Positions 1-61,686 of a stretch of 61,686 bases of DNA are shown here, piece by piece; positions within the stretch are counted from its first letter, which is position 1; each line of letters begins with the position of its first letter. Under the pieces are notes generated by a model. That model worked only from the letters and a program-made list of their open reading frames with translations, was not told the DNA's origin and did no database searches. The position numbers were made by a program, and so were the translations under genes. Source of the stretch: Candidatus Omnitrophota bacterium (GTDB taxonomy: Bacteria > Omnitrophota > Gorgyraeia > Duberdicusellales > 4484-171); the NCBI GenBank assembly GCA_043823745.1, contig JBDRAN010000012.1, positions 1-61,686 of the forward strand. Reading direction: 5' to 3'.

Positions 1-140
1 TGGCGCTGTCGCATAATAGCACCAGCGCCTGATTCCATAGATTAAGAAAAGATTACAGCGATTAAAACACTAATATTTTCAATCATTGTAATCACGAATT
101 AATCGTTGTAATCGGGGACTGACGCGTTTCGCGACAGTCC

Positions 141-198
141 CTCTATTGTTTTTTCTGCTTGAGGAGGGAGCCCAGGCCTTTAGGCCGAAGGGCTCCAC
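141..198. repeat. Partial copy of palindromic MITE/REP-like element (family 1)
   Basis: ctctattgttttttctgct..ggagggagcc.aggcctttaggccga.gggctccac is near-identical to 4465-4522. Confidence 0.75.
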
Positions 199-208
199 TT
201 AATTCATT

Positions 209-3200
209 ATGCGTTTACCTGAATTTGGAGTCAAATTTCCTGTTACCAATATCATGATTTTTCTTGCGGTATTGGTGCTGGGGGTTGTTTCGCTCTCAAA
301 GCTTCCCGTAGACCTGATGCCTGAGATTGAGCCGCCTTCAATCTCGGTGATTACCGTGTATGAGGGCGCCAGCGCCGAAGACGTTGAGACTAAAGTTACT
401 GAAGTTATCGAGAATAACCTTGCCACCATATCAAATCTTGATAAGATTACCTCGCGCTCACTCGAAAACCTCTCTGTCGTATCGTGCCGTTTCAATTGGG
501 GCGTTAACCTTGATGAGGCCTCAAACGATATACGTGATAAGCTTGAGTTTGCCAAGCGTACCCTGCCTGACGAGATAGAGACACCGATCGTTTTTAAATT
601 TAATACGTCGCTGATCCCCATAATTTTTGTGGGTATCAATTGTCCTGACGCCTTATATCCGCAATTGTTTCATTTGGTTGACAGAAACGTCAGTGACGCG
701 CTCAAACGCGTTCCCGGTGTGGGCGCGGTGCAGATGTACGGGGGCCTGGAGCGTCAGATCAATGTTGATATCGATAAGCCCCGTCTTGAAGCCTATGGCC
801 TCTCCGTACAACAGGTTATTGACCGCTTAGCTCGAGAGAACATTACCTTACCCGCGGGTGACCTTAAAACCGGATATATTGATTATGTGTTGCGCGTGCC
901 CGGAGAATTCAGCGACCCGTCGCAAATAAAAGACATTATTATCGCCGGTATGGGCGAGAAAATTGTTTATTTGAAAGATATTGCTCGTGTGGCCGATTCC
1001 TTTAAGGAAGTGACCATGTTTGTGCGCTCAAACGGGAAACTCGGCATGATGATGATGATACAAAAGCGTTCCGGCTCCAACACCGTCGAAGTCGCCGGGC
1101 GCATAAAGAAGGAAATCGGCCGGATCGAGAAGCGTTACCCTGAGCTTGAATTTTCTATTTTAATGGACACGTCCCGCCATGTGCGCCAGTCTATTAACGA
1201 CTTGACGCAGACCGTGTATTGGGGGGGGATTTTTGTAATTCTTGTAGTTTTTTTGTTTTTGCGTCAGATCCGCCCCAGCCTTATCATTGCGGTTACTATT
1301 CCGTTCTCGCTGATAATCGCGTTTATTTTTATGTATCTGTTGGGGTACACGATCAATATTATGTCGCTTTCAAGCCTCGCGATTGCGATCGGCATGGTGG
1401 TGGATAATGCTATTGTTATTGTCGACAATGTATTTCGTCATCGCGAAAGGGGACAGAAGCCGCGCGAAGCAGCGATCTATGGCGCTTCCGAGGTGGGCCT
1501 TGCGGTGAGTGCCTCGACACTAACGACGGTGGTCGTGTTCGTGCCGATGGTATTTTTAACCGGTATCGTCGGGGTTATGTTTAAACAGCTTGCTGCCATT
1601 GTAACGGTGACGTTGCTTGCGTCCCTTTTTACGGCGCTGACACTTACGCCGACATTGTGTTCAAAAATCCTGGTGCGGCTTCCGCAGGAGGCTTCTCGGC
1701 GTGATAAAAAATCACTGTATCAGAAATTTTACGAGACAAGCGGAGCCTTTTTTGATCGCTGTGATGCCGTATATGGGAAGCTTTTGAGCTGGGCTTTGCG
1801 TCATAAAAAAACAACGCTGTTTCTGGCGATTGCTGTTTTTATCAGCAGCATAATGCTCGTGCCGAAAATTGGCACAGAGTTTGTTCCGGAGGAGGATACC
1901 GGTGATTTAAATGTCCAGGTCGAGCTCCCGGTAGGAACGCGCGTCGAAGAGACCGATAAGATATCGAAACAAATAGAGGAGATAATGCGCGCAACAATTC
2001 CGGAAGCCGGTACTATCTTTACCCGTGTGGGCCAATCAAGCAGCTCGCGTTTCGGTGTTGCCTTTGGTGCCCGCACCGGGTCGCATGCTATCAATATCGG
2101 CGCTAAAATAGGCAGCTTAAATGAACGGAGCCGCTCCACAAAAGAGATTGGTGAGATGTTGCGGCCAAAAATAACCGCGCTCCTGGGGGTAAAAAAAGTG
2201 AATATCCAGTCAGGCAGCCCCTTCTCGCGGCTGCTTTTCGGCGGCGGTAAGCCCATTTCCATTGAGATCATGGGGCATGACTTGACAGCTACCGACGCCC
2301 TTGCATATACCGTGAAAGAAAAAATCGCTCAGGTAAAAGGAATCGTTGATGTCACTGTTTCCCGTGAGCTCGGTAAGCCTGAATTGCAAATCGAGGTTGA
2401 TAGGGTAAAAGCATCATCGCTGGGCTTGAATATGGCGACGATAACTGATACCGTACGTACCTATTTTTACGGCTCAACCGCCAGCAAATACCGCGAAGGG
2501 GGCGATGAATACGATATCTTTGTGCGGTTAAAAGAGGCCGATCGCAAAAGCGTTCGTGACGTCGAGAGTACCCCTATTATTACGACGTCCGGTAAAGTCA
2601 TCCGCCTGAGCAACATCGCCAAAGTCGCCTACCGCACGGGGCCCATTGAGATCGAACGGCAAAATCAGGAACGTATCATTAAAGTTGAAGCAAATATATT
2701 TCGCAGGTCCTTGGGTGACGTTGCGCGCGACATCCGTCACATTATTGCAGATATCCCGATCCCTGAGGATACCAGCGTTAATCTAGGAAGCGATGTGGAA
2801 GAGCAGGGTAAAGCGTTCGCAAGCCTTATTGCGCTTTTTATTCTCGGCGGCATATTGGTGTACATGGTGATGGCAGCTCAATTTGAATCGTTGCTTGATC
2901 CTTTTATCGTTCTTTTTTCTATTCCGTTTGCGTTTACCGGTGTTGCATTCGGCCTTTTCTTTGGGAATGTTACGTTAAGCGTTATTTCTTTTATCGGCCT
3001 GATAATGCTGGTAGGTATCGTTGTTAACAACGCTATCGTATTGGTTGATTACATAAATATTTTACGCAGTCGAGGGGTCGGGATGAAAGAGGCTATTATA
3101 ACCGGCGGCGCCAATCGTTTGCGCCCGGTGCTTATGACTACGTTTACGACGCTGGCAGGTATGTTTCCTTTGGCGGCCAGCACCGGAGAAGGCTCGGAGC

Positions 3201-3334
3201 TCTGGAGGCCGCTGGGGGTGAGTATGATCGGTGGGCTGATACTTTCCACATTCATTACCCTAATCCTCGTGCCGGTCTTATACGCGATATTAAAGCGCGG
3301 ATCGGCAGCGCGCACATCCTTGAAGGGTTCTTGA
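209..3334 (+). CDS. RND efflux transporter permease (AcrB/AcrD/AcrF family)
   Basis: 1041 aa; GMVVDNAIVIVDN, GIVVNNAIVLVD and RLRPVLMTT motifs; duplicated TM architecture. Confidence 0.96.
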   Translation: MRLPEFGVKFPVTNIMIFLAVLVLGVVSLSKLPVDLMPEIEPPSISVITVYEGASAEDVETKVTEVIENNLATISNLDKITSRSLENLSVVSCRFNWGVNLDEASNDIRDKLEFAKRTLPDEIETPIVFKFNTSLIPIIFVGINCPDALYPQLFHLVDRNVSDALKRVPGVGAVQMYGGLERQINVDIDKPRLEAYGLSVQQVIDRLARENITLPAGDLKTGYIDYVLRVPGEFSDPSQIKDIIIAGMGEKIVYLKDIARVADSFKEVTMFVRSNGKLGMMMMIQKRSGSNTVEVAGRIKKEIGRIEKRYPELEFSILMDTSRHVRQSINDLTQTVYWGGIFVILVVFLFLRQIRPSLIIAVTIPFSLIIAFIFMYLLGYTINIMSLSSLAIAIGMVVDNAIVIVDNVFRHRERGQKPREAAIYGASEVGLAVSASTLTTVVVFVPMVFLTGIVGVMFKQLAAIVTVTLLASLFTALTLTPTLCSKILVRLPQEASRRDKKSLYQKFYETSGAFFDRCDAVYGKLLSWALRHKKTTLFLAIAVFISSIMLVPKIGTEFVPEEDTGDLNVQVELPVGTRVEETDKISKQIEEIMRATIPEAGTIFTRVGQSSSSRFGVAFGARTGSHAINIGAKIGSLNERSRSTKEIGEMLRPKITALLGVKKVNIQSGSPFSRLLFGGGKPISIEIMGHDLTATDALAYTVKEKIAQVKGIVDVTVSRELGKPELQIEVDRVKASSLGLNMATITDTVRTYFYGSTASKYREGGDEYDIFVRLKEADRKSVRDVESTPIITTSGKVIRLSNIAKVAYRTGPIEIERQNQERIIKVEANIFRRSLGDVARDIRHIIADIPIPEDTSVNLGSDVEEQGKAFASLIALFILGGILVYMVMAAQFESLLDPFIVLFSIPFAFTGVAFGLFFGNVTLSVISFIGLIMLVGIVVNNAIVLVDYINILRSRGVGMKEAIITGGANRLRPVLMTTFTTLAGMFPLAASTGEGSELWRPLGVSMIGGLILSTFITLILVPVLYAILKRGSAARTSLKGS

Positions 3335-3347
3335 GAATAGGTGAATT

Positions 3348-3638
3348 ATGAAGATGGTTTTTATCGCGTACAATGAGGGGATAGACGAAGAAGTGACCGA
3401 AATGCTCGCGGCCTGCGGCCTGTCAAGCTTTACGAAGTGGCAGAAGGTTCTCGGCAAAGGCCTTACGAGCGCACCGCATTTTGATACCAGCGTCTGGCCC
3501 GGCGCGAATAATGTCTGCGTGGTGGTTACCGAGGCCGCAGGAGCCTCGGTGCTCCTTGAACACGTCAGAGCGTTGCGCGGTAGGTTTGCCAAAGAAGGCA
3601 TTAAAGCCTTTGTTCTTCCCGTCGAAGAGGTCGCGTAG
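3348..3638 (+). CDS. P-II-like (PG0541-type) transporter-associated protein
   Basis: 96 aa; MVFIAYN, FTKW..V.GKG, PH..T.VWPG.N motifs; directly after the RND permease. Confidence 0.75.
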   Translation: MKMVFIAYNEGIDEEVTEMLAACGLSSFTKWQKVLGKGLTSAPHFDTSVWPGANNVCVVVTEAAGASVLLEHVRALRGRFAKEGIKAFVLPVEEVA

Positions 3639-3707
3639 CGTACCGTGGTTATGTTTTTACGTTGCCGGCTACTATTTTTCTGGTATAATTTCCATCAAGA
3701 AAACTAT

Positions 3708-4388
3708 ATGAAAAGATGTATCGGTCTATTCTTTTGTGTAATTTTTTTGTGCGGTCCTGCGTATGCCGTGTCTAGCTATGGCACGCGAATGCCCGAGAAA
3801 AACACTGCCTCGGTTGGCCTGCAGAGCTATGATATCATAGCGCGTGATTTAAAAGATAATTATGGAAGTCTGCGGAGCCTGCAGAATTTTCTGCTTGTTT
3901 CTTATGGGGTTACCGATTGGTTTTCCATTGACCTTAAAGGCGGCGCCGGTTATATCAAGGCCCACCCGACCGATAGCGCCGAAATCGATTATGGCACTAA
4001 TTTTGCCGGAGGATATGGAGTACGCTTTAGGGTTTTTGAAAAAGATAAGCTTAAAAGCGTTTTTGGTTTTCAGCATATCAGCGTTCATCCCGACAAAAGA
4101 GGCACTGATGCCGGCACCAATAGAGCAATTCTTGATGACTGGCAGGTCTCCTTGCTTGCCTCGTATGATTTATCGGTCATAACTCCGTACGTGGGAACGC
4201 GCTGGTCGCGCGTTGATTATATTCATAAGGTAGATGACGATCGCAAACGAAAGATGTCTGATCTTGATAATGCAATTGGTCTTATCGCCGGCTGCGATAT
4301 TCCGTGGGGAGAGAAGTTTTGGGTAAATCTCGAGGGGCAGTTTATTGACGCGAAAGCCTTTGCGGTCAGCTTCAATTATAGCTTTTAA
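3708..4388 (+). CDS. Outer-membrane beta-barrel protein
   Basis: Signal peptide MKRCIG...AYA (start moved to ATG 3708), amphipathic beta strands, C-terminal FNYSF. Confidence 0.7.
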   Translation: MKRCIGLFFCVIFLCGPAYAVSSYGTRMPEKNTASVGLQSYDIIARDLKDNYGSLRSLQNFLLVSYGVTDWFSIDLKGGAGYIKAHPTDSAEIDYGTNFAGGYGVRFRVFEKDKLKSVFGFQHISVHPDKRGTDAGTNRAILDDWQVSLLASYDLSVITPYVGTRWSRVDYIHKVDDDRKRKMSDLDNAIGLIAGCDIPWGEKFWVNLEGQFIDAKAFAVSFNYSF

Positions 4389-4522
4389 TTTAATCCCTCG
4401 CAGCCCCCACGAGGGGCGTCCTTGGGGGACAGAAATCCCTGGGCTTTAGCTCGAGGGATGAATACTCTATTGTTTTTTCTGCTCGGGAGGGAGCCTAGGC
4501 CTTTAGGCCGAGGGGCTCCACT
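4386..4522. repeat. Palindromic MITE/REP-like element (family 1), full copy
   Basis: taatttaatccctcgcagccc...gggcgtccttgggggacagaaatc.ctgggctttag shared with 19141-19301; the right part is shared with 141-198. Confidence 0.75.
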
Positions 4523-4730
4523 GAGCACGTTGTTTTTGCGAGTGTTTAGCATGAAGCAAAAACAACTGTGCGAATTAACCCCGCCCGGAGTCAGGGTTAT
4601 AACCCTGTATAAAGCGAGCGCGGGGCTATACCAAATCTACCGACTTTGAGTCGGGGGCAGGTTGTAAGGCGGAGGCCTACTCCTATTGTTGTCCACCGAC
4701 AAAGTTGGTGGTAATTCATCCCTCCCTAGC

Positions 4731-6203
4731 GTGCTTATTAAGACAAAACCTGAAGAATTTCAAAGTTACCTTGAGGACACCTCTAATCTTAAAGGCTCGG
4801 CGCATACCCTTTATGCCCCCTCCGACAGCCGCGAGGTTTCAAGCCTCCTGGAGGAGTTGTGCGCACAGAAGACACACTGCACGGTTTCCGCGGGTAGGAC
4901 CGGAACGACCGGCGGCTGCGTGCCTTTTGACGGGGTGGCCCTGTCTCTTGAGAATCTTACGGGCATCGGCCCTGTTGATACCGCGCGCGGCCTCGTGAGA
5001 GTCCAAGCGGGGGTTACGCTTGCGGCACTCGAGGAAAGATTGCGCCAACAAAATTATACGTTACGGGCCGCGCCGACTGAGTCACTCGCCTATATCGGGG
5101 GCGCAATCGCAACCGGCGCAAGCGGGGTACGTGGATTTGGCTATGGTTCAATACGCAATTATGTTTCGGCGCTGGATGTGGTGCTGTCGGATGGTACGCC
5201 GTTTGCTGTACGCAGAGGAGAAGTTAGAGCGGTTAAACGTACGTTTGCTTTTACGAGAGAGGGCAGGGTCTTCTCGTTCAGCCTTCCTTCATACGCCTGC
5301 CCCCCGGTAAAAACGCAGGCGGGTTATTACGTGCGGGATGATATGGATTTGATTGATCTGTTTATCGGCAGCGAAGGAACCCTTGGCATTATTGTCGGGG
5401 CTGAACTTGCAGTGTCGGTCGTGCCCCATGCGATGTTCGATGGGCTTATATTTTTTGAGGATAAGTTGAAGGCTCTTTCATTTGTCCGCAGCATTCAGGA
5501 ACGTAAACGAAAAGGAGCTCCGTGTCCCGTCGCGCTTGAATTCTTTGATTCTTTCTCCCTTGAGTTTCTACGGCCCGACTACTCATTCATTCCGTCGCAG
5601 GCACGCGCGGCACTGTATTTTGAACAGGAAGTGGGCGAGGCGGATAATCTTGAGGAATCTCTTGCAACCTGGGCAAACCGTATTGAGGATGCAGGGGCGT
5701 TGTTTGATTCATGTATCATCGCCGAAACACAAAAGGAGCGCGAGCGCCTATTTTTATTCAGGCACCGGCTTCCCCAGCGTATTAATGAATTTTTGCGCAG
5801 CACGCATCAGCGCAAAGCAGCAACTGACATTGCCGTTCCCGACCATCTCTTTTTATCGATGTATACTTTTTACCAGGAAATCGCCCGCTCAAGCGGTATT
5901 GAATATGTTAATTTTGGCCACATTGGCCAGTCGCATCTGCATTTTAATTTCCTTCCGCGCAATCAAGAGCAGAGCATTCACGCGCAGGAGCTGTTGAGAA
6001 CCCTCTGCGCTAAGGCCGTAGCGTTTGGCGGGACCGTATCAGCGGAGCATGGTATCGGTAAAATTAAGAAACCGTACCTATCGCTTATGTACGATCAGAA
6101 GGAAATTAAAGAAATGGCAGCGCTGAAAAGATATTTTGACCCCGCCTGTATCCTGGGGCTTGATAATATATTTGATAAAGAATTATTGATAGAAGCGGAA
6201 TGA
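4731..6203 (+). CDS. FAD-linked oxidase (GlcD / D-lactate dehydrogenase family)
   Basis: GRTGTTGG, FIGSEGTLG, FGHIGQSHLH, GTVSAEHGIG and DPACIL motifs; likely GTG start at 4731. Confidence 0.9.
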   Translation: MLIKTKPEEFQSYLEDTSNLKGSAHTLYAPSDSREVSSLLEELCAQKTHCTVSAGRTGTTGGCVPFDGVALSLENLTGIGPVDTARGLVRVQAGVTLAALEERLRQQNYTLRAAPTESLAYIGGAIATGASGVRGFGYGSIRNYVSALDVVLSDGTPFAVRRGEVRAVKRTFAFTREGRVFSFSLPSYACPPVKTQAGYYVRDDMDLIDLFIGSEGTLGIIVGAELAVSVVPHAMFDGLIFFEDKLKALSFVRSIQERKRKGAPCPVALEFFDSFSLEFLRPDYSFIPSQARAALYFEQEVGEADNLEESLATWANRIEDAGALFDSCIIAETQKERERLFLFRHRLPQRINEFLRSTHQRKAATDIAVPDHLFLSMYTFYQEIARSSGIEYVNFGHIGQSHLHFNFLPRNQEQSIHAQELLRTLCAKAVAFGGTVSAEHGIGKIKKPYLSLMYDQKEIKEMAALKRYFDPACILGLDNIFDKELLIEAE

Positions 6204-6279
6204 CGCGGACTTAAACGCGGATAGACGCTGGCGGCGTAGTTCCGCGTAGATATCCGCGTGTATCCGCCTCTAGCTTTTT

Positions 6280-6672
6280 ATGAAAAAACACCTCGATGTC
6301 GTCGCCGGATTAATTACAAAAGACGGAAAAATCCTGCTTTGTCAACGCAAGGAGCATGATAGCTTTGGGCTTCTGTGGGAGTTTGCCGGAGGCGTGGTGG
6401 AGCCCGGTGAGGATTATCGCCGCGCCCTGATACGTGAAATGAAAGAGGAGCTCGATCTTTTCGTTGAAGTTGATAAGCTTGTGGGTACCTTTGAAGATGA
6501 GAACGAAACGCTTAAAATTACTGTTCGTCTTTTTTCTTGTCGCGTTCTACGCGGTGCGCCGCTGGCCAAAGATTGCACTAATTTTGGATTTTTTTCTTAT
6601 AGCCAAGCGTGCACGCTTCAGTGCGCTCCGGTTGACCGGAAGATTCTTGCCGCATTGGCGAGCGAGCTTTAA
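6280..6672 (+). CDS. Nudix hydrolase, MutT/NudG-like
   Basis: Nudix box WEFAGGVVEPGEDYRRALIREMKEELD. Confidence 0.9.
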   Translation: MKKHLDVVAGLITKDGKILLCQRKEHDSFGLLWEFAGGVVEPGEDYRRALIREMKEELDLFVEVDKLVGTFEDENETLKITVRLFSCRVLRGAPLAKDCTNFGFFSYSQACTLQCAPVDRKILAALASEL

Positions 6673-7337
6673 GGGGTGCAATCTTGGGCGTGGTGGCGGA
6701 TATCCCTTCCTTCTACCATATAATATACATCTTCACTGATGTTAGTCGCATGATCCGCAATGCGCTCTAAGTGCCGGGCTACCAGCATGAGGTCTATGGC
6801 GCGGTTGATGTTTTTAGCATCTTGAAGCATGTATGTCAAAAGCTCCCTGAAGATCTGATCGTTCAGGTTGTCTACAGAATCATCACGCTTGCAGATTTCT
6901 CGGGCAAGAACGGGATTCCTATTGATAAAGGAGTCAATTGCGTCTTTGACCATTTTTTGCGTGATGTCTGCCATGCGAGGGATGTCTATCAAGGGCTTAA
7001 GCGGTGGCTCACGCAGCAGGTCTTTCGTGCGCTCAACAATATTGATGGCCAGATCGCCGATTCGTTCAAGGTCCGCGTTGATTTTGATCGCCGAGATTAT
7101 GAAGCGAAGGTCGCTTGCGGCGGGTTGCCTAAGCGCGATGAGTTTAAGCGCAAAATCATCAACCTCGATTTGCAGCATATTGATGGCTTTTTCTTTTTCA
7201 AGAATGCCTGCGGTTAGGTCTTCGCGCCGTTCTTTAAGCGCCGTGATCGACTTCTCAATCATCTCTTCCGCGATAGAAGACATCCTCACCAACTTTTCTT
7301 TCAGGTCCTTTAGTTCTTCGTCAAAGTGTCTTTCCAT
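6669..7337 (-). CDS. phoU: Phosphate signalling protein PhoU
   Basis: QPAASDLRFI, DLERIGDLAINI and HLERIADHATNI motifs; last gene of the pst operon. Confidence 0.97.
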   Translation of the reverse strand: MERHFDEELKDLKEKLVRMSSIAEEMIEKSITALKERREDLTAGILEKEKAINMLQIEVDDFALKLIALRQPAASDLRFIISAIKINADLERIGDLAINIVERTKDLLREPPLKPLIDIPRMADITQKMVKDAIDSFINRNPVLAREICKRDDSVDNLNDQIFRELLTYMLQDAKNINRAIDLMLVARHLERIADHATNISEDVYYMVEGRDIRHHAQDCTP

Positions 7338-7703
7338 TTTTACCTCCTTAATGAGACTTACAATTTTTCAAATCTTCCTGATTGAAAAATTGTTTAGTCG
7401 AATTAACCTCGACAGTTGCAAGAAAATTTAGTATAAATTTTCGCAGCGCTAAACTGTCGAGGTACCTGCACTATTTCGCCTCTATGACTATTTTCCCAAT
7501 TTTCAGAGACTGAAAATTGGGAGGAATCTATCGGGTGCACAATGGGGAGAATTAATCCCGTAGCGCTCCAGTTAAATTTCTGTAAAATTCAACTGGTATA
7601 CAGCACACCAGTGCGTCCAAGTGAATAGGCGCAAGGGACTATAATCATCATATTGTAACGCTGGAAGCGTTCCCAGCGTGAATTTTTGCTCATATAATTC
7701 GCG

Positions 7704-8456
7704 TTATCCGAACTTACCCGTTATATAATTCTCCGTCCGCTCATCGCGCGGCGCGGTAAAAAGCTTATCTGTTTTTCCGAATTCAATAAGCTCACCTAAG
7801 AGCATAAAACCCGTTTCATCCGACACGCGCGCTGCTTGCTGCATATTATGGGTAACAATAACGATGGTGTAATTTTTTTTGAGTTCACGCATCAGTTCTT
7901 CAATGCGCATGGTAGCCTGCGGATCAAGCGCCGAGCAAGGTTCATCCATCAGTAGAATTTCCGGTTTAATTGCCACCAAACGGGCAATGCATAAGCGCTG
8001 TTTTTGCTCAAGAGAAAGCCGAAGCGCGGGCTTACGCAGTTTGTCCTTCAACGCGTCCCACAGCAGGACTGATTTTAAACTTTCCTCTATGATCATGTCA
8101 AGTCCCGCTTTATGCCTGCATTCCCCGTGAATCTTGACGCCAAAGGCAAGATTCTCATAGACGGAAAGAGGAAAAGGGTTCGGCCGCTGGAAAACCATTC
8201 CGACTTTTTTTCGCAAGCGCACCAGATCCTGAGTCGCAAGAATATTTTCCCCATCAATTATGATTTCTCCCTGCGTACGTACCCCTTCGATTACATCGTT
8301 CATCCGGTCAAATGCGCGCAGGAGCGTTGATTTGCCGCACCCCGAGGGCCCTATGATTGCGGTAATTGTATTTTTAGCAATAGAGAGAGAAACGTCTTTA
8401 AGCGCGTGAAAGTTGGTGTACCACAGATTTAGATTATTAACGGTTATACTGGCCAT
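7704..8456 (-). CDS. pstB: Phosphate ABC transporter ATP-binding protein PstB (copy 2, degenerate signature LSLEQ)
   Basis: [40 protein letters not shown]. Confidence 0.95.
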
Positions 8457-8468
8457 AGGTTTTAGAAA

Positions 8469-9218
8469 TTATCCGAATTTTCCGCTAATGTAATCATCGG
8501 TGCGCGCGTCGCGGGGCGCGGTGAATATTTTATCGGTTTTATCGAGCTCAATGAGCTCACCCATTAAAAAGAATGCCGTTTTGTCTCCTACGCGCGCTGC
8601 CTGTTTGACGTTATTGGTGACAAGGACAATCGTATATTTTTCTTTAAGTTTGAGCATCGCTTCTTCGACTTTTGCGGTGGATATCGGGTCAAGGCCCGAG
8701 CAGGGTTCATCAAACAAAATTACTTCGGGGCAAACCGCAAGGGTTCGGGCGATGCAGAGTCGTTGTTGTTGTCCGCCCGATAACTTATAAGCTGATTCAT
8801 TGAGCCGGTCTTTTACCTCATCCCAGATGTAAGCGGATTGTAACGCTTGCTCGACGATCGCGGTGAGTTTTTTGCCTTTATACCTACCGTGCATTTTAAC
8901 CCCGTAGGCGACATTATCAAAGATGGAGAGGGGCAGCGGCAGCGGGAGCGCAAATACCATACCGATACGCTTGCGTAGCTGTTCGATGTTGATGGTCAAA
9001 ATATCCTTGTTGTCGAATGTCACGCTACCCTGCATTTTAAAGCCGGCATTGAGGTTGTTGAGTCGATTGAGCATGCGTAGGAATGTAGTTTTGCCGCTGC
9101 TTGAAGGGCCGATAATGCTTAGGATCTGGTGAGGGGGTATCTGAATGGTGACGTTTTGTAAAGCCTGCGTCGCTCCAAACCAGATACTAAGATTTTTAAT
9201 ATCAAATGTATTTACCAT
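8469..9218 (-). CDS. pstB: Phosphate ABC transporter ATP-binding protein PstB (copy 1, degenerate Q-loop and H-switch)
   Basis: GPSSSGKTT, LSGGQQQRL, DEPCSGLDP, YISGKFG. Confidence 0.95.
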   Translation of the reverse strand: MVNTFDIKNLSIWFGATQALQNVTIQIPPHQILSIIGPSSSGKTTFLRMLNRLNNLNAGFKMQGSVTFDNKDILTINIEQLRKRIGMVFALPLPLPLSIFDNVAYGVKMHGRYKGKKLTAIVEQALQSAYIWDEVKDRLNESAYKLSGGQQQRLCIARTLAVCPEVILFDEPCSGLDPISTAKVEEAMLKLKEKYTIVLVTNNVKQAARVGDKTAFFLMGELIELDKTDKIFTAPRDARTDDYISGKFG

Positions 9219-10063
9219 TTTTTCCTTTTACGGAATTGGTAGCGAATAATAATAGCGACCAGGTTCATGAATAAGACGAGTGCCAAAAGTACCAGCGCCG
9301 TTCCATAACGAGTTTTTTCATCGACATTAGGCACTTGTGTCGAGATGACATAGAGATGGTAGGGAAGCGCCATCGCCTGGTCAAAAATTGATTCGGGCAG
9401 TTGCGGAAGATAAAATGCCGCAACCGTGAAAAGAATTGGCGCTGTTTCACCGGCCGCCCTGCCAAGGCCCAGAATCGTTCCGGTAAGGATACCCGGTACT
9501 GCGTTAGGCAGCACGATATGGCGAATTGTCTGCCACTTGCTTGCTCCCAGGGATAAGCTCACTTCACGAAAGACAAGTGGTACGCTTTCAAGCGCTTCCC
9601 GGGAGGCAGTAATGATAAGAGGTAATATCATAATGCCCAGTGTCAATGAGCCTGCAAGAATAGACGCGCCAAACTTAAAAAATATAACAAAGAGCGCCAA
9701 ACCAAAAAGTCCGTAGACGACTGAAGGAACTCCGGCAAGGTTTACGATAGCAAGCTTAATGATGCGGGTTAAGAGATTGGTTTTTGCGTACTCGCTTAAA
9801 TATATTGCGGCAAGAAGGCCGATGGGCAGGGCAAAAACAATGGCGCCTGCCACTAAATAGATCGTTCCGACGATCGCCGGGAAAATTCCTCCTGCGCGCA
9901 TGCCTTGGCGGGGTATGTCCGATAAAAACTGCCAGTTGATCGCGGGAAGGCCTTTTTGGATAATGATGGCCACAATAATAATTACCGGTATCACGATAAC
10001 CAGTGTTGCCAGAAAAAGAAGCGAGAAAGCGATTTTTTGTGTCCGGTAAGGATTTTTTTTCAT
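9212..10063 (-). CDS. pstA: Phosphate ABC transporter permease PstA
   Basis: LAGVPSVVYGLFG and GRAAGETAP motifs; operon context. Confidence 0.96.
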   Translation of the reverse strand: MKKNPYRTQKIAFSLLFLATLVIVIPVIIIVAIIIQKGLPAINWQFLSDIPRQGMRAGGIFPAIVGTIYLVAGAIVFALPIGLLAAIYLSEYAKTNLLTRIIKLAIVNLAGVPSVVYGLFGLALFVIFFKFGASILAGSLTLGIMILPLIITASREALESVPLVFREVSLSLGASKWQTIRHIVLPNAVPGILTGTILGLGRAAGETAPILFTVAAFYLPQLPESIFDQAMALPYHLYVISTQVPNVDEKTRYGTALVLLALVLFMNLVAIIIRYQFRKRKKW

Positions 10064-10923
10064 TGGTTTTTATGTAAAAACATATCGGCGCCGACATTGA
10101 TAACAAAGCTGATGACAAAAAGAACAATACCGATCGCAAAGAGCGCAAAATAATGTTCACTGCCGACTACCGCTTCACCCATCTCGGCGGCAATCGTCGC
10201 GGTAAGTGTACGTACCGGGACTAAAATGCTTTGTGGTATAACCGCTGAGTTTCCGGTGATCATCATAACCGCCATCGTTTCTCCGATAACTCGGCCTATC
10301 CCAAGCATCACCGCCGCAAGGATTCCGGAAGAGGAAGCCGGTAAAATTACACGTACGATGGTCTGCCAGTGGGTCGCGCCCAGGGCAAACGCGCCATCTT
10401 TGTAGGTTTTAGGGACGCTGTAAAGCGCATCTTCAGCGATAGAGACAATGGTGGGCATGGCCATAAATGCAAGCATAATTGAGCCTGAAAGGGCGCACAG
10501 GCCGGTTGGCAGATTAAAGGTGCTTTTTACCCAGGGTACCAGCGTTACCATGCCGATAAAGCCAAGGACGACGCTGGGTATTGCCGCGAGTAATTCAACT
10601 CCGGCTTTGAGGATTTCCTTGATTTTTAAGGGAGCAATTTCCGCGATGTAAATAGCGCATGGCACCCCGATGAGAATGGAGATTACCATGGCAACGACGG
10701 TTACGACAAGCGAACCAAGAATAAGTGGTAAAATTCCCAGTTGCGCAGGCTCCGAGATAGGATACCAGTTCTTTCCGCCCAGGAATGCCGCGGGAGAAAT
10801 TGTTTTAAAGACGGATAAACCTTCCTTAAGCAGGAAAAGAAAAATCAGAATAACAAAAAAAATCGAGGCGATACCGCAGAGAAAGATCAGTTTTTCGATG
10901 ATAAATTCTTTAATTTTTCTCAT
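10060..10923 (-). CDS. pstC: Phosphate ABC transporter permease PstC
   Basis: ELLAAIPSVVLG and GRVIGETMAV motifs. Confidence 0.96.
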   Translation of the reverse strand: MRKIKEFIIEKLIFLCGIASIFFVILIFLFLLKEGLSVFKTISPAAFLGGKNWYPISEPAQLGILPLILGSLVVTVVAMVISILIGVPCAIYIAEIAPLKIKEILKAGVELLAAIPSVVLGFIGMVTLVPWVKSTFNLPTGLCALSGSIMLAFMAMPTIVSIAEDALYSVPKTYKDGAFALGATHWQTIVRVILPASSSGILAAVMLGIGRVIGETMAVMMITGNSAVIPQSILVPVRTLTATIAAEMGEAVVGSEHYFALFAIGIVLFVISFVINVGADMFLHKNQ

Positions 10924-10934
10924 AGGCGCGTGAG

Positions 10935-11792
10935 TTATTGCTTAATTGGTACAAAGTCGGTTTCAAGAACGATCTTCTGCCCTTCGACAGAAAGTGCGTA
11001 GTCAATAAATGCTTTGATGTCGCCCTGCGGTGTTTTGTTCGTGTATATGAACAGGGGCCGCGAAATAGGATATTTTCCGCTTATAACATTTTCGATGACG
11101 GGGGCTACGTATTCTGATGTGTTATTGGGCGCAACGGCAATTGCTTTTTGGCGGCTTGATATATAACCCATGCCGTAATAGCCGATTGCCCCGGAGTTTC
11201 CCGAAACTTCTTCGGCAATGGCCTGAGAAGAGGATAGCATCAGCGCGCCAGGAGCAAACTCTTCTTTGCTGCGTGCGTCAAGCTTACGTAAGACATGTTC
11301 CTTAAAATAAACATGCGTTCCGGAATTGACTTCGCGGGAAAGAACTACGATTTTCTGGTCGTTGCCGCCGACTTCTTTCCAGTTGGTGATGGTACCGGTA
11401 AAAATACCGGCTAATTGGTCTGTCGTTAGGTTGCTGACGGGATTTGCAGGGTTGACTACGACCGCAAGTCCGTCGAGCGCTACCTTTATTTCAAAAGGCT
11501 CGATATTTTTATTCTTGGCCAGCTCTATCTCTTTTTCTTTAATGTTGCGTGAGCTCATGGCAATATCGCAGGTTCCACTGATAAGGCTTGAAAGACCCGT
11601 TCCCGAACCTCCGCCGGTCACCGCAATAAACTTACCGGTATTTTTCTCCATATATTTTTCAGCCCAGGTCTGCACCAGGTTTACCATGGTGTCAGAACCT
11701 TTTATCTGAACCATTTTATTTTTCGCTGCAACCGTTGATAATGTGGCGACGATAAGAGCGATTGTGCCTAAAAGCGTGATTATTTTTTTCAT
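10935..11792 (-). CDS. pstS: Phosphate ABC transporter substrate-binding protein PstS
   Basis: IKGSDTM, GGGSGTG, SREVNSGT and YPISRPL motifs; signal peptide. Confidence 0.96.
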   Translation of the reverse strand: MKKIITLLGTIALIVATLSTVAAKNKMVQIKGSDTMVNLVQTWAEKYMEKNTGKFIAVTGGGSGTGLSSLISGTCDIAMSSRNIKEKEIELAKNKNIEPFEIKVALDGLAVVVNPANPVSNLTTDQLAGIFTGTITNWKEVGGNDQKIVVLSREVNSGTHVYFKEHVLRKLDARSKEEFAPGALMLSSSQAIAEEVSGNSGAIGYYGMGYISSRQKAIAVAPNNTSEYVAPVIENVISGKYPISRPLFIYTNKTPQGDIKAFIDYALSVEGQKIVLETDFVPIKQ

Positions 11793-11840
11793 AGATCCTC
11801 CTTTACGATAGGGGTGCTGGTGTCAACCGGGACAACGCCT

Positions 11841-11887
11841 ATTATACATTTTTTTACCATTGCGCATGTAAAATCTATGTAAAATCT
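11841..11887 (-). promoter_or_regulatory. Pho box and -10 element of the pstS promoter
   Basis: Minus strand AGATTTTACAT-AGATTTTACAT, a perfect 11-bp-period direct repeat (11866-11887), about 19 nt upstream of TATAAT (11841-11846). Confidence 0.75.
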
Positions 11888-11997
11888 TCCCATGGCTGGG
11901 CCATTTTAATGACAATTCTATTGTCTTCTTCCCACGCTATATTGTTGGCCGTTGCAGGTATGGTTAATGCCAGCCCTATTCTCATAAGCCATTTCAT
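11875..11997 (-). pseudogene. Possible truncated remnant of a second pstS-like gene (40 aa)
   Basis: MKWLMRIGLALTIPATANNIAWEEDNRIVIKMAQPWEDFT with AAGGAGA RBS; IVIK..AQPW resembles the PstS N-terminus. Confidence 0.4.
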
Positions 11998-12018
11998 GAT
12001 AGTGATCTCCTTGGTCTT

Positions 12019-13272
12019 TTAGAATTTAAAATTAAGATCAACCTGGAAAAGATTTTCCGGATTCTTTAAAAGGTGCAACCTCTTGGTGTGGTAATAATCA
12101 AGGTCAAGGCTCACGTTCTTGCTTAAGCCCAGCGAGTAACTTACTTCGTGTCCGCTGATACCGGTTCCGCCGCCGTAACGGTCTGAATCAGGAAGCGCAT
12201 CGATCCAGGCATTGCTTTCAAGACGCGCAAACAGGTACTTAAATTGCCAATCGCCTTTGCCGGCAATTTTCTGACTGCCGATTTTTATTCCGGTAAGATA
12301 GCCGTCGTTGTTTTCGCTGGGATGAATGTTGCGAACGTATTCAGTGAATATTCCGGCATAGGGTAATTTGATTCCCAGTACCGTCAGAGGGTTGTTTACA
12401 CCCACTTCAAGCATGGGGGTGACGCAGTCATAATCATCCCTGAGTGCATTGCCCACGCGGGTATTGGTGTTTGAGCTATACTCCAGAACATCCCCCTTGA
12501 CGTTGTTAAAACCGGTATAGCCCAGCGCAAATTTAACATTGGTGTTTTCTGCGGGTTTCCATTCAAGGCCGGGTTGGATAACCCACATAAAGGGATCTGA
12601 TTCCGAGCTCATGGTAAAGGAGCGCTCATCGTCATCAAGCACAAAAATTCCGGTGTTGGCAAAAAGGCTTAACTTCTGATTAAGCGCGTAGTTAAACTGT
12701 GCCGCGCCGCCTTCGGGGTGAATGTCGGTGTCCCATAAGAGGTCACCCGGTTCCCAGAGAGGATTTTTCATTCTGCCGCCGAAAGCGGTTACCCAGGGAG
12801 TGAGTGCGTATTCGGCAAATACGTAATCAAGACGGATGTCTTTAAGCTCGAACATATTCTCGAATGTCTGGTTTGTCGAACGCGGGTCGGTGCCGCCTGA
12901 GGAAAGGCCGAGATATATCTTTACCTGGGGATTGACTTTGGCTTCAGCGCCCAGACGCAGGCGGAAGCGTCCCCGGTTTCTTCCGTGGCCGGAGTTTGTG
13001 CTGGCCTTTCTGTTTTCATGTTGGTAGCGTAAGCGAAAATCACCTTTTAATTTAATAGTTTTGAGCCATGTCGGCAGCGTTTCATACGTGCCTTGCGTAA
13101 TTTCTTTTTTTACTTCTTCTTTTGTTTCGGTAACGATCTGTTGCGCTTCGCCGGCGGTGAGAATTCCCTTCTCAACAAGTTTCTGAACCAAAACATCGAT
13201 TTCACCTGCAAAAACCGTTTGCGTAAAACACAGGAGCGCTGCGGCCGCAACGCCCATTTTCAAACCCCTCAT
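12019..13272 (-). CDS. Putative porin, likely phosphate-regulated
   Basis: Signal peptide, LVEKGILT N-domain, KGDFRLRY, RFRLRLG, STNQT, C-terminal LNFKF. Confidence 0.85.
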   Translation of the reverse strand: MRGLKMGVAAAALLCFTQTVFAGEIDVLVQKLVEKGILTAGEAQQIVTETKEEVKKEITQGTYETLPTWLKTIKLKGDFRLRYQHENRKASTNSGHGRNRGRFRLRLGAEAKVNPQVKIYLGLSSGGTDPRSTNQTFENMFELKDIRLDYVFAEYALTPWVTAFGGRMKNPLWEPGDLLWDTDIHPEGGAAQFNYALNQKLSLFANTGIFVLDDDERSFTMSSESDPFMWVIQPGLEWKPAENTNVKFALGYTGFNNVKGDVLEYSSNTNTRVGNALRDDYDCVTPMLEVGVNNPLTVLGIKLPYAGIFTEYVRNIHPSENNDGYLTGIKIGSQKIAGKGDWQFKYLFARLESNAWIDALPDSDRYGGGTGISGHEVSYSLGLSKNVSLDLDYYHTKRLHLLKNPENLFQVDLNFKF

Positions 13273-13322
13273 CGAAACCCCCTTTCTTTTTTATCTTTTT
13301 ACAGCCAAAGTATACCCCAGAG

Positions 13323-13364
13323 GTATTAAATCCAAATAAAGAGGATGTAAAATCTAGGTTAAAT
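13323..13364 (-). promoter_or_regulatory. Pho box upstream of the porin gene
   Basis: Minus strand ATTTAACCT-AGATTTTACAT, the same unit as at pstS; TATACT -10 at 13309-13314. Confidence 0.65.
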
Positions 13365-13453
13365 GAAGGGTGGCAGAGGGTAGCCGCCGTGGGCGGTATC
13401 TTCTACAGAAAGAAAGGAGATGCACTAATTAATTGAGGTATATGTTGAGGAAA

Positions 13454-14434
13454 TTAAGTTTGGGATAGAAGCGTTACAGATTCTTTGAATGCTTCGATAA
13501 TAGAACGTGCCTGGCCGAGGGTCTTTGCGTGCGAGAACCGCTCGCGTAAAGGGCGGGTGCCGCTTAAGCCCTTGGTGTACCAGTGGAAGAACTTGCGAAA
13601 CATAATAATACTATGCGTCGGGCCCCAGAAAGCGGCAAGCACCTCCAGGTGTTCGGCCATAACCTGCGCAATCACTTTTATGGTCGGTCTGTGAAATATT
13701 TTCTTGTGTGTAGCTGCGTCGAGCTCTTTAAATATCCAAGGGTTTCCGAGGGCTCCTCGGGCGATTGCTACTGCATCGGCCCCGGTTTCATTAAACATTT
13801 TTTCAACGAGCGGCGCCGAAAAAATATCGCCGCTTGCGATGACCGGAACAGAAAGTATTTTTTTTACGGCGCGGATGATTTCATAGTCAACAGCGCCAAA
13901 ATATCCTTGTGAACGGGTTCTGCCATGGAGGAATATGCCCGCTACTCCTGCATCTTGAGCCGCCCGGGCTGTCTCGGTCGCATTTACGGAGTTTTTATCC
14001 CAACCGGCGCGGATTTTAACCGTAACCGGCCAGGGCGAATGGTTGACGAGAACCGAGAGCAATTGTCCGAGATGTTTTGGGTTTTTGAGCAAGCTTGCTC
14101 CTTTTCCTTTGGAAGTAACTTTTTTTACCGGGCAGGCAGCATTAAAATCAAGGATGTCAAAATGGTATTTTTCCAATATTTCGATGGAGCGTATCAAATA
14201 ATCAGGTTCATTACCGACTAACTGCACACCCAGCGGTCGGTCATGTTTGTCAGTTGCAAGCATCCGGTTTATTTTTTTATTTTCATAGCAGAGTGAGCGT
14301 GCATCGATCATTTCGGTGAAGGCGAGCTCGGCACCAAAGCGGCGGTTGAGTCTCCGGAAAGTAAGGTCGCTGATCCCCGCAAGAGGGGAAAGAATGTAGG
14401 GGCTTTTGAGTTTAAGGGTACCGAGGGTAAGCAT
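13454..14434 (-). CDS. dusB: tRNA dihydrouridine synthase
   Basis: SPLAGISD, NAACPVKKV..G.GA.LL, VTVKIRAGW, HGRTR, IARGALGNPW. Confidence 0.92.
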   Translation of the reverse strand: MLTLGTLKLKSPYILSPLAGISDLTFRRLNRRFGAELAFTEMIDARSLCYENKKINRMLATDKHDRPLGVQLVGNEPDYLIRSIEILEKYHFDILDFNAACPVKKVTSKGKGASLLKNPKHLGQLLSVLVNHSPWPVTVKIRAGWDKNSVNATETARAAQDAGVAGIFLHGRTRSQGYFGAVDYEIIRAVKKILSVPVIASGDIFSAPLVEKMFNETGADAVAIARGALGNPWIFKELDAATHKKIFHRPTIKVIAQVMAEHLEVLAAFWGPTHSIIMFRKFFHWYTKGLSGTRPLRERFSHAKTLGQARSIIEAFKESVTLLSQT

Positions 14435-14449
14435 AGACTAGCGTTTAGT

Positions 14450-14473
14450 CCCCTTCGGGGAGGCTTCGCACCG
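14450..14473. repeat. REP-like element (family 2) CCCCTTCGGGGAGGCTTCGCACCG
   Basis: Also at 18131-18155 and inverted at 22081-22104. Confidence 0.7.
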
Positions 14474-14517
14474 TAGAGCGGATAGCGTAGAAGGTAGAGA
14501 TTCAATATTCATTTTTA

Positions 14518-15747
14518 CTATACGCTAAACGCTCCACGCTCTCCGCTATTTGTAATGGGGAGGGTAAACCAAAATATCGACCCCTGGCCTTCAGCACTTT
14601 CGACGCCGATCGAGCCGCCATGCAGTTCGATGATGTGCTTTGCAATAGCAAGGCCAAGCCCGGCGCCAGATTTTGAGCCCGCGCGCGATTTATTCACCTG
14701 ATAAAAGCGTTCAAATACGCGTTCTCTATCGCCATGGGTAATGCCGACGCCGGAATCCTGGACACTGATACGTAAGGTTCCTTGCGTCTCGGTGCACTCT
14801 ATTGTAATGGTTCCGTTCTCTGTGTTGAATTTTATAGCGTTATCGATAATATTGGAGATGACGCGAAGGAGTTGTTCTTTGTCCGCGAGCGCGCTTATAT
14901 GTAAGGGGATGTTATTCGTAAGTGCAATATGTTTTTTTTGCAGAGCAATGGCATAATCGAGCCTGACGCTGTCGATAAAATTTTTAAGAGCGATCGGTTC
15001 ATGCCGTAAGACCAGATGGCGGGATTCAATACGTGAGAGTTCAAGAAGCTCGCTAATTAAATGTTCGAGGCGTTCGGTGTGCTCCTGAATAATATGAAGG
15101 AAATTTTCACGGTTCTTTTTGTCATCGATCGCGCCTTCAAGGAGGGTTTCTACGAAACCTTTAATAGAGGTAAGAGGGGTTTTGAGCTCATGGGAGATGT
15201 TAGCTACAAATTCAGCGCGCGTCGATTCCAGCTTCCTGATTTCTGTCATGTCATAGAAGAGGAGAACGCAGCCTTTGATTGCCGTATCTGCCGTAAGCGG
15301 TGTGGCGCTTACCTTAAATATGGTGCGTATCGGCGAAAGAAACGTGACTTCTTTTGAGATGCTCACGCACGTGGCGAATACAGCGCTGACGATCTCAAAG
15401 ATTTCGTTGTTGCGGACGACTTCAAGGAAAAATTTCCCTCGCACATCGCTTTCCAGGATGCCAAAAATTCGTTGACTCGCAGGATTAATTAAAACGATTC
15501 TTTGTTCTGCATCAAGCGCGATTACACCTTCAGCCATGCTTGTGATGACGGCTTCCAGTTGAGCGTTTTTGACGCGCAGCATCTCACCCCGCGCCTGGAG
15601 GGTCCCCAGCGTTTCGTTTACGGCGTCAGCAAGTTCTTTCGTTGTGCCGGTACCGGGTGCATGTATTTTCTTGATCGTGCCATCTGAGACAATCTCCTTG
15701 AGGGTTTTAGTGATTGCGCGCAATTTTCGGTTGGTTGAGAAAAACAT
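14518..15747 (-). CDS. phoR: PAS-containing sensor histidine kinase PhoR
   Basis: FVANISHELKTPLTSIKG H-box; N, G1, F and G2 boxes; PAS domain; next to phoB. Confidence 0.9.
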   Translation of the reverse strand: MFFSTNRKLRAITKTLKEIVSDGTIKKIHAPGTGTTKELADAVNETLGTLQARGEMLRVKNAQLEAVITSMAEGVIALDAEQRIVLINPASQRIFGILESDVRGKFFLEVVRNNEIFEIVSAVFATCVSISKEVTFLSPIRTIFKVSATPLTADTAIKGCVLLFYDMTEIRKLESTRAEFVANISHELKTPLTSIKGFVETLLEGAIDDKKNRENFLHIIQEHTERLEHLISELLELSRIESRHLVLRHEPIALKNFIDSVRLDYAIALQKKHIALTNNIPLHISALADKEQLLRVISNIIDNAIKFNTENGTITIECTETQGTLRISVQDSGVGITHGDRERVFERFYQVNKSRAGSKSGAGLGLAIAKHIIELHGGSIGVESAEGQGSIFWFTLPITNSGERGAFSV

Positions 15748-15752
15748 AATAC

Positions 15753-16445
15753 TTAGCTCTCGAGGTTAAAGCGGTAGCCGTAATTTTTTACGGTAACAAT
15801 ACGAGCGGCTTCATTTTTTAATTTCTTGCGAAGAGAGCGTATATGTACGTCAATGGTGCGGGTTTCTATTTCTGCGGCCCGGTCAAATCCCCAGATGTTT
15901 TCAAGCAGATAATCGCGGGAAAGCATTCTTCCGTTTGCTTGCGCGAGGGTTTTTAAAAGCTCAAATTCTTTGGCAGTTAACTCAAGGGCTTTGCGTTTAA
16001 GAGTTACGCTGACTTTGGAGAAGTCGATGACCAGTCCGCCGACATGCAACATTTCATGAGCTGGCTGTTGCTCGTTCGCGCGCCGCAGAACAGCCTTAAT
16101 GCGCGCGATGAGTTCTTTGGGGCTAAAGGGCTTGGTGACATAATCGTCAGCTCCAAGCTCAAGCCCCACGATTTTATCGGTTTCCTGAGATTTTGCGGTC
16201 AACATAATAATGGGAATGCGCGACGTTTTTACGTTTCGTTTGAGGATCTTACAAACCTCGATACCGTCAAGCTCAGGTAACATTAAATCAAGAAGAATGA
16301 GATTAGGATGGGCTTGCCCTGCTACCTCCAGCGCTTCTTCACCGTCACCGGCGACCAGAGTTTTAAAACCCTCCTTGGCAAGGTTATATTCGAGCATTTT
16401 GACGATATCTTTTTCGTCTTCGACAATAAGGATTTTTTCTTTCAT
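15753..16445 (-). CDS. phoB: OmpR-family response regulator PhoB/PhoP
   Basis: MKEKILIVEDE, LLDLMLP, GADDYVTKPFS, TRTIDVHIRSLRKK; start moved to ATG 16445. Confidence 0.88.
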   Translation of the reverse strand: MKEKILIVEDEKDIVKMLEYNLAKEGFKTLVAGDGEEALEVAGQAHPNLILLDLMLPELDGIEVCKILKRNVKTSRIPIIMLTAKSQETDKIVGLELGADDYVTKPFSPKELIARIKAVLRRANEQQPAHEMLHVGGLVIDFSKVSVTLKRKALELTAKEFELLKTLAQANGRMLSRDYLLENIWGFDRAAEIETRTIDVHIRSLRKKLKNEAARIVTVKNYGYRFNLES

Positions 16446-16587
16446 GGGATGGTTTGGGGATTTGATATGTGGATATACTGTATACAAAAAAGGTGTATAT
16501 TGCAAGATTTTATTTTGCGGGTATAATCACTTTGTTCGTGGGTTTTTTTATTATCGCAAGGGGCATCATCTAAGCTAAAGGAGCGCT

Positions 16588-17121
16588 ATGAGAGAAAAAT
16601 TGCTTGAGTTGCTCAAGCGGGACGCGTGGTTTAAGGGAGAGGTAAAGCTTGCTTCAGGCAAGGTAAGTGATTTCTATATCGATGTCCGCAGGGTGAGCTT
16701 AACCTCGGAAGGGATTTATTACATTTCGCATAGTATCTGGGAGATGATTAAGAACGATACAATCCATGCCCTCGGCGGCCCGACATTGGGCGCTGATCCG
16801 ATTGTGGGTGGCGTGTGTATGGTCGCGCATGGTAAAAGGAAATACTTAAAAGGATTCCTGATGCGCAAAACCCCCAAAGAGCATGGTCGGCAGCAACTCA
16901 TCGAGGGCAAAGAATTACTTGCCGGCGAGCGCGTCGTCGTCATTGATGATGTCGCGACCAGCGGCGGTTCTTTGCTGAAAGCTGTTGAGGTGCTGCAAAA
17001 AGAAAAAGTCACCGTGGTTAAGGCGGTAACCGTGATCGATCGAGAAGAGGGTGCGGCCGAGAAATTTAGTAAAATCGGAGTACCGCTTCTGTCGATCTTT
17101 AAGCGCAGCGATTTCTTTTGA
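16588..17121 (+). CDS. pyrE: Orotate phosphoribosyltransferase
   Basis: LASGKVSDFYID, RK..KEHG, VVIDDVATSGGS PRPP-binding loop. Confidence 0.95.
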   Translation: MREKLLELLKRDAWFKGEVKLASGKVSDFYIDVRRVSLTSEGIYYISHSIWEMIKNDTIHALGGPTLGADPIVGGVCMVAHGKRKYLKGFLMRKTPKEHGRQQLIEGKELLAGERVVVIDDVATSGGSLLKAVEVLQKEKVTVVKAVTVIDREEGAAEKFSKIGVPLLSIFKRSDFF

Positions 17122-17124
17122 AGA

Positions 17125-17967
17125 ATGATTACGCAGATTAGGAATAGATTACACAGATTTAATATTTCAATCTGTCATCTGCCATTTGCCCAACAGGGCG
17201 TCCTAGGGACTGCCGTCTGCTATCTGTTGCTCGCCGGTTGCATTACCAGCGAATACAATGTCGGCACCCATCGGCATGATACGATGCTTTATTCTACCGC
17301 GAAGGAGGCAGCCATGGGGGCCAACATCGCGCGTAAAATTGCCGATGAGTTTAAGCTTTCAAAAAGTCCTTACGACATCGAGCGCATTAATACCATTGGA
17401 AGGAAGGTTGCCGCTGTCTGTGACCGGAAAGAAATTAATTATTATTTCTATGTTATCGAAGAAGATGACAAGGGGAAAAAAGACGAGAAGAACGCTTTTA
17501 GTGTTCCCGGAGGCTATGTCTATATTTTTAAAGCGCTCATGGATGATTTAACCGATGAGGAACTTGCGTATGTCCTGGCGCACGAGGTTTCACATGTCGT
17601 TTCTCGTCACGGCATCAAGCGTCTGCAGGCCGCGATGGGGTACAATCTACTTATGGTTGCCGCGGTAGGCGCGCGGGCTGACCCTGAATTTGTCAATGGA
17701 CTTTCGTTCGCGCTCGCGCAGCTTATTGCCGGGTATTCTCGTGAAGATGAGTTTAATGCCGATGAGTTGGCTGCCAAATATCTAAAGATGGTCGGTTACG
17801 ATCCTCGTATCGGTATCGATGTTTTGGAGAAACTTTACAAAGAAAACAAGAAAGAGATTAGGCCGCTTTCATATTTTCGTACCCACCCGTATACTGCCGA
17901 GCGTATCCGTCACATCAAGGAAACTCTCCATCTGCCGATTGATGTGAATGATTTTATCAATTCATAG
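17125..17967 (+). CDS. M48 family metallopeptidase lipoprotein
   Basis: Lipobox LLAGC, NAFSVPGG, HEVSH, YSREDEFNAD, FRTHP. Confidence 0.92.
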   Translation: MITQIRNRLHRFNISICHLPFAQQGVLGTAVCYLLLAGCITSEYNVGTHRHDTMLYSTAKEAAMGANIARKIADEFKLSKSPYDIERINTIGRKVAAVCDRKEINYYFYVIEEDDKGKKDEKNAFSVPGGYVYIFKALMDDLTDEELAYVLAHEVSHVVSRHGIKRLQAAMGYNLLMVAAVGARADPEFVNGLSFALAQLIAGYSREDEFNADELAAKYLKMVGYDPRIGIDVLEKLYKENKKEIRPLSYFRTHPYTAERIRHIKETLHLPIDVNDFINS

Positions 17968-18130
17968 CAGGCTGCAGGCCAGAGGGGCATGGTTTCGCTT
18001 CTAGCCCAGAAGGGCAATGCTCGCGCGATACCTTTGAGCGCGAGGTACATAGCCAAAGCCACAGGCTTAAAACTTTGGTGTCACCAAGTCGCAAAGTCAC
18101 AAGGTCACAGGTTTTTACTGGTGACTTTGT

Positions 18131-18155
18131 CCCCTCGCGGGGAGGCTTCGCACTG
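18131..18155. repeat. REP-like element (family 2)
   Basis: cccctcgcggggaggcttcgcactg between convergent genes. Confidence 0.6.
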
Positions 18156-18170
18156 TTGTGGTGACTGACC

Positions 18171-19133
18171 TTAGATTTTAATAAAATCCTTAAGCAAGAA
18201 GAGGAGGACGAGGTTAAGCGTATTGTAGAGGGAGTGGAATATGATTGGCGAGATAATATTTTGTGTTTTCTCGTAGGTATAACACAGCGCGATACTTATA
18301 AACGAAAGCGGCAGGATATCGTATGGGGTCCGGTGGAGAACCGCGAAGAAAAGCGATGTTGCGATTGCTGCGGGTAAAAATGAGAATCGTGTCCGCGTGA
18401 ATTTATAAATGAACCCTCGAAAGAAAAGTTCTTCCGCAACAGGCCCTAAGATCGCCGCCTCAAAGGCTAAGAGCGCCATCATCGGCTTATTTTTAAGCGT
18501 AAGAAAAAGCGGGATGGCAGGATTAATCGTGCGTGTTATGTTCAATGTTTGAGTTACGAGCGTGCTTACAAACGCCGCCAGTATCAGAAGGGGCAGCGTT
18601 GCGGTATAGACGCTCAAGATGGCAGTGAGATTTTGTCTTTGTATTTTAAAATCGAGCCATCGTACTGAAAGAAAGGCAACGACGAGTAATATGGTGCCAA
18701 GCTCCATGAGACCGTTGGCCGTCAGTAAAAGCCCGATTGGATTTATGCGGATATCAGCCCGGGAGATCAAAACAATGGTTAGTTCAAGCGTAAGGAGCAG
18801 AAAGGAGGCTAGAAAGAAGAGCTTACTTGATTGTTCCTCGGCCAGCGGCAGCATTTTTTGCGCTTCTTGCCGGTTGATTGCCGGCATCCCGTGGAATTTT
18901 TTTACTGCAGCCACAGCTAGCATAATTACGCCTGTTACAATCAATCCCGCATAGAGCATAAGGAAAAAAGAAATAAGTTTCAGATGAGGGCTTTTGAGGA
19001 GTTGTTGCTGGTTGAGCGAGAAATTAATTCCGGGATCCGGAAGAGCTTTTGCGGTAATGATGCTTTGAAGCGTGATAATGCCGGTCAGGCAGAGGATGGT
19101 TGCGATAAGGTAGAGGTTACGTTTGGAGAGCAT
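18171..19133 (-). CDS. CPBP (CAAX/Abi) family intramembrane metalloprotease
   Basis: AEELFFRG, FAVLH and HSLYN motifs; multiple TM segments. Confidence 0.92.
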   Translation of the reverse strand: MLSKRNLYLIATILCLTGIITLQSIITAKALPDPGINFSLNQQQLLKSPHLKLISFFLMLYAGLIVTGVIMLAVAAVKKFHGMPAINRQEAQKMLPLAEEQSSKLFFLASFLLLTLELTIVLISRADIRINPIGLLLTANGLMELGTILLVVAFLSVRWLDFKIQRQNLTAILSVYTATLPLLILAAFVSTLVTQTLNITRTINPAIPLFLTLKNKPMMALLAFEAAILGPVAEELFFRGFIYKFTRTRFSFLPAAIATSLFFAVLHRTPYDILPLSFISIALCYTYEKTQNIISPIIFHSLYNTLNLVLLFLLKDFIKI

Positions 19134-19140
19134 GTGATCT

Positions 19141-19301
19141 TAATTTAATCCCTCGCAGCCCACCAGGGGCGTCCTTGGGGGACAGAAATCACTGGGCTTT
19201 AGGCCAACAGGACACCCTTGGAGGGCAGCCCGAGGGATGAATGCGATTATGGATTCCTGCTCGGGAGGAAGCCCCGGTCTAAAGACTGGAGAGGCTTCAC
19301 T
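19141..19301. repeat. Palindromic MITE/REP-like element (family 1)
   Basis: Homologous to 4386-4522; ends in gaagccccggtctaaagactggagaggcttcac. Confidence 0.7.
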
Positions 19302-19329
19302 ATTTTCTGCCGGAGAACAAAGCGCGGGT

Positions 19330-19764
19330 TTAACCATACGCAATCGAGAGATATAAGCATCCTTTCCCCGTTTTTTGATTATAAAAAAAGATTGCTGAAG
19401 CAAATCCGTGTTTCGTCGGGACCCACTGTTGCATTCCAAATGACTTTCTATATTTATTTCTAAAAAAGGAACTGGATGGATCTTGGCTATCCGGAATGAC
19501 TATTAATCTTTTTTCGTCGTCAAAGTATGGCAATGCTTCCTGAAGCTCTAGCTTGGCCGCAAAATTGTTTATTTGTTCTGGACGTACGCTCACGTTGCAA
19601 TGCATTTCTCGTGCAACCCACCCTCCATGGCATCCGTTGAACTCGTAGGGCACGCCTGTTTCATTTAGTAAGGCCCGCACCTGGGACTGAAATGGATTGG
19701 GGATGCATCCCGCAAACAGAGTGGCGATAAATAGAAATGAAACGATTCGTGTGGTTCTTATCAT
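19330..19764 (-). CDS. Hypothetical lipoprotein
   Basis: Lipobox LFAGC after hydrophobic stretch; GAGG RBS before ATG 19764. Confidence 0.65.
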   Translation of the reverse strand: MIRTTRIVSFLFIATLFAGCIPNPFQSQVRALLNETGVPYEFNGCHGGWVAREMHCNVSVRPEQINNFAAKLELQEALPYFDDEKRLIVIPDSQDPSSSFFRNKYRKSFGMQQWVPTKHGFASAIFFYNQKTGKGCLYLSIAYG

Positions 19765-20084
19765 ATTTATACCTCGCAAAACTATCTCCAATGCTGGTTA
19801 GATGGTTTTACGGTAGAGGTAAGACAACGGGTAGTCGTGGACCCGCCAATCTCGCCATAAGCGGATTAGCGAGGTCTCGCCCGCCAAGCAAATCTTGGCG
19901 AGGCGGACGCCAGGCGAACCCTACAACCCATTGAAATACAACTACTTATAAGAATTCATCGCAAACGCAGTATGGGCTGGCTCATCACCTTAGACGAACC
20001 CATTTTCAATAAACCTACAAAATCCAAAGAACCAACAAATTCAGAACCTCACTACGACTACGTTATTTAACTTCTACTGACTAA

Positions 20085-20795
20085 TTAACTCTTTTCCCAG
20101 AAAAGTTCTCCGGAAGCGCTCACAACAAAAAGACGTACATATTGGGGCTTCCAAGATTCATTCTCTGACAAAAATGCGTCAAGTTCATTCTGCCCTTTGC
20201 CTCGTGGATACTTTAAATAATCATTAAAATACACCAACAACGCAGTCATATCTGGACGTTGCGTAACTTTTATCTTGCGATCTATCGCTTTTTGAATCAG
20301 GCCTATCTTTTCTAAAATCGATTTATTACCCTCTCCCGCTTCATCTTTAACAAGAATTTGCAACCCGGTCCTTTTAGTACCTACTTTTGTAACTTTGCCA
20401 ATCATAGTAACAGAACTATGTTCCAGAAAATATAACATTCTAAGATGTTCTTCTTCGTCTCTATCTGCTTGAGTTATTTCAATGTGTCTAGGGATAGAGT
20501 TATCACTGCTTTCCAATCTAACATCAAAGTTCTGATTACCTAAAACACAAGTGACTTTTACATCGCCCCATTCTTCGCTTTTACGTTGAGCCAAACGGTA
20601 AAAGGGAAATAATTCTTCGTAGAATTTTTTAGCGATCCCTGCGTGTAAAATGTTTTGCTTTTTTAACTCTTCCCTGTGTACTTTGGTACTGGCCAGTTTT
20701 TGATCAAACCATTCGATAAAATCTTTCAGAGTTCTTGACTGAGAGATTTCACTTTCACTTAAATAATTTTCTAGCTTCAAATTCATTCCTTCCAT
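20085..20795 (-). CDS. Hypothetical protein, possibly PD-(D/E)XK nuclease fold
   Basis: AT-rich ORF coupled (TAATG) to the upstream gene; NFDVRL...IEIT resembles a D..ExK/T motif. Confidence 0.6.
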   Translation of the reverse strand: MEGMNLKLENYLSESEISQSRTLKDFIEWFDQKLASTKVHREELKKQNILHAGIAKKFYEELFPFYRLAQRKSEEWGDVKVTCVLGNQNFDVRLESSDNSIPRHIEITQADRDEEEHLRMLYFLEHSSVTMIGKVTKVGTKRTGLQILVKDEAGEGNKSILEKIGLIQKAIDRKIKVTQRPDMTALLVYFNDYLKYPRGKGQNELDAFLSENESWKPQYVRLFVVSASGELFWEKS

Positions 20796-21247
20796 TAAAC
20801 CATCACTTCGGGCTTCCACTCTATAATTGGCTTGAAAGCATTCCATCTTACTTCCCCTGTTGTTTCAGGCCGATAATCTTTATTGGTTTCGATTTCAAAC
20901 GCTCCTCCAGGACAAATCATAACCCACAATTTCGGCATAAAAGGTGAAAAAATCTTGGCCCAACTCTTATAGCGGTTATTTGACCACAAAATTAATACTT
21001 CTTGACCTTGCTTAACCTTCTCAAAAGCCATGCATAAATGATCGTAGTCCTGTTTATGGAAAATAAGACCTGTAACAGGCTCAGCAAATTTTAAACATAT
21101 CATTGATAAAACAGCATAAGGATAATACTTGCGGCCCTTTATTTCGAATTCTTGGGTTTTATCAAAACGAAGGAATTTGGCTATTTTACAAAGAGCCCCG
21201 TCAATTTCAGCCCACGACTTATTGTTAATAAAATATTTCTGGGCCAT
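20795..21247 (-). CDS. Hypothetical protein
   Basis: Start MAQKY with GGGAG RBS; the ORF extension upstream runs through palindromic repeats. Confidence 0.6.
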   Translation of the reverse strand: MAQKYFINNKSWAEIDGALCKIAKFLRFDKTQEFEIKGRKYYPYAVLSMICLKFAEPVTGLIFHKQDYDHLCMAFEKVKQGQEVLILWSNNRYKSWAKIFSPFMPKLWVMICPGGAFEIETNKDYRPETTGEVRWNAFKPIIEWKPEVMV

Positions 21248-21409
21248 TTTTACTCCCTCGAGGGTTCGCGTCCACCAAATTTGCAGAGCAAATTTGGTGA
21301 GATCTCTCCAAAATTCAAAATTTTGGAGGATCCACAACCCGCCTTGCCGCTTTGCTTCAAGGCGAGGTCTCACCAGTCTCGCCAAGCTTTACTTGGCGGA
21401 CTAGGTGGA

Positions 21410-21664
21410 TTAGTGGGGATGTTGACTCAAAAACATTTCCTTTATTCTTCGCCGTCCAGTCGTCGACTTGTAAAATTTTTCTTTTTGTCTAGCTTCCTTA
21501 AGTGTTTCAAACTCTTCAATATGAATTACATTATACGGTCGATATGGTCGAGATGCTTTAACCCTGCCAGTATTGTGCAGTGCTAATCGTTTATTAACGT
21601 CATCTGCTACGCCCGTATACGTTCTCGTTTTTGCTTCATTGAGCAAGATATAAACATAATGCAT
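21410..21664 (-). CDS. Small GIY-YIG nuclease family protein
   Basis: MHYVYIL...TYTG.....RL..HN.G...YRP....E.F.....A...E...KS..GR. Confidence 0.9.
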   Translation of the reverse strand: MHYVYILLNEAKTRTYTGVADDVNKRLALHNTGRVKASRPYRPYNVIHIEEFETLKEARQKEKFYKSTTGRRRIKEMFLSQHPH

Positions 21665-21753
21665 AGTTGCGTCCATGCGGCGGATCCGCCTCACCAAATT
21701 TGTGAAACAAATTCGGTGGGCGAGATCTCGCCAAATTTTTGTTTTGCAAAATT

Positions 21754-21844
21754 TGGCGGAGGAGAGAGGATTTGAACCTCTGAGGGACACAAGGTCCCTA
21801 CTGGTTTTCGAGACCAGCGCATTCAACCACTCTGCCACTCCTCC
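21754..21844 (-). tRNA. tRNA-Ser(CGA)
   Basis: GGAGGAG acceptor, CTGGT-CTCGAAA-ACCAG anticodon arm, long variable arm, GTTCAAATC, GCCA end. Confidence 0.96.
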
Positions 21845-21951
21845 AGATAAAATTTTACGCAAAACGCAAAAGTCCAACGGTTTTTCCGCCATCTCGCCAC
21901 CTATGTGGCGGATGGCGAGACCTCGCCTAATCAAATATTATGGTGGCGGGC

Positions 21952-21986
21952 GAGACCGGCACATTCAACCACTCTGTCACCTCTCC
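21952..21986 (-). pseudogene. 5' half of a tRNA-Ser copy broken at the anticodon loop
   Basis: GGAGAGGTGACAGAGTGGTTGAATGTGCCGGTCTC parallels the 5' half of the intact tRNA-Ser and then runs into palindromes. Confidence 0.75.
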
Positions 21987-22080
21987 GGGGGTAGCTAGCC
22001 TTTAGCGATTAGCGTAGAGCGTAGAGGAAAAATAATAAAGAATGGATAATTTTAGATCCCCTTTTTCATTACTCCCTAAA

Positions 22081-22104
22081 CGGTGCGAAGCCTCCCCGAA
22101 GGGG
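22081..22104. repeat. REP-like element (family 2), inverted
   Basis: cggtgcgaagcctccccgaagggg is the reverse complement of 14450-14473. Confidence 0.7.
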
Positions 22105-22132
22105 GCTATCCGCTCTACGCTACACGCTTTCT

Positions 22133-23692
22133 TTACGATGTCAACCCTTGCGCAATGATATATTCTACAGGATTGTAGTCGTCTGTAAAGATGCTTGCCG
22201 TGTCCATATGTGAGGCATAGACGTGTGGCGCAATATAGGTTTCAAGGATTGCGCGCAGGGTGCCCTGAGCCTTACTCTTTTTCGTTTCAATATCGAGGCT
22301 CTTCTTGGTCGCGACGATAAGGACGTTTTGATATTGATCCGGGAAACCCGGTTCAACGCTGAATACATAGACGCCGGCAAATACCCGCGAGAGCGTTTTT
22401 ACGATTGAGCATAAGAGCCGTGACTTTTCCCCTTGGAGCGCGCTAATGATATTCATGATGTAGATGCCATCATCGGTAAGGTGTTCATTGACGGAGGCAA
22501 AGAATTCTTTTGTTACCAGATGCGCCGGGATGTTACGCTTGCCGTGGTAGGCGTCACCGAAGATAACGTCATAGTGGTTTGTGCTCATAGCCAGTTGTCT
22601 TCGCGCGTCACCGACCTGAATATTCATGGTAGGGTATTGGTCGGTGCGGAAAAAAGTTTTTCCGACACGAACTACTTCCGGATCGATTTCAAATACTTCT
22701 ACGTTGCTTTGAGGGTATTGAAGGGTAAAGAGCTCAGGAAGATAGAAGCTCCCTCCGCCTAAGACAAGAATGCGCGCTGGCGCTGTGTTTCGTAATTGCG
22801 CAAGCTGCCAGTAACGGTAATAGGCAAGTACCGGTTCCATGGAGTTTTCGAATTGGCCGCCTTCGGTGGTCGTGTCCAAGTGAAGCATCCGCGCTCCTCC
22901 CGCGTCCCAGAACCATTGCTTGATGACCGTAATGCGATGATAAAAATTGGTGTGCTGGTATAGTATATAAGGTTCCCGGGGGATAGCACCTGCGGCGTGA
23001 GCGACGTACGACGAAGCAAGAATAAGCGCTACAACGCTCACATGTATAATTTTAGTCTTTTTTTTTCCTGAGGAAAAAAGGTAAAGGATGAGGGCAAGAA
23101 TCGCAAGAAGTATCCCGCTTAAGGTAAAGATGGCCCGTATTCCAAGAAGCGGAATAAGAAAGAATCCGGTTGCAAATGTGCCGGTGACACTGCCTAAGAC
23201 GGAAAGCATCCCTATAAAACCGGCGGCGATTCCAACATGCCGGTCGCCGCTTGCGGCGCTGGCAAGCCGTATAGCAAACGGCGTTACCGTGCCCAGGAAG
23301 AAAGCGGGCATGGCAAAGAAAATAAGCGATGCTAGTGCCGGTCCCCAGATAATGCTTGTCCCGATAAGCAGGGGTTCTGTCACGCGGTAGAGAAGAGGTG
23401 CGATAAAGGCAAAGAGGGATGACGCAAGAAGCAGGTTCCCGAGGATAATAAAGGAAGGCTTCTTATCCGCAAGCCACCCGCCGAAATAGTACCCGGCACT
23501 CATTGCCGCAAGAATGATCCCAATGAGGCCGGTCCAGGTGTAGAGGGTGTTGCCAAACAGAGGAGCCAGCAGGCGGTTTCCGGCAAGTTCAATCACCATG
23601 GTGATTGCGCCGGCGCAAAACGTAATCGTTGCGAGTAATATGTTAACTTTTACAACATTGTTTTTGGAGGTAGGCTTTTTTTCTGGTTGCAT
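22133..23692 (-). CDS. Fused MFS-like membrane domain / spermidine synthase-like methyltransferase
   Basis: ELAGNRLLAPLFGNTLYTW N-domain; LVLGGG, EIDPEV, GDAR, FGDAY, FTDDYNPVE. Confidence 0.9.
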   Translation of the reverse strand: MQPEKKPTSKNNVVKVNILLATITFCAGAITMVIELAGNRLLAPLFGNTLYTWTGLIGIILAAMSAGYYFGGWLADKKPSFIILGNLLLASSLFAFIAPLLYRVTEPLLIGTSIIWGPALASLIFFAMPAFFLGTVTPFAIRLASAASGDRHVGIAAGFIGMLSVLGSVTGTFATGFFLIPLLGIRAIFTLSGILLAILALILYLFSSGKKKTKIIHVSVVALILASSYVAHAAGAIPREPYILYQHTNFYHRITVIKQWFWDAGGARMLHLDTTTEGGQFENSMEPVLAYYRYWQLAQLRNTAPARILVLGGGSFYLPELFTLQYPQSNVEVFEIDPEVVRVGKTFFRTDQYPTMNIQVGDARRQLAMSTNHYDVIFGDAYHGKRNIPAHLVTKEFFASVNEHLTDDGIYIMNIISALQGEKSRLLCSIVKTLSRVFAGVYVFSVEPGFPDQYQNVLIVATKKSLDIETKKSKAQGTLRAILETYIAPHVYASHMDTASIFTDDYNPVEYIIAQGLTS

Positions 23693-23870
23693 GGTTTGCC
23701 ACGAATGATATTAGTGAAAGCTTAGATTTAAGGGTTCATACATGTAAGAAATACGAGGGGGACTTGAAACAAATCTCGCCGAAGGCGAGCTTCTTAGTAT
23801 TTGTTCCAAGACCACTCTCGTACAAAATAAAGTTATCGTTGGCGCGTAAAACTTTTAGAACGAGCAAAAA

Positions 23871-23952
23871 TGCGCGGAGGGGGACTTGAACCCCCACGGA
23901 GTTACCCATACGCTTCTGAGACGTATGCGTCTGCCAATTCCGCCACCCGCGC
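23871..23952 (-). tRNA. tRNA-Leu(CAG)
   Basis: GCGCGGG..GGAATTGGCAGAC, TACGT-CTCAGAA-GCGTA, GTTCAAGTC; CCA not encoded. Confidence 0.95.
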
Positions 23953-24176
23953 GAAAAGTTATCTTCAAGAATCGCCTATCGCTTTCTTTGATGGTTTCTC
24001 ACGCTCACAAGGCAGTGCGGGATGGGCGCATTAAAAAATGTTGCTTCGCAACTGTCCATACCGCTACTTACGCAAAAAGTTCTCAAAGGCTTTGCGTTTT
24101 CGCTTCTGTAACCCCTATATATTAACTATATTTTATTATCTTTGTCAACTAAATATGCTATGTTATAATTCTTTTC

Positions 24177-25121
24177 GTGATTCTTATATCGCTTGCCATT
24201 ATTAAACTTACGGTGATCGCGGCGCTGGGATACTACCTTTTCAAAAAAAAGGTTATCGATGAAAAAGTGCTTAATTTTCTGGTCTTTTTCGTCATTAATA
24301 TCACGATTCCCTTTATGGCGTTTTCCCGTATCATCGGAAGTCACGATATTGCGCGTAAACCGCCGTTGGTGTTTTTATTCTTAAGTACCTGCATATTTCT
24401 TGTAAGCGCCGGCCTTGCGTTTCTTTTTTCCTTTTGGCGCAGCCACGCTCTTAAGCGAGAGTTTATCAGTATCGTAAGTTTTCAGAATTGCGGGTATCTG
24501 CCGCTTAATATCGCCTTATTTCTTTTTCCTCCCCTTATGCGCGAGGAGTTTATTGTTTATGTGTTTTTGTATATTTTGGGGTTTGACATTATCTTGTGGT
24601 CGGTGGGAAGTTATTTTATTTTCAGGCGCAAAGGAGAGGCATTTAAAGGCCGCTCCCTGCTGACCCCGCCGATCGCAAGCACCCTTGCGGCGCTTTTCCT
24701 GGTATACACCAATACGGGGCGTTTTATCCCCCCGGTGATTATTGCTCCCATGAAAATGATCGGTGATGTTAGTTTTGTGCTTTCCATGATAATTCTTGGG
24801 TGTTGGCTGGCCAAAATAGATCTGGCGCGGTTTTATACCAGGTTGTTCATCGTAATCGAAGCGAGCTTTCTTAAGCTGGTTGCAGTGCCGCTTGCGTGCC
24901 TGTTTCTGGTGGTGCACTACGATATATCGGGATTGTTCGGTTTTTTTATTGTGTTGCAGGCCTCGATGCCTTCGGCGGTAACCCTGCCGATCGTGGTTAA
25001 CTTGCGTAGCGCTGATAGTGAGTTTGTTTCGCAAGGGGTTTTTCTTACCCATATCGCCAGCATCATAACAGTGCCGGTGTGGCTTGGGTTATATATGAGA
25101 TTGACCGGGTTTAGGTTTTAG
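24177..25121 (+). CDS. AEC (auxin efflux carrier-like) family transporter
   Basis: About 10 TM segments; FQNCGYLPL and QASMPSA motifs. Confidence 0.9.
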   Translation: MILISLAIIKLTVIAALGYYLFKKKVIDEKVLNFLVFFVINITIPFMAFSRIIGSHDIARKPPLVFLFLSTCIFLVSAGLAFLFSFWRSHALKREFISIVSFQNCGYLPLNIALFLFPPLMREEFIVYVFLYILGFDIILWSVGSYFIFRRKGEAFKGRSLLTPPIASTLAALFLVYTNTGRFIPPVIIAPMKMIGDVSFVLSMIILGCWLAKIDLARFYTRLFIVIEASFLKLVAVPLACLFLVVHYDISGLFGFFIVLQASMPSAVTLPIVVNLRSADSEFVSQGVFLTHIASIITVPVWLGLYMRLTGFRF

Positions 25122-25272
25122 CAACGCTGATTACCGCGAATAGGAAACGCTAATTTTCGCGAATATAGAGAGACATAAATCAGTTTGCGCTATGATTGGA
25201 ATGATTAGAAGGTTTATAATCACTGAAATCTTTCTTTAATCTCTGGAATCACTCTAAAGAGCGTGGGTAAAA

Positions 25273-25758
25273 ATGAGTACCGACAAAAAAGATACGGCAT
25301 ATAAACTGGTGGCAACTAATCGAAAAGCGCGCCACGCCTATCATATTATGGAGTCGCATGAAGCGGGGATCGTCCTTGAGGGAAGCGAGGTGAAATCATT
25401 GCGCAGCAAGGGGTGCTCGCTCGATGAAAGTTTCGGCCGTCTTGAGCGCGGCGAAGTGTATGTGTACGGTATGCATATCCCTGAGTTTTCCCGGAGCCCC
25501 TATTTTAAGCCCGATTCACGCCGGATCCGTAAATTGTTGTTACATAAAAAAGAGATCCAGCGTATTATCGGTTTCACGACCCAGAAAGGGTTTACCATTA
25601 TTCCGCTCCAAGTATATTTTAATGAGCGTGGTATCGTTAAAGTGGAAATAGCGCTTGCCAAAGGAAGATTATTGTTTGATAAGCGGCGCAAAATAAAAGA
25701 AGAGATCGCCGATCGTGAGGCAGACCGGGAATTGAAGAGATACCATAAGGGAAGATGA
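25273..25758 (+). CDS. smpB: SsrA-binding protein
   Basis: NRKARHAY, EAGIVLEGSEVKSLR, RKLLLHKKEI, DKR. Confidence 0.97.
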   Translation: MSTDKKDTAYKLVATNRKARHAYHIMESHEAGIVLEGSEVKSLRSKGCSLDESFGRLERGEVYVYGMHIPEFSRSPYFKPDSRRIRKLLLHKKEIQRIIGFTTQKGFTIIPLQVYFNERGIVKVEIALAKGRLLFDKRRKIKEEIADREADRELKRYHKGR

Positions 25759-25921
25759 TCGATGTTGTGCAACAGCCGGCGCTTAACACCCGGCGTCTAA
25801 TGGAATTACGCCGGTGTGCGCTTGCTGCGCAAGGAATTACGTCGGTGTTGCCCTTCTAGGTTTTACACCCGGCGCTTAAAGGTATGGCGCCGGTATCGCC
25901 CTTCTGGGCGAGGAGGATTGC

Positions 25922-26692
25922 ATGAGTGACATACTGCAGGTGAGTATTGATGCGGCGCAGCGCGCGGGTAAATATCTTTTTGATAATTTCGGTAATATCA
26001 GCACCATCGAGAGCAAAGGCGATCGTAATCTTGCGACGAATATCGACAAGGAAGCGGAGCGTATCATTGTTGATAAAATAAAATCGGCGTTTCCTACGCA
26101 CGGGATCCTTGCGGAGGAAGGCAGTAATTCGCAGCTTGAGAGCGAATACGTGTGGGTTATCGACCCGCTTGACGGGACACACAACTTTATACGCGGCATC
26201 AATATTTTTGGCGTTTCCATAGGGGTTGTGCGCAATAATGTGTTTATTGCCGGCGTTATTTATATGCCGGTAACGGATGAGCTCTACGTTGCCGAACGCG
26301 GCGGCGGCGCTTATAAAAATGATAAAAAAATTAAAGTATCGAGTGCGCGTAATTTAAAAGAATGTTCCATCTCTTTTGATTCCAGTATCAGGTACGCACC
26401 GTCTGTTATGCTCAAGGCGCTCGGCGAGCTTGCCGGCAGCGTATTTAACATCCGTATGTTTGGCTCCTCCGTGCGCGCGCTTTCGTATATCGCGGAGGGA
26501 ACGCTTGATTTTTCAGTAGAATATTTTGATCATCCCTGGGATTTTTCCGGGGGGGTATGCATCATCGAAGAAGCAGGGGGAATGCTCACGACCCTACGGG
26601 GCGAGTCCCTTTCCTACCGGGATATAGGATATATTGCATCCAACGGGCATATGCATGAAGAAGTCGGCAGTTTGATTAAGGCATGTTTTTAG
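25922..26692 (+). CDS. Inositol monophosphatase family protein (SuhB-like)
   Basis: AEEG, WVIDPLDGTHNF, PWDFSGG. Confidence 0.93.
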   Translation: MSDILQVSIDAAQRAGKYLFDNFGNISTIESKGDRNLATNIDKEAERIIVDKIKSAFPTHGILAEEGSNSQLESEYVWVIDPLDGTHNFIRGINIFGVSIGVVRNNVFIAGVIYMPVTDELYVAERGGGAYKNDKKIKVSSARNLKECSISFDSSIRYAPSVMLKALGELAGSVFNIRMFGSSVRALSYIAEGTLDFSVEYFDHPWDFSGGVCIIEEAGGMLTTLRGESLSYRDIGYIASNGHMHEEVGSLIKACF

Positions 26693-26730
26693 TTTGCTCT
26701 ATGCACGGGAGCAATGTGTATCGATAGGCC

Positions 26731-28350
26731 ATGAAATTTTCTCTTGGATATAATCACGATATCGGAATGGTGGCGCTTCTTGAGCGCTACCGCGCGCATA
26801 TCGAAGCGCTTTATTTCCCGGCGCCGGGGCGCCTTATCGGCTCCGGCAGGCACCTTGATCAGGATAATCGTTATGAAACGCAAATCCCCGAGCTTATCGC
26901 GGCATGTCAAAAACTCGATATCCGCAGTCAGCTTCTTTTGAACGCAACATGCGAGGGCCGTGATGGCCTGGCCAAGAATTTTTTTTCTCCCCTCGTTACG
27001 TACGTTAAGGATTTACGTGACCGGGGGCTTACCACTATTGTGGTTACCAACCCTCTCTATATCGAGCAATTCAAAAAGTGTATTCCCGGATTAGTTGTTG
27101 AGGCGTCGGTCAACTGTTATATGCGTACGCCGGAGCACGCTGTTTATCTTAAAAATTTAGGCGCAGACATCCTTACGATTGACCGGGATATTAATCGGGA
27201 TATTTCTCTTATTCGAAAGATAAAAGAGGCCACCGGGTTGCCCTTGCGTCTGATGCTTAACGAAGGGTGCGTGCGTAACTGTCCTTTTCGTAATCTTCAT
27301 TATAACTATATCGCGCATGGAGGAATACCTCCGCATGAGGCGCTTAGGGGTATTTGTCTTGATAAATTTTGCATGAAGATATACCGGAAGAATCCGGAAA
27401 AAATATTCGCTATTCCTTTTGTGCTCCCCGAAGATGTCAGGCGTTACAAAGGGCTGGTTGATTTTTATAAACTTACGACCAGGATTTTTTCTACCAAGCA
27501 GCTTGAAGCATGTCTTAAGGCGTATATTTCCGGCACGTTCACAGGGAACCTGCTTACGATTATTGATAGTCCCGGCTTGGCTGCGTTTGAATATGTTGAT
27601 AGCGCGTACCTTGTAAAGAAGAAATTTTTCAAACGAATGCTTTCCTGCGATGGCGTCTGCCGCCGGTGCGGGTATTGCGCGCGGCTTCTTTCACGGGCGG
27701 CAGTTCTTAATCGTGAATATCTCCCAGAAACGGTCCGCGCGTCTCAGGCGCTTCAGGCGATACAGGTTTATCGAAGAGCTCGTAAGTCACAAGGCTTCGA
27801 TAGCGCATTGCAGATAAACGTAGGCAGAGCCTCTATGGACGCGGGGCTCTACAAAAAGGCGATACGAGCGTTTAAGAATGTTATTGTGCGTAATCCCGGC
27901 GAGGCCGAGGCGTATCTTCTTTTAAGTTCCTGTTACGAGAAGAGTGCTCAAATCAAGGAGGCATTTCGGGTGTATCATGAGGCGCTTAAGCGTTTACCGC
28001 AGGCCCGGCCGCTTTATGTGGGGCTCGCGCGCCTTTATTTTGCCATGCGGGATTATGATGCCGTTATAAAAAATATTCAGAGAGCGCTTGATATTCCGGG
28101 CCAGGAGCATATACCCCGGTTATATTTTATGCTCGGTATTTCCTATCAGAAGACGCGGTGCTACAAAAAAGCTCTGCGATTTTTTAACAAGCTGCAGAAA
28201 TATCCACCGGTTGACCCCGAAGTTTACGCTCATCTTTCGCAGTGTTATCGCGCGCTCGGAGAGGTTAGGCGCGCAAAAGATACGCTTGCGCGTGGGTCGG
28301 CATTGCGCGACAATAACGAGACATCTGCGTTGACGCGGCACGCCGCATGA
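26731..28350 (+). CDS. Peptidase U32-family (Fe-S) protein with C-terminal TPR repeats
   Basis: GSGR, LLNATC, EASVN, DRDINRD, NEGCxxxCP..xH, PED, CxxxCxxCxxC; TPR-like helices in the last ~190 aa. Confidence 0.8.
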   Translation: MKFSLGYNHDIGMVALLERYRAHIEALYFPAPGRLIGSGRHLDQDNRYETQIPELIAACQKLDIRSQLLLNATCEGRDGLAKNFFSPLVTYVKDLRDRGLTTIVVTNPLYIEQFKKCIPGLVVEASVNCYMRTPEHAVYLKNLGADILTIDRDINRDISLIRKIKEATGLPLRLMLNEGCVRNCPFRNLHYNYIAHGGIPPHEALRGICLDKFCMKIYRKNPEKIFAIPFVLPEDVRRYKGLVDFYKLTTRIFSTKQLEACLKAYISGTFTGNLLTIIDSPGLAAFEYVDSAYLVKKKFFKRMLSCDGVCRRCGYCARLLSRAAVLNREYLPETVRASQALQAIQVYRRARKSQGFDSALQINVGRASMDAGLYKKAIRAFKNVIVRNPGEAEAYLLLSSCYEKSAQIKEAFRVYHEALKRLPQARPLYVGLARLYFAMRDYDAVIKNIQRALDIPGQEHIPRLYFMLGISYQKTRCYKKALRFFNKLQKYPPVDPEVYAHLSQCYRALGEVRRAKDTLARGSALRDNNETSALTRHAA

Positions 28351-28445
28351 GGGTGACGCATGTTGCGAGAAAATATGTGTACGAGTGTTCTTGATTCCAT
28401 GTTTGTGTGTGGTATGATACAATTGAATGGGTTCAAGGAGGTGCT

Positions 28446-29210
28446 ATGAGAGTGATAGGTTTTTTTATCGTTTGCATCTTAAGTATCGGAAGCGCTTTTT
28501 TTTGTTTTGCAGAGTGTTCTGGTGGCGGATGCGTTGAAAGCGCCGCGGATGAGTGGGTCTTCAACGAAACAAATGCTTATTGTAATGTTTTACCCCGGCC
28601 GGCAGCGAGTTGGTTCGCGAAAGCAGGGGTCAGCGAAGCTTCGCTTCGTTGGGATTTATCTAATTTTTACGATGGTAACTTCTTTCTTTTGAGTAAGCTC
28701 CGGGCAGGGATTGCGTCAGGAGAGGCATTGACCGGAACTCCCCAGGAGCGCGCGCAGTGGCAGCAGGTGATTCAGCAGGCGCAGGTATTACCGTTTCCCT
28801 GGAGGACCGCGGGTATTGCCCGGCTTTCAGGCGGCCGAGCCCGTCTTGTTACTGATGAGGATGGGTTTGCCTCAATTGGACAGGAGCTGATTCTTAAAAA
28901 TAAATACAGTGTTCTTTTGACTTTTAACTATACTGCCGTTCAGGCAAGCAGTAATGATATGCTTGAGGTGGTGGCTATTTTTCCGCCTGCCGTAGGAGAA
29001 ACGGGTGTATCAGAGGAAGTCATTCTTAGTTCGCATCGCTTGGCCCGGCTTTCCGAGCTTGAAGAGGTGTCGATACCGGTTTTTAAAAATAAGAGTTTCG
29101 AGAGAGCGTTTGGCTCGGCCGGAACACGTCGGGTGGAGATCGCCGTGCGGATTAAAGGAAATGCTCAAAAGGCCGCCACCGTTGATTTCGGTAATTTTAG
29201 TATAGCGTAG
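28446..29210 (+). CDS. Secreted hypothetical protein, paralog of 36114-36797
   Basis: GGAGG RBS, signal peptide; PWRTAG, ASIGQELIL and ATVDFG align with PWRARG, ASLSQDIKL and ATVRLD. Confidence 0.7.
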   Translation: MRVIGFFIVCILSIGSAFFCFAECSGGGCVESAADEWVFNETNAYCNVLPRPAASWFAKAGVSEASLRWDLSNFYDGNFFLLSKLRAGIASGEALTGTPQERAQWQQVIQQAQVLPFPWRTAGIARLSGGRARLVTDEDGFASIGQELILKNKYSVLLTFNYTAVQASSNDMLEVVAIFPPAVGETGVSEEVILSSHRLARLSELEEVSIPVFKNKSFERAFGSAGTRRVEIAVRIKGNAQKAATVDFGNFSIA

Positions 29211-29331
29211 GAGTATCCGTATCTCGCGCACCGGGGAAATAAAAATAATTGACTCTATGCTCGGAGGGTGTACAATAACAGTGATGTTTTCGGGTGGTAT
29301 AATCAATAATGATATTAAAAAAGGAGGAGAA

Positions 29332-29787
29332 ATGAGAAGCTGGTATTTTAGATTGGGGCTCATTTTCCTAGTAACCGCTAGCTTTAGTGGTGTGGTGGCT
29401 GCGGCAAGCGAAACGATTACGATAAGCACGTATTATCCTGCCCCCTTCGGTGTATATAAGCAGATGAAAGTTATGCCTACCCAGACTGCATATATGGTTC
29501 TTGGGGATGACCCGAATAATTCGCGTAATCCTGTCATAAGCCTTGTTGACGCGGATGCAACGGCGGCCGCCGGGGCGGGTACGTTACGCCCCTCGATTAC
29601 GTTTCAGAATTCCGTATCTACCGCCGCTGTTGATTTTCGTATTGCACAATTCGGTGATAATGATTTACGTATTATCGGAGGAACGACTACCTTCGTGAAT
29701 AATGGGGGTAATTACGGAAGGATTAGAGCGGGCGAACTTTGGATTTGCAGCGGTCTTGCTACCCCCACCAACATTGTTCCTGATTGA
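29332..29787 (+). CDS. Secreted 'TISTYYPAP' motif protein, paralog of 36886-37302
   Basis: AGGAGG RBS, signal peptide, ETITISTYYPAPFGVYKQM, GDNDLRIIGGTTTF. Confidence 0.75.
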   Translation: MRSWYFRLGLIFLVTASFSGVVAAASETITISTYYPAPFGVYKQMKVMPTQTAYMVLGDDPNNSRNPVISLVDADATAAAGAGTLRPSITFQNSVSTAAVDFRIAQFGDNDLRIIGGTTTFVNNGGNYGRIRAGELWICSGLATPTNIVPD

Positions 29788-29801
29788 CGAGTGGATATAT
29801 C

Positions 29802-30203
29802 ATGACAACAAAAGGCGGCATCATAGAAGAAGGGAAGGATAGCGTCAAATTGGCAGTTAATTGCGAAATGTACCCTCTTCAAAGCGTTTACGCGGCAGCG
29901 TATGTTTTTTTGGATAAAGCGTATGTGTATCTTGATAAAGAATCAAAGGATACAATCAGTGTATGGCTGTTCCGGAAAAACAAAAAAGACAATCTTCGAA
30001 CATTCGGCATGGATTTCTACAACGAGCTTTTAAATTATGCGCATTACTTTAGCAGTCTTAAGGCGAACGCCGAGGCGATTAAGCTCCTGATGCAACGGGC
30101 ACTTTTTTCCGCTTCCCCGTCGCTTGCGCTTGAAGCGGGGAAGAAAGAGATAGAGGGCCTTGCGCAGGAGCTTACCGATAAAAAAGCGCGTAACGGGCGA
30201 TGA
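29802..30203 (+). CDS. hxsD: His-Xaa-Ser system protein HxsD
   Basis: YPLQSVYAAAYVFLDKAYVYLD...DFYNELLNY...ALF matches the HxsD pattern; HxsB and HxS precursor are nearby. Confidence 0.8.
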   Translation: MTTKGGIIEEGKDSVKLAVNCEMYPLQSVYAAAYVFLDKAYVYLDKESKDTISVWLFRKNKKDNLRTFGMDFYNELLNYAHYFSSLKANAEAIKLLMQRALFSASPSLALEAGKKEIEGLAQELTDKKARNGR

Positions 30204-30415
30204 TGTTCTTAAAGAAAACCGGTAAGAAGATATTTATCAAGCTCCACAAGGAGTTATATGACCGGAATGTTATTGAACGGGTCAAGCGCCAGGAGCCCGG
30301 CATTCTCGGTGTGGTACATAGCGACGCCGCGCATTATCTTGTTGAGATGAGGACAAAACAGAGACGCGATTACCTTGATTTTTTAAATTATCTTATCTAT
30401 ATGGCGCGCGCATAG
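30200..30415 (+). CDS. Small HxsD-like protein
   Basis: 71 aa, coupled to hxsD; IKLHKELYD...DFLNYLI echoes the HxsD layout. Confidence 0.55.
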   Translation: MMFLKKTGKKIFIKLHKELYDRNVIERVKRQEPGILGVVHSDAAHYLVEMRTKQRRDYLDFLNYLIYMARA

Positions 30416-30475
30416 CGTGGTGATAGCGTAAAAATCGAGCTAAAAAATTTTCCTGTTCTAAAAAGGAGGTCGTCG

Positions 30476-30889
30476 ATGAGTAAACCGAAAGAAAAAAAAC
30501 ACTTTAAACCCGTGGCCCGGAGTATCAAGAACTTCCTTAAAGATGAAGATGGTTTCGTTACAAAAAGCAGCATTCTTAAAATTAGCTTAGGGACAGTCGC
30601 TTCCATGGGAATCCTTAGCTCGGCATTTGCGGATTATAATATAAGCCCTATTCGTGTCTCTGATGTCTGGGTTAATACTAACTTTGCTAATTTTCACACC
30701 AACAGTGTCGGGCTTGCCGCGCTCCCTGCCCCTTATGCTGCTCAATTTCCTGAATGTCAACGTATGCTTCATACTAATACGACCGCTCACTTAAGCCATA
30801 GTTCGCATGATTTCCATATGAACGTACGCGGACGGCTTGACGCTAAGGGGTGGGTTGGTAAGATCGTCTACAACGGCCCGTTACTTTAA
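30476..30889 (+). CDS. Putative RiPP-like precursor 1: Flp-pilin-like leader plus His-Xaa-Ser/His-Xaa-Asn core
   Basis: AGGAGG RBS; leader IKNFLKDEDG|FVTKSSILKISLGTVASMGILSS; core HTN, HTN, HLSHSSHDFHMN. Confidence 0.8.
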   Translation: MSKPKEKKHFKPVARSIKNFLKDEDGFVTKSSILKISLGTVASMGILSSAFADYNISPIRVSDVWVNTNFANFHTNSVGLAALPAPYAAQFPECQRMLHTNTTAHLSHSSHDFHMNVRGRLDAKGWVGKIVYNGPLL

Positions 30890-30909
30890 GCAGCATAGTT
30901 TCTGCCTAT

Positions 30910-31722
30910 ATGCGAGGTTTAAAGGCGTTCGGCCACCAATATCAAAAGGGTATTAGATTATTTTCTATTGCAGTCGTGTTTATCGTGGTGACGGTTAGTT
31001 TTTCCGTTGCGGATGCCCAAGAAAATAGCAATACTCCTTCCTTCCTGCCGGGAAAAAATTCCGATGATAGTTTCCAGCGTAAGATAGCCTTCGCTAAAGA
31101 TGTCTTGCAGAAGGCGGGATACCTCGAGATCCTCGAGGTGTATCGCGCGGTTAGAGAAGAGGATACATCTCGGTGCGCATCACCCCAGGCGGTAACCCTT
31201 GCCAACGATCTGCTTGCCTTACGCTATGCCGGAGAGAATCGTTGCGGCAGCATCAAAAATGTTCTTTTCCGCCAGATGTGCGAAGCTGCAAACGCTGACA
31301 GTTGCGATGCGGCAGGTCCTTTAAAAAATTTCTGCTCCGGGGTGCGCGCAAGCGATCCCGTAAGACTTATGCGTGAGCTTTCAGGCGGTGAATTTTTGAA
31401 AGCGCTTGGCGTGCAATTGCCTATCACCGAGAACACCGTTTTATTCGGGCTCTCAATATATTATGGATTTAAGCATTACAGTCCTGTCGCTTGCGAGCGC
31501 TTTTTGAATGACGCGCGTCTTCCGTTGTCCTCCAAGGTTTCCTGCCAGCTTCTTTTCGCTCAGGATTTTAATAGTCAGTATGATTCGCTTGTTAATGATC
31601 TCGCTCTTTTTATGGTTTCGCGCCTGGCGCCACAGGAAGGTGCTTGCGAACAGATACAGAATGGGCGGGTGAAAAAGGCGTGCTTGAACAAGGCGATTAA
31701 AGACTTGGGCGATATCTGGTAA
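30910..31722 (+). CDS. Secreted cysteine-rich hypothetical protein
   Basis: Signal peptide; repeated C-x2-I-x-N-x6-C units (CGSIKNVLFRQMC, CEQIQNGRVKKAC). Confidence 0.7.
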   Translation: MRGLKAFGHQYQKGIRLFSIAVVFIVVTVSFSVADAQENSNTPSFLPGKNSDDSFQRKIAFAKDVLQKAGYLEILEVYRAVREEDTSRCASPQAVTLANDLLALRYAGENRCGSIKNVLFRQMCEAANADSCDAAGPLKNFCSGVRASDPVRLMRELSGGEFLKALGVQLPITENTVLFGLSIYYGFKHYSPVACERFLNDARLPLSSKVSCQLLFAQDFNSQYDSLVNDLALFMVSRLAPQEGACEQIQNGRVKKACLNKAIKDLGDIW

Positions 31723-31726
31723 TTTT

Positions 31727-32581
31727 TTAGCGAAACATTTTGAAGAGCGTTTCCGGAAAACCCGCATAGGTAAGGAGCGCTCCCAGGAACATAAAAGGCG
31801 CCAGGGGCACACGTACGGGCTTTTTGCTTTGGAGCCCTATCGCGGCGTTGAGAATATAGAAACCGATAGAATAGAGGAGTGTTATGCGCATAAAGGCTAT
31901 AATATTTCCGGGTTCAAAGAAGCGTGGCATCGTACAGTAGCGCAGCATGAGTCCCCCGATACCAAGAACAAGGATAAGGAGTTTGTAGCGGATTACGCTG
32001 ATACCCTGGAATATGACGGCATATGAAATAAAAAGAATTACAACGTTAAGGAAAGGGTTGGGGGGAAGTGGTAGAAGTTTTAAGGCCGGCGGCACGATCC
32101 AGGTGATGCTTGCAATGATCATGATTGTCCTTCCAAAATAGAGCATGGTTTTTTTTGATATCAATTGCTTGAAGAACGTAGTTTTATTCTTGATTATATC
32201 GTTCCCCAGCGAAGGAACCAGCCCCAGAAGACTGACAAGAAACGTATTAAGGAAAAGCGCCAGGCAGGGGAGCGGCACTACCGATTGATTGGCTGCGGAG
32301 GGGACCAGGAGCAGGGAATAGGTGACAAAGAGCTTTGCGTCTCCTGCTTTCCAGGCACGGGCAAGATAAAGTATGAACCCGATACCAAGCCCGACGAGAG
32401 GATTCAGAACAATGCGGGGTGTCCAGGGGATAGAGCCAAGCGCCATGCCGACACCGTACCCGAGAATTCCGGCTGTGCCGAGCGCGCACAGGTGCCTGTT
32501 GCGTATTTTTTTTATGGCGATGTCGGTAGTTATGGTAAGCGCCCCGGTTACAAGAAGCACAATTAAAAAATATATATTCAT
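31727..32581 (-). CDS. A24 family prepilin peptidase without methylase domain
   Basis: Catalytic aspartates in TTDIAIKKIRN and AGDAKL; C-terminal RVPLAPFMFLG; multi-TM. Confidence 0.88.
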   Translation of the reverse strand: MNIYFLIVLLVTGALTITTDIAIKKIRNRHLCALGTAGILGYGVGMALGSIPWTPRIVLNPLVGLGIGFILYLARAWKAGDAKLFVTYSLLLVPSAANQSVVPLPCLALFLNTFLVSLLGLVPSLGNDIIKNKTTFFKQLISKKTMLYFGRTIMIIASITWIVPPALKLLPLPPNPFLNVVILFISYAVIFQGISVIRYKLLILVLGIGGLMLRYCTMPRFFEPGNIIAFMRITLLYSIGFYILNAAIGLQSKKPVRVPLAPFMFLGALLTYAGFPETLFKMFR

Positions 32582-32662
32582 GGTATTTTTTGTTATTATA
32601 GCATATCGGGCTCAACGAGCAGTATTTTTTTCTGATGCTTCCGCGGCGAGGGTGAAGGCTCT

Positions 32663-33661
32663 ATGAGTAAATTTACGATACGGAGGTGTTTATCGGGTGA
32701 TCTTTCTAGCCTGGTTGGATTTTTCCGGCGCATGAAAGCCGCGTACGATGTTAATTTCCTGCCGCAGGATAAAGATGCGTTTTTGGAAAAATATTATTGG
32801 CCGGACGCGGAAGAAAAATTTAATTATTATCTTCTGCATAATCGTGATGGCGCAATCGTCGGCGGCACCGGATATGTCCCTTTTAAGGGTCTTTTTTGCC
32901 GGAAACCGCTCTCCGGGTTTGTGGCAACGGATAGCATCATCGACCCGGCCTGGCGCCGGAAGCTCCCCGGGCTCGTCCCTTTATTTGCGCGTACGTATGA
33001 GCGCATGGTGCGCGGCGAAAAGCTATTTCCATTGGCCTGCCCCGCTTCAGAGACGGTTGCGGAAAGTTTCAAGCGAGTGCGCTGGAGCCAATTTACCTGG
33101 ATTTACAAGCTGTATAGTCCGGTTGTAGCCAGGGTTACCCCGCACCTGGCGGCAGCGGGGCTTTGCATTGAGCGGATTGAATGTTTTGATAAGTCGTTTG
33201 AAGAGTTTTTTAAAATGATCGCGTCGGACTACGATTTCCTGATGCACGCCGATCGGGAATTTCTTAATCAAAAATATTGCGGCAATACCCGGGGCCCGTA
33301 TGTCATCCTTGCCGCGCATATGAAGCGTAAACTTTCCGGTTACCTGGTATGCCTGATACGCGACTGCGACATTGAAATCGTCGACGTCACGATCGACATA
33401 CGTTTGCCGCACCTTATCCTTTTCTTGATGTATGCGGCATTTTCGTATTGCCCCCGCCGGGATATTGCGATAACAACTTGTTATGTCAGCAATAAACGTT
33501 ATTTTGAAATCTTGCGTTCAATGGGCTTTTCCTGTTGCTGGGAGGTTGAATGTTTATTTTTTAAACCCGTGGCATTATTCCACCCGGGTTTTGCCGCCGC
33601 AATGGAGCAGTCTGATATGTCAACCTATCATTGCAACGGTTTTACGCAGCAGGCATATTGA
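32663..33661 (+). CDS. Tandem-GNAT acyltransferase 1
   Basis: GFVATDSIIDPAWR, YDFLMHADREFLNQKY, IEIVDV; paralog of 39442-40452. Confidence 0.72.
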   Translation: MSKFTIRRCLSGDLSSLVGFFRRMKAAYDVNFLPQDKDAFLEKYYWPDAEEKFNYYLLHNRDGAIVGGTGYVPFKGLFCRKPLSGFVATDSIIDPAWRRKLPGLVPLFARTYERMVRGEKLFPLACPASETVAESFKRVRWSQFTWIYKLYSPVVARVTPHLAAAGLCIERIECFDKSFEEFFKMIASDYDFLMHADREFLNQKYCGNTRGPYVILAAHMKRKLSGYLVCLIRDCDIEIVDVTIDIRLPHLILFLMYAAFSYCPRRDIAITTCYVSNKRYFEILRSMGFSCCWEVECLFFKPVALFHPGFAAAMEQSDMSTYHCNGFTQQAY

Positions 33662-33721
33662 TGCACGTAATAAGCGCGCAATCATTTTAGTGGATTTTTT
33701 TTGAAGGGTGTGTATAGTAAT

Positions 33722-34612
33722 ATGGCTATGCCGACGGTGGTAACCGGAATATCTTTTGTCTCTGTTAAAACCCTGCCGCAGGTCGCGGATATTGTCGAAT
33801 GCAGCCGCCGCCTCCTGGTTGATCGAGGTGCCGTCATTACCCCGCAGGCGTCCCGCCGCTACGGTTTTTTTCTTGGAACAACATTCAGTAATTTTGCTAT
33901 CCGTAAAGCTAACACTGAAAAGTATTTTTCTCGGGGTGTCCGGCCCATCAACCCCGCCGATTTCCCCAAAGGTTTAATTTCATATCTGGGCGGCGAGTCA
34001 TGCACCGCGCTGGGTATCAAGGGATTTAACATTACCTTTTCAAGCGGTGTTTCTTCAGGCGTTGACGCGCTTATGCAAGGAGTGTATTTTGCCGCGCGGC
34101 ATAAGGGCAATAGGGCGCTGGTGCTTACGCTGCATGAAGCTTTAAAGTCAAACGCGCGTATCGGTTTTTCGGGAATAAGCGGTATTATGGTTGAGGCCGC
34201 GCCTCTTTGTGAGCGTTCCTATGCCGAGATTATGGGATTTAAGTCAGTCTTTGAAAAAGCAGGAGATTGTGAAGGATTACAAAAGCTTATCACGGCGGCT
34301 GTAACGCAGTACCGCCTCCATGAAGCTTCCTTGATGGTTGCCTGTAGCGGCCGATCACGTGGCTCTATAGGATCCCGGCTCTTTGAGCGGATACGTGCAT
34401 CATATCCTATGGTAGAAACGATCAAGTCACCGGTACGTGGCGGGATTTCTGAATTGCTGCGGATCGTAAAGAAAAAAATATGGCTCAAGGAAAAGTATAT
34501 TTTGTTCTCGCAGCTCGGGGAAAACAGCAATAGCGGTTGCGTTGTGCTGCGCGTATCGAAAAGAGGAGGATATCCCGATGAAAAAAAATTCTACCAAAAA
34601 AAGTGTGCGTAA
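33722..34612 (+). CDS. Ketosynthase-like partner (chain-length-factor-like, no catalytic Cys)
   Basis: YGFFLGT, INPADFP, LGIKGFNITFSSGVSSGVDAL where the active-site Cys is absent, YAEIMG; precedes ACP and KS. Confidence 0.72.
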   Translation: MAMPTVVTGISFVSVKTLPQVADIVECSRRLLVDRGAVITPQASRRYGFFLGTTFSNFAIRKANTEKYFSRGVRPINPADFPKGLISYLGGESCTALGIKGFNITFSSGVSSGVDALMQGVYFAARHKGNRALVLTLHEALKSNARIGFSGISGIMVEAAPLCERSYAEIMGFKSVFEKAGDCEGLQKLITAAVTQYRLHEASLMVACSGRSRGSIGSRLFERIRASYPMVETIKSPVRGGISELLRIVKKKIWLKEKYILFSQLGENSNSGCVVLRVSKRGGYPDEKKFYQKKCA

Positions 34613-34895
34613 GAAAACCAAATCCGCTCATTCCGCGCCCCCGGCAAGCGGGAACATTAGAGACCAGGCTATTGAAATTATCAGCAATCTTGCGAAGCTG
34701 CCGAAGGATAAAATGCTGCAGTATAATCGGGAGAACTTTACCGATGTAGGTCTTGATTCTTTTACACTGGTTGAAATTGTATTTTCTATCGAGAACACGT
34801 TTGACATTGATATTCCGCAGGATAGTTTACCCGGTATCAAAAATCTTGATGATTTGATTTCACTTATTGAGGAGCTTGTTAAAAAACGTGGCTGA
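34578..34895 (+). CDS. Acyl carrier protein
   Basis: GLDSFTLVEIVFSIENTFDIDI phosphopantetheine site; GAGGAGG RBS. Confidence 0.92.
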   Translation: MKKNSTKKSVRKKTKSAHSAPPASGNIRDQAIEIISNLAKLPKDKMLQYNRENFTDVGLDSFTLVEIVFSIENTFDIDIPQDSLPGIKNLDDLISLIEELVKKRG

Positions 34896-36039
34896 ACGGG
34901 TTGTGGTGACAGGTCTGGGCGTTGTTTCTTCGCTGGGCGTTACCGTCGAGGTATTTTGGAAGAACCTTATTGCAGGGGCTTCAGGGATGAGTCCTATCGA
35001 GGCGTTTGCGACCGGGCACCTGGAACGCCGCGTCGGAGGAGAAATAAAAAAGTATCAGATTCCTGCAGGCACTCATCATCTGCCCCGGAGCCATCAATTT
35101 GCAATCGATGCATGCGCGAAGGCTCTGGCTGACGCGGGCCTGAGCTACCCGGCGCATTGTGATGTCGCCTTAGGGAGTATTGTCGCAGGACTCGAGTTTC
35201 TTGAAAAAAAACACAAGAGCTTTAAAAATTACCCGCTATATATGCTTGCGGCTAACGTTATAGAGATGCTTACGGTGCGCGGCGCCGCCTTTACGGTGTC
35301 CGGAGCCTGCGCCGCGGGAAACTACGCGGTAGGCTTGGCGTATGAGCGCATTAAGCGCGCAGAGGCAGAGGTGATTCTTGCCGGGGGCGCTGACTATTTT
35401 TCTGAAGGAACATTCATCGGTCTTTATAAAGTTTTTTCACTCGCGCCGGATATATGTCAGCCGTTTGATAAAAATCGTAAGGGCTTGATCCCGGCGGAGG
35501 GTGCGGGAGTACTTGTTCTTGAGTCGCTTTCAAGCGCCCGCAGGCGGGGCGCGCGTATTTACGCGGAAGTTCTAGGCTATGGAGCAAGCACCGATGCCTA
35601 TCACCCGCTCATTCCCTTGCAGGAAGGCATTTATGGGTGCATGGAGGATGCCTTGCGCGCATGCGGCGTCAGCGGCAGTGATATCGATTATATTAGCGCG
35701 CATGGTACGGGCACGGTTCCTAATGACAAAGCGGAATGTCAAGCAATACGCAAACTTTTTGGCAAAGCGCGTTCTAAAAAAATACCCGTAAGCTCAATCA
35801 AATCGATGCTCGGCCATGCGATGGGGGCGGCAAGCGCGATTGAGTCGATTGCCTGCTGTATGGCTATTTCCCGTGGAATACTCCCACCAACGATCAATTA
35901 TAAAACTCGTGATCCTGAGTGTGACCTTGATTGTGTGCCCAATACCGCGCGCGCTTATCGGGCTGATATTATCCTTAACAATGCCTTTGGGTTTGGCGGG
36001 ATGAATTGCTCTGTTGTTCTGGGACGTTGGAAAAATTAA
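34888..36039 (+). CDS. Beta-ketoacyl-ACP synthase (FabF/KAS II-like)
   Basis: RVVVTGLG, GACAAG (Cys), AHGTGT, KSMLGHAMG, NAFGFGGMN. Confidence 0.95.
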   Translation: MAERVVVTGLGVVSSLGVTVEVFWKNLIAGASGMSPIEAFATGHLERRVGGEIKKYQIPAGTHHLPRSHQFAIDACAKALADAGLSYPAHCDVALGSIVAGLEFLEKKHKSFKNYPLYMLAANVIEMLTVRGAAFTVSGACAAGNYAVGLAYERIKRAEAEVILAGGADYFSEGTFIGLYKVFSLAPDICQPFDKNRKGLIPAEGAGVLVLESLSSARRRGARIYAEVLGYGASTDAYHPLIPLQEGIYGCMEDALRACGVSGSDIDYISAHGTGTVPNDKAECQAIRKLFGKARSKKIPVSSIKSMLGHAMGAASAIESIACCMAISRGILPPTINYKTRDPECDLDCVPNTARAYRADIILNNAFGFGGMNCSVVLGRWKN

Positions 36040-36076
36040 TAGGTACGGTGTTTGGCCGGCAGGATACGTTGTTTTC

Positions 36077-36104
36077 TTGACAAGAAACGGTTATGCGATA
36101 TACT
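36077..36104 (+). promoter_or_regulatory. Sigma70-like promoter for the second cluster module
   Basis: TTGACA-N16-TATACT. Confidence 0.55.
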
Positions 36105-36113
36105 AAAAATATC

Positions 36114-36797
36114 ATGAAAATGCAGAGGAGAAAAGTCATTACCGCTGGTTTTTTACTTGCGCTGTTTCCGGTATGGTGCTATGCGCAGACTATTACCATA
36201 AAAGGATCAACCGAGAAAAAACCCCTTACCACGGCTCAGATAGGCGCGTCCTACGAAGTTTCCGATAATTTTCAAAACGGTGATTTTCAGCAATCCGCTC
36301 AGTATGAAACGGCAGTTGCGTCAAACCCCCTGTTTAATCCTCCCTATGCGTTGCGTGCGAACGAACAAGCCCTGGTTGATTTTTTTAAGAAGCCGCTCCT
36401 GTTGCATCCTTGGCGTGCACGAGGCGATGTGAAGCTGGTGCATGAGGGGGATAACATTCTTGTCCAGCTTAATCTTGCCAAGGGGGTGGAAGCATCATTG
36501 TCTCAGGATATTAAATTGAGAGATAAAAATGCTCGTATTGAATTTGATCTTTTTGGTACGGGTGGCGCACCGTCGGGGGTATTTGAGGTAGCGATTCTTG
36601 ATGCATCGGGCCGCTTCCCGATCGCCACATACAGCGCATCTACGATCTCATCCCAGAAACATTGCGTTATAAATCTAAGCGGCAATAAAAATCTTATGGC
36701 TCGCAAAGCCGGCGATACGCTCACGGTTGAGTTTTCCTTACGGGGCAAAGAGCAAGATTCGGCAACCGTGCGTCTTGACTCTGTAGTGATTATGTAG
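36114..36797 (+). CDS. Secreted hypothetical protein, paralog of 28446-29210
   Basis: Signal peptide ending CYA; C-terminal beta-rich domain shared with the paralog. Confidence 0.7.
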   Translation: MKMQRRKVITAGFLLALFPVWCYAQTITIKGSTEKKPLTTAQIGASYEVSDNFQNGDFQQSAQYETAVASNPLFNPPYALRANEQALVDFFKKPLLLHPWRARGDVKLVHEGDNILVQLNLAKGVEASLSQDIKLRDKNARIEFDLFGTGGAPSGVFEVAILDASGRFPIATYSASTISSQKHCVINLSGNKNLMARKAGDTLTVEFSLRGKEQDSATVRLDSVVIM

Positions 36798-36885
36798 CAA
36801 TAGTGAAGGGCTCTTACGCGCCGCCGGCGTGCGTATAGGTATTCTTAAAAAAGAGATATTCGTTCTCGAAAAGAAGGAGGAGTGT

Positions 36886-37302
36886 ATGAGGAAAAATTTT
36901 TTTGTTGCTCTTATGTGTGCCGCGGTGGTGTCTATCGGTGCGAGTGCGTTTTGCGCCGATGAAACAATAACGATATCCACCTATTATCCGGCTCCGTATG
37001 GTGTGTATAAAAAAATGCAAATTATGGATACCCAGGGAGCCAACATAACCTTGTACAGTAGTGACCCCGTTACCGCCGGTAACCCTACGTTAGCCTTAAG
37101 CGATAGTAATGCAGCCGGGGGGTTGATCCCTTCAATTACGTTTGATAATGATCCAGCAGCCAGCCCTGACTTTCGCATATCACTTCGTGGCGATAACGAT
37201 CTTCGGGTGCAGGGGGGCACGACGACATTTACCGATGATGCCGGAAACTATGCGCCCGTGCGTACCAGTAAAATTATTATTTGTTCCGGAGCCGCAACGT
37301 AA
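36886..37302 (+). CDS. Secreted 'TISTYYPAP' motif protein, paralog of 29332-29787
   Basis: AAGGAGG RBS; ETITISTYYPAPYGVYKKM, GDNDLRVQGGTTTF, ICSG. Confidence 0.75.
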   Translation: MRKNFFVALMCAAVVSIGASAFCADETITISTYYPAPYGVYKKMQIMDTQGANITLYSSDPVTAGNPTLALSDSNAAGGLIPSITFDNDPAASPDFRISLRGDNDLRVQGGTTTFTDDAGNYAPVRTSKIIICSGAAT

Positions 37303-37363
37303 TTACTATGGTGTATCCCGTATGTATCGAAAAAACACTATTGCGTAAGGGGTGGGCGTCGCA

Positions 37364-38764
37364 ATGACTGATCGCGTAACACTTCCTTTTAACTCGCGCG
37401 TGATACGTAACAGGTATCTTGTGTCCAATGCCCTTGGAAACTGGGATTTTCTGGAGAAGAACGAATTTCAGGCTTTTCATGGATTGCGTCTTAAACAGGG
37501 AACACCTCTGTTTAGGCGGCTTTATGAGAAAGGTTTGTTGGCGGATGAGCATAACATAAAAACTCTGGTCGATGACTACCGGAATTTAAATGCTAATATT
37601 TTCCATGACACCAGATTACATATTGCCGTTGTGACAACCCGGTGCAATTTACGCTGCTGCTATTGCCAGGCACATACCGGCGCGTACCAGGATATGGACA
37701 TTACGGTCGCAAGCCGTGTTTTAAAGAATATCTTTGACGTTAAAAGCCCCTGCGTTACGTTAGAGTTCCAGGGTGGTGAGCCGCTGCTTAATTGGGAGAC
37801 GGTGCGCTTTCTCATCGAGCAGGCTACAAAGATCAATAACGGCGTAAAACAGCTGCAGTTTTCCCTGACGAGTAATCTAACCTTGCTTGATGATGAGAAA
37901 ATGAAATTTCTCACGGACCACGGCGTCGGAATGTGCGGTTCTTTAGATGGCCCCCGGCACATTCATGATCATAATCGAACGTTTGCCAAGGGCGCGGGAA
38001 GTTACGATACCGTAGTCAAAAACATTCATAGATTTGAAACTGCGTTTGGCGCCAAAATAGGTCTTCTCCCCACCGTTACTAAGCACTCATTACCGTATTA
38101 TAAAGACATCGTTGATGAGTATGTGCGTCTTGGTCAAAGCAGCATTGCGCTTCGGCCGGTCAATCAGCTGGGGCATGCCTGTGCGCAGTGGAATACGCTT
38201 GGCTATACCGCTGAGGAGTTCAGTGAGTTCTACCGCAAGGCCCTTGAGTATATTCTTTCCTTAAATAAAAAAGGGATTTTCATTCGCGAGCGAATGGCTG
38301 CGATTATGCTTGAAAAAGTGCTCAATAAAAAAGATCCCGGATATGTTGAGCTGATGAATCCCTGCGGCGCGGGCCGGGGCCAGATCGTGTATATGCCGGA
38401 TGGAAGTTGTTACCCGTGCGATGAGTCTCGGATGGTGGGTGATGAGATGTTTAAGCTTGGCAATATTCTCGATGAGGATTACGAGGACCTGATGCACAAG
38501 GAAAATCTCCTGCACCTTCTTGAGTCTTCCCTGATGAACCTGTGGGATTATAATTCTGCGTTTGCGCCCTGGATGGGGACCTGCCCGGTTGTTAATTACG
38601 CGGCGCAGAAGAACTTTGTTCCTAAAATCTGGTGTTCAGCGGTCCATAAAATCTATACGGCTCAATTTAACTATCTTTTTGAAAAAATGGAGCAAAGCGA
38701 GGAAAATACAAAGATTTTTAGGCAATGGATAAAAAAGGAGGGTGTTTATGAATCAAAAAAATAA
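37364..38764 (+). CDS. hxsB: His-Xaa-Ser system radical SAM maturase HxsB-like
   Basis: LPFN..YLVSN N-terminus, LHIAVVTTRCNLRCCYCQA, EFQGGEPLLN, SLDGP, GYVELMNPCGAG, YPCDESRM. Confidence 0.85.
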   Translation: MTDRVTLPFNSRVIRNRYLVSNALGNWDFLEKNEFQAFHGLRLKQGTPLFRRLYEKGLLADEHNIKTLVDDYRNLNANIFHDTRLHIAVVTTRCNLRCCYCQAHTGAYQDMDITVASRVLKNIFDVKSPCVTLEFQGGEPLLNWETVRFLIEQATKINNGVKQLQFSLTSNLTLLDDEKMKFLTDHGVGMCGSLDGPRHIHDHNRTFAKGAGSYDTVVKNIHRFETAFGAKIGLLPTVTKHSLPYYKDIVDEYVRLGQSSIALRPVNQLGHACAQWNTLGYTAEEFSEFYRKALEYILSLNKKGIFIRERMAAIMLEKVLNKKDPGYVELMNPCGAGRGQIVYMPDGSCYPCDESRMVGDEMFKLGNILDEDYEDLMHKENLLHLLESSLMNLWDYNSAFAPWMGTCPVVNYAAQKNFVPKIWCSAVHKIYTAQFNYLFEKMEQSEENTKIFRQWIKKEGVYESKK

Positions 38765-39179
38765 GAAGCGATTTGATACCGTCGGGAAAACAATCAAGAG
38801 CTTCATGCGAGATGAGGATGGGTTTGTCGATAAGGGAAAAATCTTAAAAATCAGTTTGGGTACCGTTGCGACATTGGGTATCCTTTCCTCGACATTCAAT
38901 AGCCAGGCTTTAGGGCATGCTAACTACCGACATCAGAATTATGCCGGCCCCAGTGATCCCCAAATTACACACATGAATGGGCAGCTGAATCTTACCAGCC
39001 ACGCCAATACCGTGACGCTGCAGAATATTACGGGGATGACGGGCTGTCAGGAGATAGTGCATAGTAATGCGAATAATGTATTGAAGACATATGTCTTAAA
39101 TGGGGGGATTAACGGTACGGCGACGTATCGCGACTTCTATAATCAATGGGGCGAGGGTGGCAAAATATACGAAGTATAA
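38748..39179 (+). CDS. Putative RiPP-like precursor 2: Flp-pilin-like leader plus five His-Xaa-Asn motifs
   Basis: AAGGAGG RBS inside the hxsB end; leader IKSFMRDEDG|FVDKGKILKISLGTVATLGILSS; HAN, HQN, HMN, HAN, HSN. Confidence 0.8.
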   Translation: MNQKNKKRFDTVGKTIKSFMRDEDGFVDKGKILKISLGTVATLGILSSTFNSQALGHANYRHQNYAGPSDPQITHMNGQLNLTSHANTVTLQNITGMTGCQEIVHSNANNVLKTYVLNGGINGTATYRDFYNQWGEGGKIYEV

Positions 39180-39441
39180 AAAATCGGCTGCCGGTGTATC
39201 GCACGAATCAATTTTTTGATACGATCGTCCGAGTATAGAAACCGCCCGGGAATACGTTGTTGATTTTTCTCCATGGATGCGTGCCTAAAACATGGCACAC
39301 ATGAGTGCGGCTCGGTAGGTTCCTGGAGTGCGTATATTTTCCCGCTGACAATTATCATGTGTCCGGTCTGTCCGCTGCCGGCACGTAACATCACATTAAG
39401 TTTGATTCCTTTATTTTTTCGAAGATTTCTACCCATGGTGT

Positions 39442-40452
39442 ATGCCAACGAACTTAAAGTTTCACGTATGTCGATGCAGCGTCGATGATATCGATAATCT
39501 TGTTACGTTTGCCTCAAGGCTGGCGCATAAGAACATAGTTTTTTTACCCCGCTCCAAAGAACACTTCCTGCGTAAATATCTTAGTTATGGAGAAAAAACC
39601 GGAACGCTCAATCTTTTTGCTATCAAGCGAGAAGATGGAGATATTGTTGGTGTGAGCGGCTTTGTTCCGTTTAAGGGATTTTTTGGCAACAAAATTTTCC
39701 AGGGCTTTATCGGCACTGACGCGGCGATTGACCCCCACTACACCGTCCGCTATCCCGGCCTGGCCGCAATGCTTGCAATGAGTTATGAATCGATGGTACG
39801 TGTCGAGAAGCGGTTTCCCTTAATTTTCCCTAACGATAAAAAGGTCCTTAAAGCGTTTCGGGGTGTGCGCTGGGGAGAGTTTTCTCGCCTGGAGGAGTGG
39901 GTAAATCCTTTCGCGATGCAGCTTATCCCTGATTTTGGCACCGGATCAATCGAAGTCTCGCGCATAGAGCATTTTGAATCTTCAGACCAGCGGTTTTTTA
40001 AACGCGTGGCTTCGCAGTATGATTTTCTGATGCAGGCGGATATTGATCTTTTAAATTGGCGGTATTTTGACAATCCATATGCGGCACAGTCTATCGTCGT
40101 GGCTGCGCGCCGGCAGGGCGAGCTTGCCGGTTACATGGTGGTGCAGGGCGTGGGGGTAGACATCTGCATTGTCGATACGGTTATCGATTTGGAACACCCC
40201 TCCGCGCTTTTACTGCTGCTTTTTAAAACCTTGGAATACTTTGACCGTACCGCGAGCGCGCGTATCCTGTGCTATATGAGCCACCAGCGGTATATTGAAA
40301 TTTTAAGTAAAATAGGATTTTTTAGACAGCATATCTTAAAATGCCTTTTTTTTAAGGCAGGATTGCTTTTTAGCAACACTTCACATGACTTGATGCATGC
40401 TGGTACTTCTCAGCGTTACCATTTTAATGGGTTTGCCCCGCATTTGTGCTAA
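39442..40452 (+). CDS. Tandem-GNAT acyltransferase 2
   Basis: GFIGTDAAIDP, YDFLMQADIDLLNWRYFDNP, YHFNGF; paralog of 32663-33661. Confidence 0.72.
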   Translation: MPTNLKFHVCRCSVDDIDNLVTFASRLAHKNIVFLPRSKEHFLRKYLSYGEKTGTLNLFAIKREDGDIVGVSGFVPFKGFFGNKIFQGFIGTDAAIDPHYTVRYPGLAAMLAMSYESMVRVEKRFPLIFPNDKKVLKAFRGVRWGEFSRLEEWVNPFAMQLIPDFGTGSIEVSRIEHFESSDQRFFKRVASQYDFLMQADIDLLNWRYFDNPYAAQSIVVAARRQGELAGYMVVQGVGVDICIVDTVIDLEHPSALLLLLFKTLEYFDRTASARILCYMSHQRYIEILSKIGFFRQHILKCLFFKAGLLFSNTSHDLMHAGTSQRYHFNGFAPHLC

Positions 40453-40649
40453 AAAGGGGGAGCATCCCCCGGTCGAGGCCGCCAATGCTTTTAAATCCAA
40501 CCCGCTTTACAGCTTTTAAAAACTCGCTATAATAATGGTGTATTTGTGCTTTTATACGGGGCATGTTTGGTTCTATTGCCTTTAAGATCTTTTAAAGAAA
40601 ATTCGGGCGTAGCGTAGTCCGGCTAGCGCGTCCCGACATTTGCCATACG

Positions 40650-40976
40650 ATGGTATACGTCTATATTTTAAAAAGTAAGAAAGATGCGAGCTATTATGTT
40701 GGTCAAACTGAGCATATTGTTGATAGATTATATAGACATAATACAGCGCAATCTGTATCAACAAAATTAAAGATACCTTGGGAATTAGTTTATCTGGAAG
40801 AATTTAACACGAGGCCACTCGCAGTTAAACGGGAACTGCAGATAAAGAAACAAAAGCGTAAAAAATATATAGAAAGATTAATCAAATCGGGGCGTGGCTC
40901 AGTTCGGCTAGAGCACTTGGTTTGGGACCAAGAAGTCGGTGGTTCAAATCCACTCGCCCCGACCAAAATTTCATGA
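40650..40976 (+). CDS. Small GIY-YIG nuclease family protein (ORF reads through tRNA-Pro)
   Basis: MVYVYILKS....YYVGQT....RL.RHN...PWELVYLEEF...A..RE..IKK. Confidence 0.88.
   Translation: MVYVYILKSKKDASYYVGQTEHIVDRLYRHNTAQSVSTKLKIPWELVYLEEFNTRPLAVKRELQIKKQKRKKYIERLIKSGRGSVRLEHLVWDQEVGGSNPLAPTKIS
40888..40965 (+). tRNA. tRNA-Pro(TGG)
   Basis: CGGGGCG acceptor, CTTGG-TTTGGGA-CCAAG, GTTCAAATC, ACCA. Confidence 0.96.
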
Positions 40977-41127
40977 CCAATATCGGGAAGGTCGTGGGTT
41001 CAAATCCCACCTTCCCGATATGTGCTTTGGCAAGTGTCGGGAAGCCCGATGGTCAAAACCTGTCCGCCCCGATTATAATAATTTTCTTTTTCCTCTTGTG
41101 TGTTGTGGTGGTATAATATTATTTACC

Positions 41128-41571
41128 ATGAGACGTATTGCAGTATTAGTATTGTTGTATCTTACATGCGCGGTGTGCAATGTGTATGCGCTTGGGTTTT
41201 CAACGGAAGAGGCAATCAGTTACTACAACGAAGGGGTCAAGGCTCAAAAGAGCGGTGATTTTAATGGCGCGTTTAACGCCTACCAGAAGACGTTGTTGCT
41301 AGCCCCCGATAATCTTGAGTATCACAAATCTATCCGCAATAATCTTGGCATTATGTATCATCATCGAGGAGATCTTGCGGGAGCGGAGCAGGCGTTCAAG
41401 GAGGCATTGCTTATAGACCCGGAGTACCAAGCAGCAAAATTTAATCTTGGATTGATCTATGACGCGCGCCGTGGTAAGGCGGCGTCATTGCCCTATTGGG
41501 CACAGCTCCTTGACCTGGAATCGCTTAAGCCAAGAGAATTTATTCTGGAGCCCGCGCGTAAGAAAGAATAG
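41128..41571 (+). CDS. Secreted TPR-repeat protein
   Basis: Signal peptide MRRIAV...VYA; YNEGV, NNLGIMY and FNLGLIY TPR motifs. Confidence 0.85.
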   Translation: MRRIAVLVLLYLTCAVCNVYALGFSTEEAISYYNEGVKAQKSGDFNGAFNAYQKTLLLAPDNLEYHKSIRNNLGIMYHHRGDLAGAEQAFKEALLIDPEYQAAKFNLGLIYDARRGKAASLPYWAQLLDLESLKPREFILEPARKKE

Positions 41572-41696
41572 TAATGTTTTCCCTGCCACCGGTTTCTACT
41601 ACACTAAAAAACTGATTGTGTGACGCATGTGTATTAGGTAGGGGTATGGGGTTGGCATTGTGTGTTTCCGGGGGAGTACGTAAGAAGAATTATCGT

Positions 41697-42247
41697 AATG
41701 AAGTCGTAATTTTTCAAACAAGAGGGTCCAGGCGTATTGTGAAGAAAAATTACATGACTGAATTACCCCGAGCTTTGGCACAAAGAATTTCAAAGAAATT
41801 CGATTGCCATGGTAAAAGCGAGGGAGGAGCTCATTGGATTGATATTATCGATGCATCTATATACGTGCAAAATTTATACTAAATTTTGCAAAAATGTGTC
41901 GATTTAAGTGACTCTAATCTTTTTTAAGTCTTGAACAACTTAAAAAAGCTAAGAGTCACTAAGCGCCCGCAATGAAGTCGTAATTTTTCAAACAAGAGGG
42001 TCCAGGCGTATTGTGAAGAAAAATTACATGACTGAATTACCCCGAGCTTTGGCACAAAGAATTTCAAAGAAATTCGATTGCCATGGTAAAAGCGAGGGGG
42101 AGGCTCCTGGACAGTGACATCATCGACGCGCCTCTATAGCTTGCAAAATTTATACTAAATTTTGCAACAATGCGTCGATATAACCAATTCTAAGATTTTT
42201 GTTCGCCCCTCTGGGCCTCCAAAAGTCTAAGAATTGTTAAGCGCCCG
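41697..42247 (+). repeat. Tandem duplication of a ~274-bp non-coding unit
   Basis: 41697-41970 and 41971-42247; first ~125 bp essentially identical; both end in taagcgcccg. Confidence 0.9.
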
Positions 42248-42478
42248 TAGCTTCCGCCAAAGGCGGGATTTCGCTGGGTGGCTACGGTTAAGGAGCTCAA
42301 CAATTGGAGTTATCCAATTTCTCACGGGCGCACAAGGAGAGCGCGAGAGGAAAGAATTTCTTCTCGTATTACGTAGACACCATTGAAAGGAAGGGAAGTG
42401 ACAGGTGCTAACCCACGGAGTGGGTGAGCCCGTCAGAGAGGGGAAACGTAGTTTCCTCTTCATGAAGAACGAAGTGAT

Positions 42479-42552
42479 GCGCCCGTAGCTCAATTGGATA
42501 GAGCAACTGCCTTCTAAGCAGTAGGTTGTGTGTTCGATTCACGCCGGGCGCG
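42479..42552 (+). tRNA. tRNA-Arg(TCT)
   Basis: GCGCCCG acceptor, ACTGC-CTTCTAA-GCAGT, GTTCGATTC. Confidence 0.95.
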
Positions 42553-42746
42553 TGTTATCATTATTAGAGAATAAGCAACAATACGCAGGCATTGCATTAG
42601 ACAGCTTTGAAAATCTTCAGGGTGACAGCGAGCCGCATTTGACTTCAGGGGTTTATCGTGTAGGCGAGCGTCATAAGGGACAGAGTCCCTTTGAAGGCCA
42701 AGATTCGTTTCCTGCGAATGCGTGCGCAAGCACTCTTGGCCATGGT

Positions 42747-42792
42747 AGTAGGTTGTGTGTTCGATTCACGCCGGGCGCGTGTTATCATTATT
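42747..42792 (+). repeat. 46-bp direct repeat of the tRNA-Arg 3' end plus trailer
   Basis: Identical to 42520-42565. Confidence 0.9.
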
Positions 42793-42952
42793 CGCTATAA
42801 ATAATAATTTTTTCCGGAAACACTTTAGGACAGCTTTGCAATTGTGCAGGGTGGTAGCGGGCCGCTCAAACGTGCGTTAAGTAAAGTCTTTAACGGAGCT
42901 CATCGCAAAAGAATTCCCGTGAGGTCTGCGTAAGCGTCCTAAGAGGTGTGTC

Positions 42953-44251
42953 GTGCATCATTTCAATAAAAACATTATTAAGAAGATTATTCTTATTACC
43001 TGTATACTTTTTTCATTTGTCGTTATCACCCTGCATGTCGCGGTAAATATCAAAGGCAGGCAGTTTCTCGCTGGCAAGCTTACGCAAATCTTCAGCCGGC
43101 GCGTTACCATTGGAAAACTCAACACCTATTTTTTTGTTAACGTGTATCTTGAGGACGTTACGGTCGAGGGGCTTTGTCATATCGACAAAGTTTTTGCTGT
43201 AGGCGGCATTTTTGACATCTTTAGGAAGAACCTTAATCTTGCGCTCCTTAAAGTAGTTCATCCGGTGGTAACTCTTGACCGTGGCGCGTTTGCGGTGGTT
43301 GCGGCCGGCATTCATTCTTCCCCAAAAGAACCTGAATCCCAACTGCAGCCGGCACAGCCTGATCAACCGGGTTTTTTGTCTGGAACGCCTCAAGCGCAGG
43401 CGCGCGGGCCGATCGAATTTACGATTCATCAATTCATTGTGACCGATGGCGTTTTTACCTATCGTGATACAGAAAAACCGGTATCGGTTACTCTTGAAAA
43501 AGCATATATAAAAATGGGAGGGTTACAGTTCACGTCCCGCGGGCTTAAAAAGTTTTCGTGCCAAATTAAAGGTGTCTTGCCCTGGAGGCAAGGTAAAGCG
43601 GGTAGGCTTGCGATCGACGGCTGGATTGATTATCCCCACCGCAATATGGATGTTGATGTTACGCTTCAGAATATTGATTACCACGCATTCGCTGCCCACT
43701 ATCCGCCGTTTTGGAAGCCGGATAATCTAGGAGTCAGGGAAGCGTTGTTGTCGCTTGCAGCAAATTTACATTCTCAACATAACAATTTATTGATCGATAC
43801 ATCGGTGATCCTGGAGAGCATCGCGTTTATGGAGAATGTCCAGGAAAATTCAAAAATCAGGTATCTGAAGACGATTATTGCGATTATACAAGGAGAACAA
43901 AAGAAGCCGACCTTAAGCCTTAGAATTAATACATTGATGGATGCCCCGCAGCTCGATTTTTCGCAGTTTAAGAATAATTTTAAAGGAATGATCAAGTTCA
44001 GGCCGACGATGGCGGTAGAGCAGGCGGTCGAAAAGGCAAAAGAAGTCGGCGTCAGCGCCGTGAAAGAAACCAAAGAAATAGCGGTAGATAACGCGATTGG
44101 CGCGGTCAAGGGCGTTGTCGGCGCCATACGTGATGCGATTTCAATTTCCGAAGGCGGCAAGGTTGTTGAAGTGGCTACATCGGTAAATGCGACTGCGGCA
44201 GAGTCAAAAATACAACCCCACAACGCAAACGCTCAGCCGGTTTCTCCTTAA
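42953..44251 (+). CDS. AsmA/DUF748-like membrane-anchored periplasmic protein
   Basis: N-terminal TM, R.VTIG.L, repeated beta-groove-like strands. Confidence 0.65.
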   Translation: MHHFNKNIIKKIILITCILFSFVVITLHVAVNIKGRQFLAGKLTQIFSRRVTIGKLNTYFFVNVYLEDVTVEGLCHIDKVFAVGGIFDIFRKNLNLALLKVVHPVVTLDRGAFAVVAAGIHSSPKEPESQLQPAQPDQPGFLSGTPQAQARGPIEFTIHQFIVTDGVFTYRDTEKPVSVTLEKAYIKMGGLQFTSRGLKKFSCQIKGVLPWRQGKAGRLAIDGWIDYPHRNMDVDVTLQNIDYHAFAAHYPPFWKPDNLGVREALLSLAANLHSQHNNLLIDTSVILESIAFMENVQENSKIRYLKTIIAIIQGEQKKPTLSLRINTLMDAPQLDFSQFKNNFKGMIKFRPTMAVEQAVEKAKEVGVSAVKETKEIAVDNAIGAVKGVVGAIRDAISISEGGKVVEVATSVNATAAESKIQPHNANAQPVSP

Positions 44252-44323
44252 GAAACAAACCAAGAGAGGCTATTTACAAGAGATCGATTTTGGTATATCA
44301 TAAAAAGGTAAAAAAAGGAAATT

Positions 44324-44761
44324 ATGACGCATTCCAAAAGCAATAGTCCGGGCAGTGAACGAAGAAGGTTTAGGCGTGTTCGGGTTAACTTAGTGGTCGT
44401 GTATCGTGAGGATGAGCCCCTTGATGTTCGTATCCGCGCCGGGGGTGTTGAACATGCCTCAACCATGGTTGATATCTGCGAGGAGGGAATCTCGATCCTG
44501 ACAGATATCAATGTTTCGGTGGCAACAGTGCTGTGGATTCGTTTTACGCTGGCAGAACCAAAGAGCAAAGGCCTTGATTTTTACGGGACTGCGGAGATAA
44601 AGGGTAAGGTTTTATATAGCATGCTGATACCCACGGGGCATTACCGATTAGGGATTCACTTTTTTGATTTAAAAGATAAAGAACGCCGTCTTATCGCAAA
44701 CTTTGTAGATATAGTCGATAAGAAGCTTTCAATAGATGGCGAAACGAACATGCGTGAATAG
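44324..44761 (+). CDS. PilZ domain protein
   Basis: ERRRFRRV (RxxxR) and DICEEG (D/NxSxxG variant), YRLGIHF. Confidence 0.85.
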   Translation: MTHSKSNSPGSERRRFRRVRVNLVVVYREDEPLDVRIRAGGVEHASTMVDICEEGISILTDINVSVATVLWIRFTLAEPKSKGLDFYGTAEIKGKVLYSMLIPTGHYRLGIHFFDLKDKERRLIANFVDIVDKKLSIDGETNMRE

Positions 44762-45348
44762 CGATCGCAATCCCGTCCGCAACCGTTGAAAACATTAGAT
44801 TCTCTTTTTGAGCGCATTCTGTTTTCGCCACTCGTAGCGGCAACTGAGGAGTTTTGTTTAAAATTCTACCGAGAATTGACAGCACAGCGAATAGAGTATT
44901 ATTTCTTACGAGTAGGACTTTATAAAATCAGTTCTTAATGCATGAATGACAGGCATACGCGCAAGAAGCTGCCGAAGTTAAGAAAAAATTGAAGCAGCAA
45001 AGTACTTCTGAGATTCTCTTTGGGGATTGACAAGTGGAGCGTGTTTGACAACTTTGATAAGTCTTTCAGCGAAACGTCAGAAAGGGGTAGAACCCCTTTC
45101 TGAAGGTTGAGTTTTCGCTGAAAGCGAAACAATAATGCGAAGCATTTTCAACCCGGGAGGTGCAGCTTAATAAGCCTTGTTTTTTGCAATGAAGCCCGAG
45201 CGTGACAAGGTTCACTTGCTGAATTGTGTAAAGAATTCTTAACCGAATTATCCCTATAAAATTCAATAATTTTGATGAGGATAGAGCATATGATTGTGAA
45301 CTGTTTCGTTCATTTGACAGAGAAATTGTTCTTTGGTAATATATATTC

Positions 45349-45825
45349 GTGGTAAAAAGAAGCTGTCTTATCTGTGGTAAAGATATTTGGATAAAAAGAA
45401 ATCATGCAAAAAAAGGTTGGGGTAAATATTGTTCCAAAAAATGTCAAGGCAAAGCACAGATAAAAGGTAAATGGCTTGAATGTGATTATTGCGGCAAAAA
45501 GATTTATAGGACACCTAAAGATTTTAAAAAATCAAAAAGTAAAAAGTTCTTTTGTTCGGTAAGCTGCCATTGTTCTTGGGAAAATAAAAATCACCGATGT
45601 GGCGAAAACGCTCCAAATTGGGTTGCGGGACACAATGTGTATCGTTTATTAATGAAACGCTACGGAAAGATAGAAAAATGCAGCAAATGCGGGTTTGAAG
45701 ATAAAAGAGTATTGGTAGTTCATCATACTGATTGCGACAGGAAAAATAATCAATATGATAATTTAGAGTGGTTGTGCCGTAACTGTCATAGCATCTTTCA
45801 TTACGAAAATAAAACTAAACGGTAG
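45349..45825 (+). CDS. HNH endonuclease with zinc-ribbon repeats
   Basis: CxxCGK...KYCSxxC repeats; VHH.D.DR.NN...NL..LCRNCH; stop codon lies inside the tRNA-His 5' end. Confidence 0.88.
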   Translation: MVKRSCLICGKDIWIKRNHAKKGWGKYCSKKCQGKAQIKGKWLECDYCGKKIYRTPKDFKKSKSKKFFCSVSCHCSWENKNHRCGENAPNWVAGHNVYRLLMKRYGKIEKCSKCGFEDKRVLVVHHTDCDRKNNQYDNLEWLCRNCHSIFHYENKTKR

Positions 45826-45898
45826 GTGTAGCTCAGTTGGTTAGAGCCCTTGACTGTGGCTCAAGGTGTCGCGAGTTCGATTCTCGTCACCTACCCCA
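45821..45898 (+). tRNA. tRNA-His(GTG)
   Basis: G-1, CTTGA-CTGTGGC-TCAAG, GTTCGATTC, CCA. Confidence 0.96.
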
Positions 45899-45941
45899 AT
45901 TATTACCCTCATGCGAACCGAGGCTCTTGTGAGCCACAAAA

Positions 45942-46708
45942 GGGGGAAAAGGGGGACAGACACCTTTTCTTGACAACATCCCCCCGCGCTATTAAAATAG
46001 CGTCATGCCCAGACAGGCACGTATAGTTATTCCGCACACTGCCCACCATATAACCCAACGTGGCAACTACCGTCAGAATGTTTTTGATAAAGAGCGCGAT
46101 TATAAACAATATTGTGAATGGATCAATGAATACGCGCAGGAAACCGGCCTGGATATTCTTGCCTATTGCCTGATGAAAAATCATGTACATTTTATCGTTG
46201 TTCCTAAGCAGGAAAGCGATATGGCCGCGGTTTTTAAAACAACGCATATGCGTTATGCTCATTACATTAACCGGCAAAGAAAGGCAAAGGGACACCTATG
46301 GCAGGGGAGATTCTATTCCTGTATACTTGAAGATACCCACTTATATCGGGCAATAAGATACGTTGAAAATAACCCGTTACGGGCTAAAATAGTAAAGTGC
46401 GCAGAGGATTACGAGTACTCCAGCGCTAAAGACCATGCGAAAGAAAGAGATAAACCGTTCATAAAACTTACGGAGCATAAAGATATCAAATCCGGAAAAC
46501 AATGGCAAGACTACCTGCGGGAGGACGATCCTTACATGACCCAGGAGATTAGGTTAAAGACCAGCCGGGGGTTGGTTATTGGTAGTGTTAGGTTTTTAAG
46601 TAAACTAGAAAAACTTCTAAACCGTTCTCTACGATGTTTGAGCCAGGGCAGGCCAAGAAAAAAAGCGTGAATGTGTAGAGAAAAAAGGTGTCTGTCCCCT
46701 TTTCCCCC
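45942..46708. mobile_element. RAYT module bounded by ~26-bp inverted repeats
   Basis: gggggaaaagggggacagacacctttt (45942-45968) / aaaaggtgtctgtccccttttccccc (46683-46708). Confidence 0.8.
46005..46670 (+). CDS. REP-associated tyrosine transposase (RAYT, Y1 HUH)
   Basis: MPRQAR, HITQRGN, AYCLMKNHVH, GHLWQGRFYS, YVENNP, YSSA. Confidence 0.93.
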   Translation: MPRQARIVIPHTAHHITQRGNYRQNVFDKERDYKQYCEWINEYAQETGLDILAYCLMKNHVHFIVVPKQESDMAAVFKTTHMRYAHYINRQRKAKGHLWQGRFYSCILEDTHLYRAIRYVENNPLRAKIVKCAEDYEYSSAKDHAKERDKPFIKLTEHKDIKSGKQWQDYLREDDPYMTQEIRLKTSRGLVIGSVRFLSKLEKLLNRSLRCLSQGRPRKKA

Positions 46709-47280
46709 GCCATCAGGATATGAAAAAGACATGGAAAAAAGATATGAACGTGGGCTATGTGTGTTGCCTTCTAAAGAATTGGAAAGGGAGACAACAGAAG
46801 CTGAGTTAAGACAAAACAAGGCAAGGAAACTTTTAAATGACTATTTCTTTTGGACCAAGGATGTCTAAATAATTTACTGATATTAAGAAAAGATACTTAT
46901 TGGATATAGCAACAATTGATATCTAAGGTGCGGAAATTGAGAAATGCCTATTAACACCTTTCACCCGATGCAAAAATTATACCCGTTTTTAAGCACAAAC
47001 CAGCCGTAAGCCGACGTCAAACAGGTTATAATTTGGTGTATCCTGACACCCTAACTACCCGTATACAGAGAGTCTTTCTGCCGCGCCATATTTCTGGGCC
47101 TCGTGACGAGAGCCACCCTTTGATATAAACTCCTTACCAACTTCTATTGACAAGCATATACCGCTCACACTACAATATGTCTACACAGAAAGATATGTGA
47201 ATATAGCATAGTTAGCTCTTGAATAAGAATTGCACACGCGCTTTAGATGTCCGATTTATTAGTGAGGAGTTATCCCTAAA

Positions 47281-47970
47281 ATGAAAAAAGAACTTTTTAA
47301 AAAAATCAGGAAATATCATGAATTTATCAAAGAAAGATCAGAGATGGAGGACAATTCCGATTTGCCAATTCCTGAATTATTTGATAGTAATGATGAATAT
47401 GCTGGACTCTGCGTTCAGGCACAAGATACACAAGACGATATAGATAAATTGCTAATTGAGTTTAAGGATCGCCTTATTGATGGTTTGACTCCACTCGAAT
47501 TCAAAGAATTAGATTTCTTTTTGAAATCATCTGACCTAGGCTTTGATCAAAATATAGAACAATACCAACAATTTCGGTTCCTTATTTTCAAAGAAGAGGA
47601 AAAAAGGAATTTGAAAAAGGTAAAACGACTTCGTCTCTTAAGAAACGTAGATGTTCGAACAAGTTATCTTTACAATGAAGCTATCAGATGTTATACGAAC
47701 AGCGCTTTCAACGCTAGCTGTGTTTTATGTCGAGCGATAGCCGAAAATATTATTAAGGTTAAATCCAATGAGCCCTATGGGAAACCCCGCGATTTACTTA
47801 AAAAAATCCGTAATTCAAAATTAACCCGTTTATATAGTGAAATTGCCAAAAAGGCTAACAGGATTTTACATCATCCAAATGAGAAAACTAAAGAAGAAGA
47901 TGCTTTGAAGGCCGTGGTATTATTGCAGGATTTTATTAGTGAGAGTACCGTAGTCAGAGCTCTAAATTAG
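47281..47970 (+). CDS. Hypothetical protein with DUF4145/HEPN-like C-terminal domain
   Basis: YNEAIRCY...ASCVLCRAIAE...ANRILH. Confidence 0.65.
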   Translation: MKKELFKKIRKYHEFIKERSEMEDNSDLPIPELFDSNDEYAGLCVQAQDTQDDIDKLLIEFKDRLIDGLTPLEFKELDFFLKSSDLGFDQNIEQYQQFRFLIFKEEEKRNLKKVKRLRLLRNVDVRTSYLYNEAIRCYTNSAFNASCVLCRAIAENIIKVKSNEPYGKPRDLLKKIRNSKLTRLYSEIAKKANRILHHPNEKTKEEDALKAVVLLQDFISESTVVRALN

Positions 47971-48050
47971 AATTCCTGAATGAGGTAGATATCTAAGACG
48001 GCATTGCAAGATAGAATAGGGTTAATCTTTTTTTGCTGGGTATAAAAAAT

Positions 48051-49031
48051 ATGCGAGTTTTGTGTTCCTTATGTAGACGCCGAAGTTTTTTTGATAATGG
48101 GTGGTATCGTCAAAAAGAATTATCGTTCTGTCGAAAGTGCTGGCCGCGTTTGAATCCCACAGTAGCGTGGTTTGAAGAAAAAATAGAGCACTTACAGATT
48201 AGTATTGGAGACGTGCTAAAAAGAAAAAACACAATTTTTGAATATATAAGTAAGGGGCAGTTACGAAGTGGAATAGATGAGGGAAAACGGTTAACCGAAC
48301 GCGTTATCGAACATCTCGCGCTACCCAAAAGGGATATTCGATTTGAATTTAAGAAATTAGAGAGCAGCGTAGCAGGAACTGTTGAAAACACTGGATTGGG
48401 ATATTTAGTTAGTATATCACAAGAGCTGCAGGATAATTTTAGGGCTTTATCAGCAATCTTAGTTCACGAATTGATGCATATTTATCTTGGCAATCGAGGA
48501 TTGTATTGTAAATCTCAAGCTGACCGGGAAGAACTTACGGATCTTTCTTGTGTGTTGCTTGGTTTTGGGCAAGAAATGATAAATGCAAAAAGAGCATATC
48601 ATGTGGATAAGAAAACGCTTGGTGGAAGTGGGATTGGGTACGAGACCAGCTATCACAACCTTGGCTATCTTACCGAGGAGCAGATTGGTTATGCCCTCGG
48701 GTATTTTCTGAAAAATAATGATATAAACATGGAAGATATTAAAAGTTCGATTGATGAGCAATGTTGGTATATTGTTTTAGAAGGTGTCGCTCTTGAGAGA
48801 AAATTTCGGAGCGCCGTTATCGCACATAGAAAAGCAAAGATATTTTTATCAGAGCAGCTTTCAAAAAAGGAAATTTGTGAGTTTACGTGTCCGGTATGTT
48901 CTCTAAAAATGGGAGTGCCACGTGAAACGCTTGATAGAATAGGGATTCTTAAAGTAAATTGCAGAGGGTGTAAGTCGGAGATTCATTTTGATGGTAAGGC
49001 GATAGTTCGGTTTGTTGAGTTTTTAAAGTGA
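48051..49031 (+). CDS. HExxH metallopeptidase-like protein with terminal zinc ribbons
   Basis: ILVHELMH..E.LTD...LGFG, GYL; CxxC pairs at both ends. Confidence 0.65.
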   Translation: MRVLCSLCRRRSFFDNGWYRQKELSFCRKCWPRLNPTVAWFEEKIEHLQISIGDVLKRKNTIFEYISKGQLRSGIDEGKRLTERVIEHLALPKRDIRFEFKKLESSVAGTVENTGLGYLVSISQELQDNFRALSAILVHELMHIYLGNRGLYCKSQADREELTDLSCVLLGFGQEMINAKRAYHVDKKTLGGSGIGYETSYHNLGYLTEEQIGYALGYFLKNNDINMEDIKSSIDEQCWYIVLEGVALERKFRSAVIAHRKAKIFLSEQLSKKEICEFTCPVCSLKMGVPRETLDRIGILKVNCRGCKSEIHFDGKAIVRFVEFLK

Positions 49032-49166
49032 TTTTTGTCAAATCCATGGAAAGAACATTTTAGCTCTATTCAATTTTCTTGACAAAAAATAAAAGCGGAG
49101 TAGATTAAATTCATATTAAAGGTCGTCCCGAGTTGCGAAGGAGTAAATCCCGGACGTTAAAAAAGT

Positions 49167-49206
49167 AAAACCTTCATTGGTCAAGCTATGACCGGTGAAG
49201 GTTTTC
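49167..49206 (+). terminator. Strong hairpin in the leader of the protease gene
   Basis: aaaaccttcattggtca-agcta-tgaccggtgaaggtttt. Confidence 0.5.
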
Positions 49207-49237
49207 GTGTTTCAAGATGGAGTTTAGGATAAATTAA

Positions 49238-50476
49238 ATGCAAAATTTTCTTAAAATATTTCTGGTTATTTTACTCGTTGGTGCGTTTTTGTACACAAAC
49301 CACGAAATCTCCAAATTATCTAATCGGATTCAAAAGATAGAAAATAAACTCGGTGGCCCCAAGAGAATAGCGTGTAACGAAAAAGACACCATAGAGAAGG
49401 TGCGTCGATCAGTTGTCCGGGTTATCGGTGGTGAGTCTGAGGGGTCAGGTTTTGTGATTAAAAAGGGCGGCTTTATCTTGACTAACTTTCATGTGATTGA
49501 CGCTGAACCAAATCCAAAAGTCATATTGCCTGATAATACTTTTGAGACAGGAGAAGTCATCATGGCTGACAAGGATGCAGATCTTGCCGTGATTAAGATC
49601 AAAAAAGACCTTCCGACGGTTCAGTTCGCACGCCTTGGTTCAATGTGCCCTGCCGAAGAAGTCTTGGCCATAGGGTATCCGCTTGGGGGTGATCTGTCCG
49701 GTGAGTCGTTTGTTATCCGTGGGGCGTTCTCAAGAAGCACAAAAGATAAAGAAAACGGGGTTGAATATCTCCTGACCGATATGACTATGCTTTCCGGGAT
49801 AAGCGGAGGGCCGATGGTGAATATCTGCGGGGAAGTGGTTGGTATCAATACGGCTGGGTTAGTTTTGGGAGGAATGGGTTTGGCCGTTTCTTCCGATTCT
49901 ATATTCGAAAAATTCCGCCAGATGTCTGCCTCAAAGGACCGCCTAAAAGATGTACAGAGAATAGTTTTTGAACCTAATAAAAACGCACTTGAGGCCGTCA
50001 GGTGTTTTTATAATTATCTTAAGGCCAGGAGGCTTGAAAAGGCTTTTGAGCTCTTATCCGACAATTTTGTCAAGGGATACAGTTTTGAGCACTGGGCGCG
50101 GGGGTACCGGCCGCTACTTGATACGACCGTAGTCATAATCAAACCAGACAAAAAAATAGTGAGCAGAATACACGTCAAACTATCCACCAAAGACCTAGTT
50201 GACGATGAGATCGTATATAAGTATTTTGAAGGTTATTGGGATGTCCGGCAGATAAACGGAACATGGATGCTCTGGGACCCCAACATCAGTGAAGTCAAAG
50301 ATCCGGAACGGGACTGGTTTGTAGATCAGGAGATTAAAGAAGAAGTAGAGGAGTTCGCAAAAACTCATACGGATTTTGAAAAATATAGGACTGAAATGTA
50401 TAAAATATCGCGAGAACCAGGAAATGAAAATTTAAGCTTGCAGGAACTCTATGATAAAGCTAAAGAAAAGAAATAG
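49238..50476 (+). CDS. Membrane-anchored trypsin-like (S1C) serine protease
   Basis: GSGF, TNFHV, DADLA, GYPLG, GISGGP, GEVVGIN. Confidence 0.9.
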   Translation: MQNFLKIFLVILLVGAFLYTNHEISKLSNRIQKIENKLGGPKRIACNEKDTIEKVRRSVVRVIGGESEGSGFVIKKGGFILTNFHVIDAEPNPKVILPDNTFETGEVIMADKDADLAVIKIKKDLPTVQFARLGSMCPAEEVLAIGYPLGGDLSGESFVIRGAFSRSTKDKENGVEYLLTDMTMLSGISGGPMVNICGEVVGINTAGLVLGGMGLAVSSDSIFEKFRQMSASKDRLKDVQRIVFEPNKNALEAVRCFYNYLKARRLEKAFELLSDNFVKGYSFEHWARGYRPLLDTTVVIIKPDKKIVSRIHVKLSTKDLVDDEIVYKYFEGYWDVRQINGTWMLWDPNISEVKDPERDWFVDQEIKEEVEEFAKTHTDFEKYRTEMYKISREPGNENLSLQELYDKAKEKK

Positions 50477-50512
50477 CCGTTTTGTGAACGGTAGGCACTA
50501 AGGAGGAACGCA

Positions 50513-51301
50513 ATGAACACCCCTTTTTTAGAGACTGTAAAAGAAGCGCTTGCGAGCGAAGAAAAATCTTTATTGCAAGAAAACCAAGAATTGTTATTGC
50601 GGGATTCCGAATCAACGGTTGTCTTAAGTGTCAATGAAAAGGAGGTTTTATCTTTTGTTAACGAGTTACTTTTTAGGCATTTTTTCAGCAATGTTAAGGC
50701 CGGACACTATTACTGCGATCCTGCTAAGATAAATGAGTATTTTCACGAAAGTTCACAAAACCGGCTTGGGGGCATTAAAGAGGGGATGCTTTATCAATTA
50801 TTTTTAACATATTATACTTTTAAAATTAAAATTTTAGATTGGGGGAAGCAAATAGGAGATGGTATCGTCAAAAAAGTATTTCTTGACGAAATTGTGAACG
50901 GTATTGAAACGGAACTGGCTGCTTGTTTCTTTCCGACACCAGGGCCGGTTAATTTCTCCCCTATGATGCGACTCGTTTCTATTAAATCAAAATTAGAAAA
51001 TTATGCACCAGGCATAACGTTCGATGAAATCTTCGAAGTTATAATCCCATGTGGTAAATGTAAAGCCAAATTAAGGCTCTATGCCCATAAGGGGTTGGGT
51101 CGAGTCACTTGTCCGAATTGTAAACAAAGTTTTGTTTTTAATCCAATTGAAACACTTCAGTTGAAAATTGTTGCTGATATGTGTGAGATTTGGAAGAACA
51201 GAAGAGATTTACTAGATAAAAGTGCTGAAACCATATGGAGTCAGGAAAGAGATGTTCTAGAAAAAGAGATCGACCGGTGCAAAAATATGACTGATTTATA
51301 A
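50513..51301 (+). CDS. Hypothetical protein with zinc ribbon
   Basis: AGGAGG RBS; CGKC...CPNC. Confidence 0.6.
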   Translation: MNTPFLETVKEALASEEKSLLQENQELLLRDSESTVVLSVNEKEVLSFVNELLFRHFFSNVKAGHYYCDPAKINEYFHESSQNRLGGIKEGMLYQLFLTYYTFKIKILDWGKQIGDGIVKKVFLDEIVNGIETELAACFFPTPGPVNFSPMMRLVSIKSKLENYAPGITFDEIFEVIIPCGKCKAKLRLYAHKGLGRVTCPNCKQSFVFNPIETLQLKIVADMCEIWKNRRDLLDKSAETIWSQERDVLEKEIDRCKNMTDL

Positions 51302-51326
51302 GTGAGAGAACATCAAAAATAACCCA

Positions 51327-51537
51327 ATGTCCGCCTAAATGAGGTGGACATTTTGCATCTATCTATCCATCAAAGAGTTACGTAATTTCAAGCCAAGAAT
51401 GACCGGACAAAACGGACAGATTACGCGAGGAATTACCTCTCTAAAACCCTGATTTTATTGAAAATAGCCTTGATTGGGCTTATAATAATACCTGTAGATA
51501 GAGAGAGGTTTCCCCTCGCCTCATACGAGAGGGACCC
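51327..51537 (+). repeat. ~210-bp non-coding direct repeat, left copy
   Basis: ggtggacattttgcatcta...ggacaaaac.gaca...cgcgaggaa.acctctctaaa...agagaggtttcccctcgcc...gagggaccc, also at 60982-61368. Confidence 0.85.
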
Positions 51538-51809
51538 GTCTTTTTCGCTTTTAGCGAAAAAAACAGAGCAATTGAGCAATCGATAATAGAAAATAGAACA
51601 GGACTCAATTGCGGTCTATTGTTCAATTCTCTATTTTCAATTACAAAAGAGAGGTAGAAGCCCTGATTGAGATTAGTCAATCAGGGCTTTTTTATTACCT
51701 ATTTACAGAGAGTTTTTCTGTCGCGCCGCATTACCGGGGTTCTCATGGGAGTTACCCTAGTAAATATTCTGGCCTCATTAGCTGCCCAAAGGTCCTCTGA
51801 TGAGGATGC

Positions 51810-51859
51810 TTGACAATATATGGGTAGCATAGTACAATAGTTTCGATATACATAAACTA
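51810..51859 (+). promoter_or_regulatory. Sigma70 promoter with putative ArsR operator
   Basis: TTGACA-N17-TACAAT followed by the inverted repeat tagttt-N10-aaacta. Confidence 0.6.
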
Positions 51860-51886
51860 CGAAAATAGCTATAAAGGGGGATAACG

Positions 51887-52228
51887 ATGGATAAGAACAT
51901 GGAAGAGCGAATGTTTCAAATGCATGCTGAAGTTTGTAAAAGCATGGCTAATGCAACACGATTAAAGATTATGAATTTACTACGCGAGGGCGAAAAATCG
52001 GTTGAAGAACTGAGGGGTCGGTTAAACCTGCTCAAAGCAAATCTTTCTCAACACTTGAGTATTTTGCGCCAACGAAGAATTGTATCTACTCGGAGAGTCG
52101 GTTTAAATGTTTACTACAAAATAGCCAATCCAAAAATGATAAAAGCCTGTGATATTTTACGAGAGGTGCTTTTAGAACAGCTTCAAGAAAGCGGAAAATT
52201 AGTGCGAGACGTAACCAATAAAAGATAA
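51887..52228 (+). CDS. ArsR/SmtB family transcriptional regulator
   Basis: RLKIMNLL...E.SV.EL...NLSQHLSILR...V..RR.G..VYY. Confidence 0.93.
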   Translation: MDKNMEERMFQMHAEVCKSMANATRLKIMNLLREGEKSVEELRGRLNLLKANLSQHLSILRQRRIVSTRRVGLNVYYKIANPKMIKACDILREVLLEQLQESGKLVRDVTNKR

Positions 52229-52247
52229 TCCAAAAAGAGAGGTCAAA

Positions 52248-54548
52248 ATGCTTAGTAAATTAACCGAAATTGTTACCGGATTTCCTAAGACAACAATAGC
52301 TGTAGTGCTTATCGCCACTATTTTCTTTGCCATGCAGTTTCCAAAGATAAAAATAGATACAGACCCGGAGAATATGCTTGAACAGAAGCAATCTGATAGG
52401 GTCTTCTATGATAAGGTTAAAAAAGAATTCGGCATCAATGACCTTTTGGTGGTGGGCGTAGTTGACGAGAAAGGGATTTTTACTTCAGATACATTAAAAA
52501 GGGTTGCTAAAGCAACAGATGACATCTTAAAGATTAAAGGCGTGATTATCGAGGATGTAGTGAGTTTACGCACATCCGATAATGTAACTTCGGAAAGTGG
52601 GACTTTAGTAGTAAAACGTTTTATGGAAGAGGTTCCTCAAGGCCAGAAAGAAATAGAAAACCTTAAATCTGCCCTTTATGGAAATTCATTCTTTGCAGAT
52701 AAGATTATTTCTCGTGACGGAAAGGCAACTTCTATCTATATTCCTATTGAGAGAAAAGACCAGAGTTACCGCATATCTAAAGAAATAGAAAGAATCCTTA
52801 AAAAAGAATTAACTCCCCAGCAAAAGTATTATTTGGCTGGCTTGCCGGTTGCCGAAGATACATTTGGCAATGAAATGTTCGTCCAGATGGGTATTACCGC
52901 ACCTCTGGCAGGATTTTTTATAATGATACTTTTATTTCTAATTTTTAGAATGGGCATAGCTGTTGTCCCACCCATGCTTGATGCAATGCTAAGTGTCATC
53001 TGGACAATGGGGCTGTTGATTGGTTTGGGCTTTACCGTTCACATTATGAGTTCAATGATTCCTATATTCCTTATGCCCATTGCGCTTTTGGATGATATCC
53101 ACATCTTAAGTGGTTTTTTTGACCGTTATCTTACCATTAGAGATAAAAGAAAAGCTATAATGCTGACAATGAAAGATCTTTATCGGCCAATGTTCTTTAC
53201 CTCTATTACCTCGGCGGTTGGTTTTGGCTCATTAGCTTTGGCTGATATTCCGCCAGTAAGAGTATTTGGATTCTTTGTCGCCTTTGGCATAATGGCAGCT
53301 TGGGTTTTTACTAATACAATCGTTCCGGCAATTATCATGTTTATGAACGAAGAAAAGTTGGCCGCCTTTTTGGAAAAAAGGCAAAAGAAAACTTCGAGCC
53401 TTGACAAAATGCTTAAGGCATTTGGCAGATTTTCTTTTTATAGAAGCAAAGCTATCCTATTTGCCTCTCTAATAGTGCTTATTATAGGCATCATAGGTAT
53501 TTATCAGGTTCGTATCAATGATAATCCGGTAAAATGGTTTAAGTCGTATCATAAGATCAGAATCGCAGACAATATAATGAATAAGTTATTTGGTGGAACA
53601 TACACGGCTTATTTAGTGGCAGAAGGTGATAAAGAAGATGCGATAAAAAGGCCCGATGTGATGTCTTACATAGACAAACTGCAAAATCACCTCGAAGGTT
53701 TGAATATTGTTGGCAAGACCTCATCGGTTGCAGATATTGTAAAAAGGATAAATTATGTGCTTCACGATGATAGTAAAGGCTTTGATGTTGTGCCTAAAAC
53801 TCAAGCGGAAATAGGCCAGTATCTTTTCTTATTTTCAATGACCGGAGATCCGAATGATCTAGATAATTTCTTGGATTACAATTCACAAAAGGCAAATATA
53901 TGGATTCAGATGAAAGGGGGAGATGATACCCAGATGCGCCAGGTGGAAATATCCTCCTATAATTTCATGAAAGATAATCCCCCACCTAAAGAGATAACCG
54001 TCAGGTGGTCAGGCCTTACCTATATAAATAAGGTCTGGCAAAACTTGATGGTCTGGGGAATGCTTAAAGCAGTGCTGGGAAGCTTTCTTATCGTATTCTT
54101 ACTTATGGTGTTGGCATTTCGCTCGTTAAGATTGGGAGTTATTTCTATGCTGCCGCTGACTATTGCAATTATCTCTGCCTATGGGTTTGTAGGTTTTGCG
54201 GGCAAAGATTATGACATGCCTATCGCAGTCTGCGCAGCCCTGAGTCTTGGTATGGCTATTGACTTTGCGATTCATTACCTGCAGAGATTTAAGGTGGCGT
54301 ATTACGAACTTAAAGACATAGAGGCCGCTAACACGTTTATGGCTGGGGAGCCTTATAAAGCTATAATGGGTAATGCTATTGTTATCTCCTTAGGATTTCT
54401 GCCTTTAATAACCTCTACGCTCACACCATACGTAACCGTAGGGACATTCTTTGCCATTTTAATGTTATTTAGTACTTTAGCTACCTTAATTCTGCTACCA
54501 GCAATTATGAGATTATGGGGTAAATCTTTGTTCAAAGGGAGGATTTAA
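52248..54548 (+). CDS. MMPL/RND family transporter
   Basis: DTDPENML, duplicated TM blocks, DDIHIL, GMAIDFAIH. Confidence 0.9.
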   Translation: MLSKLTEIVTGFPKTTIAVVLIATIFFAMQFPKIKIDTDPENMLEQKQSDRVFYDKVKKEFGINDLLVVGVVDEKGIFTSDTLKRVAKATDDILKIKGVIIEDVVSLRTSDNVTSESGTLVVKRFMEEVPQGQKEIENLKSALYGNSFFADKIISRDGKATSIYIPIERKDQSYRISKEIERILKKELTPQQKYYLAGLPVAEDTFGNEMFVQMGITAPLAGFFIMILLFLIFRMGIAVVPPMLDAMLSVIWTMGLLIGLGFTVHIMSSMIPIFLMPIALLDDIHILSGFFDRYLTIRDKRKAIMLTMKDLYRPMFFTSITSAVGFGSLALADIPPVRVFGFFVAFGIMAAWVFTNTIVPAIIMFMNEEKLAAFLEKRQKKTSSLDKMLKAFGRFSFYRSKAILFASLIVLIIGIIGIYQVRINDNPVKWFKSYHKIRIADNIMNKLFGGTYTAYLVAEGDKEDAIKRPDVMSYIDKLQNHLEGLNIVGKTSSVADIVKRINYVLHDDSKGFDVVPKTQAEIGQYLFLFSMTGDPNDLDNFLDYNSQKANIWIQMKGGDDTQMRQVEISSYNFMKDNPPPKEITVRWSGLTYINKVWQNLMVWGMLKAVLGSFLIVFLLMVLAFRSLRLGVISMLPLTIAIISAYGFVGFAGKDYDMPIAVCAALSLGMAIDFAIHYLQRFKVAYYELKDIEAANTFMAGEPYKAIMGNAIVISLGFLPLITSTLTPYVTVGTFFAILMLFSTLATLILLPAIMRLWGKSLFKGRI

Positions 54549-54549
54549 A

Positions 54550-55359
54550 ATGAAGGCGATTAAGATACTCTTTGTAGTCAGTCTATTTATTTTTACTGGT
54601 TTTAACCGGAAATTGTCATTTGCCCAAGGTGAGTTATCCGCCGCCGACATTGTCGCTAAATCAAGGCTCGCTTTTTATTATGCCGGGGATGATATGCGAG
54701 CAAAAGTGATGATGGAACTTATAAATAAAAATGGGCAAAAGAGGGTACGAGAACTTACCATGTTAAGAAAAGATTATGAAGAAGGCGGGAATCAGAAATA
54801 TTTTATGTACTTTCATAAGCCGGTTGAAGTAAAGGATACTACCTTTATGGTTTATAAATACCCCAATAAAGATGATGACCGCTGGATCTTTATTCCTTCA
54901 ATTAATCTGGTAAAACAAATTGCTGCCAATGATAAATACTCCAGCTTCGTAGGCAGCGATTTTACCTATGAAGATGTCTCCGGTAGAAAAACCGACGAGG
55001 ATACTCACGTGCTGTTAAGAAAAGACAAATTGGAAAGCAGAAATTGTTTTGTTATCGAAAGCACTCCAAGAGGTTCATCTGAATACACAAAAATGATCTC
55101 TTGGATTGATGAGACGAATTTCCTGCCTTTAAAAGAAGAATTTTATGATAAGCAGAATGAACTCTACAGGCAGTTTGAGACACAAGAAACAAAAGATATA
55201 AATGGTATTTTAACAATAACAAAAAGGGTAATGAAGAATATAAAAACCGGTCATAGAACAGAAGTTATTTTTCAGGAGATCGAATATAATTTAGGGATAG
55301 AAGACAATATCTTTTCTGAACGATACTTAAGGAGACCACCCTTGGAATGGATAAGATAA
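54550..55359 (+). CDS. Outer-membrane lipoprotein-sorting (LolA-like) protein
   Basis: DDDRWIFIP...SSFVGSDFTYEDV motif; follows MMPL. Confidence 0.88.
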   Translation: MKAIKILFVVSLFIFTGFNRKLSFAQGELSAADIVAKSRLAFYYAGDDMRAKVMMELINKNGQKRVRELTMLRKDYEEGGNQKYFMYFHKPVEVKDTTFMVYKYPNKDDDRWIFIPSINLVKQIAANDKYSSFVGSDFTYEDVSGRKTDEDTHVLLRKDKLESRNCFVIESTPRGSSEYTKMISWIDETNFLPLKEEFYDKQNELYRQFETQETKDINGILTITKRVMKNIKTGHRTEVIFQEIEYNLGIEDNIFSERYLRRPPLEWIR

Positions 55360-56615
55360 AAATATTATTACTCATAATCGCCTCTTTTATTTTTATTCCC
55401 ATGGCTTTTGCTGAAGAACTATCATTGCACGGTTTCTTACAGACAGATTATTCAGTTAGAGTGAATGATGATAACCCGCAAGGCGCAAAGCAAGGAAATC
55501 TGATACTAGGTGAAGAAAGAGCGCAGATTAAAGCGTCATTCTATCCGCAAAAGAGCAAAATAGGAATATTCGTAAAATCTGATTTTTACCATGATTGGGT
55601 AGAAGAAGATTGGGCCTTTGATTTTCGGGAAGGATATCTCGATTTAGCGGAAGACAAATTTGGTTTAAGAGCCGGCCGCCAAATATACACATGGGGAGTG
55701 GGAGACCTTCTTTTTATAAATGATGTCTTTCCTAAAGACTGGGAGGCGTTTTACTCGGGAAGGCCGTTAGAATATTTAAAGATTGGCGTGGATAGCCTAA
55801 AGCTGGATGTCTATTCCGATATTATTTCCGCCGAGATAGTTGTTATGCCTTTTTTTGAGCCAAATGACCTTCCCTCGGTAGGTAGATTCCATTTTTTCGA
55901 CCCATATCCAAATATACCAAATAGAGAACTTGAAAAACCAGACTCCGCCTTTGAAAAAATTGGAAACATGGAATATGCCTTAAGGCTTTATCGTTATATC
56001 GGGGATTTTGATGTTTCAGCCTATGCTTATAAGGGTTTTTCCAGGTCGTCCGGGATGAAGACGAATAATTTTAATTCCCCTTCTGTTATTTCTCTTTTCT
56101 ATCCGGAATTAGCCGTTTATGGCTTAAGCGCTCAACGAAGCGCCTTAGGCGGCGTGGTGAGTACTGAATATGGCTATTATAACTCTTTGGATGATAGGGG
56201 CGGCAAGGATCCGGGTATTAATAATTCACAATCACGCTTTCTTATGGGATATCAAAAGGCATTCCCTGAGGATTTTACTGTTGGAATCCAATATTACGGT
56301 GAGCTGATGCACCGATACGGCCGGTATGAAGATAATCTTCCTTCTTCATTTACGAAGAGAAAACAGCTCCATCAATACATTACTTTAAGGCTTACAAAAT
56401 TACTTAAATATCAGACACTAAAACTTTCATTATTTACCTTTTATAGCCCGGATGAAAAGGATTTCTTAATAACTCCTGAAGTTAGTTATAACTTTACCGA
56501 TAATCTTCTTGGCAGCATAGGTATGAACATTTTTGCTGGGACCGAAGATGGTACCACATTTGGACAGCATAAAAAAGATAGTAACATTTATGTAACGGCG
56601 AGATATAGTTTTTAA
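55347..56615 (+). CDS. Outer-membrane beta-barrel (DUF1302-like)
   Basis: Signal peptide, REGYLD, GRQIYTWG.GD, C-terminal ARYSF. Confidence 0.75.
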   Translation: MDKIKILLLIIASFIFIPMAFAEELSLHGFLQTDYSVRVNDDNPQGAKQGNLILGEERAQIKASFYPQKSKIGIFVKSDFYHDWVEEDWAFDFREGYLDLAEDKFGLRAGRQIYTWGVGDLLFINDVFPKDWEAFYSGRPLEYLKIGVDSLKLDVYSDIISAEIVVMPFFEPNDLPSVGRFHFFDPYPNIPNRELEKPDSAFEKIGNMEYALRLYRYIGDFDVSAYAYKGFSRSSGMKTNNFNSPSVISLFYPELAVYGLSAQRSALGGVVSTEYGYYNSLDDRGGKDPGINNSQSRFLMGYQKAFPEDFTVGIQYYGELMHRYGRYEDNLPSSFTKRKQLHQYITLRLTKLLKYQTLKLSLFTFYSPDEKDFLITPEVSYNFTDNLLGSIGMNIFAGTEDGTTFGQHKKDSNIYVTARYSF

Positions 56616-56628
56616 TTGGGAGATATAA

Positions 56629-57810
56629 ATGCCGGAGATTTTAAATACAAAAAGATATAAATTAGATAAAAACGTCTTTACCCTAGGGTTAGTGAGTCTA
56701 TTCACTGATATCTCAAGCCAGATGATATATCCTCTGCTTCCTATTTTCTTATCTAGTGTCTTGGGGGTAGGGGTAGCATTTATTGGTTTACTTGAAGGAA
56801 TAGCCGAAGCTAGTGCCAGTATATTGAAAGTACTTTCCGGATGGTATTCCGATAAATTAAAGAAGCGCAAGCCCATAATTTTTTTAGGGTATAGCTTATC
56901 AACCATAGGTAAGCCTTTTCTTTATCTGGCTACTTTAGGCTGGCATGTATTGGCGGTTCGATTTATTGACAGGGTTGGTAAAGGAATACGCACATCTCCA
57001 AGAGATGCCCTTGTTGCGGATTCAAGCCTTCCTGAGCAAAGAGGAAAGGCATTTGGCATCCAGCGGGCTATGGATAGAATGGGTGCCTTCTTGGGCCCCT
57101 TGATTGCTTTTGCTATTCTACCCCTACTAAATAATAATCTGCGATTGGTATTTCTACTTGCCTTTTTTCCCGCACTCATTGCTGTACTTATTATAGTTTT
57201 CTTTCTGAAAGAAAAACGACACATTCAGGATCCGTCTAAACAAATAAAATCTATTTCATTAAAACATTTCAGCAGAGATTTTAAATTCTTTGTTTTGATC
57301 TTGGCAATATTTACTCTGGGTAATTCCAGCGATGCCTTTTTAATTTTAAGAGCGAAAGATTTAGGAGTAAAAATAGTACTTATCCCTATTCTTTGGCTTG
57401 TGTATAATTTTGTCAGCTCTGCTTCGTCAATTCCTTTAGGCCATCTCTCGGATAAAATAGGCAGAAGAAAAACCACACTTTTAGGATTTTTTGTCTATGG
57501 AGCAGTCTATTTAGGATTTGCTTTTTCTAATACGCAAAGTCTTATCTGGATTTTTATGGCTCTTTACGGTGTATACTACGGATTGAGTGAAGGTGTCTTG
57601 CGGGCATGCGTTGCCGATTTGGTGGAAGATAAATCAATTTTAGCAAGCGCCTACGGGATTTATCACACGGCGGTAGGCCTATGTATGTTCCCGGCAAGTT
57701 TGCTCATGGGAATTCTTTGGCAATCTTTTGGTCCGCATATAGCGTTTTCCGTTGGTGCCTCACTTTCACTTATCGCAGCCGTACTTTTGGCTATTTTTAT
57801 TCGGAGGTGA
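56629..57810 (+). CDS. MFS transporter
   Basis: SLFTDISSQM, GWYSDKLKKRKP, DRVGKGIRTSPRDAL, LSDKIGRR. Confidence 0.93.
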   Translation: MPEILNTKRYKLDKNVFTLGLVSLFTDISSQMIYPLLPIFLSSVLGVGVAFIGLLEGIAEASASILKVLSGWYSDKLKKRKPIIFLGYSLSTIGKPFLYLATLGWHVLAVRFIDRVGKGIRTSPRDALVADSSLPEQRGKAFGIQRAMDRMGAFLGPLIAFAILPLLNNNLRLVFLLAFFPALIAVLIIVFFLKEKRHIQDPSKQIKSISLKHFSRDFKFFVLILAIFTLGNSSDAFLILRAKDLGVKIVLIPILWLVYNFVSSASSIPLGHLSDKIGRRKTTLLGFFVYGAVYLGFAFSNTQSLIWIFMALYGVYYGLSEGVLRACVADLVEDKSILASAYGIYHTAVGLCMFPASLLMGILWQSFGPHIAFSVGASLSLIAAVLLAIFIRR

Positions 57811-57815
57811 TAAAG

Positions 57816-58002
57816 ATGACATTAGAAAAGAGTTTTGAGAGGCTTTGCAGGATTCTTTATTTTGATAAGTCTTATATTGGCTTATTTTGTCAGCCCAAAG
57901 TGGCTATGGTTCACAGCTTTTGTCGGTTTTAACCTTTTTCAATCCGCTTTTACAAATTGGTGCCCGATGATGCGGGTACTAAGAAAGTTTGGAGTGAGGT
58001 GA
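57816..58002 (+). pseudogene. DUF2892 (YgaP-like) membrane protein with +1 frameshift
   Basis: MTLE + RVLRGFAGFFILISL...WFTAFVGFNLFQSAFTNWCPMM; one extra A in gaaaaga; 187 nt = 62 codons + 1. Confidence 0.8.
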
Positions 58003-58053
58003 ATTTTAATATTCAGGAATGATGTCACGAAGACATTGTTACGGGAGGTGTCT

Positions 58054-58407
58054 ATGGATAAAATAACCATTATACTTAACGAAGGACCTAATACGATGCG
58101 TTCTTGGAATGGTATCCGGCTTGCTAGCGGATTGTTGGACGTCAATTTAGAAACAAGCATAGTATTATTCGATGAAGCGGTTTTTTGTGCCAAGAAAGAC
58201 CAGAATCCTCCTGATGATTTAGAGGGTTTGAATCTTGGGAAAAAGCTTTCAGATCTGATCAAGCTGGGTGTTAATATCTTGGCCTGCGGCAGTTGTTGTC
58301 AAGCACGTGGGATGAAGAAAGAAGAACTGATTGATGGCGTTGAGATCTGCTGTTTGACGGATGTAGCTAACGCTATAAAGACAAGTAAACAGACATTGGT
58401 ATTCTAA
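58054..58407 (+). CDS. DsrE family protein
   Basis: DEAVFCAKKDQ, ACGSCCQARG. Confidence 0.88.
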   Translation: MDKITIILNEGPNTMRSWNGIRLASGLLDVNLETSIVLFDEAVFCAKKDQNPPDDLEGLNLGKKLSDLIKLGVNILACGSCCQARGMKKEELIDGVEICCLTDVANAIKTSKQTLVF

Positions 58408-58420
58408 AGGGAGGTTTTAA

Positions 58421-59161
58421 ATGTTCGATCTAAATTCTAACGAAATCAAGAAATTAGTCAAAGGCAAATATAGTAAAGTTGCCCGCGATCCTTATGCGGT
58501 GTATAACTTTCCCGTAGGCAAAACCTTTGCCTTAAAAGTTGGTTACCCCAAAGAAGTCTTGGACACTCTCCCTATTTCTCTGACCGAGTCTTTTACGGGC
58601 GCTAATAATCCTCAGCCATTCGTGGAATTAAAGCAAGACGAGATTGTTTTGGATTTAGGTTGCGGCGGCGGTTTAGATTTATATTTTTACAGCCAGGCCG
58701 TAGGGCCTGAAGGCAAAGTTTACGCCGTAGATATTTCAGAGGATATGGTTAATCGGGCAAAAGACAATATGCGTAAAACCGGAAGGGGAAATGTAGAAAT
58801 CCGTATCGGAGAATCAGACCGTATTCCTTTTGGCGACAACTTTTTTAATGTGGTTGCTTCAAACGGCATATATAATTTATCTCCTGATAAAGAGGCTGCA
58901 ATGAAAGATGTTTACAGGGTCTTAAAATCTGGAGGCCGTACTGTTTTTTGTGAGATAGTCCTAAAGGAAGCGCTTTCCGAAGGCGAAAGAAAAAACCATA
59001 GCGATTGGTTCAGGTGCATCGGTGGAGCCTTAGTGGAAAAAGATTTTACTGTTCTAATGAAAAAAGTAGGGTTTAAAAACATAGAAGTTATATCGAAATG
59101 CCGCAATGCCCGAACAGGTCATCCTTATGCTATATGCGCGAACATCAGGGCTTATAAATAG
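58421..59161 (+). CDS. Arsenite methyltransferase-like SAM-dependent methyltransferase
   Basis: ESFTGANNP, VLDLGCGGGLD, VGPEGKV, SNGIYNLSPDK, WFRCIGGAL. Confidence 0.8.
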   Translation: MFDLNSNEIKKLVKGKYSKVARDPYAVYNFPVGKTFALKVGYPKEVLDTLPISLTESFTGANNPQPFVELKQDEIVLDLGCGGGLDLYFYSQAVGPEGKVYAVDISEDMVNRAKDNMRKTGRGNVEIRIGESDRIPFGDNFFNVVASNGIYNLSPDKEAAMKDVYRVLKSGGRTVFCEIVLKEALSEGERKNHSDWFRCIGGALVEKDFTVLMKKVGFKNIEVISKCRNARTGHPYAICANIRAYK

Positions 59162-59199
59162 GTTTGGAGTGCGAAGTGAATAAGGGTAAAGATGATTAC

Positions 59200-59982
59200 A
59201 TGATACCAATACGTGCAAATAAACATTACCGAAAGCCGTCTGTTTTTGACCCGGTAAATTTGCTAAAACAGGCTCGGCGTCAGAAGTCGCTACCATCTGG
59301 CAGTGTGCCAGAGATATGCGTACTCGATCCTGATGGCGATCTATCTTTATATATTCGGGATTACTCTGTAGGCAAGCGTAACTCCTGTTGGGCTTGTTAT
59401 CACACGGATCTTTATAGTATAGAAATTGAAGGATTGTCTGTAGGTGTAATTGGACGGGCTGTAGGCGCTTCTTTTTCCGTACTCGTAGCAGAAGAATTAT
59501 TTGCGTCGGGGTGCCGGTTATTAATTAGTATTACTTCGGCCGGGCAAATTAAGCCTGTCCATAAACCACCTTACTTTATTTTAATTGATCGTGCCTTAAG
59601 AGATGAAGGAACTAGCTATCACTATATACCGGAATCAGTTTATGCTTCCATTCAGACAGAGATTCTTGTTATGTTAAATGGAATTATTAAAAAAAAGCCA
59701 TTAGTTATACAAGGTGCGGTTTGGACAACTGATGCGCCGTTTCGAGAGACAAAAGAGGCTATTTCCTTTGCGCGCTCGGAAAATCTACTTGCTGTCGAAA
59801 TGGAGGCCGCGGCGCTCTATGCGTTTGCGCAGGCACGAAAAAAGAAAGTTGTATGTTTCGCTCATGTCACAAATCAAATGGGCATGGTTGAAAAAGATTT
59901 TGAAAAAGGTAAAGATAATGGGAATGCTGTTTTGCTCAAGCTTATAACAAATGTTATTTCTGAATGGAAAAAAGTGGCTTAA
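59200..59982 (+). CDS. Nucleoside phosphorylase family protein
   Basis: ALRDEGTSYHY, VWTTDAPFRET, AVEMEAAA. Confidence 0.88.
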   Translation: MIPIRANKHYRKPSVFDPVNLLKQARRQKSLPSGSVPEICVLDPDGDLSLYIRDYSVGKRNSCWACYHTDLYSIEIEGLSVGVIGRAVGASFSVLVAEELFASGCRLLISITSAGQIKPVHKPPYFILIDRALRDEGTSYHYIPESVYASIQTEILVMLNGIIKKKPLVIQGAVWTTDAPFRETKEAISFARSENLLAVEMEAAALYAFAQARKKKVVCFAHVTNQMGMVEKDFEKGKDNGNAVLLKLITNVISEWKKVA

Positions 59983-60006
59983 TATTTTTATTTTAGGAGT
60001 GAAAGC

Positions 60007-60570
60007 ATGAAGATCAGAGAAAGCGGTATGCCTGAGCGTGATATGTGGGAGAAATTCTTTAGTCCCGCAGAGCTTCTGGCTACGCTTGGCCTAAATAACC
60101 AGATGGGTGATGTGGCAGAGTTTGGTTGCGGATACGGTACATTTACTATTCCGGTTGCAGCAGTTATTAAAGGAAAAATTTATGCGTTGGATATCGAATC
60201 GGATATGATTCGAATTACCAGAGAAGAGGCTGAAAAAAACAGACTGGAGAATGTGCAACCAATATTGCGTGACTTTATAACAGAGGGTTCCGGCCTACCT
60301 GACGGAAGCATGGATTATGTAATGCTTTTTAATATCCTTCACCTTGAAAAACCAATGGTTCTTATTAACGAAGCGAAGCGGATTTTGAGGGAAGGCGGCA
60401 AGCTTGGAATTATTCACGGGAATTATGATGCTTCGACACCACGAGGGCCTTCCATGGGAATCCGTCCCAAACCTGAAGATGGCATAAAATGGGCTGAAAG
60501 TGCCGGGTTCGGCGGAACTGCCCGGTATGATTTAAAGCCATACCATTATGGGATTGTTTTAATAAAATGA
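60007..60570 (+). CDS. Class I SAM-dependent methyltransferase
   Basis: EFGCGYGTF, YALDIE, RILREGG. Confidence 0.88.
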   Translation: MKIRESGMPERDMWEKFFSPAELLATLGLNNQMGDVAEFGCGYGTFTIPVAAVIKGKIYALDIESDMIRITREEAEKNRLENVQPILRDFITEGSGLPDGSMDYVMLFNILHLEKPMVLINEAKRILREGGKLGIIHGNYDASTPRGPSMGIRPKPEDGIKWAESAGFGGTARYDLKPYHYGIVLIK

Positions 60571-60610
60571 GTACAAGTAACGAGAAATTGAAAATTAGGA
60601 GGTAAACGCA

Positions 60611-60943
60611 ATGTTACAAGTAGGAATGATTAGATGCCAGCAAACAGAAGATATGTGCGCGGGCAATACAGATTTTAAAATTGCAAAAGAAGGAAAATGT
60701 GTCTTTGAGGAAACCGGGCCCGTTGAAGTTGTTGGATTTGTTTCTTGCGGAGGCTGTCCCGGAAAAAGAGCTGTCATGCGTGCAAAAACGATGGTTGAAC
60801 GTGGAGCTGGAGCAATTGTTTTTGTCTCCTGCATAAAGAAAGGGACCCCGATAGGTTACCCTTGTCCTCATTACGAAAACATGAGAGACGCGGTAATAAA
60901 AAAAGTTGGTCAAGATATTAAAGTTTTTGAATGGTCTCATTAG
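60611..60943 (+). CDS. CGGC domain protein
   Basis: IRCQQTEDMC, GFVSCGGCPG, YPCPH. Confidence 0.9.
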   Translation: MLQVGMIRCQQTEDMCAGNTDFKIAKEGKCVFEETGPVEVVGFVSCGGCPGKRAVMRAKTMVERGAGAIVFVSCIKKGTPIGYPCPHYENMRDAVIKKVGQDIKVFEWSH

Positions 60944-60981
60944 AGAGCGGTAAGGTAGTGACTTTCTAAGATTGCTTATAT

Positions 60982-61368
60982 ATGTCTACCCAAAAAAGGT
61001 GGACATTTTGCATCTACCTACCAGGTAAATAGTTGTATAATTTCGAGCCTAAAATGACAGGACAAAACAGACAACCCTGCTTCGTAACCACTACAAAATT
61101 CTCTTCGACCCCCTTCGAGGACTTCGTAATTTTGTAGCACTCGCAGGATTTCGCTCGATAAAGGCTTAATCCCTTTGCCTAAATTCCACGGACACAGTCC
61201 GTGGAAGAAATGGTAAGGGACGTCGCCCTATCGGGCTCCAGTGTGCTCAAATTTCGCGAGGAATAACCTCTCTAAACCGCCAATTTTCTTGATAATTGCC
61301 TTATTCGGCCCTATGATTATATCTATAAATACAGAGAGGTTTCCCCTCGCCCTAACGATGAGGGACCC
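60982..61368 (+). repeat. Direct repeat, right copy, with a ~175-bp palindromic insertion
   Basis: Homologous to 51327-51537; extra hairpins ctacaaaatt..aattttgtag and ttccacggac..gtccgtggaa. Confidence 0.85.
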
Positions 61369-61686
61369 CAATGAAACTTACCCTTTTCTGTCTTAACAAG
61401 ACAGAAAAGGGTTTAGTTGAATTGTCCCGCCGAGTTCACAAAAATTATCGAAGAGAATTTTTGTGTATCAAGACGAGGCGGAATATCTCTCGTTTTTAGA
61501 TCCAGTTATCCCGAAACGCTCTTCAAAAATATCGTAGATACTTTTGAAGTATTGAGGCGGTTCGGGACATTCTAGTCAAGCGAAGTGAAGAATTAGATTT
61601 AGTTAAATTATTTTCTCGGTCACAGAAGAGCGAGTGAATAGCCATGATTGATTAAAGCGATCATGGCTATTTTTATCTCCGAGAGT

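Follow-up and report, generated by a model that had tools for sequence, protein, structure and literature searches.

The window, that is, the whole stretch of 61,686 nucleotides of Candidatus Omnitrophota DNA that was analyzed, contains a gene for a radical SAM (rSAM) maturase of the HxsB family with a small substrate-type gene directly behind it (precursor 2). The cluster is split, with about 7 kb separating HxsB and precursor 2 from the only HxsD-like gene and a paralogous precursor (precursor 1), both of which are upstream. The features are listed in Table 1. The neighboring enzyme had been named HxsB in an earlier sequence-only reading of this DNA, and the curated model TIGR03978 agrees, with 412.8 bits (cut-off 370) and model positions 2-466 of 466 covered; the cysteines of the cluster motif were invariant in two homologue alignments. 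The HxsB family has carried its name for more than ten years.

Table 1. Features of the split hxs cluster and its surroundings, in window coordinates
Feature	Position	Strand	Remarks
Two secreted proteins, function not assigned	28407..29210 and 29257..29787	+	Head the first partial cluster copy
HxsD-like protein	29784..30203	+	Sole copy in the window; TIGR03976 35.7 bits, short of the 50-bit cut-off
Small 71-aa ORF	30200..30415	+	Between hxsD and precursor 1; faint HxsD_rel likeness (NF038315, E 0.045)
Precursor 1, 137 aa	30476..30889	+	Paralogue of precursor 2; HTN, HTN, HLS, HSS, HDF, HMN
Secreted Cys-rich protein, 270 aa	30910..31722	+	Comes after the precursor in relatives
Divergent A24-family (prepilin-peptidase-like) membrane protein	31727..32581	-	Candidate leader peptidase
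KS-like/CLF-like gene	33701..34612	+	Lineage-specific neighbor
ACP	34542..34895	+	Lineage-specific neighbor
FabF-like KS	34867..36039	+	Lineage-specific neighbor
Partial paralogues of the two secreted proteins	36093..36797 and 36829..37302		Head the second partial cluster copy
HxsB, radical SAM/SPASM maturase, 470 aa	37352..38764	+	TIGR03978; CxxxCxxC at C98/C102/C105
Precursor 2, HxsA3-like substrate protein, 143 aa	38748..39179	+	Five H-x-N triads in the core
Triad codons of precursor 2	38916-38924, 38931-38939, 38970-38978, 39000-39008, 39060-39068	+	H-x-N
GNAT-like acyltransferase	39442..40452	+	Structure atlas 0.97 to Acetyltransf_9 clusters, TM 0.83

The precursor 2 gene runs from an ATG (38748), which GGAGG precedes by 7 nt, to 39179. 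Its ORF overlaps the 3' end of hxsB (stop codon 38762-38764) by 17 nt, so that the translational coupling to hxsB asserted earlier stands as far as the overlap goes, and coupling itself is plausible. Contigs from four sets over 38600-39300 were identical pieces with no variants and hence give no information on selection at the triads. The sequencing runs that carry this DNA were groundwater metagenome runs from three studies, one of them perhaps the source, and no RNA run was listed among them.

Precursor 2 contains exactly five His, at residues 57, 62, 75, 85, and 105, and each has Asn two positions later (HAN, HQN, HMN, HAN, and HSN), as had been pointed out from the letters alone; there are five HxN and no HxS. 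Shuffling the whole protein gave five HxN once in 100,000 trials and shuffling residues 51-143 twice in 100,000; an equal score, with any residue and any offset from -3 to +3 allowed, came up in 6 of 50,000 shuffles. The leader reads D-E-D-G-F, with the G25/F26 junction followed by a hydrophobic helix that spans roughly residues 29-53, and the single Cys is residue 100. The AF2 model shows the helix at 29-53 and a confident hairpin (85-93/101-109) in which HAN(85-87) and HSN(105-107) lie on paired strands with Cys100 in the turn; such a geometry would make the side chains of His and Asn share a face. The core contains four Lys and Arg and five Asp and Glu, and a Pfam scan of the protein at E ≤ 0.01 gave no domain, peptidoglycan-binding domains included.

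Precursor 1 adjoins no hxsB of its own. The motifs ascribed to it earlier were all found (Table 1) and comprise three HxN and two HxS, and one additional His in the leader (HFK) had been left unmentioned. Three HxN were reached in 901 of 100,000 shuffles of its core, which alone is weaker than the result for precursor 2. The leaders of the two precursors are identical at 31 of 48 positions, and the alignment of both proteins contains the proposed common pattern H[TA]N[ST]V ... CQ-x3-H[TS]N. A recent tandem duplication was rejected as the origin of the two partial cluster copies; the paralogues are only 38-47% identical (47% for the secreted proteins at 29257 and 36829), and no similarity was found between the copies at the DNA level.

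The wider precursor family was found by exhaustive profile search; a word-index search with precursor 2 returned only precursor 2. Related loci were gathered with the HxsB alignment (80 in total, 30 close and 50 distant), and in 61 of these 80 a precursor homologue begins just after hxsB, which bears out the view that the two ORFs are substrate-type proteins of HxsB. The family originates mostly from Omnitrophota and is HxsA3-like, with no curated model of its own. The HxsA3 model NF038309 was the only curated model touched, and the leader region aligns with it, but every match stayed under the cut-off of 65: it was matched by 47 of 50 representatives (best 46.7 bits), by precursor 1 with 26 bits, and by precursor 2 with 19.0 bits and no other HxsA/A2/A3/A4 match.

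Enrichment of HxN across homologous precursors had been suggested as a check, and it was observed. Among 267 His of 51 other family representatives, the residue at His+2 was Asn in 110 (background 8.0%) and Ser in 97 (background 11.8%), i.e., one of the two in 207 (78%); neither count was reached in any of 5,000 shuffles, which gave 21.7 ± 4.2 HxN. At least two Hx[NS] were present in 63 of the 66 precursors adjoining hxsB. The choice between the two residues depends on the site. The last His before the conserved Cys has Asn at +2 in 42 and Ser in 6 of 57 cases, the first His after it Asn in 39 and Ser in 19 of 67, and the C-terminal end is HxSY in 46 and HxNY in 1 of 51. The internal sites of the family thus prefer Asn, and the C-terminus is almost always HxSY. 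HxN is the main internal motif of the whole family and therefore not a quirk of the precursor 2 locus. The HxSY end is missing from precursors 1 and 2.

The Asn share at His+2 tracks the HxsB clade, with 60 of 158 His where the enzyme shares 45% identity or more with the HxsB of the window and 64 of 408 (16%) below 45%, distant HxS-repeat precursors included. HxN is accordingly not peculiar to this one HxsB variant, as the sequence-only reading had it; the clade as a whole carries a site-specific mixture of Asn and Ser. Within the Omnitrophota-type clade, Asn appears to fill the internal sites that are held by Ser in canonical HxS repeats. A separation of HxN from curated HxsA2 examples was supported: three plasmid HxsA2-type proteins showed HxN at 0 of 22 His (HxS at 18), compared to all five in precursor 2, and a literature search on Hxs systems gave no description of an HxN motif.

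HxN could also have arisen by chance, as a side effect of a composition rich in Asn, or as part of N-x-S/T glycosylation sequons. Asn is the second commonest residue of precursor 2 (15 of 143), which also has three N-x-T sites. However, both the composition-keeping shuffles of precursor 2 and the excess in the family speak against chance, and x-S/T comes after the Asn of HxN in 47 of 172 cases, matching the S+T background of 22.6%, on which ground the sequon reading was rejected. We regard this explanation as having a negligible probability.

The make-up of the system was deduced from the related loci. The ORF upstream of hxsB matched HxsD or HxsD_rel in 65 of 70 loci tested, and the HxsD-like protein of the window shares 43-70% identity with the upstream neighbors of hxsB in six related genomes, the value for a seventh being 31%; in relatives hxsD lies directly upstream of hxsB, compared to the distance of about 7 kb in the window. 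The 71-aa ORF lies between hxsD and hxsB in relatives, with tblastn matches in 13 related loci, among which two locus pairs are on the same contig. Complex prediction for HxsB with HxsD gave 0.23 relative to a mark of 0.32, a result without controls that is neutral on binding. HxsC (TIGR03977) was absent: the highest-scoring match within the own genome, which is 92% complete, reached 48.6 bits against a cut-off of 267.9, and matches under the cut-off were found in all 14 control genomes, so that the own-genome match reflects generic rSAM similarity. No HxsC above the cut-off was found in 41 related genomes, and the close loci have 11 second rSAM ORFs, none of which matched HxsC or HxsC4 at E ≤ 1e-40; HxsC4 matches in this comparison numbered 7. 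The system thus consists of HxsD, the 71-aa HxsD-related protein, HxsB, and an HxsA3-like precursor, usually with a divergent A24-type membrane peptidase.

The HXS system (HxsA/B/C/D) was reportedly described by Haft and Basu in 2011. According to the available text of a recent study (PMC13128918), HXS is an antiphage defense system with an N-terminally processed effector, and 99.7% of HXS systems occur in Pseudomonadota. HxsB is needed and HxsC is required there, and the reaction of HxsB was not separated from that of HxsC. The modification measured was +8 Da on one SHRSS motif, the last HxS repeat, in a system with HxsC; the model assigns this change to HxsC-HxsD and not to HxsB, the basic repeats are held to bind DNA, and the same available text contains no -2 Da products (PMC13128918). 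The HxS repeats there number five, and residues 23-47 went undetected.

The cluster of the window resembles HXS in its HxsB above the curated cut-off, its HxsD-type partner, and its exported-looking substrate with repeated triads of His, any residue, and a small polar residue; the C-terminal H-x-S-Y is common to the wider precursor family and the plasmid HxsA2 examples. In contrast to HXS, the host phylum is Omnitrophota, HxsC is missing, the gene order is D-(small ORF)-B-A instead of D-B-C-A, and the precursor has an E-x-G leader with a helix instead of a plain Sec signal, no peptidoglycan-binding domain, a core that is not basic, and an A24-type peptidase as a neighbor. Precursors 1 and 2 might still be exported effectors of an HXS-type antiphage system, modified like E. 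coli HxsA by +8 Da at one triad. The homologous HxsB and HxsD, the exported look of the precursor, the published defense role with its processed effector (PMC13128918, available text), and the patchy distribution of HxsB (7 of 40 related genomes) are in line with this. The missing HxsC, required in the published system, the lack of a peptidoglycan-binding or other Pfam domain in precursor 2, the core charge (family median -2.2 net per 100 aa), and the differing leader and gene order weigh against it, and we consider such a role quite improbable.

The leader offers another comparison. A class III signal substrate has Gly at -1, Phe at +1, and Glu at +5, followed by a hydrophobic helix, and an A24 peptidase is recognized by two Asp motifs. 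In the precursor family, E and G of the leader E-x-G were invariant in 53 sequences, Gly was followed by Phe in 50 of 79 and by Tyr in 7, and the +5 residue was Glu or Asp in 60 of 79. The hydrophobic helix follows the Gly, and a divergent A24-like protein, whose homologues keep both Asp motifs, is encoded nearby. The leaders differ from class III signals in the charged residues between Gly and the hydrophobic stretch and in acidic, not basic, residues before Gly; precursors 1 and 2 also lack the acidic +5, with Ser and Gly there, respectively. No pilus assembly genes are present in the cluster, which sets it apart from type IV pilus systems.

The A24-like protein of the window matched Pfam Peptidase_A24 with 18.6 bits, below the cut-off of 26.5; among its homologues from HxsB loci, 22 of 27 matched this family. 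In their alignment D20, N28, G80, D81, K83, and L84 were invariant, and we take D20 and G80-D81-x-K83-L84 to be the catalytic Asp motifs. A PDB profile search with the alignment gave only a chance match (E 0.36). The A24-like gene occurs in 30 of 80 HxsB loci, and the own genome has a canonical A24 gene elsewhere. The prepilin-like leader, together with the recurrent A24-type peptidase, hints at a way of removing the leader of which no example was found in the RiPP literature searched.

From the observed gene identities, motif statistics, synteny, and absence of HxsC, the best explanation, which we hold to be on balance probable, is that precursors 1 and 2 are substrates of an HxsC-less Hxs-type maturation system typical of Omnitrophota. 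The small exported proteins behind hxsB with their His-x-Asn triads point to an undescribed variant of the Hxs peptide-modification system. The precursors would be laid out as a leader of about 25 residues ending in E-x-G, a hydrophobic helix, and a core with His followed by Asn or Ser at +2, apparently the only universal feature of the core. The leader would be bound by HxsB in the cytoplasm, the H-x-N/S triads would then be acted on by HxsB, and the product would be inserted or exported and its leader removed, preferably at G25/F26 by the A24-like peptidase or, alternatively, by a signal peptidase that cuts at a small-x-small site immediately ahead of the first His. Any change to the substrate in these loci would be the work of HxsB, since they naturally lack HxsC.

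The most likely outcome at the triads would be an i-to-i+2 link from the His imidazole to the β-carbon of Asn or Ser, as in triceptides; as the HxsB reaction this is a tentative proposal by analogy, and its correctness is doubtful. The analogy lies in the sequence pattern, with an aromatic residue, any residue, and X3 in the five H-x-N triads of precursor 2, in the repetition of the motif within a single precursor, and in the SPASM-type rSAM maturase. According to the available text of two reports, Asn and Ser are known at X3 and His as the aromatic partner: XncB and OscB link Trp or Phe to Cβ of Asn, MscB links Phe to Cβ of Ser (PMC11002830), and HaaB, YhhB, and HtkB link His C2 to Cβ of Ala, Arg, or Lys (PMC11002830, PMC11499958). 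No His-to-Asn or His-to-Ser link was found in that available text (PMC11002830, PMC11499958). Unlike short triceptide precursors, precursor 2 is 143 aa long and includes a membrane-type helix. HxsB also stayed far below the cut-offs of three cyclophane-synthase models, with 65.5 bits for YhhB (cut-off 445), 64.4 for FxsB (370), and 57.9 for AmcB (425), the matches spanning the rSAM core only. Judged by these models, HxsB fails to fall within the known cyclophane synthase (3-CyFE) families.

The best matches of HxsB outside Hxs were PapB (149.3 bits) and the SCIFF maturase (129.8 bits), both thioether formers. These matches favor a different account, in which the H-x-N triads are unmodified and work as they are, for instance as a metal-binding or hydrogen-bonding face of His and Asn, with HxsB acting at one restricted site, such as the conserved Cys (to form a thioether) or the C-terminal HxSY of relatives. 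One or more core Cys occur in 50 of 66 HxsB-adjacent precursors and 51 of 53 representatives, the modeled hairpin pairs two triads with Cys100 in the turn, and the published HXS shows one modified site and not one per repeat (PMC13128918, available text). On the other hand, 16 of the 66 HxsB-adjacent cores have no Cys, so that a Cys link is not the conserved reaction, and a Cys thioether only, named earlier as a refuting outcome, is unlikely in this role. The HxSY end is lacking in precursors 1 and 2, and metal binding leaves the 78% Asn or Ser exactly at His+2 unexplained. We judge this account rather unlikely.

Returning to the HxsC-less maturation of precursors 1 and 2 by HxsB, a more far-reaching form of it would hold that Omnitrophota and some other uncultured lineages make prepilin-like exported proteins in which HxsB, acting alone, staples the heads by several C-C links from His to Asn and from His to Ser, HxsB being an independently arisen, Asn-preferring cyclophane synthase and the leader being cut by a dedicated A24-type peptidase, not by a soluble RiPP protease. 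As a whole this is speculative and unlikely to hold in every part. If the stapling reading were true, it would give the first defined reaction for HxsB and would connect the stapling of peptides by radical SAM enzymes with the class III signal pathway. The small substrates and the sharply defined motif make the HxsB reaction directly accessible to test, and the outcome would tell annotators whether the name His-Xaa-Ser is too narrow.

Further neighbors without an assigned function gave nothing useful in Pfam at E ≤ 5. The 270-aa Cys-rich protein, for which the structure atlas search returned nothing above 0.81, occurred in 10 of 30 close and 0 of 50 distant loci. The GNAT-like gene and the KS/CLF/ACP genes found no support as core parts of the system, and the tie of the GNAT-like gene to it is weak, because only 3 of 30 close loci contain them. 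The GNAT-like protein has a paralogue in the window at 32663..33661 with 38% identity.

All His residues in the product of precursor 2, an HxsA3-like substrate-type protein, carry Asn at position +2 (HAN, HQN, HMN, HAN, and HSN at residues 57, 62, 75, 85, and 105), and the sequence-only reading, which had claimed this HxN motif for all five, was borne out. The observation is real and was matched by chance in 1 of 100,000 composition-preserving shuffles of the whole protein and in 2 of 100,000 shuffles of residues 51-143, while an equal score was reached in 6 of 50,000 when every residue type and all offsets between -3 and +3 from His were allowed. The ORF overlaps the upstream gene by 17 nt (stop 38762-38764), and the identity claimed for that gene, hxsB, was upheld by the NCBI equivalog model. 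The paralogous precursor 1 contains the triads attributed to it and one further leader His that had gone unlisted; taken alone, the three HxN of this protein stand out only slightly (901/100,000 core shuffles). The leaders of the two precursors are identical at 31 of 48 residues, and alignment located the proposed common pattern H-[TA]-N-[ST]-V ... C-Q-x3-H-[TS]-N in both.

Positions of the two partial Hxs cluster copies and their key genes in the window
Feature	Position	Strand	Details
Copy 1	28407..36039		Complete set except hxsB
hxsD-like	29784..30203	+	35.7 bits vs cut-off 50; 7 kb upstream of hxsB, adjoining precursor 1
71-aa ORF	30200..30415	+	Unannotated-looking; overlaps hxsD stop; faint HxsD_rel likeness (E 0.045)
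Precursor 1	30476..30889	+	HTN, HTN, HLS, HSS, HDF, HMN
A24-like protein	31727..32581	-	Pfam 18.6, under cut-off 26.5
Copy 2	36093..40452		Two secreted-protein paralogues, hxsB, precursor 2, GNAT paralogue
hxsB	37352..38764	+	NCBI equivalog model passed, 412.8 bits vs cut-off 370
Precursor 2	38748..39179	+	ATG 38748, GGAGG 7 nt upstream; 143 aa

A word-index search with precursor 2 returned only precursor 2 itself; searching 1.84 billion representatives exhaustively with a profile yielded 57 proteins at E ≤ 1e-3. With P0023 (a repeat protein of 397 aa) and three truncated sequences (P0026, P0030, and P0042) removed, the family set comprised 53 sequences including the window's two, all with a leader in which Glu and Gly are invariant (D-E-x-G), a hydrophobic segment, and a His-rich core. 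The HxsA3 model was matched by 47 of 50 representatives, all under the cut-off (best 46.7 vs 65). The excluded P0023, rich in Asn, Gln, and Tyr and without the His-rich core, has four leader-like repeats, each with D-D-D-G-S-x-D-K-S plus a short hydrophobic stretch.

The enrichment of HxN that the first reading had proposed to look for in homologous precursors was present: in the cores of the 51 proteins other than the window's, the His+2 position was occupied by Asn in 110/267 cases (41%, background 8.0%) and by Ser in 97/267 (36%, background 11.8%), compared to shuffle expectations of 21.7 ± 4.2 and 33.7 ± 5.1, with neither observed count reached in 5,000 shuffles. At least one HxN occurred in 48/53 members and at least two in 38/53; every His was HxN in only three, precursor 2 included. 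Among 79 nonidentical sequences, Asn and Ser stood at +2 of the first core His in 44/78 and 21/78, of the last His ahead of the conserved Cys in 42/57 and 6/57, and of the first His past this Cys in 39/67 and 19/67, respectively, and the C-terminal end was HxSY in 46/51 and HxNY in 1/51. A small subgroup including precursors 1 and 2 has a different C-terminal extension without HxSY. HxN is a property of the whole uncurated precursor family, in which Asn and Ser divide labor by site; it is real and enriched in homologues, but it does not belong to this locus alone and comes in a site-specific mix with Ser.

The AlphaFold2 model of precursor 2, built from a 53-sequence alignment, was poor overall (mean pLDDT 65.6) and confident at helix 29-53 and hairpin 85-93/101-109 (pLDDT 94 in block 91-100). 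The predicted hairpin pairs the strands bearing HAN(85-87) and HSN(105-107), with Cys100 in the turn, and would fit a His/Asn face and an enzyme-accessible triad pair alike.

An HxsB alignment from the same genome and seven relatives led to 560 confirmed loci in species-representative genomes, of which 80 were kept. The precursor-family profile matched 66 ORFs in 61 of these, nearly all starting within a few tens of bases past the hxsB stop. The loci were split by identity to the window's HxsB into close (≥45%, 30 loci) and distant (<45%, 50 loci). By record title, the close ones were 14 Candidatus Omnitrophota, 11 "uncultured Planctomycetia/Planctomycetales" (third-party bins), and 5 other; the distant ones came from DPANN archaea, Patescibacteria, Elusimicrobia, Myxococcota, and others, and their cores were classical HxS repeats. 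With four precursors without the anchor motif omitted, Asn and Ser at His+2 numbered 60/158 and 70/158 in close loci and 64/408 and 272/408 in distant loci. Three plasmid-borne canonical systems of the HxsA2 type (two so annotated, one unannotated) had HxS at 18/22 His and HxN at 0/22.

At least two Hx[NS] were found in 63/66 HxsB-adjacent precursors, whereas 16/66 had a core without Cys. The sole core feature traveling with HxsB is therefore the His-x-(Asn/Ser) triad. A Cys thioether as the conserved reaction was ruled out by the same 16 cores. Some related loci (among L062, L051, L072, L073, and L105) carry two tandem precursors, and L062 carries hxsB twice and also a truncated precursor-like ORF that lacks a core. 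Nuclease genes flank the canonical plasmid loci L120-L122, of the thermonuclease family at two loci and of the HNH type at the third, and the C termini of the HxsA2-type proteins (...S-S-S-Y, ...S-S-R-Y, or ...S-S-S-R) resemble the HxSY ending seen in the Omnitrophota family.

PMC13128918, the one experimental paper on Hxs in the literature searched, describes HxsD-B-C-A as an antiphage system in which HxsC binds HxsD, and HxsA undergoes N-terminal processing and export and shows a +8 Da shift at a single SHRSS motif; it has no mention of cross-links or HxN. According to PMC11002830 and PMC11499958, triceptide enzymes join an aromatic residue to Cβ of residue +2, the partner being Asn for XncB and OscB and Ser for MscB, and the aromatic carbon being His C2 for HaaB, YhhB, and HtkB. 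Each element of the proposed chemistry therefore has a precedent, whereas the His-Asn pair and the HxsB family have none, and a literature search for the HxN motif in the Hxs/radical SAM context returned kinase papers only. By analogy with these enzymes, HxsB might install a His-to-Asn cross-link.

The CxxxCxxC cysteines of HxsB are invariant among relatives, and its scores on other peptide maturase models fell far under the cut-offs (PapB 149.3 vs 340, SCIFF maturase 129.8 vs 425, YhhB 65.5 vs 445, FxsB 64.4 vs 370, and AmcB 57.9 vs 425). Unlike in the canonical HXS system, the second enzyme HxsC (TIGR03977) was not found in the genome (92% complete), the best match being 48.6 bits vs 267.9; matches were likewise under the cut-off in 14/14 control genomes, and no HxsC exceeded it in 41 related genomes. 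None of 11 second radical SAM ORFs in close loci matched HxsC or HxsC4 at E ≤ 1e-40, and seven ORFs in distant loci matched HxsC4 under its cut-off. The ORF immediately 5' of hxsB was HxsD or HxsD_rel in 65/70 loci tested. The locus therefore represents a variant without HxsC, built on HxsB and an HxsD-like protein, in which the leader is prepilin-like and the candidate peptidase is of the A24 type, and the main value of such loci is as a clean natural system for finding what HxsB does.

Seven related genomes share the contiguous order of two secreted proteins, hxsD, the 71-aa ORF, hxsB, precursor, a secreted Cys-rich protein, and, on the opposite strand, the gene for the A24-like membrane protein, followed in the nearest relatives only by GNAT-like, KS-like/CLF-like, ACP, and KS genes. 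In 13 related loci, the 71-aa ORF is again located between hxsD and hxsB. In the window, 28407-40452 holds two partial copies, each supplying what the other lacks; copy 2 is without hxsD and the genes for the 71-aa product, the Cys-rich protein, and the A24-like protein, and it has no KS/ACP set. Since copy 1 has no hxsB and copy 2 no hxsD, one HxsB and one HxsD would have to act on behalf of both precursors if the system is functional at all. The paralogues are old: their identities are 47%, 38%, and, for the leader, 66%, and the two copies show no resemblance at the DNA level. Two GNAT-like paralogues and the KS-like/CLF-like, ACP, and FabF-like KS set lie inside the cluster (32663-36039, 39442-40452) and would suit peptide lipidation, yet they accompany hxsB in only 3/30 close loci.

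For the A24 assignment, homologues give stronger evidence than the window's protein does alone. Homologues of the A24-like protein were found in 30/80 hxsB loci, bacterial and DPANN archaeal (15/30 close, 15/50 distant), with the gene immediately upstream of hxsD in DPANN loci. Of 27 aligned homologues, 22 matched Peptidase_A24 and seven the archaeal A24 C-terminal domain, and D20, N28, W77, G80, D81, K83, and L84 were invariant, which correspond to the two catalytic Asp motifs of the A24 family. A separate canonical A24 gene (48.4 bits) lies on another contig of the same genome. The invariant leader Gly is followed by Phe in 50/79 or Tyr in 7/79 precursors, with Glu or Asp five residues past it in 60/79, an arrangement found in prepilin-type signals; Gly-Phe is retained in precursors 1 and 2, which have Ser and Gly, respectively, at +5. 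A24 cleavage at G25/F26 would be our tentative preference for leader removal, over a cut by signal peptidase I, which the small-x-small site just ahead of the first core His in 36/78 sequences would suit.

Downstream lies a GIY-YIG domain ORF (40650-40976, Pfam E 6.4e-16) whose 3' end is overlapped by tRNA-Pro(tgg) (40888-40965). In the 41694-42200/42478-42792 region, about 275 bp are duplicated in tandem (139-nt unit 97%, 59-nt unit 85%), and 46 nt from the 3' part of tRNA-Arg(tct) are repeated exactly 227 nt downstream of this tRNA (46/46 nt identical), which looks like a duplication of the kind left by an element integrated at a tRNA.

Follow-up and report, generated by a model that had tools for sequence, protein, structure and literature searches.

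The window analysed here, a stretch of 61,686 nt of a Candidatus Omnitrophota contig (JBDRAN010000012.1), carries between positions 40604 and 41072 of the forward strand a small array in which a GIY-YIG nuclease gene is embedded in tRNA-Pro sequences, and every feature described for this interval in the initial annotation was found at its position. Upstream of the entire array, a promoter-like site was identified at 40506..40533 on the forward strand (TTTACA, 16 nt, TATAAT; 11/12 hexamer matches), and the stretch from there to the tRNA contains no terminator-like site. The same promoter consensus was found 5' of other tRNA genes in the window genome and in two genomes of the same genus (G001 and G002), indicating that it represents the usual tRNA promoter type and is no proof of orthology; for this reason, the conserved promoter was dropped as orthology evidence.

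The promoter is followed, always on the forward strand, by the 5' part of a pseudo-tRNA-Pro (40604..40630; tRNA positions 1-26), whose acceptor strand lacks one G and whose D arm is pairable, and by a left hairpin arm, L1 (40631..40645; TCCCGA plus nine nucleotides), pairing with 41028-41042. An open reading frame for a GIY-YIG protein of 108 aa (40650..40976) comes next and overlaps an intact tRNA-Pro(TGG) gene with an encoded CCA (40888..40965), which was called by ARAGORN and scored 66.1 bits in Rfam. Further downstream lie a deleted tRNA-Pro referred to as the minihelix (40983..41018), consisting of the acceptor-like strand TCGGGAAG, GTC, a T arm and CTTCCCGA, a complete hairpin (41011..41044; 15-nt arms, 80% complementary, 4-nt loop) and a decayed tRNA-Pro 3' part (41045..41072) with a variable region, a T arm whose T loop is damaged, and the acceptor strand CGCCCCGA. 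When positions 40600-41076 were folded as RNA, the MFE structure and the centroid structure alike took the nested form (z -4.45; 0/100 shuffles folded equally well). All junctions of the array are covered without a single difference by contigs of the runs X1 and X2, which may represent the source sample of the assembly, and the junctions from ORF to tRNA and from tRNA to minihelix are also covered by relatives of 92-97% identity in two other studies. Neither a joint nor an empty allele was seen in the population among the contigs of four sequencing runs.

As proposed, the ORF reads straight through the complete tRNA-Pro(TGG), its last 29 codons being the tRNA gene and a spacer translated as protein. 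The GIY-YIG domain occupies residues 2-73 (Pfam PF01541, E 6.4e-16) and is the sole domain of the protein, no DNA-binding domain being found with Pfam; the domain and the part with homologues stop near 40886. In an alignment with 18 relatives, the conserved motifs of the family were retained. Relatives with cleanly delimited ORFs (n=14) measure 81-93 aa, and the other four of the 18 measure 103-118 aa as a consequence of in-frame start calls upstream. The copy in the window has lost the usual stop and reads through the tRNA, which may lower or end its expression. No NCBIfam family was assigned to the protein, and two of its relatives weakly matched the group I intron endonuclease model, far below the cut-off. 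Other GIY-YIG genes of the window genome are at most 36% identical to it, and the cassette occurs as a single copy in that genome. The closest protein relatives belong to other phyla or to unplaced metagenome contigs (61% for locus L036, 54% for Poribacteria and 52% for Levybacteria), and the best relative from its own phylum reached 51% among the matches listed from 300 genomes. The nearest solved structures by sequence in the PDB, where matches were confined to UPF0213 proteins, are two of these (EF2693, 1ywl, and BH0048, 1zg2; E 1.2e-4 and 1.8e-4, residues 3-73), which, like the protein of the window, are stand-alone, single-domain GIY-YIG proteins and comparable in size; they differ in that the similarity is low, their function is not known, and the structure search listed no tRNA context.

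Both outer pieces had been considered as halves of a disrupted tRNA-Pro. For the 5' piece (40604-40630), a tRNA-Pro origin is supported by its match with the beginning of the inner tRNA, at 77% identity across 31 nt, and by an nhmmer hit ranked just under the real tRNAs (E 0.011, 12.2 bits) when a profile built from 18 tRNA-Pro genes was run against the whole 61.7-kb window. The 3' piece (41045-41072) is weak by sequence alone (64% identity to the inner tRNA; profile E 0.92, not significant), but sits exactly where the tRNA 3' end is located in G001, and the flank that follows is homologous and leads to the TPR gene that G001 has there as well. Neither piece was recognised as a tRNA by the general programs: at E≤10 over 40400-41300, the intact tRNA was the only credible Rfam match, with nothing credible for the halves or the insert, and ARAGORN, run with relaxed thresholds and a maximum intron length of 600 nt, called no outer tRNA; at the lowest threshold, a single tRNA-Lys was called on the opposite strand and is spurious.

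The tRNA-Pro sequences of the array are of different origin. The inner tRNA-Pro(TGG) is the sole TGG isoacceptor found in the genome, in which, at 92% completeness, 42 tRNAs were found, including one each for Pro CGG, GGG and TGG; its sequence is typical of the host family and recurs with 95% identity in another genus. The outer 5' half is 89% identical to locus L021 and 83% identical to L024 and to the GGG gene of the window genome itself, compared with only 71-79% for the TGG/CGG type of the family and 75% for the inner tRNA in a position-by-position comparison. Since it is nearer to other tRNA-Pro types, it is not clearly the resident gene. For the outer 3' part, an assignment to a genus-type resident tRNA, suggested by its CCTGT strand, was dropped, because this part is equally distant from all types (74-75%). 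The minihelix was detected with the 18-gene profile at E 0.0018, and its 3' part (40988-41018) agrees in 30/31 positions with the tRNA-Pro(TGG) of genome G183, whereas identity to the inner tRNA is 75%; the minihelix is a foreign-type tRNA-Pro with an internal deletion. The extra T-arm hairpin recorded in the initial annotation is indeed present at 40980-41021, with 13-nt arms of 100% complementarity enclosing a canonical T arm, but has to be redefined as the remnant of this third tRNA-Pro. The locus is an old mosaic, to which three or more tRNA-Pro lineages have contributed. The diverse origins of the 5' half, the inner tRNA and the third tRNA-Pro remnant indicate several events and not one minimal insertion, and the divergence of the duplicated pieces from the inner tRNA (77% and 64% identity) records no recent event.

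The inverted repeat formed by 40631-40645 and 41028-41042 comprises 15 nt with one mismatch, as had been described (18-nt arms, 89% complementary and 382 nt apart, by a repeat tool), and its long-range stem was retained in the MFE and centroid folds. L1 additionally shows 81% pairing with 40973-88, and forms a direct repeat with 41013-41025 (11/13 identical) that flanks the insert. The complete hairpin at 41011-41044, which uses the minihelix 3' end as its left arm and shares its right arm with L1, folded as DNA with -10.6 kcal/mol (z -4.34; 1/200 shuffles equally good). The proposed extension of the anticodon stem by the inverted ends could not be upheld, the anticodon arm being missing and not extended. 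The repeats are likewise not supported as termini of an element, since a complete copy adjoins at 41011-41044 and hairpins of the type TCCCG...CGGGA recur in 19/46 related loci, where they stand in for the anticodon arm, the D loop or the T loop of pseudo-tRNA copies. The inverted ends are arms of the cassette hairpin and resemble tRNA-Pro acceptor strands. Such hairpins are concentrated near the ORF, where their density within 350 nt is 0.85 per kb, vs 0.024 per kb across the window genome. A crude genome count of TCCCG...CGGGA (283 vs about 97 expected) was discarded as uninformative, being dominated by unrelated sequences and another 35-nt repeat.

Comparison with related genomes showed that the site is variable. 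The genome G001 of the same genus carries a tRNA-Pro(TGG) and the same TPR gene without a GIY-YIG gene, and thus represents the empty site that had been postulated. In G002, also of this genus, a different GIY-YIG cassette is located at the same tRNA in a full and a deleted copy, each opening with tRNA positions 1-9. Synteny with both genomes is confined to the downstream side, the upstream gene being different in the window genome. Within the same class, the genome G269 shows the design of an intact tRNA inside a split one in clean form, with an outer tRNA-Pro that is split at 26/27 by hairpins, an ORF and an inner tRNA-Pro(TGG), and its outer halves pair as CGGGGCG/CGCCCCG vs CGGGGAG/CTCCCCG in the inner tRNA. 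The tRNA-Arg beside the G269 cassette contains a group I intron (Rfam 68.5 bits).

This anatomy recurs at many tRNA genes. Among 46 loci encoding relatives of the protein, counted without de-duplication, 28 have a tRNA called by ARAGORN on the same strand within 170 nt of the gene. Beyond these, L021 represents an array of aberrant tRNA-like units, and two loci have a tmRNA about 320 nt away; 18/46 loci are without a tRNA within 200 nt, a contig end being close by in some of them. A fragment of the same tRNA was found beyond the ORF in 18 of the 28 tRNA-adjacent loci, with three further weak cases. The bracketing fragment is a 5' fragment when the tRNA lies downstream and a 3' fragment when it lies upstream. 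Regarding the best 11 loci of the phylum to which the window belongs, nine are tRNA-adjacent; tRNA-Pro is the neighbour in five, and two of these lie immediately upstream of tRNA-Pro(TGG). In the window genome itself, three out of four small GIY-YIG genes are tRNA-adjacent, with pseudo-halves and hairpins, and of 301 genomes sampled from the phylum, 237 contain small GIY-YIG homologues, frequently more than one or two each. Taken together, single-domain GIY-YIG genes for about 80 aa, adjacent to a tRNA gene and enclosed, via hairpins, by an incomplete copy of this tRNA, constitute a widespread class represented in many phyla. The window locus shares its features, namely a small GIY-YIG ORF and a tRNA on the same strand, a partial copy on the far side and a hairpin at the join. 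This class has apparently not been described: full-text searches of the literature outside subscription journals returned no description of bacterial tRNA-nested small GIY-YIG cassettes.

We consider the locus, with a probability of roughly 60%, to belong to a class of selfish cassettes that reside inside tRNA genes, and to be an old and rearranged representative of it. A typical cassette comprises the single-domain GIY-YIG gene for about 80 aa, oriented like the tRNA gene next to it, and one or more cognate hairpins, the join being located mostly at the junction between D arm and anticodon stem (26/27), where a hairpin replaces the anticodon arm. The duplicated tRNA sequence suffices to leave one complete tRNA gene in every case. 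The nuclease may break or nick cassette-free tRNA genes, or its own hairpins in single-stranded DNA, and the break could then be repaired by copying of the cassette, with conserved tRNA sequences serving as homology arms. By the retained or carried tRNA, the insertion would be rendered harmless. The ORF would have no promoter of its own, being transcribed from the tRNA promoter and freed by tRNA processing. Such copying would be of the homing type and, by analogy with the Ssn nucleases, perhaps guided by hairpins in single-stranded DNA. Several findings speak against this interpretation. The cassette is present once in the window genome, its duplicated tRNA pieces are diverged, the sequencing runs gave neither a joint nor an empty allele, and 18/46 related loci are without a nearby tRNA. 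A catalytic domain alone leaves the recognition of a naive tRNA gene without a DNA-binding domain, the native look of the inner tRNA and the equal distance of the outer 3' part from all types weaken the idea of a carried tRNA for the window locus, and the prevalence of 237/301 in the phylum would fit a host function too.

Several known systems resemble the cassettes in part. Integrative elements that use tRNA genes as insertion sites bring a substitute for the part they displace, and in fungal mitochondria, mobile endonuclease ORFs come with a duplicated gene end. In these cases, as is proposed for the cassettes, a copy of the interrupted segment makes the insertion into an essential gene harmless and leaves a displaced partial gene at the far end; the cassette differs in being devoid of an integrase, in its size of a few hundred bases, in the duplication of either tRNA end and in the hairpins at the joins. 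SegB of phage T4 has an additional DNA-binding region, whereas the protein of the window is a catalytic domain alone and its extra 29 residues are a translated tRNA gene. SegB is a free-standing GIY-YIG homing endonuclease encoded in the T4 tRNA gene cluster, which recognises a conserved T-arm motif of tRNA genes and drives the inheritance of itself and of neighbouring tRNA genes (PMC2330249). Common to both systems are a GIY-YIG gene among tRNA genes and close relatives devoid of this gene, as described for SegB in the cited sections (PMC2330249) and represented here by G001. In contrast to the bacterial chromosomal locus studied here, SegB is a phage protein, and hairpin-substituted partial tRNA copies are not described in the cited sections of that work (PMC2330249).

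A close parallel for the hairpins is SsnA of Neisseria meningitidis, a site-specific single-stranded DNA nuclease of the GIY-YIG family that is associated with NTS/SRM hairpin repeats (Chenal et al. 2025, PMC11893778). According to the sections of that paper cited here, SsnA is likewise a single-domain GIY-YIG protein (94 aa in Neisseria vs about 80 here), in which the conserved Tyr, Tyr and Glu residues are Y6, Y17 and E64, corresponding to Y5, Y16 and E62 as read from the sequence of the window. The same sections describe hairpin-forming inverted repeats of 20-50 nt flanking the gene, comparable to L1 upstream and the 34-nt hairpin downstream, and a palindromic core TTCCCG...CGGGAA (dRS3/NTS) vs TCCCG...CGGGA here; moreover, paralogues have different hairpins in our data, as was reported for Ssn/SRM pairs (PMC11893778). 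The published degenerate SRM motif was found neither in the window nor in 123,795 nt of the 46 related loci and occurred four times genome-wide, with the NTS consensus matching as a positive control. Differences from the Ssn system are that the hairpin has not multiplied in the window genome and that hairpins are located here inside tRNA gene copies, tRNA being unmentioned in that paper (0 occurrences; PMC11893778).

The Ssn system also forms the background of an alternative that we regard as unlikely, namely that the locus is a domesticated, host-serving module not currently mobile, with a nuclease and hairpins whose target is the tRNA locus or DNA entering the cell, for instance to modulate recombination or transformation, the tRNA fragments being by-products of local duplication or repair. 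Homologues in 237/301 sampled genomes of the phylum, often several in each, would agree with this possibility, as would the old age and single-copy state of the cassette here and the role of SsnA, which in the cited sections is reported to modulate natural transformation, mobility not being demonstrated there (PMC11893778). However, presence, absence and replacement at the same tRNA were observed within one genus, and the closest relatives reside in other phyla at other tRNA species. The hairpin is, moreover, not dispersed through the window genome, and a foreign-type tRNA-Pro remnant lies within the array.

Rather improbable is the insertion of a single element of about 400 bp with inverted repeats into the anticodon arm of a resident tRNA-Pro, the ends being transposition sites, perhaps single-stranded DNA hairpins as in IS200/IS605, and the inner tRNA-Pro having been brought along. 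This resembles the minimal selfish element replacing the tRNA it disrupts of the initial annotation, of which the selfish character is consistent with the empty site in G001, the other cassette in G002 and the design of the G269 locus, but the single insertion was not sustained. The 15-nt inverted ends with their one mismatch, retained as a stem in the fold, and the empty G001 site would be explained by such an event; the hairpin-gene-hairpin layout of ssnA has been likened to an insertion sequence in the cited sections of PMC11893778, and the direct repeats around the insert (L1 and 41013-41025, 11/13) are expected from a circle integrating at a hairpin. A single insertion predicts, however, the opposite of what was observed, as it is the inner tRNA that has the sequence usual in the host family, while the outer 5' half looks less native and is not clearly resident. 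Furthermore, the supposed element contains a further hairpin as well as the remnant of a third tRNA-Pro, has no second copy in the genome and encodes no transposase, the GIY-YIG gene being its only ORF, and in related loci complete hairpins lie beside the ORF and not around it. That the array is an intron-containing or functional split tRNA-Pro, or an assembly artefact stacking tRNA-Pro reads, is very improbable in spite of the nested cloverleaf of the RNA fold and the presence of group I introns in tRNA genes of the phylum (tRNA-Arg near the G269 cassette), since no intron family, Intron_gpI included, matches the insert at E≤10 in Rfam, ARAGORN calls no outer tRNA with introns of up to 600 nt, the outer gene is without an anticodon loop, its T loop is damaged and its acceptor strand has lost 1 nt, and the junctions are spanned by the contigs mentioned above.

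Starting from the preferred reading of the locus as a rearranged selfish cassette, a more far-reaching proposal may tentatively be put forward, although we consider it doubtful as a whole. The cassettes could be natural bacterial 'home-and-rescue' drives, in which a hairpin-guided GIY-YIG nuclease consisting of the catalytic domain only breaks tRNA genes where the D arm meets the anticodon stem and is copied in together with a spare tRNA. The near-universal tRNA sequence would provide portable homology arms and allow the cassettes to cross phyla, and nested tRNA fossils, of which three lineages are present here, would reflect a chain of former hosts. If this is true, a large share of the tRNA-adjacent small genes annotated as 'GIY-YIG nuclease family protein' would be selfish cassettes with a rescue design, and an explanation would be available for many of the unusual tRNA fragments and aberrant tRNA calls met in genome annotation. 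Ssn-type hairpin-guided nucleases would, in addition, be linked to a mobile lifestyle, and conserved RNA genes would act as landing pads across phyla. The small nuclease-hairpin pairs are also potential tools for single-stranded DNA.

The proposed selfish cassette was found to be right in kind, namely a nuclease gene located inside a tRNA gene with the working tRNA preserved, but wrong in detail. All features listed in the initial annotation are present in the sequence. The locus begins with a tRNA-Pro-like 5' part (40604-40630), which covers tRNA positions 1-26 with an acceptor strand one G short and matches the beginning of the inner tRNA with 77% identity over 31 nt. It is followed by a 15-nt arm (40631-40645, termed L1) pairing with 41028-41042 with one mismatch, and by an ORF of 108 aa (40650-40976), residues 2-73 of which represent a GIY-YIG domain (Pfam, E 6.4e-16). 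A complete tRNA-Pro(TGG), referred to as the inner tRNA, lies within this ORF (40888-40965; ARAGORN; Rfam 66.1 bits). Further downstream, inverted-repeat searches, which also detected L1, revealed a 13-nt perfect stem enclosing a canonical T arm (40980-41021) and a 34-nt hairpin (41011-41044), and a repeat search against the inner tRNA identified a tRNA 3' part (41045-41072) whose terminus is a tRNA-Pro acceptor strand.

Folded as RNA, the locus adopts the nested cloverleaf in its MFE structure and likewise in its centroid structure (z -4.45). The outer halves were called as tRNA neither by Rfam nor by ARAGORN with introns allowed. A tRNA-Pro profile built from 18 genes of relatives and searched over the whole window recovered the 3' part of the minihelix (E 0.0018) and the outer 5' part (E 0.011), and the outer 3' part was not significant by sequence alone (E 0.92). 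The outer 3' part does lie where the tRNA 3' end is located in the same-genus genome G001, followed by an alignable flank and the same TPR gene.

The fragments were compared with a panel of 24 tRNA-Pro genes. In the minihelix (40983-41018), originally described as an extra T-arm hairpin, the 3' part (40988-41018) is identical in 30 of 31 nt to the tRNA-Pro(TGG) of G183, another genome of the phylum, whereas identity to the inner tRNA is 75%; the minihelix 5' strand, TCGGGAAG, represents the acceptor strand matching this 3' part. The supposed extra hairpin is therefore an internally deleted tRNA-Pro of foreign type. The nearest matches of the outer 5' part are tRNA-Pro types whose D stem is GCGC (89% to the Poribacteria locus L021, 83% to locus L024 and to the GGG tRNA-Pro gene of the window's own genome, G000, and 82% to G183); it is more distant from the TGG/CGG type of the family (71-79%, with 75% to the inner tRNA). 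All panel types are equally distant from the outer 3' part (at most 75%). The inner tRNA shares 95% identity with the tRNA-Pro(TGG) found in another genus of the family, 94% with the G000 CGG gene, and 89% with the TGG genes of G001 and G002 (also of the same genus), which have a derived T arm in common. Because the fragments match different tRNA-Pro types, the window locus is, judged by these matches, a mosaic to which at least three tRNA-Pro lineages have contributed. One minimal insertion cannot account for such a mosaic and is ruled out; the idea of a single ~400-bp element, bounded by inverted repeats, splitting a tRNA-Pro at the anticodon arm and carrying a replacement tRNA as cargo, was accordingly not borne out.

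The comparison with relatives for an empty allele was successful in G001, where the corresponding site retains tRNA-Pro(TGG) and the TPR gene and lacks a GIY-YIG gene; synteny between the two loci is restricted to the downstream side. In G002, a different GIY-YIG gene is located 5' of the same tRNA-Pro(TGG), and the cassette is present in one full and one internally deleted copy, each beginning with tRNA bases 1-9 joined to a short acceptor-strand complement. All three genomes have a promoter-like site (40506-40533 in the window) in common. Since its consensus also occurs upstream of other tRNA genes, it represents a tRNA-type promoter and no proof of orthology. Sequencing runs X1 and X2, obtained from one study, contained the window stretch without differences, with contigs spanning every junction, and runs X3 and X4 from other studies yielded relatives with 92-97% identity, including the ORF-to-tRNA and tRNA-to-minihelix junctions. 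Neither a joint nor an empty allele was seen in the contigs of these four runs, and the search for runs containing the stretch yielded none of RNA.

Homologues were detected (E ≤ 1e-5) in 237 of 301 sampled genomes of the phylum, with a best identity of 51% among the matches listed. Nine of the best 11 same-phylum loci adjoin a tRNA gene, five of them tRNA-Pro. In G183, the ORF ends 20 nt 5' of tRNA-Pro(TGG); this gene and the tRNA-Arg(TCT) after it form the pair that is also present in the window, and a perfect 16-nt hairpin begins within the 3' acceptor strand of this tRNA-Pro. In G269, the order is a promoter, tRNA-Pro positions 1-26 (acceptor CGGGGCG), a double hairpin, the ORF, an intact tRNA-Pro(TGG) with the acceptor pair CGGGGAG/CTCCCCG, a partial copy of this inner tRNA with a double hairpin at 26/27, and finally a copy in which part 27-76 combines another T arm with the acceptor strand CGCCCCG, fitting the CGGGGCG of the first fragment. 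In this arrangement, a split outer tRNA-Pro surrounds the nuclease gene together with a second tRNA-Pro that is different and intact. As a design, the combination of a nuclease and an intact tRNA inside a split tRNA is therefore real and was cleanly seen in this genome. The tRNA-Arg beside the G269 cassette (L068, 2144-2360) has its anticodon loop broken by a group I intron (Rfam Intron_gpI, 68.5 bits, 2167-2360) and was not called by ARAGORN.

Pattern searches with the 79-aa protein resulted in 46 related loci (15 from species genomes and 31 from metagenomes, including some identical or near-identical records), whose hosts belong to several phyla, including Poribacteria, Bacteroidota, Terriglobia, and Levybacteria. 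A same-strand tRNA (Ala, Asp, Pro, Gln, Trp, Glu, Asn, or Ser) was found within 170 nt in 28 of them; one further locus features an array of aberrant tRNA-like units, and two others lie about 320 nt from a tmRNA. The suggested survey for tRNA half-sites proved productive: in 18 of the 28 tRNA-adjacent loci, and weakly in three more, a fragment of the same tRNA lies beyond the far side of the ORF; loci with the complete tRNA downstream have a 5' fragment, and those with it upstream have a 3' fragment. These fragments indicate that, as a rule, the ORF sits inside a tRNA gene that has been duplicated in part, with one complete copy retained. A Poribacteria chromosome encodes the relative that ranks second overall and first among named genomes (54% identity). 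At its locus, L021 (224-1830), 11 tandem units of 107 nt come after tRNA-Pro(CGG), each of them a tRNA-Pro copy with the anticodon arm replaced by a 16-nt hairpin of the TCCCG...CGGGA type, and the GIY-YIG gene comes next. ARAGORN called these units as tRNAs with a two-base anticodon, and one more hairpin-bearing pseudo-tRNA is located 3' of the gene.

Hairpins with a TCCCG...CGGGA core occur in 19 of the 46 loci, where they take the place of the anticodon arm, D loop, or T loop in partial tRNA copies, most commonly immediately 3' of tRNA position 26. Defined more strictly, they number 0.85 per kb up to 350 nt from the ORF, compared with 0.29 per kb in the more distant parts of these loci and 0.024 per kb across G000. 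The hairpin arms of the window locus look like acceptor strands of tRNA-Pro that include the trailer or the leader: TCCCGA plus 9 nt corresponds to the 3' end with trailer, and 9 nt plus TCGGGAAG to the leader with 5' start, an arrangement also present in G183. L1 recurs as a direct repeat (11 of 13 identical) in the left arm of the complete hairpin. The two copies enclose the ORF, the inner tRNA, and the minihelix, which would fit an integration or recombination at the hairpin. A separate G000 repeat of about 35 nt, ending in TCCCG...CGGGA with an AT-rich, TATAAT-like centre, is distinct from the cassette hairpin and absent from the window; it occurs on many contigs, often in pairs 76 nt apart (pairs at C13:8633/8709, C16:58720/58796, C28:19734/19810, C42:17578/17654, and C56:34240/34277; single copies on C5, C6, C32, and C34).

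The window protein retains the motifs conserved in an alignment of 18 relatives, 14 of which have cleanly delimited ORFs of 81-93 aa. Its usual stop is absent, and the noted reading through the complete tRNA was confirmed, the frame continuing to a TGA at 40974-40976. Elsewhere, ORF ends overlap the downstream tRNA by 1 nt (L033), 9 nt (L037), or 27 nt (L029); full read-through was found in the window locus only, among the related loci compared. RNase P cleavage at the tRNA 5' end would leave the message without a stop codon. Among solved structures, those of the UPF0213 proteins 1ywl and 1zg2 come closest (E about 1e-4), and NCBIfam has no model for this protein.

Among described systems, the Ssn family is the closest: these single-domain GIY-YIG proteins bind NTS/SRM hairpin repeats in ssDNA, cut alongside, and are often encoded between such repeats (PMC11893778). 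Protein size, the single domain, flanking hairpins, and a palindromic core are common to both. However, the published SRM search motif had no match in the window or the 46 related loci, the cassette hairpin is not multiplied across G000, and the window hairpins sit in tRNA-gene copies, whereas tRNA is nowhere mentioned in PMC11893778. The window protein may work like an Ssn but is not classed as one. T4 SegB is the known example of a GIY-YIG homing endonuclease that targets a motif of tRNA genes and takes adjacent tRNA genes with it (PMC2330249). SegB comes from a phage, and the window protein has no domain besides the catalytic one. Full-text searches of papers outside subscription journals yielded no account of small GIY-YIG cassettes nested in bacterial tRNA genes, and the class appears to be undescribed in print, with close functional neighbours.

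The window's own genome (2.1 Mb, 64 contigs, 92% complete) encodes 42 tRNAs according to ARAGORN, with one tRNA-Pro each for CGG, GGG, and TGG, the inner tRNA being the only TGG copy found in this 92%-complete genome. Three of its four small GIY-YIG genes, including that of the window locus, adjoin tRNA genes, and the hairpin type differs from one paralogue to the next. On contig C16, a tRNA-Arg 5' fragment (positions 11-29, 100% identical) is followed by hairpins, the ORF, and tRNA-Arg(TCG), which begins 4 nt past the GIY-YIG match. The third ORF (window 21443-21664, minus strand; 30% identical to the window-locus GIY-YIG) lies 3' of tRNA-Ser(CGA), a 5' fragment of which is located upstream. 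The whole cassette (21443-21976, minus strand) comprises the fragment (21951-21976, 92% versus positions 11-36), hairpins, tRNA-Ser(CGA) (21754-21844), palindromic GGCGAGATCTCGCC-type hairpins, and the ORF.

The stretch around tRNA-Pro(TGG) and tRNA-Arg(TCT) is a hot spot for small insertions. In G002 (L019, 1203-2110), a 116-aa ORF lies between the two tRNAs, where G000 and G001 carry the TPR gene, and another GIY-YIG ORF (1871-2110) is located 3' of tRNA-Arg(TCT). The leader of the G001 tRNA-Pro(TGG) (L017, 840-960, minus strand) resembles that of the G000 tRNA-Pro(CGG) (C6:93570-93639), a likeness that suggests duplication or conversion between tRNA-Pro loci that included the leaders. Between the TPR gene and tRNA-Arg(TCT), window sequence is duplicated at a period of about 275 nt (41694-42247). 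The duplication consists of 139-nt copies with 97% identity, repeats of 59 and 27 nt that flank them, and an AT-rich palindromic motif of 26 nt, and it gives rise to two short look-alike ORFs per strand.
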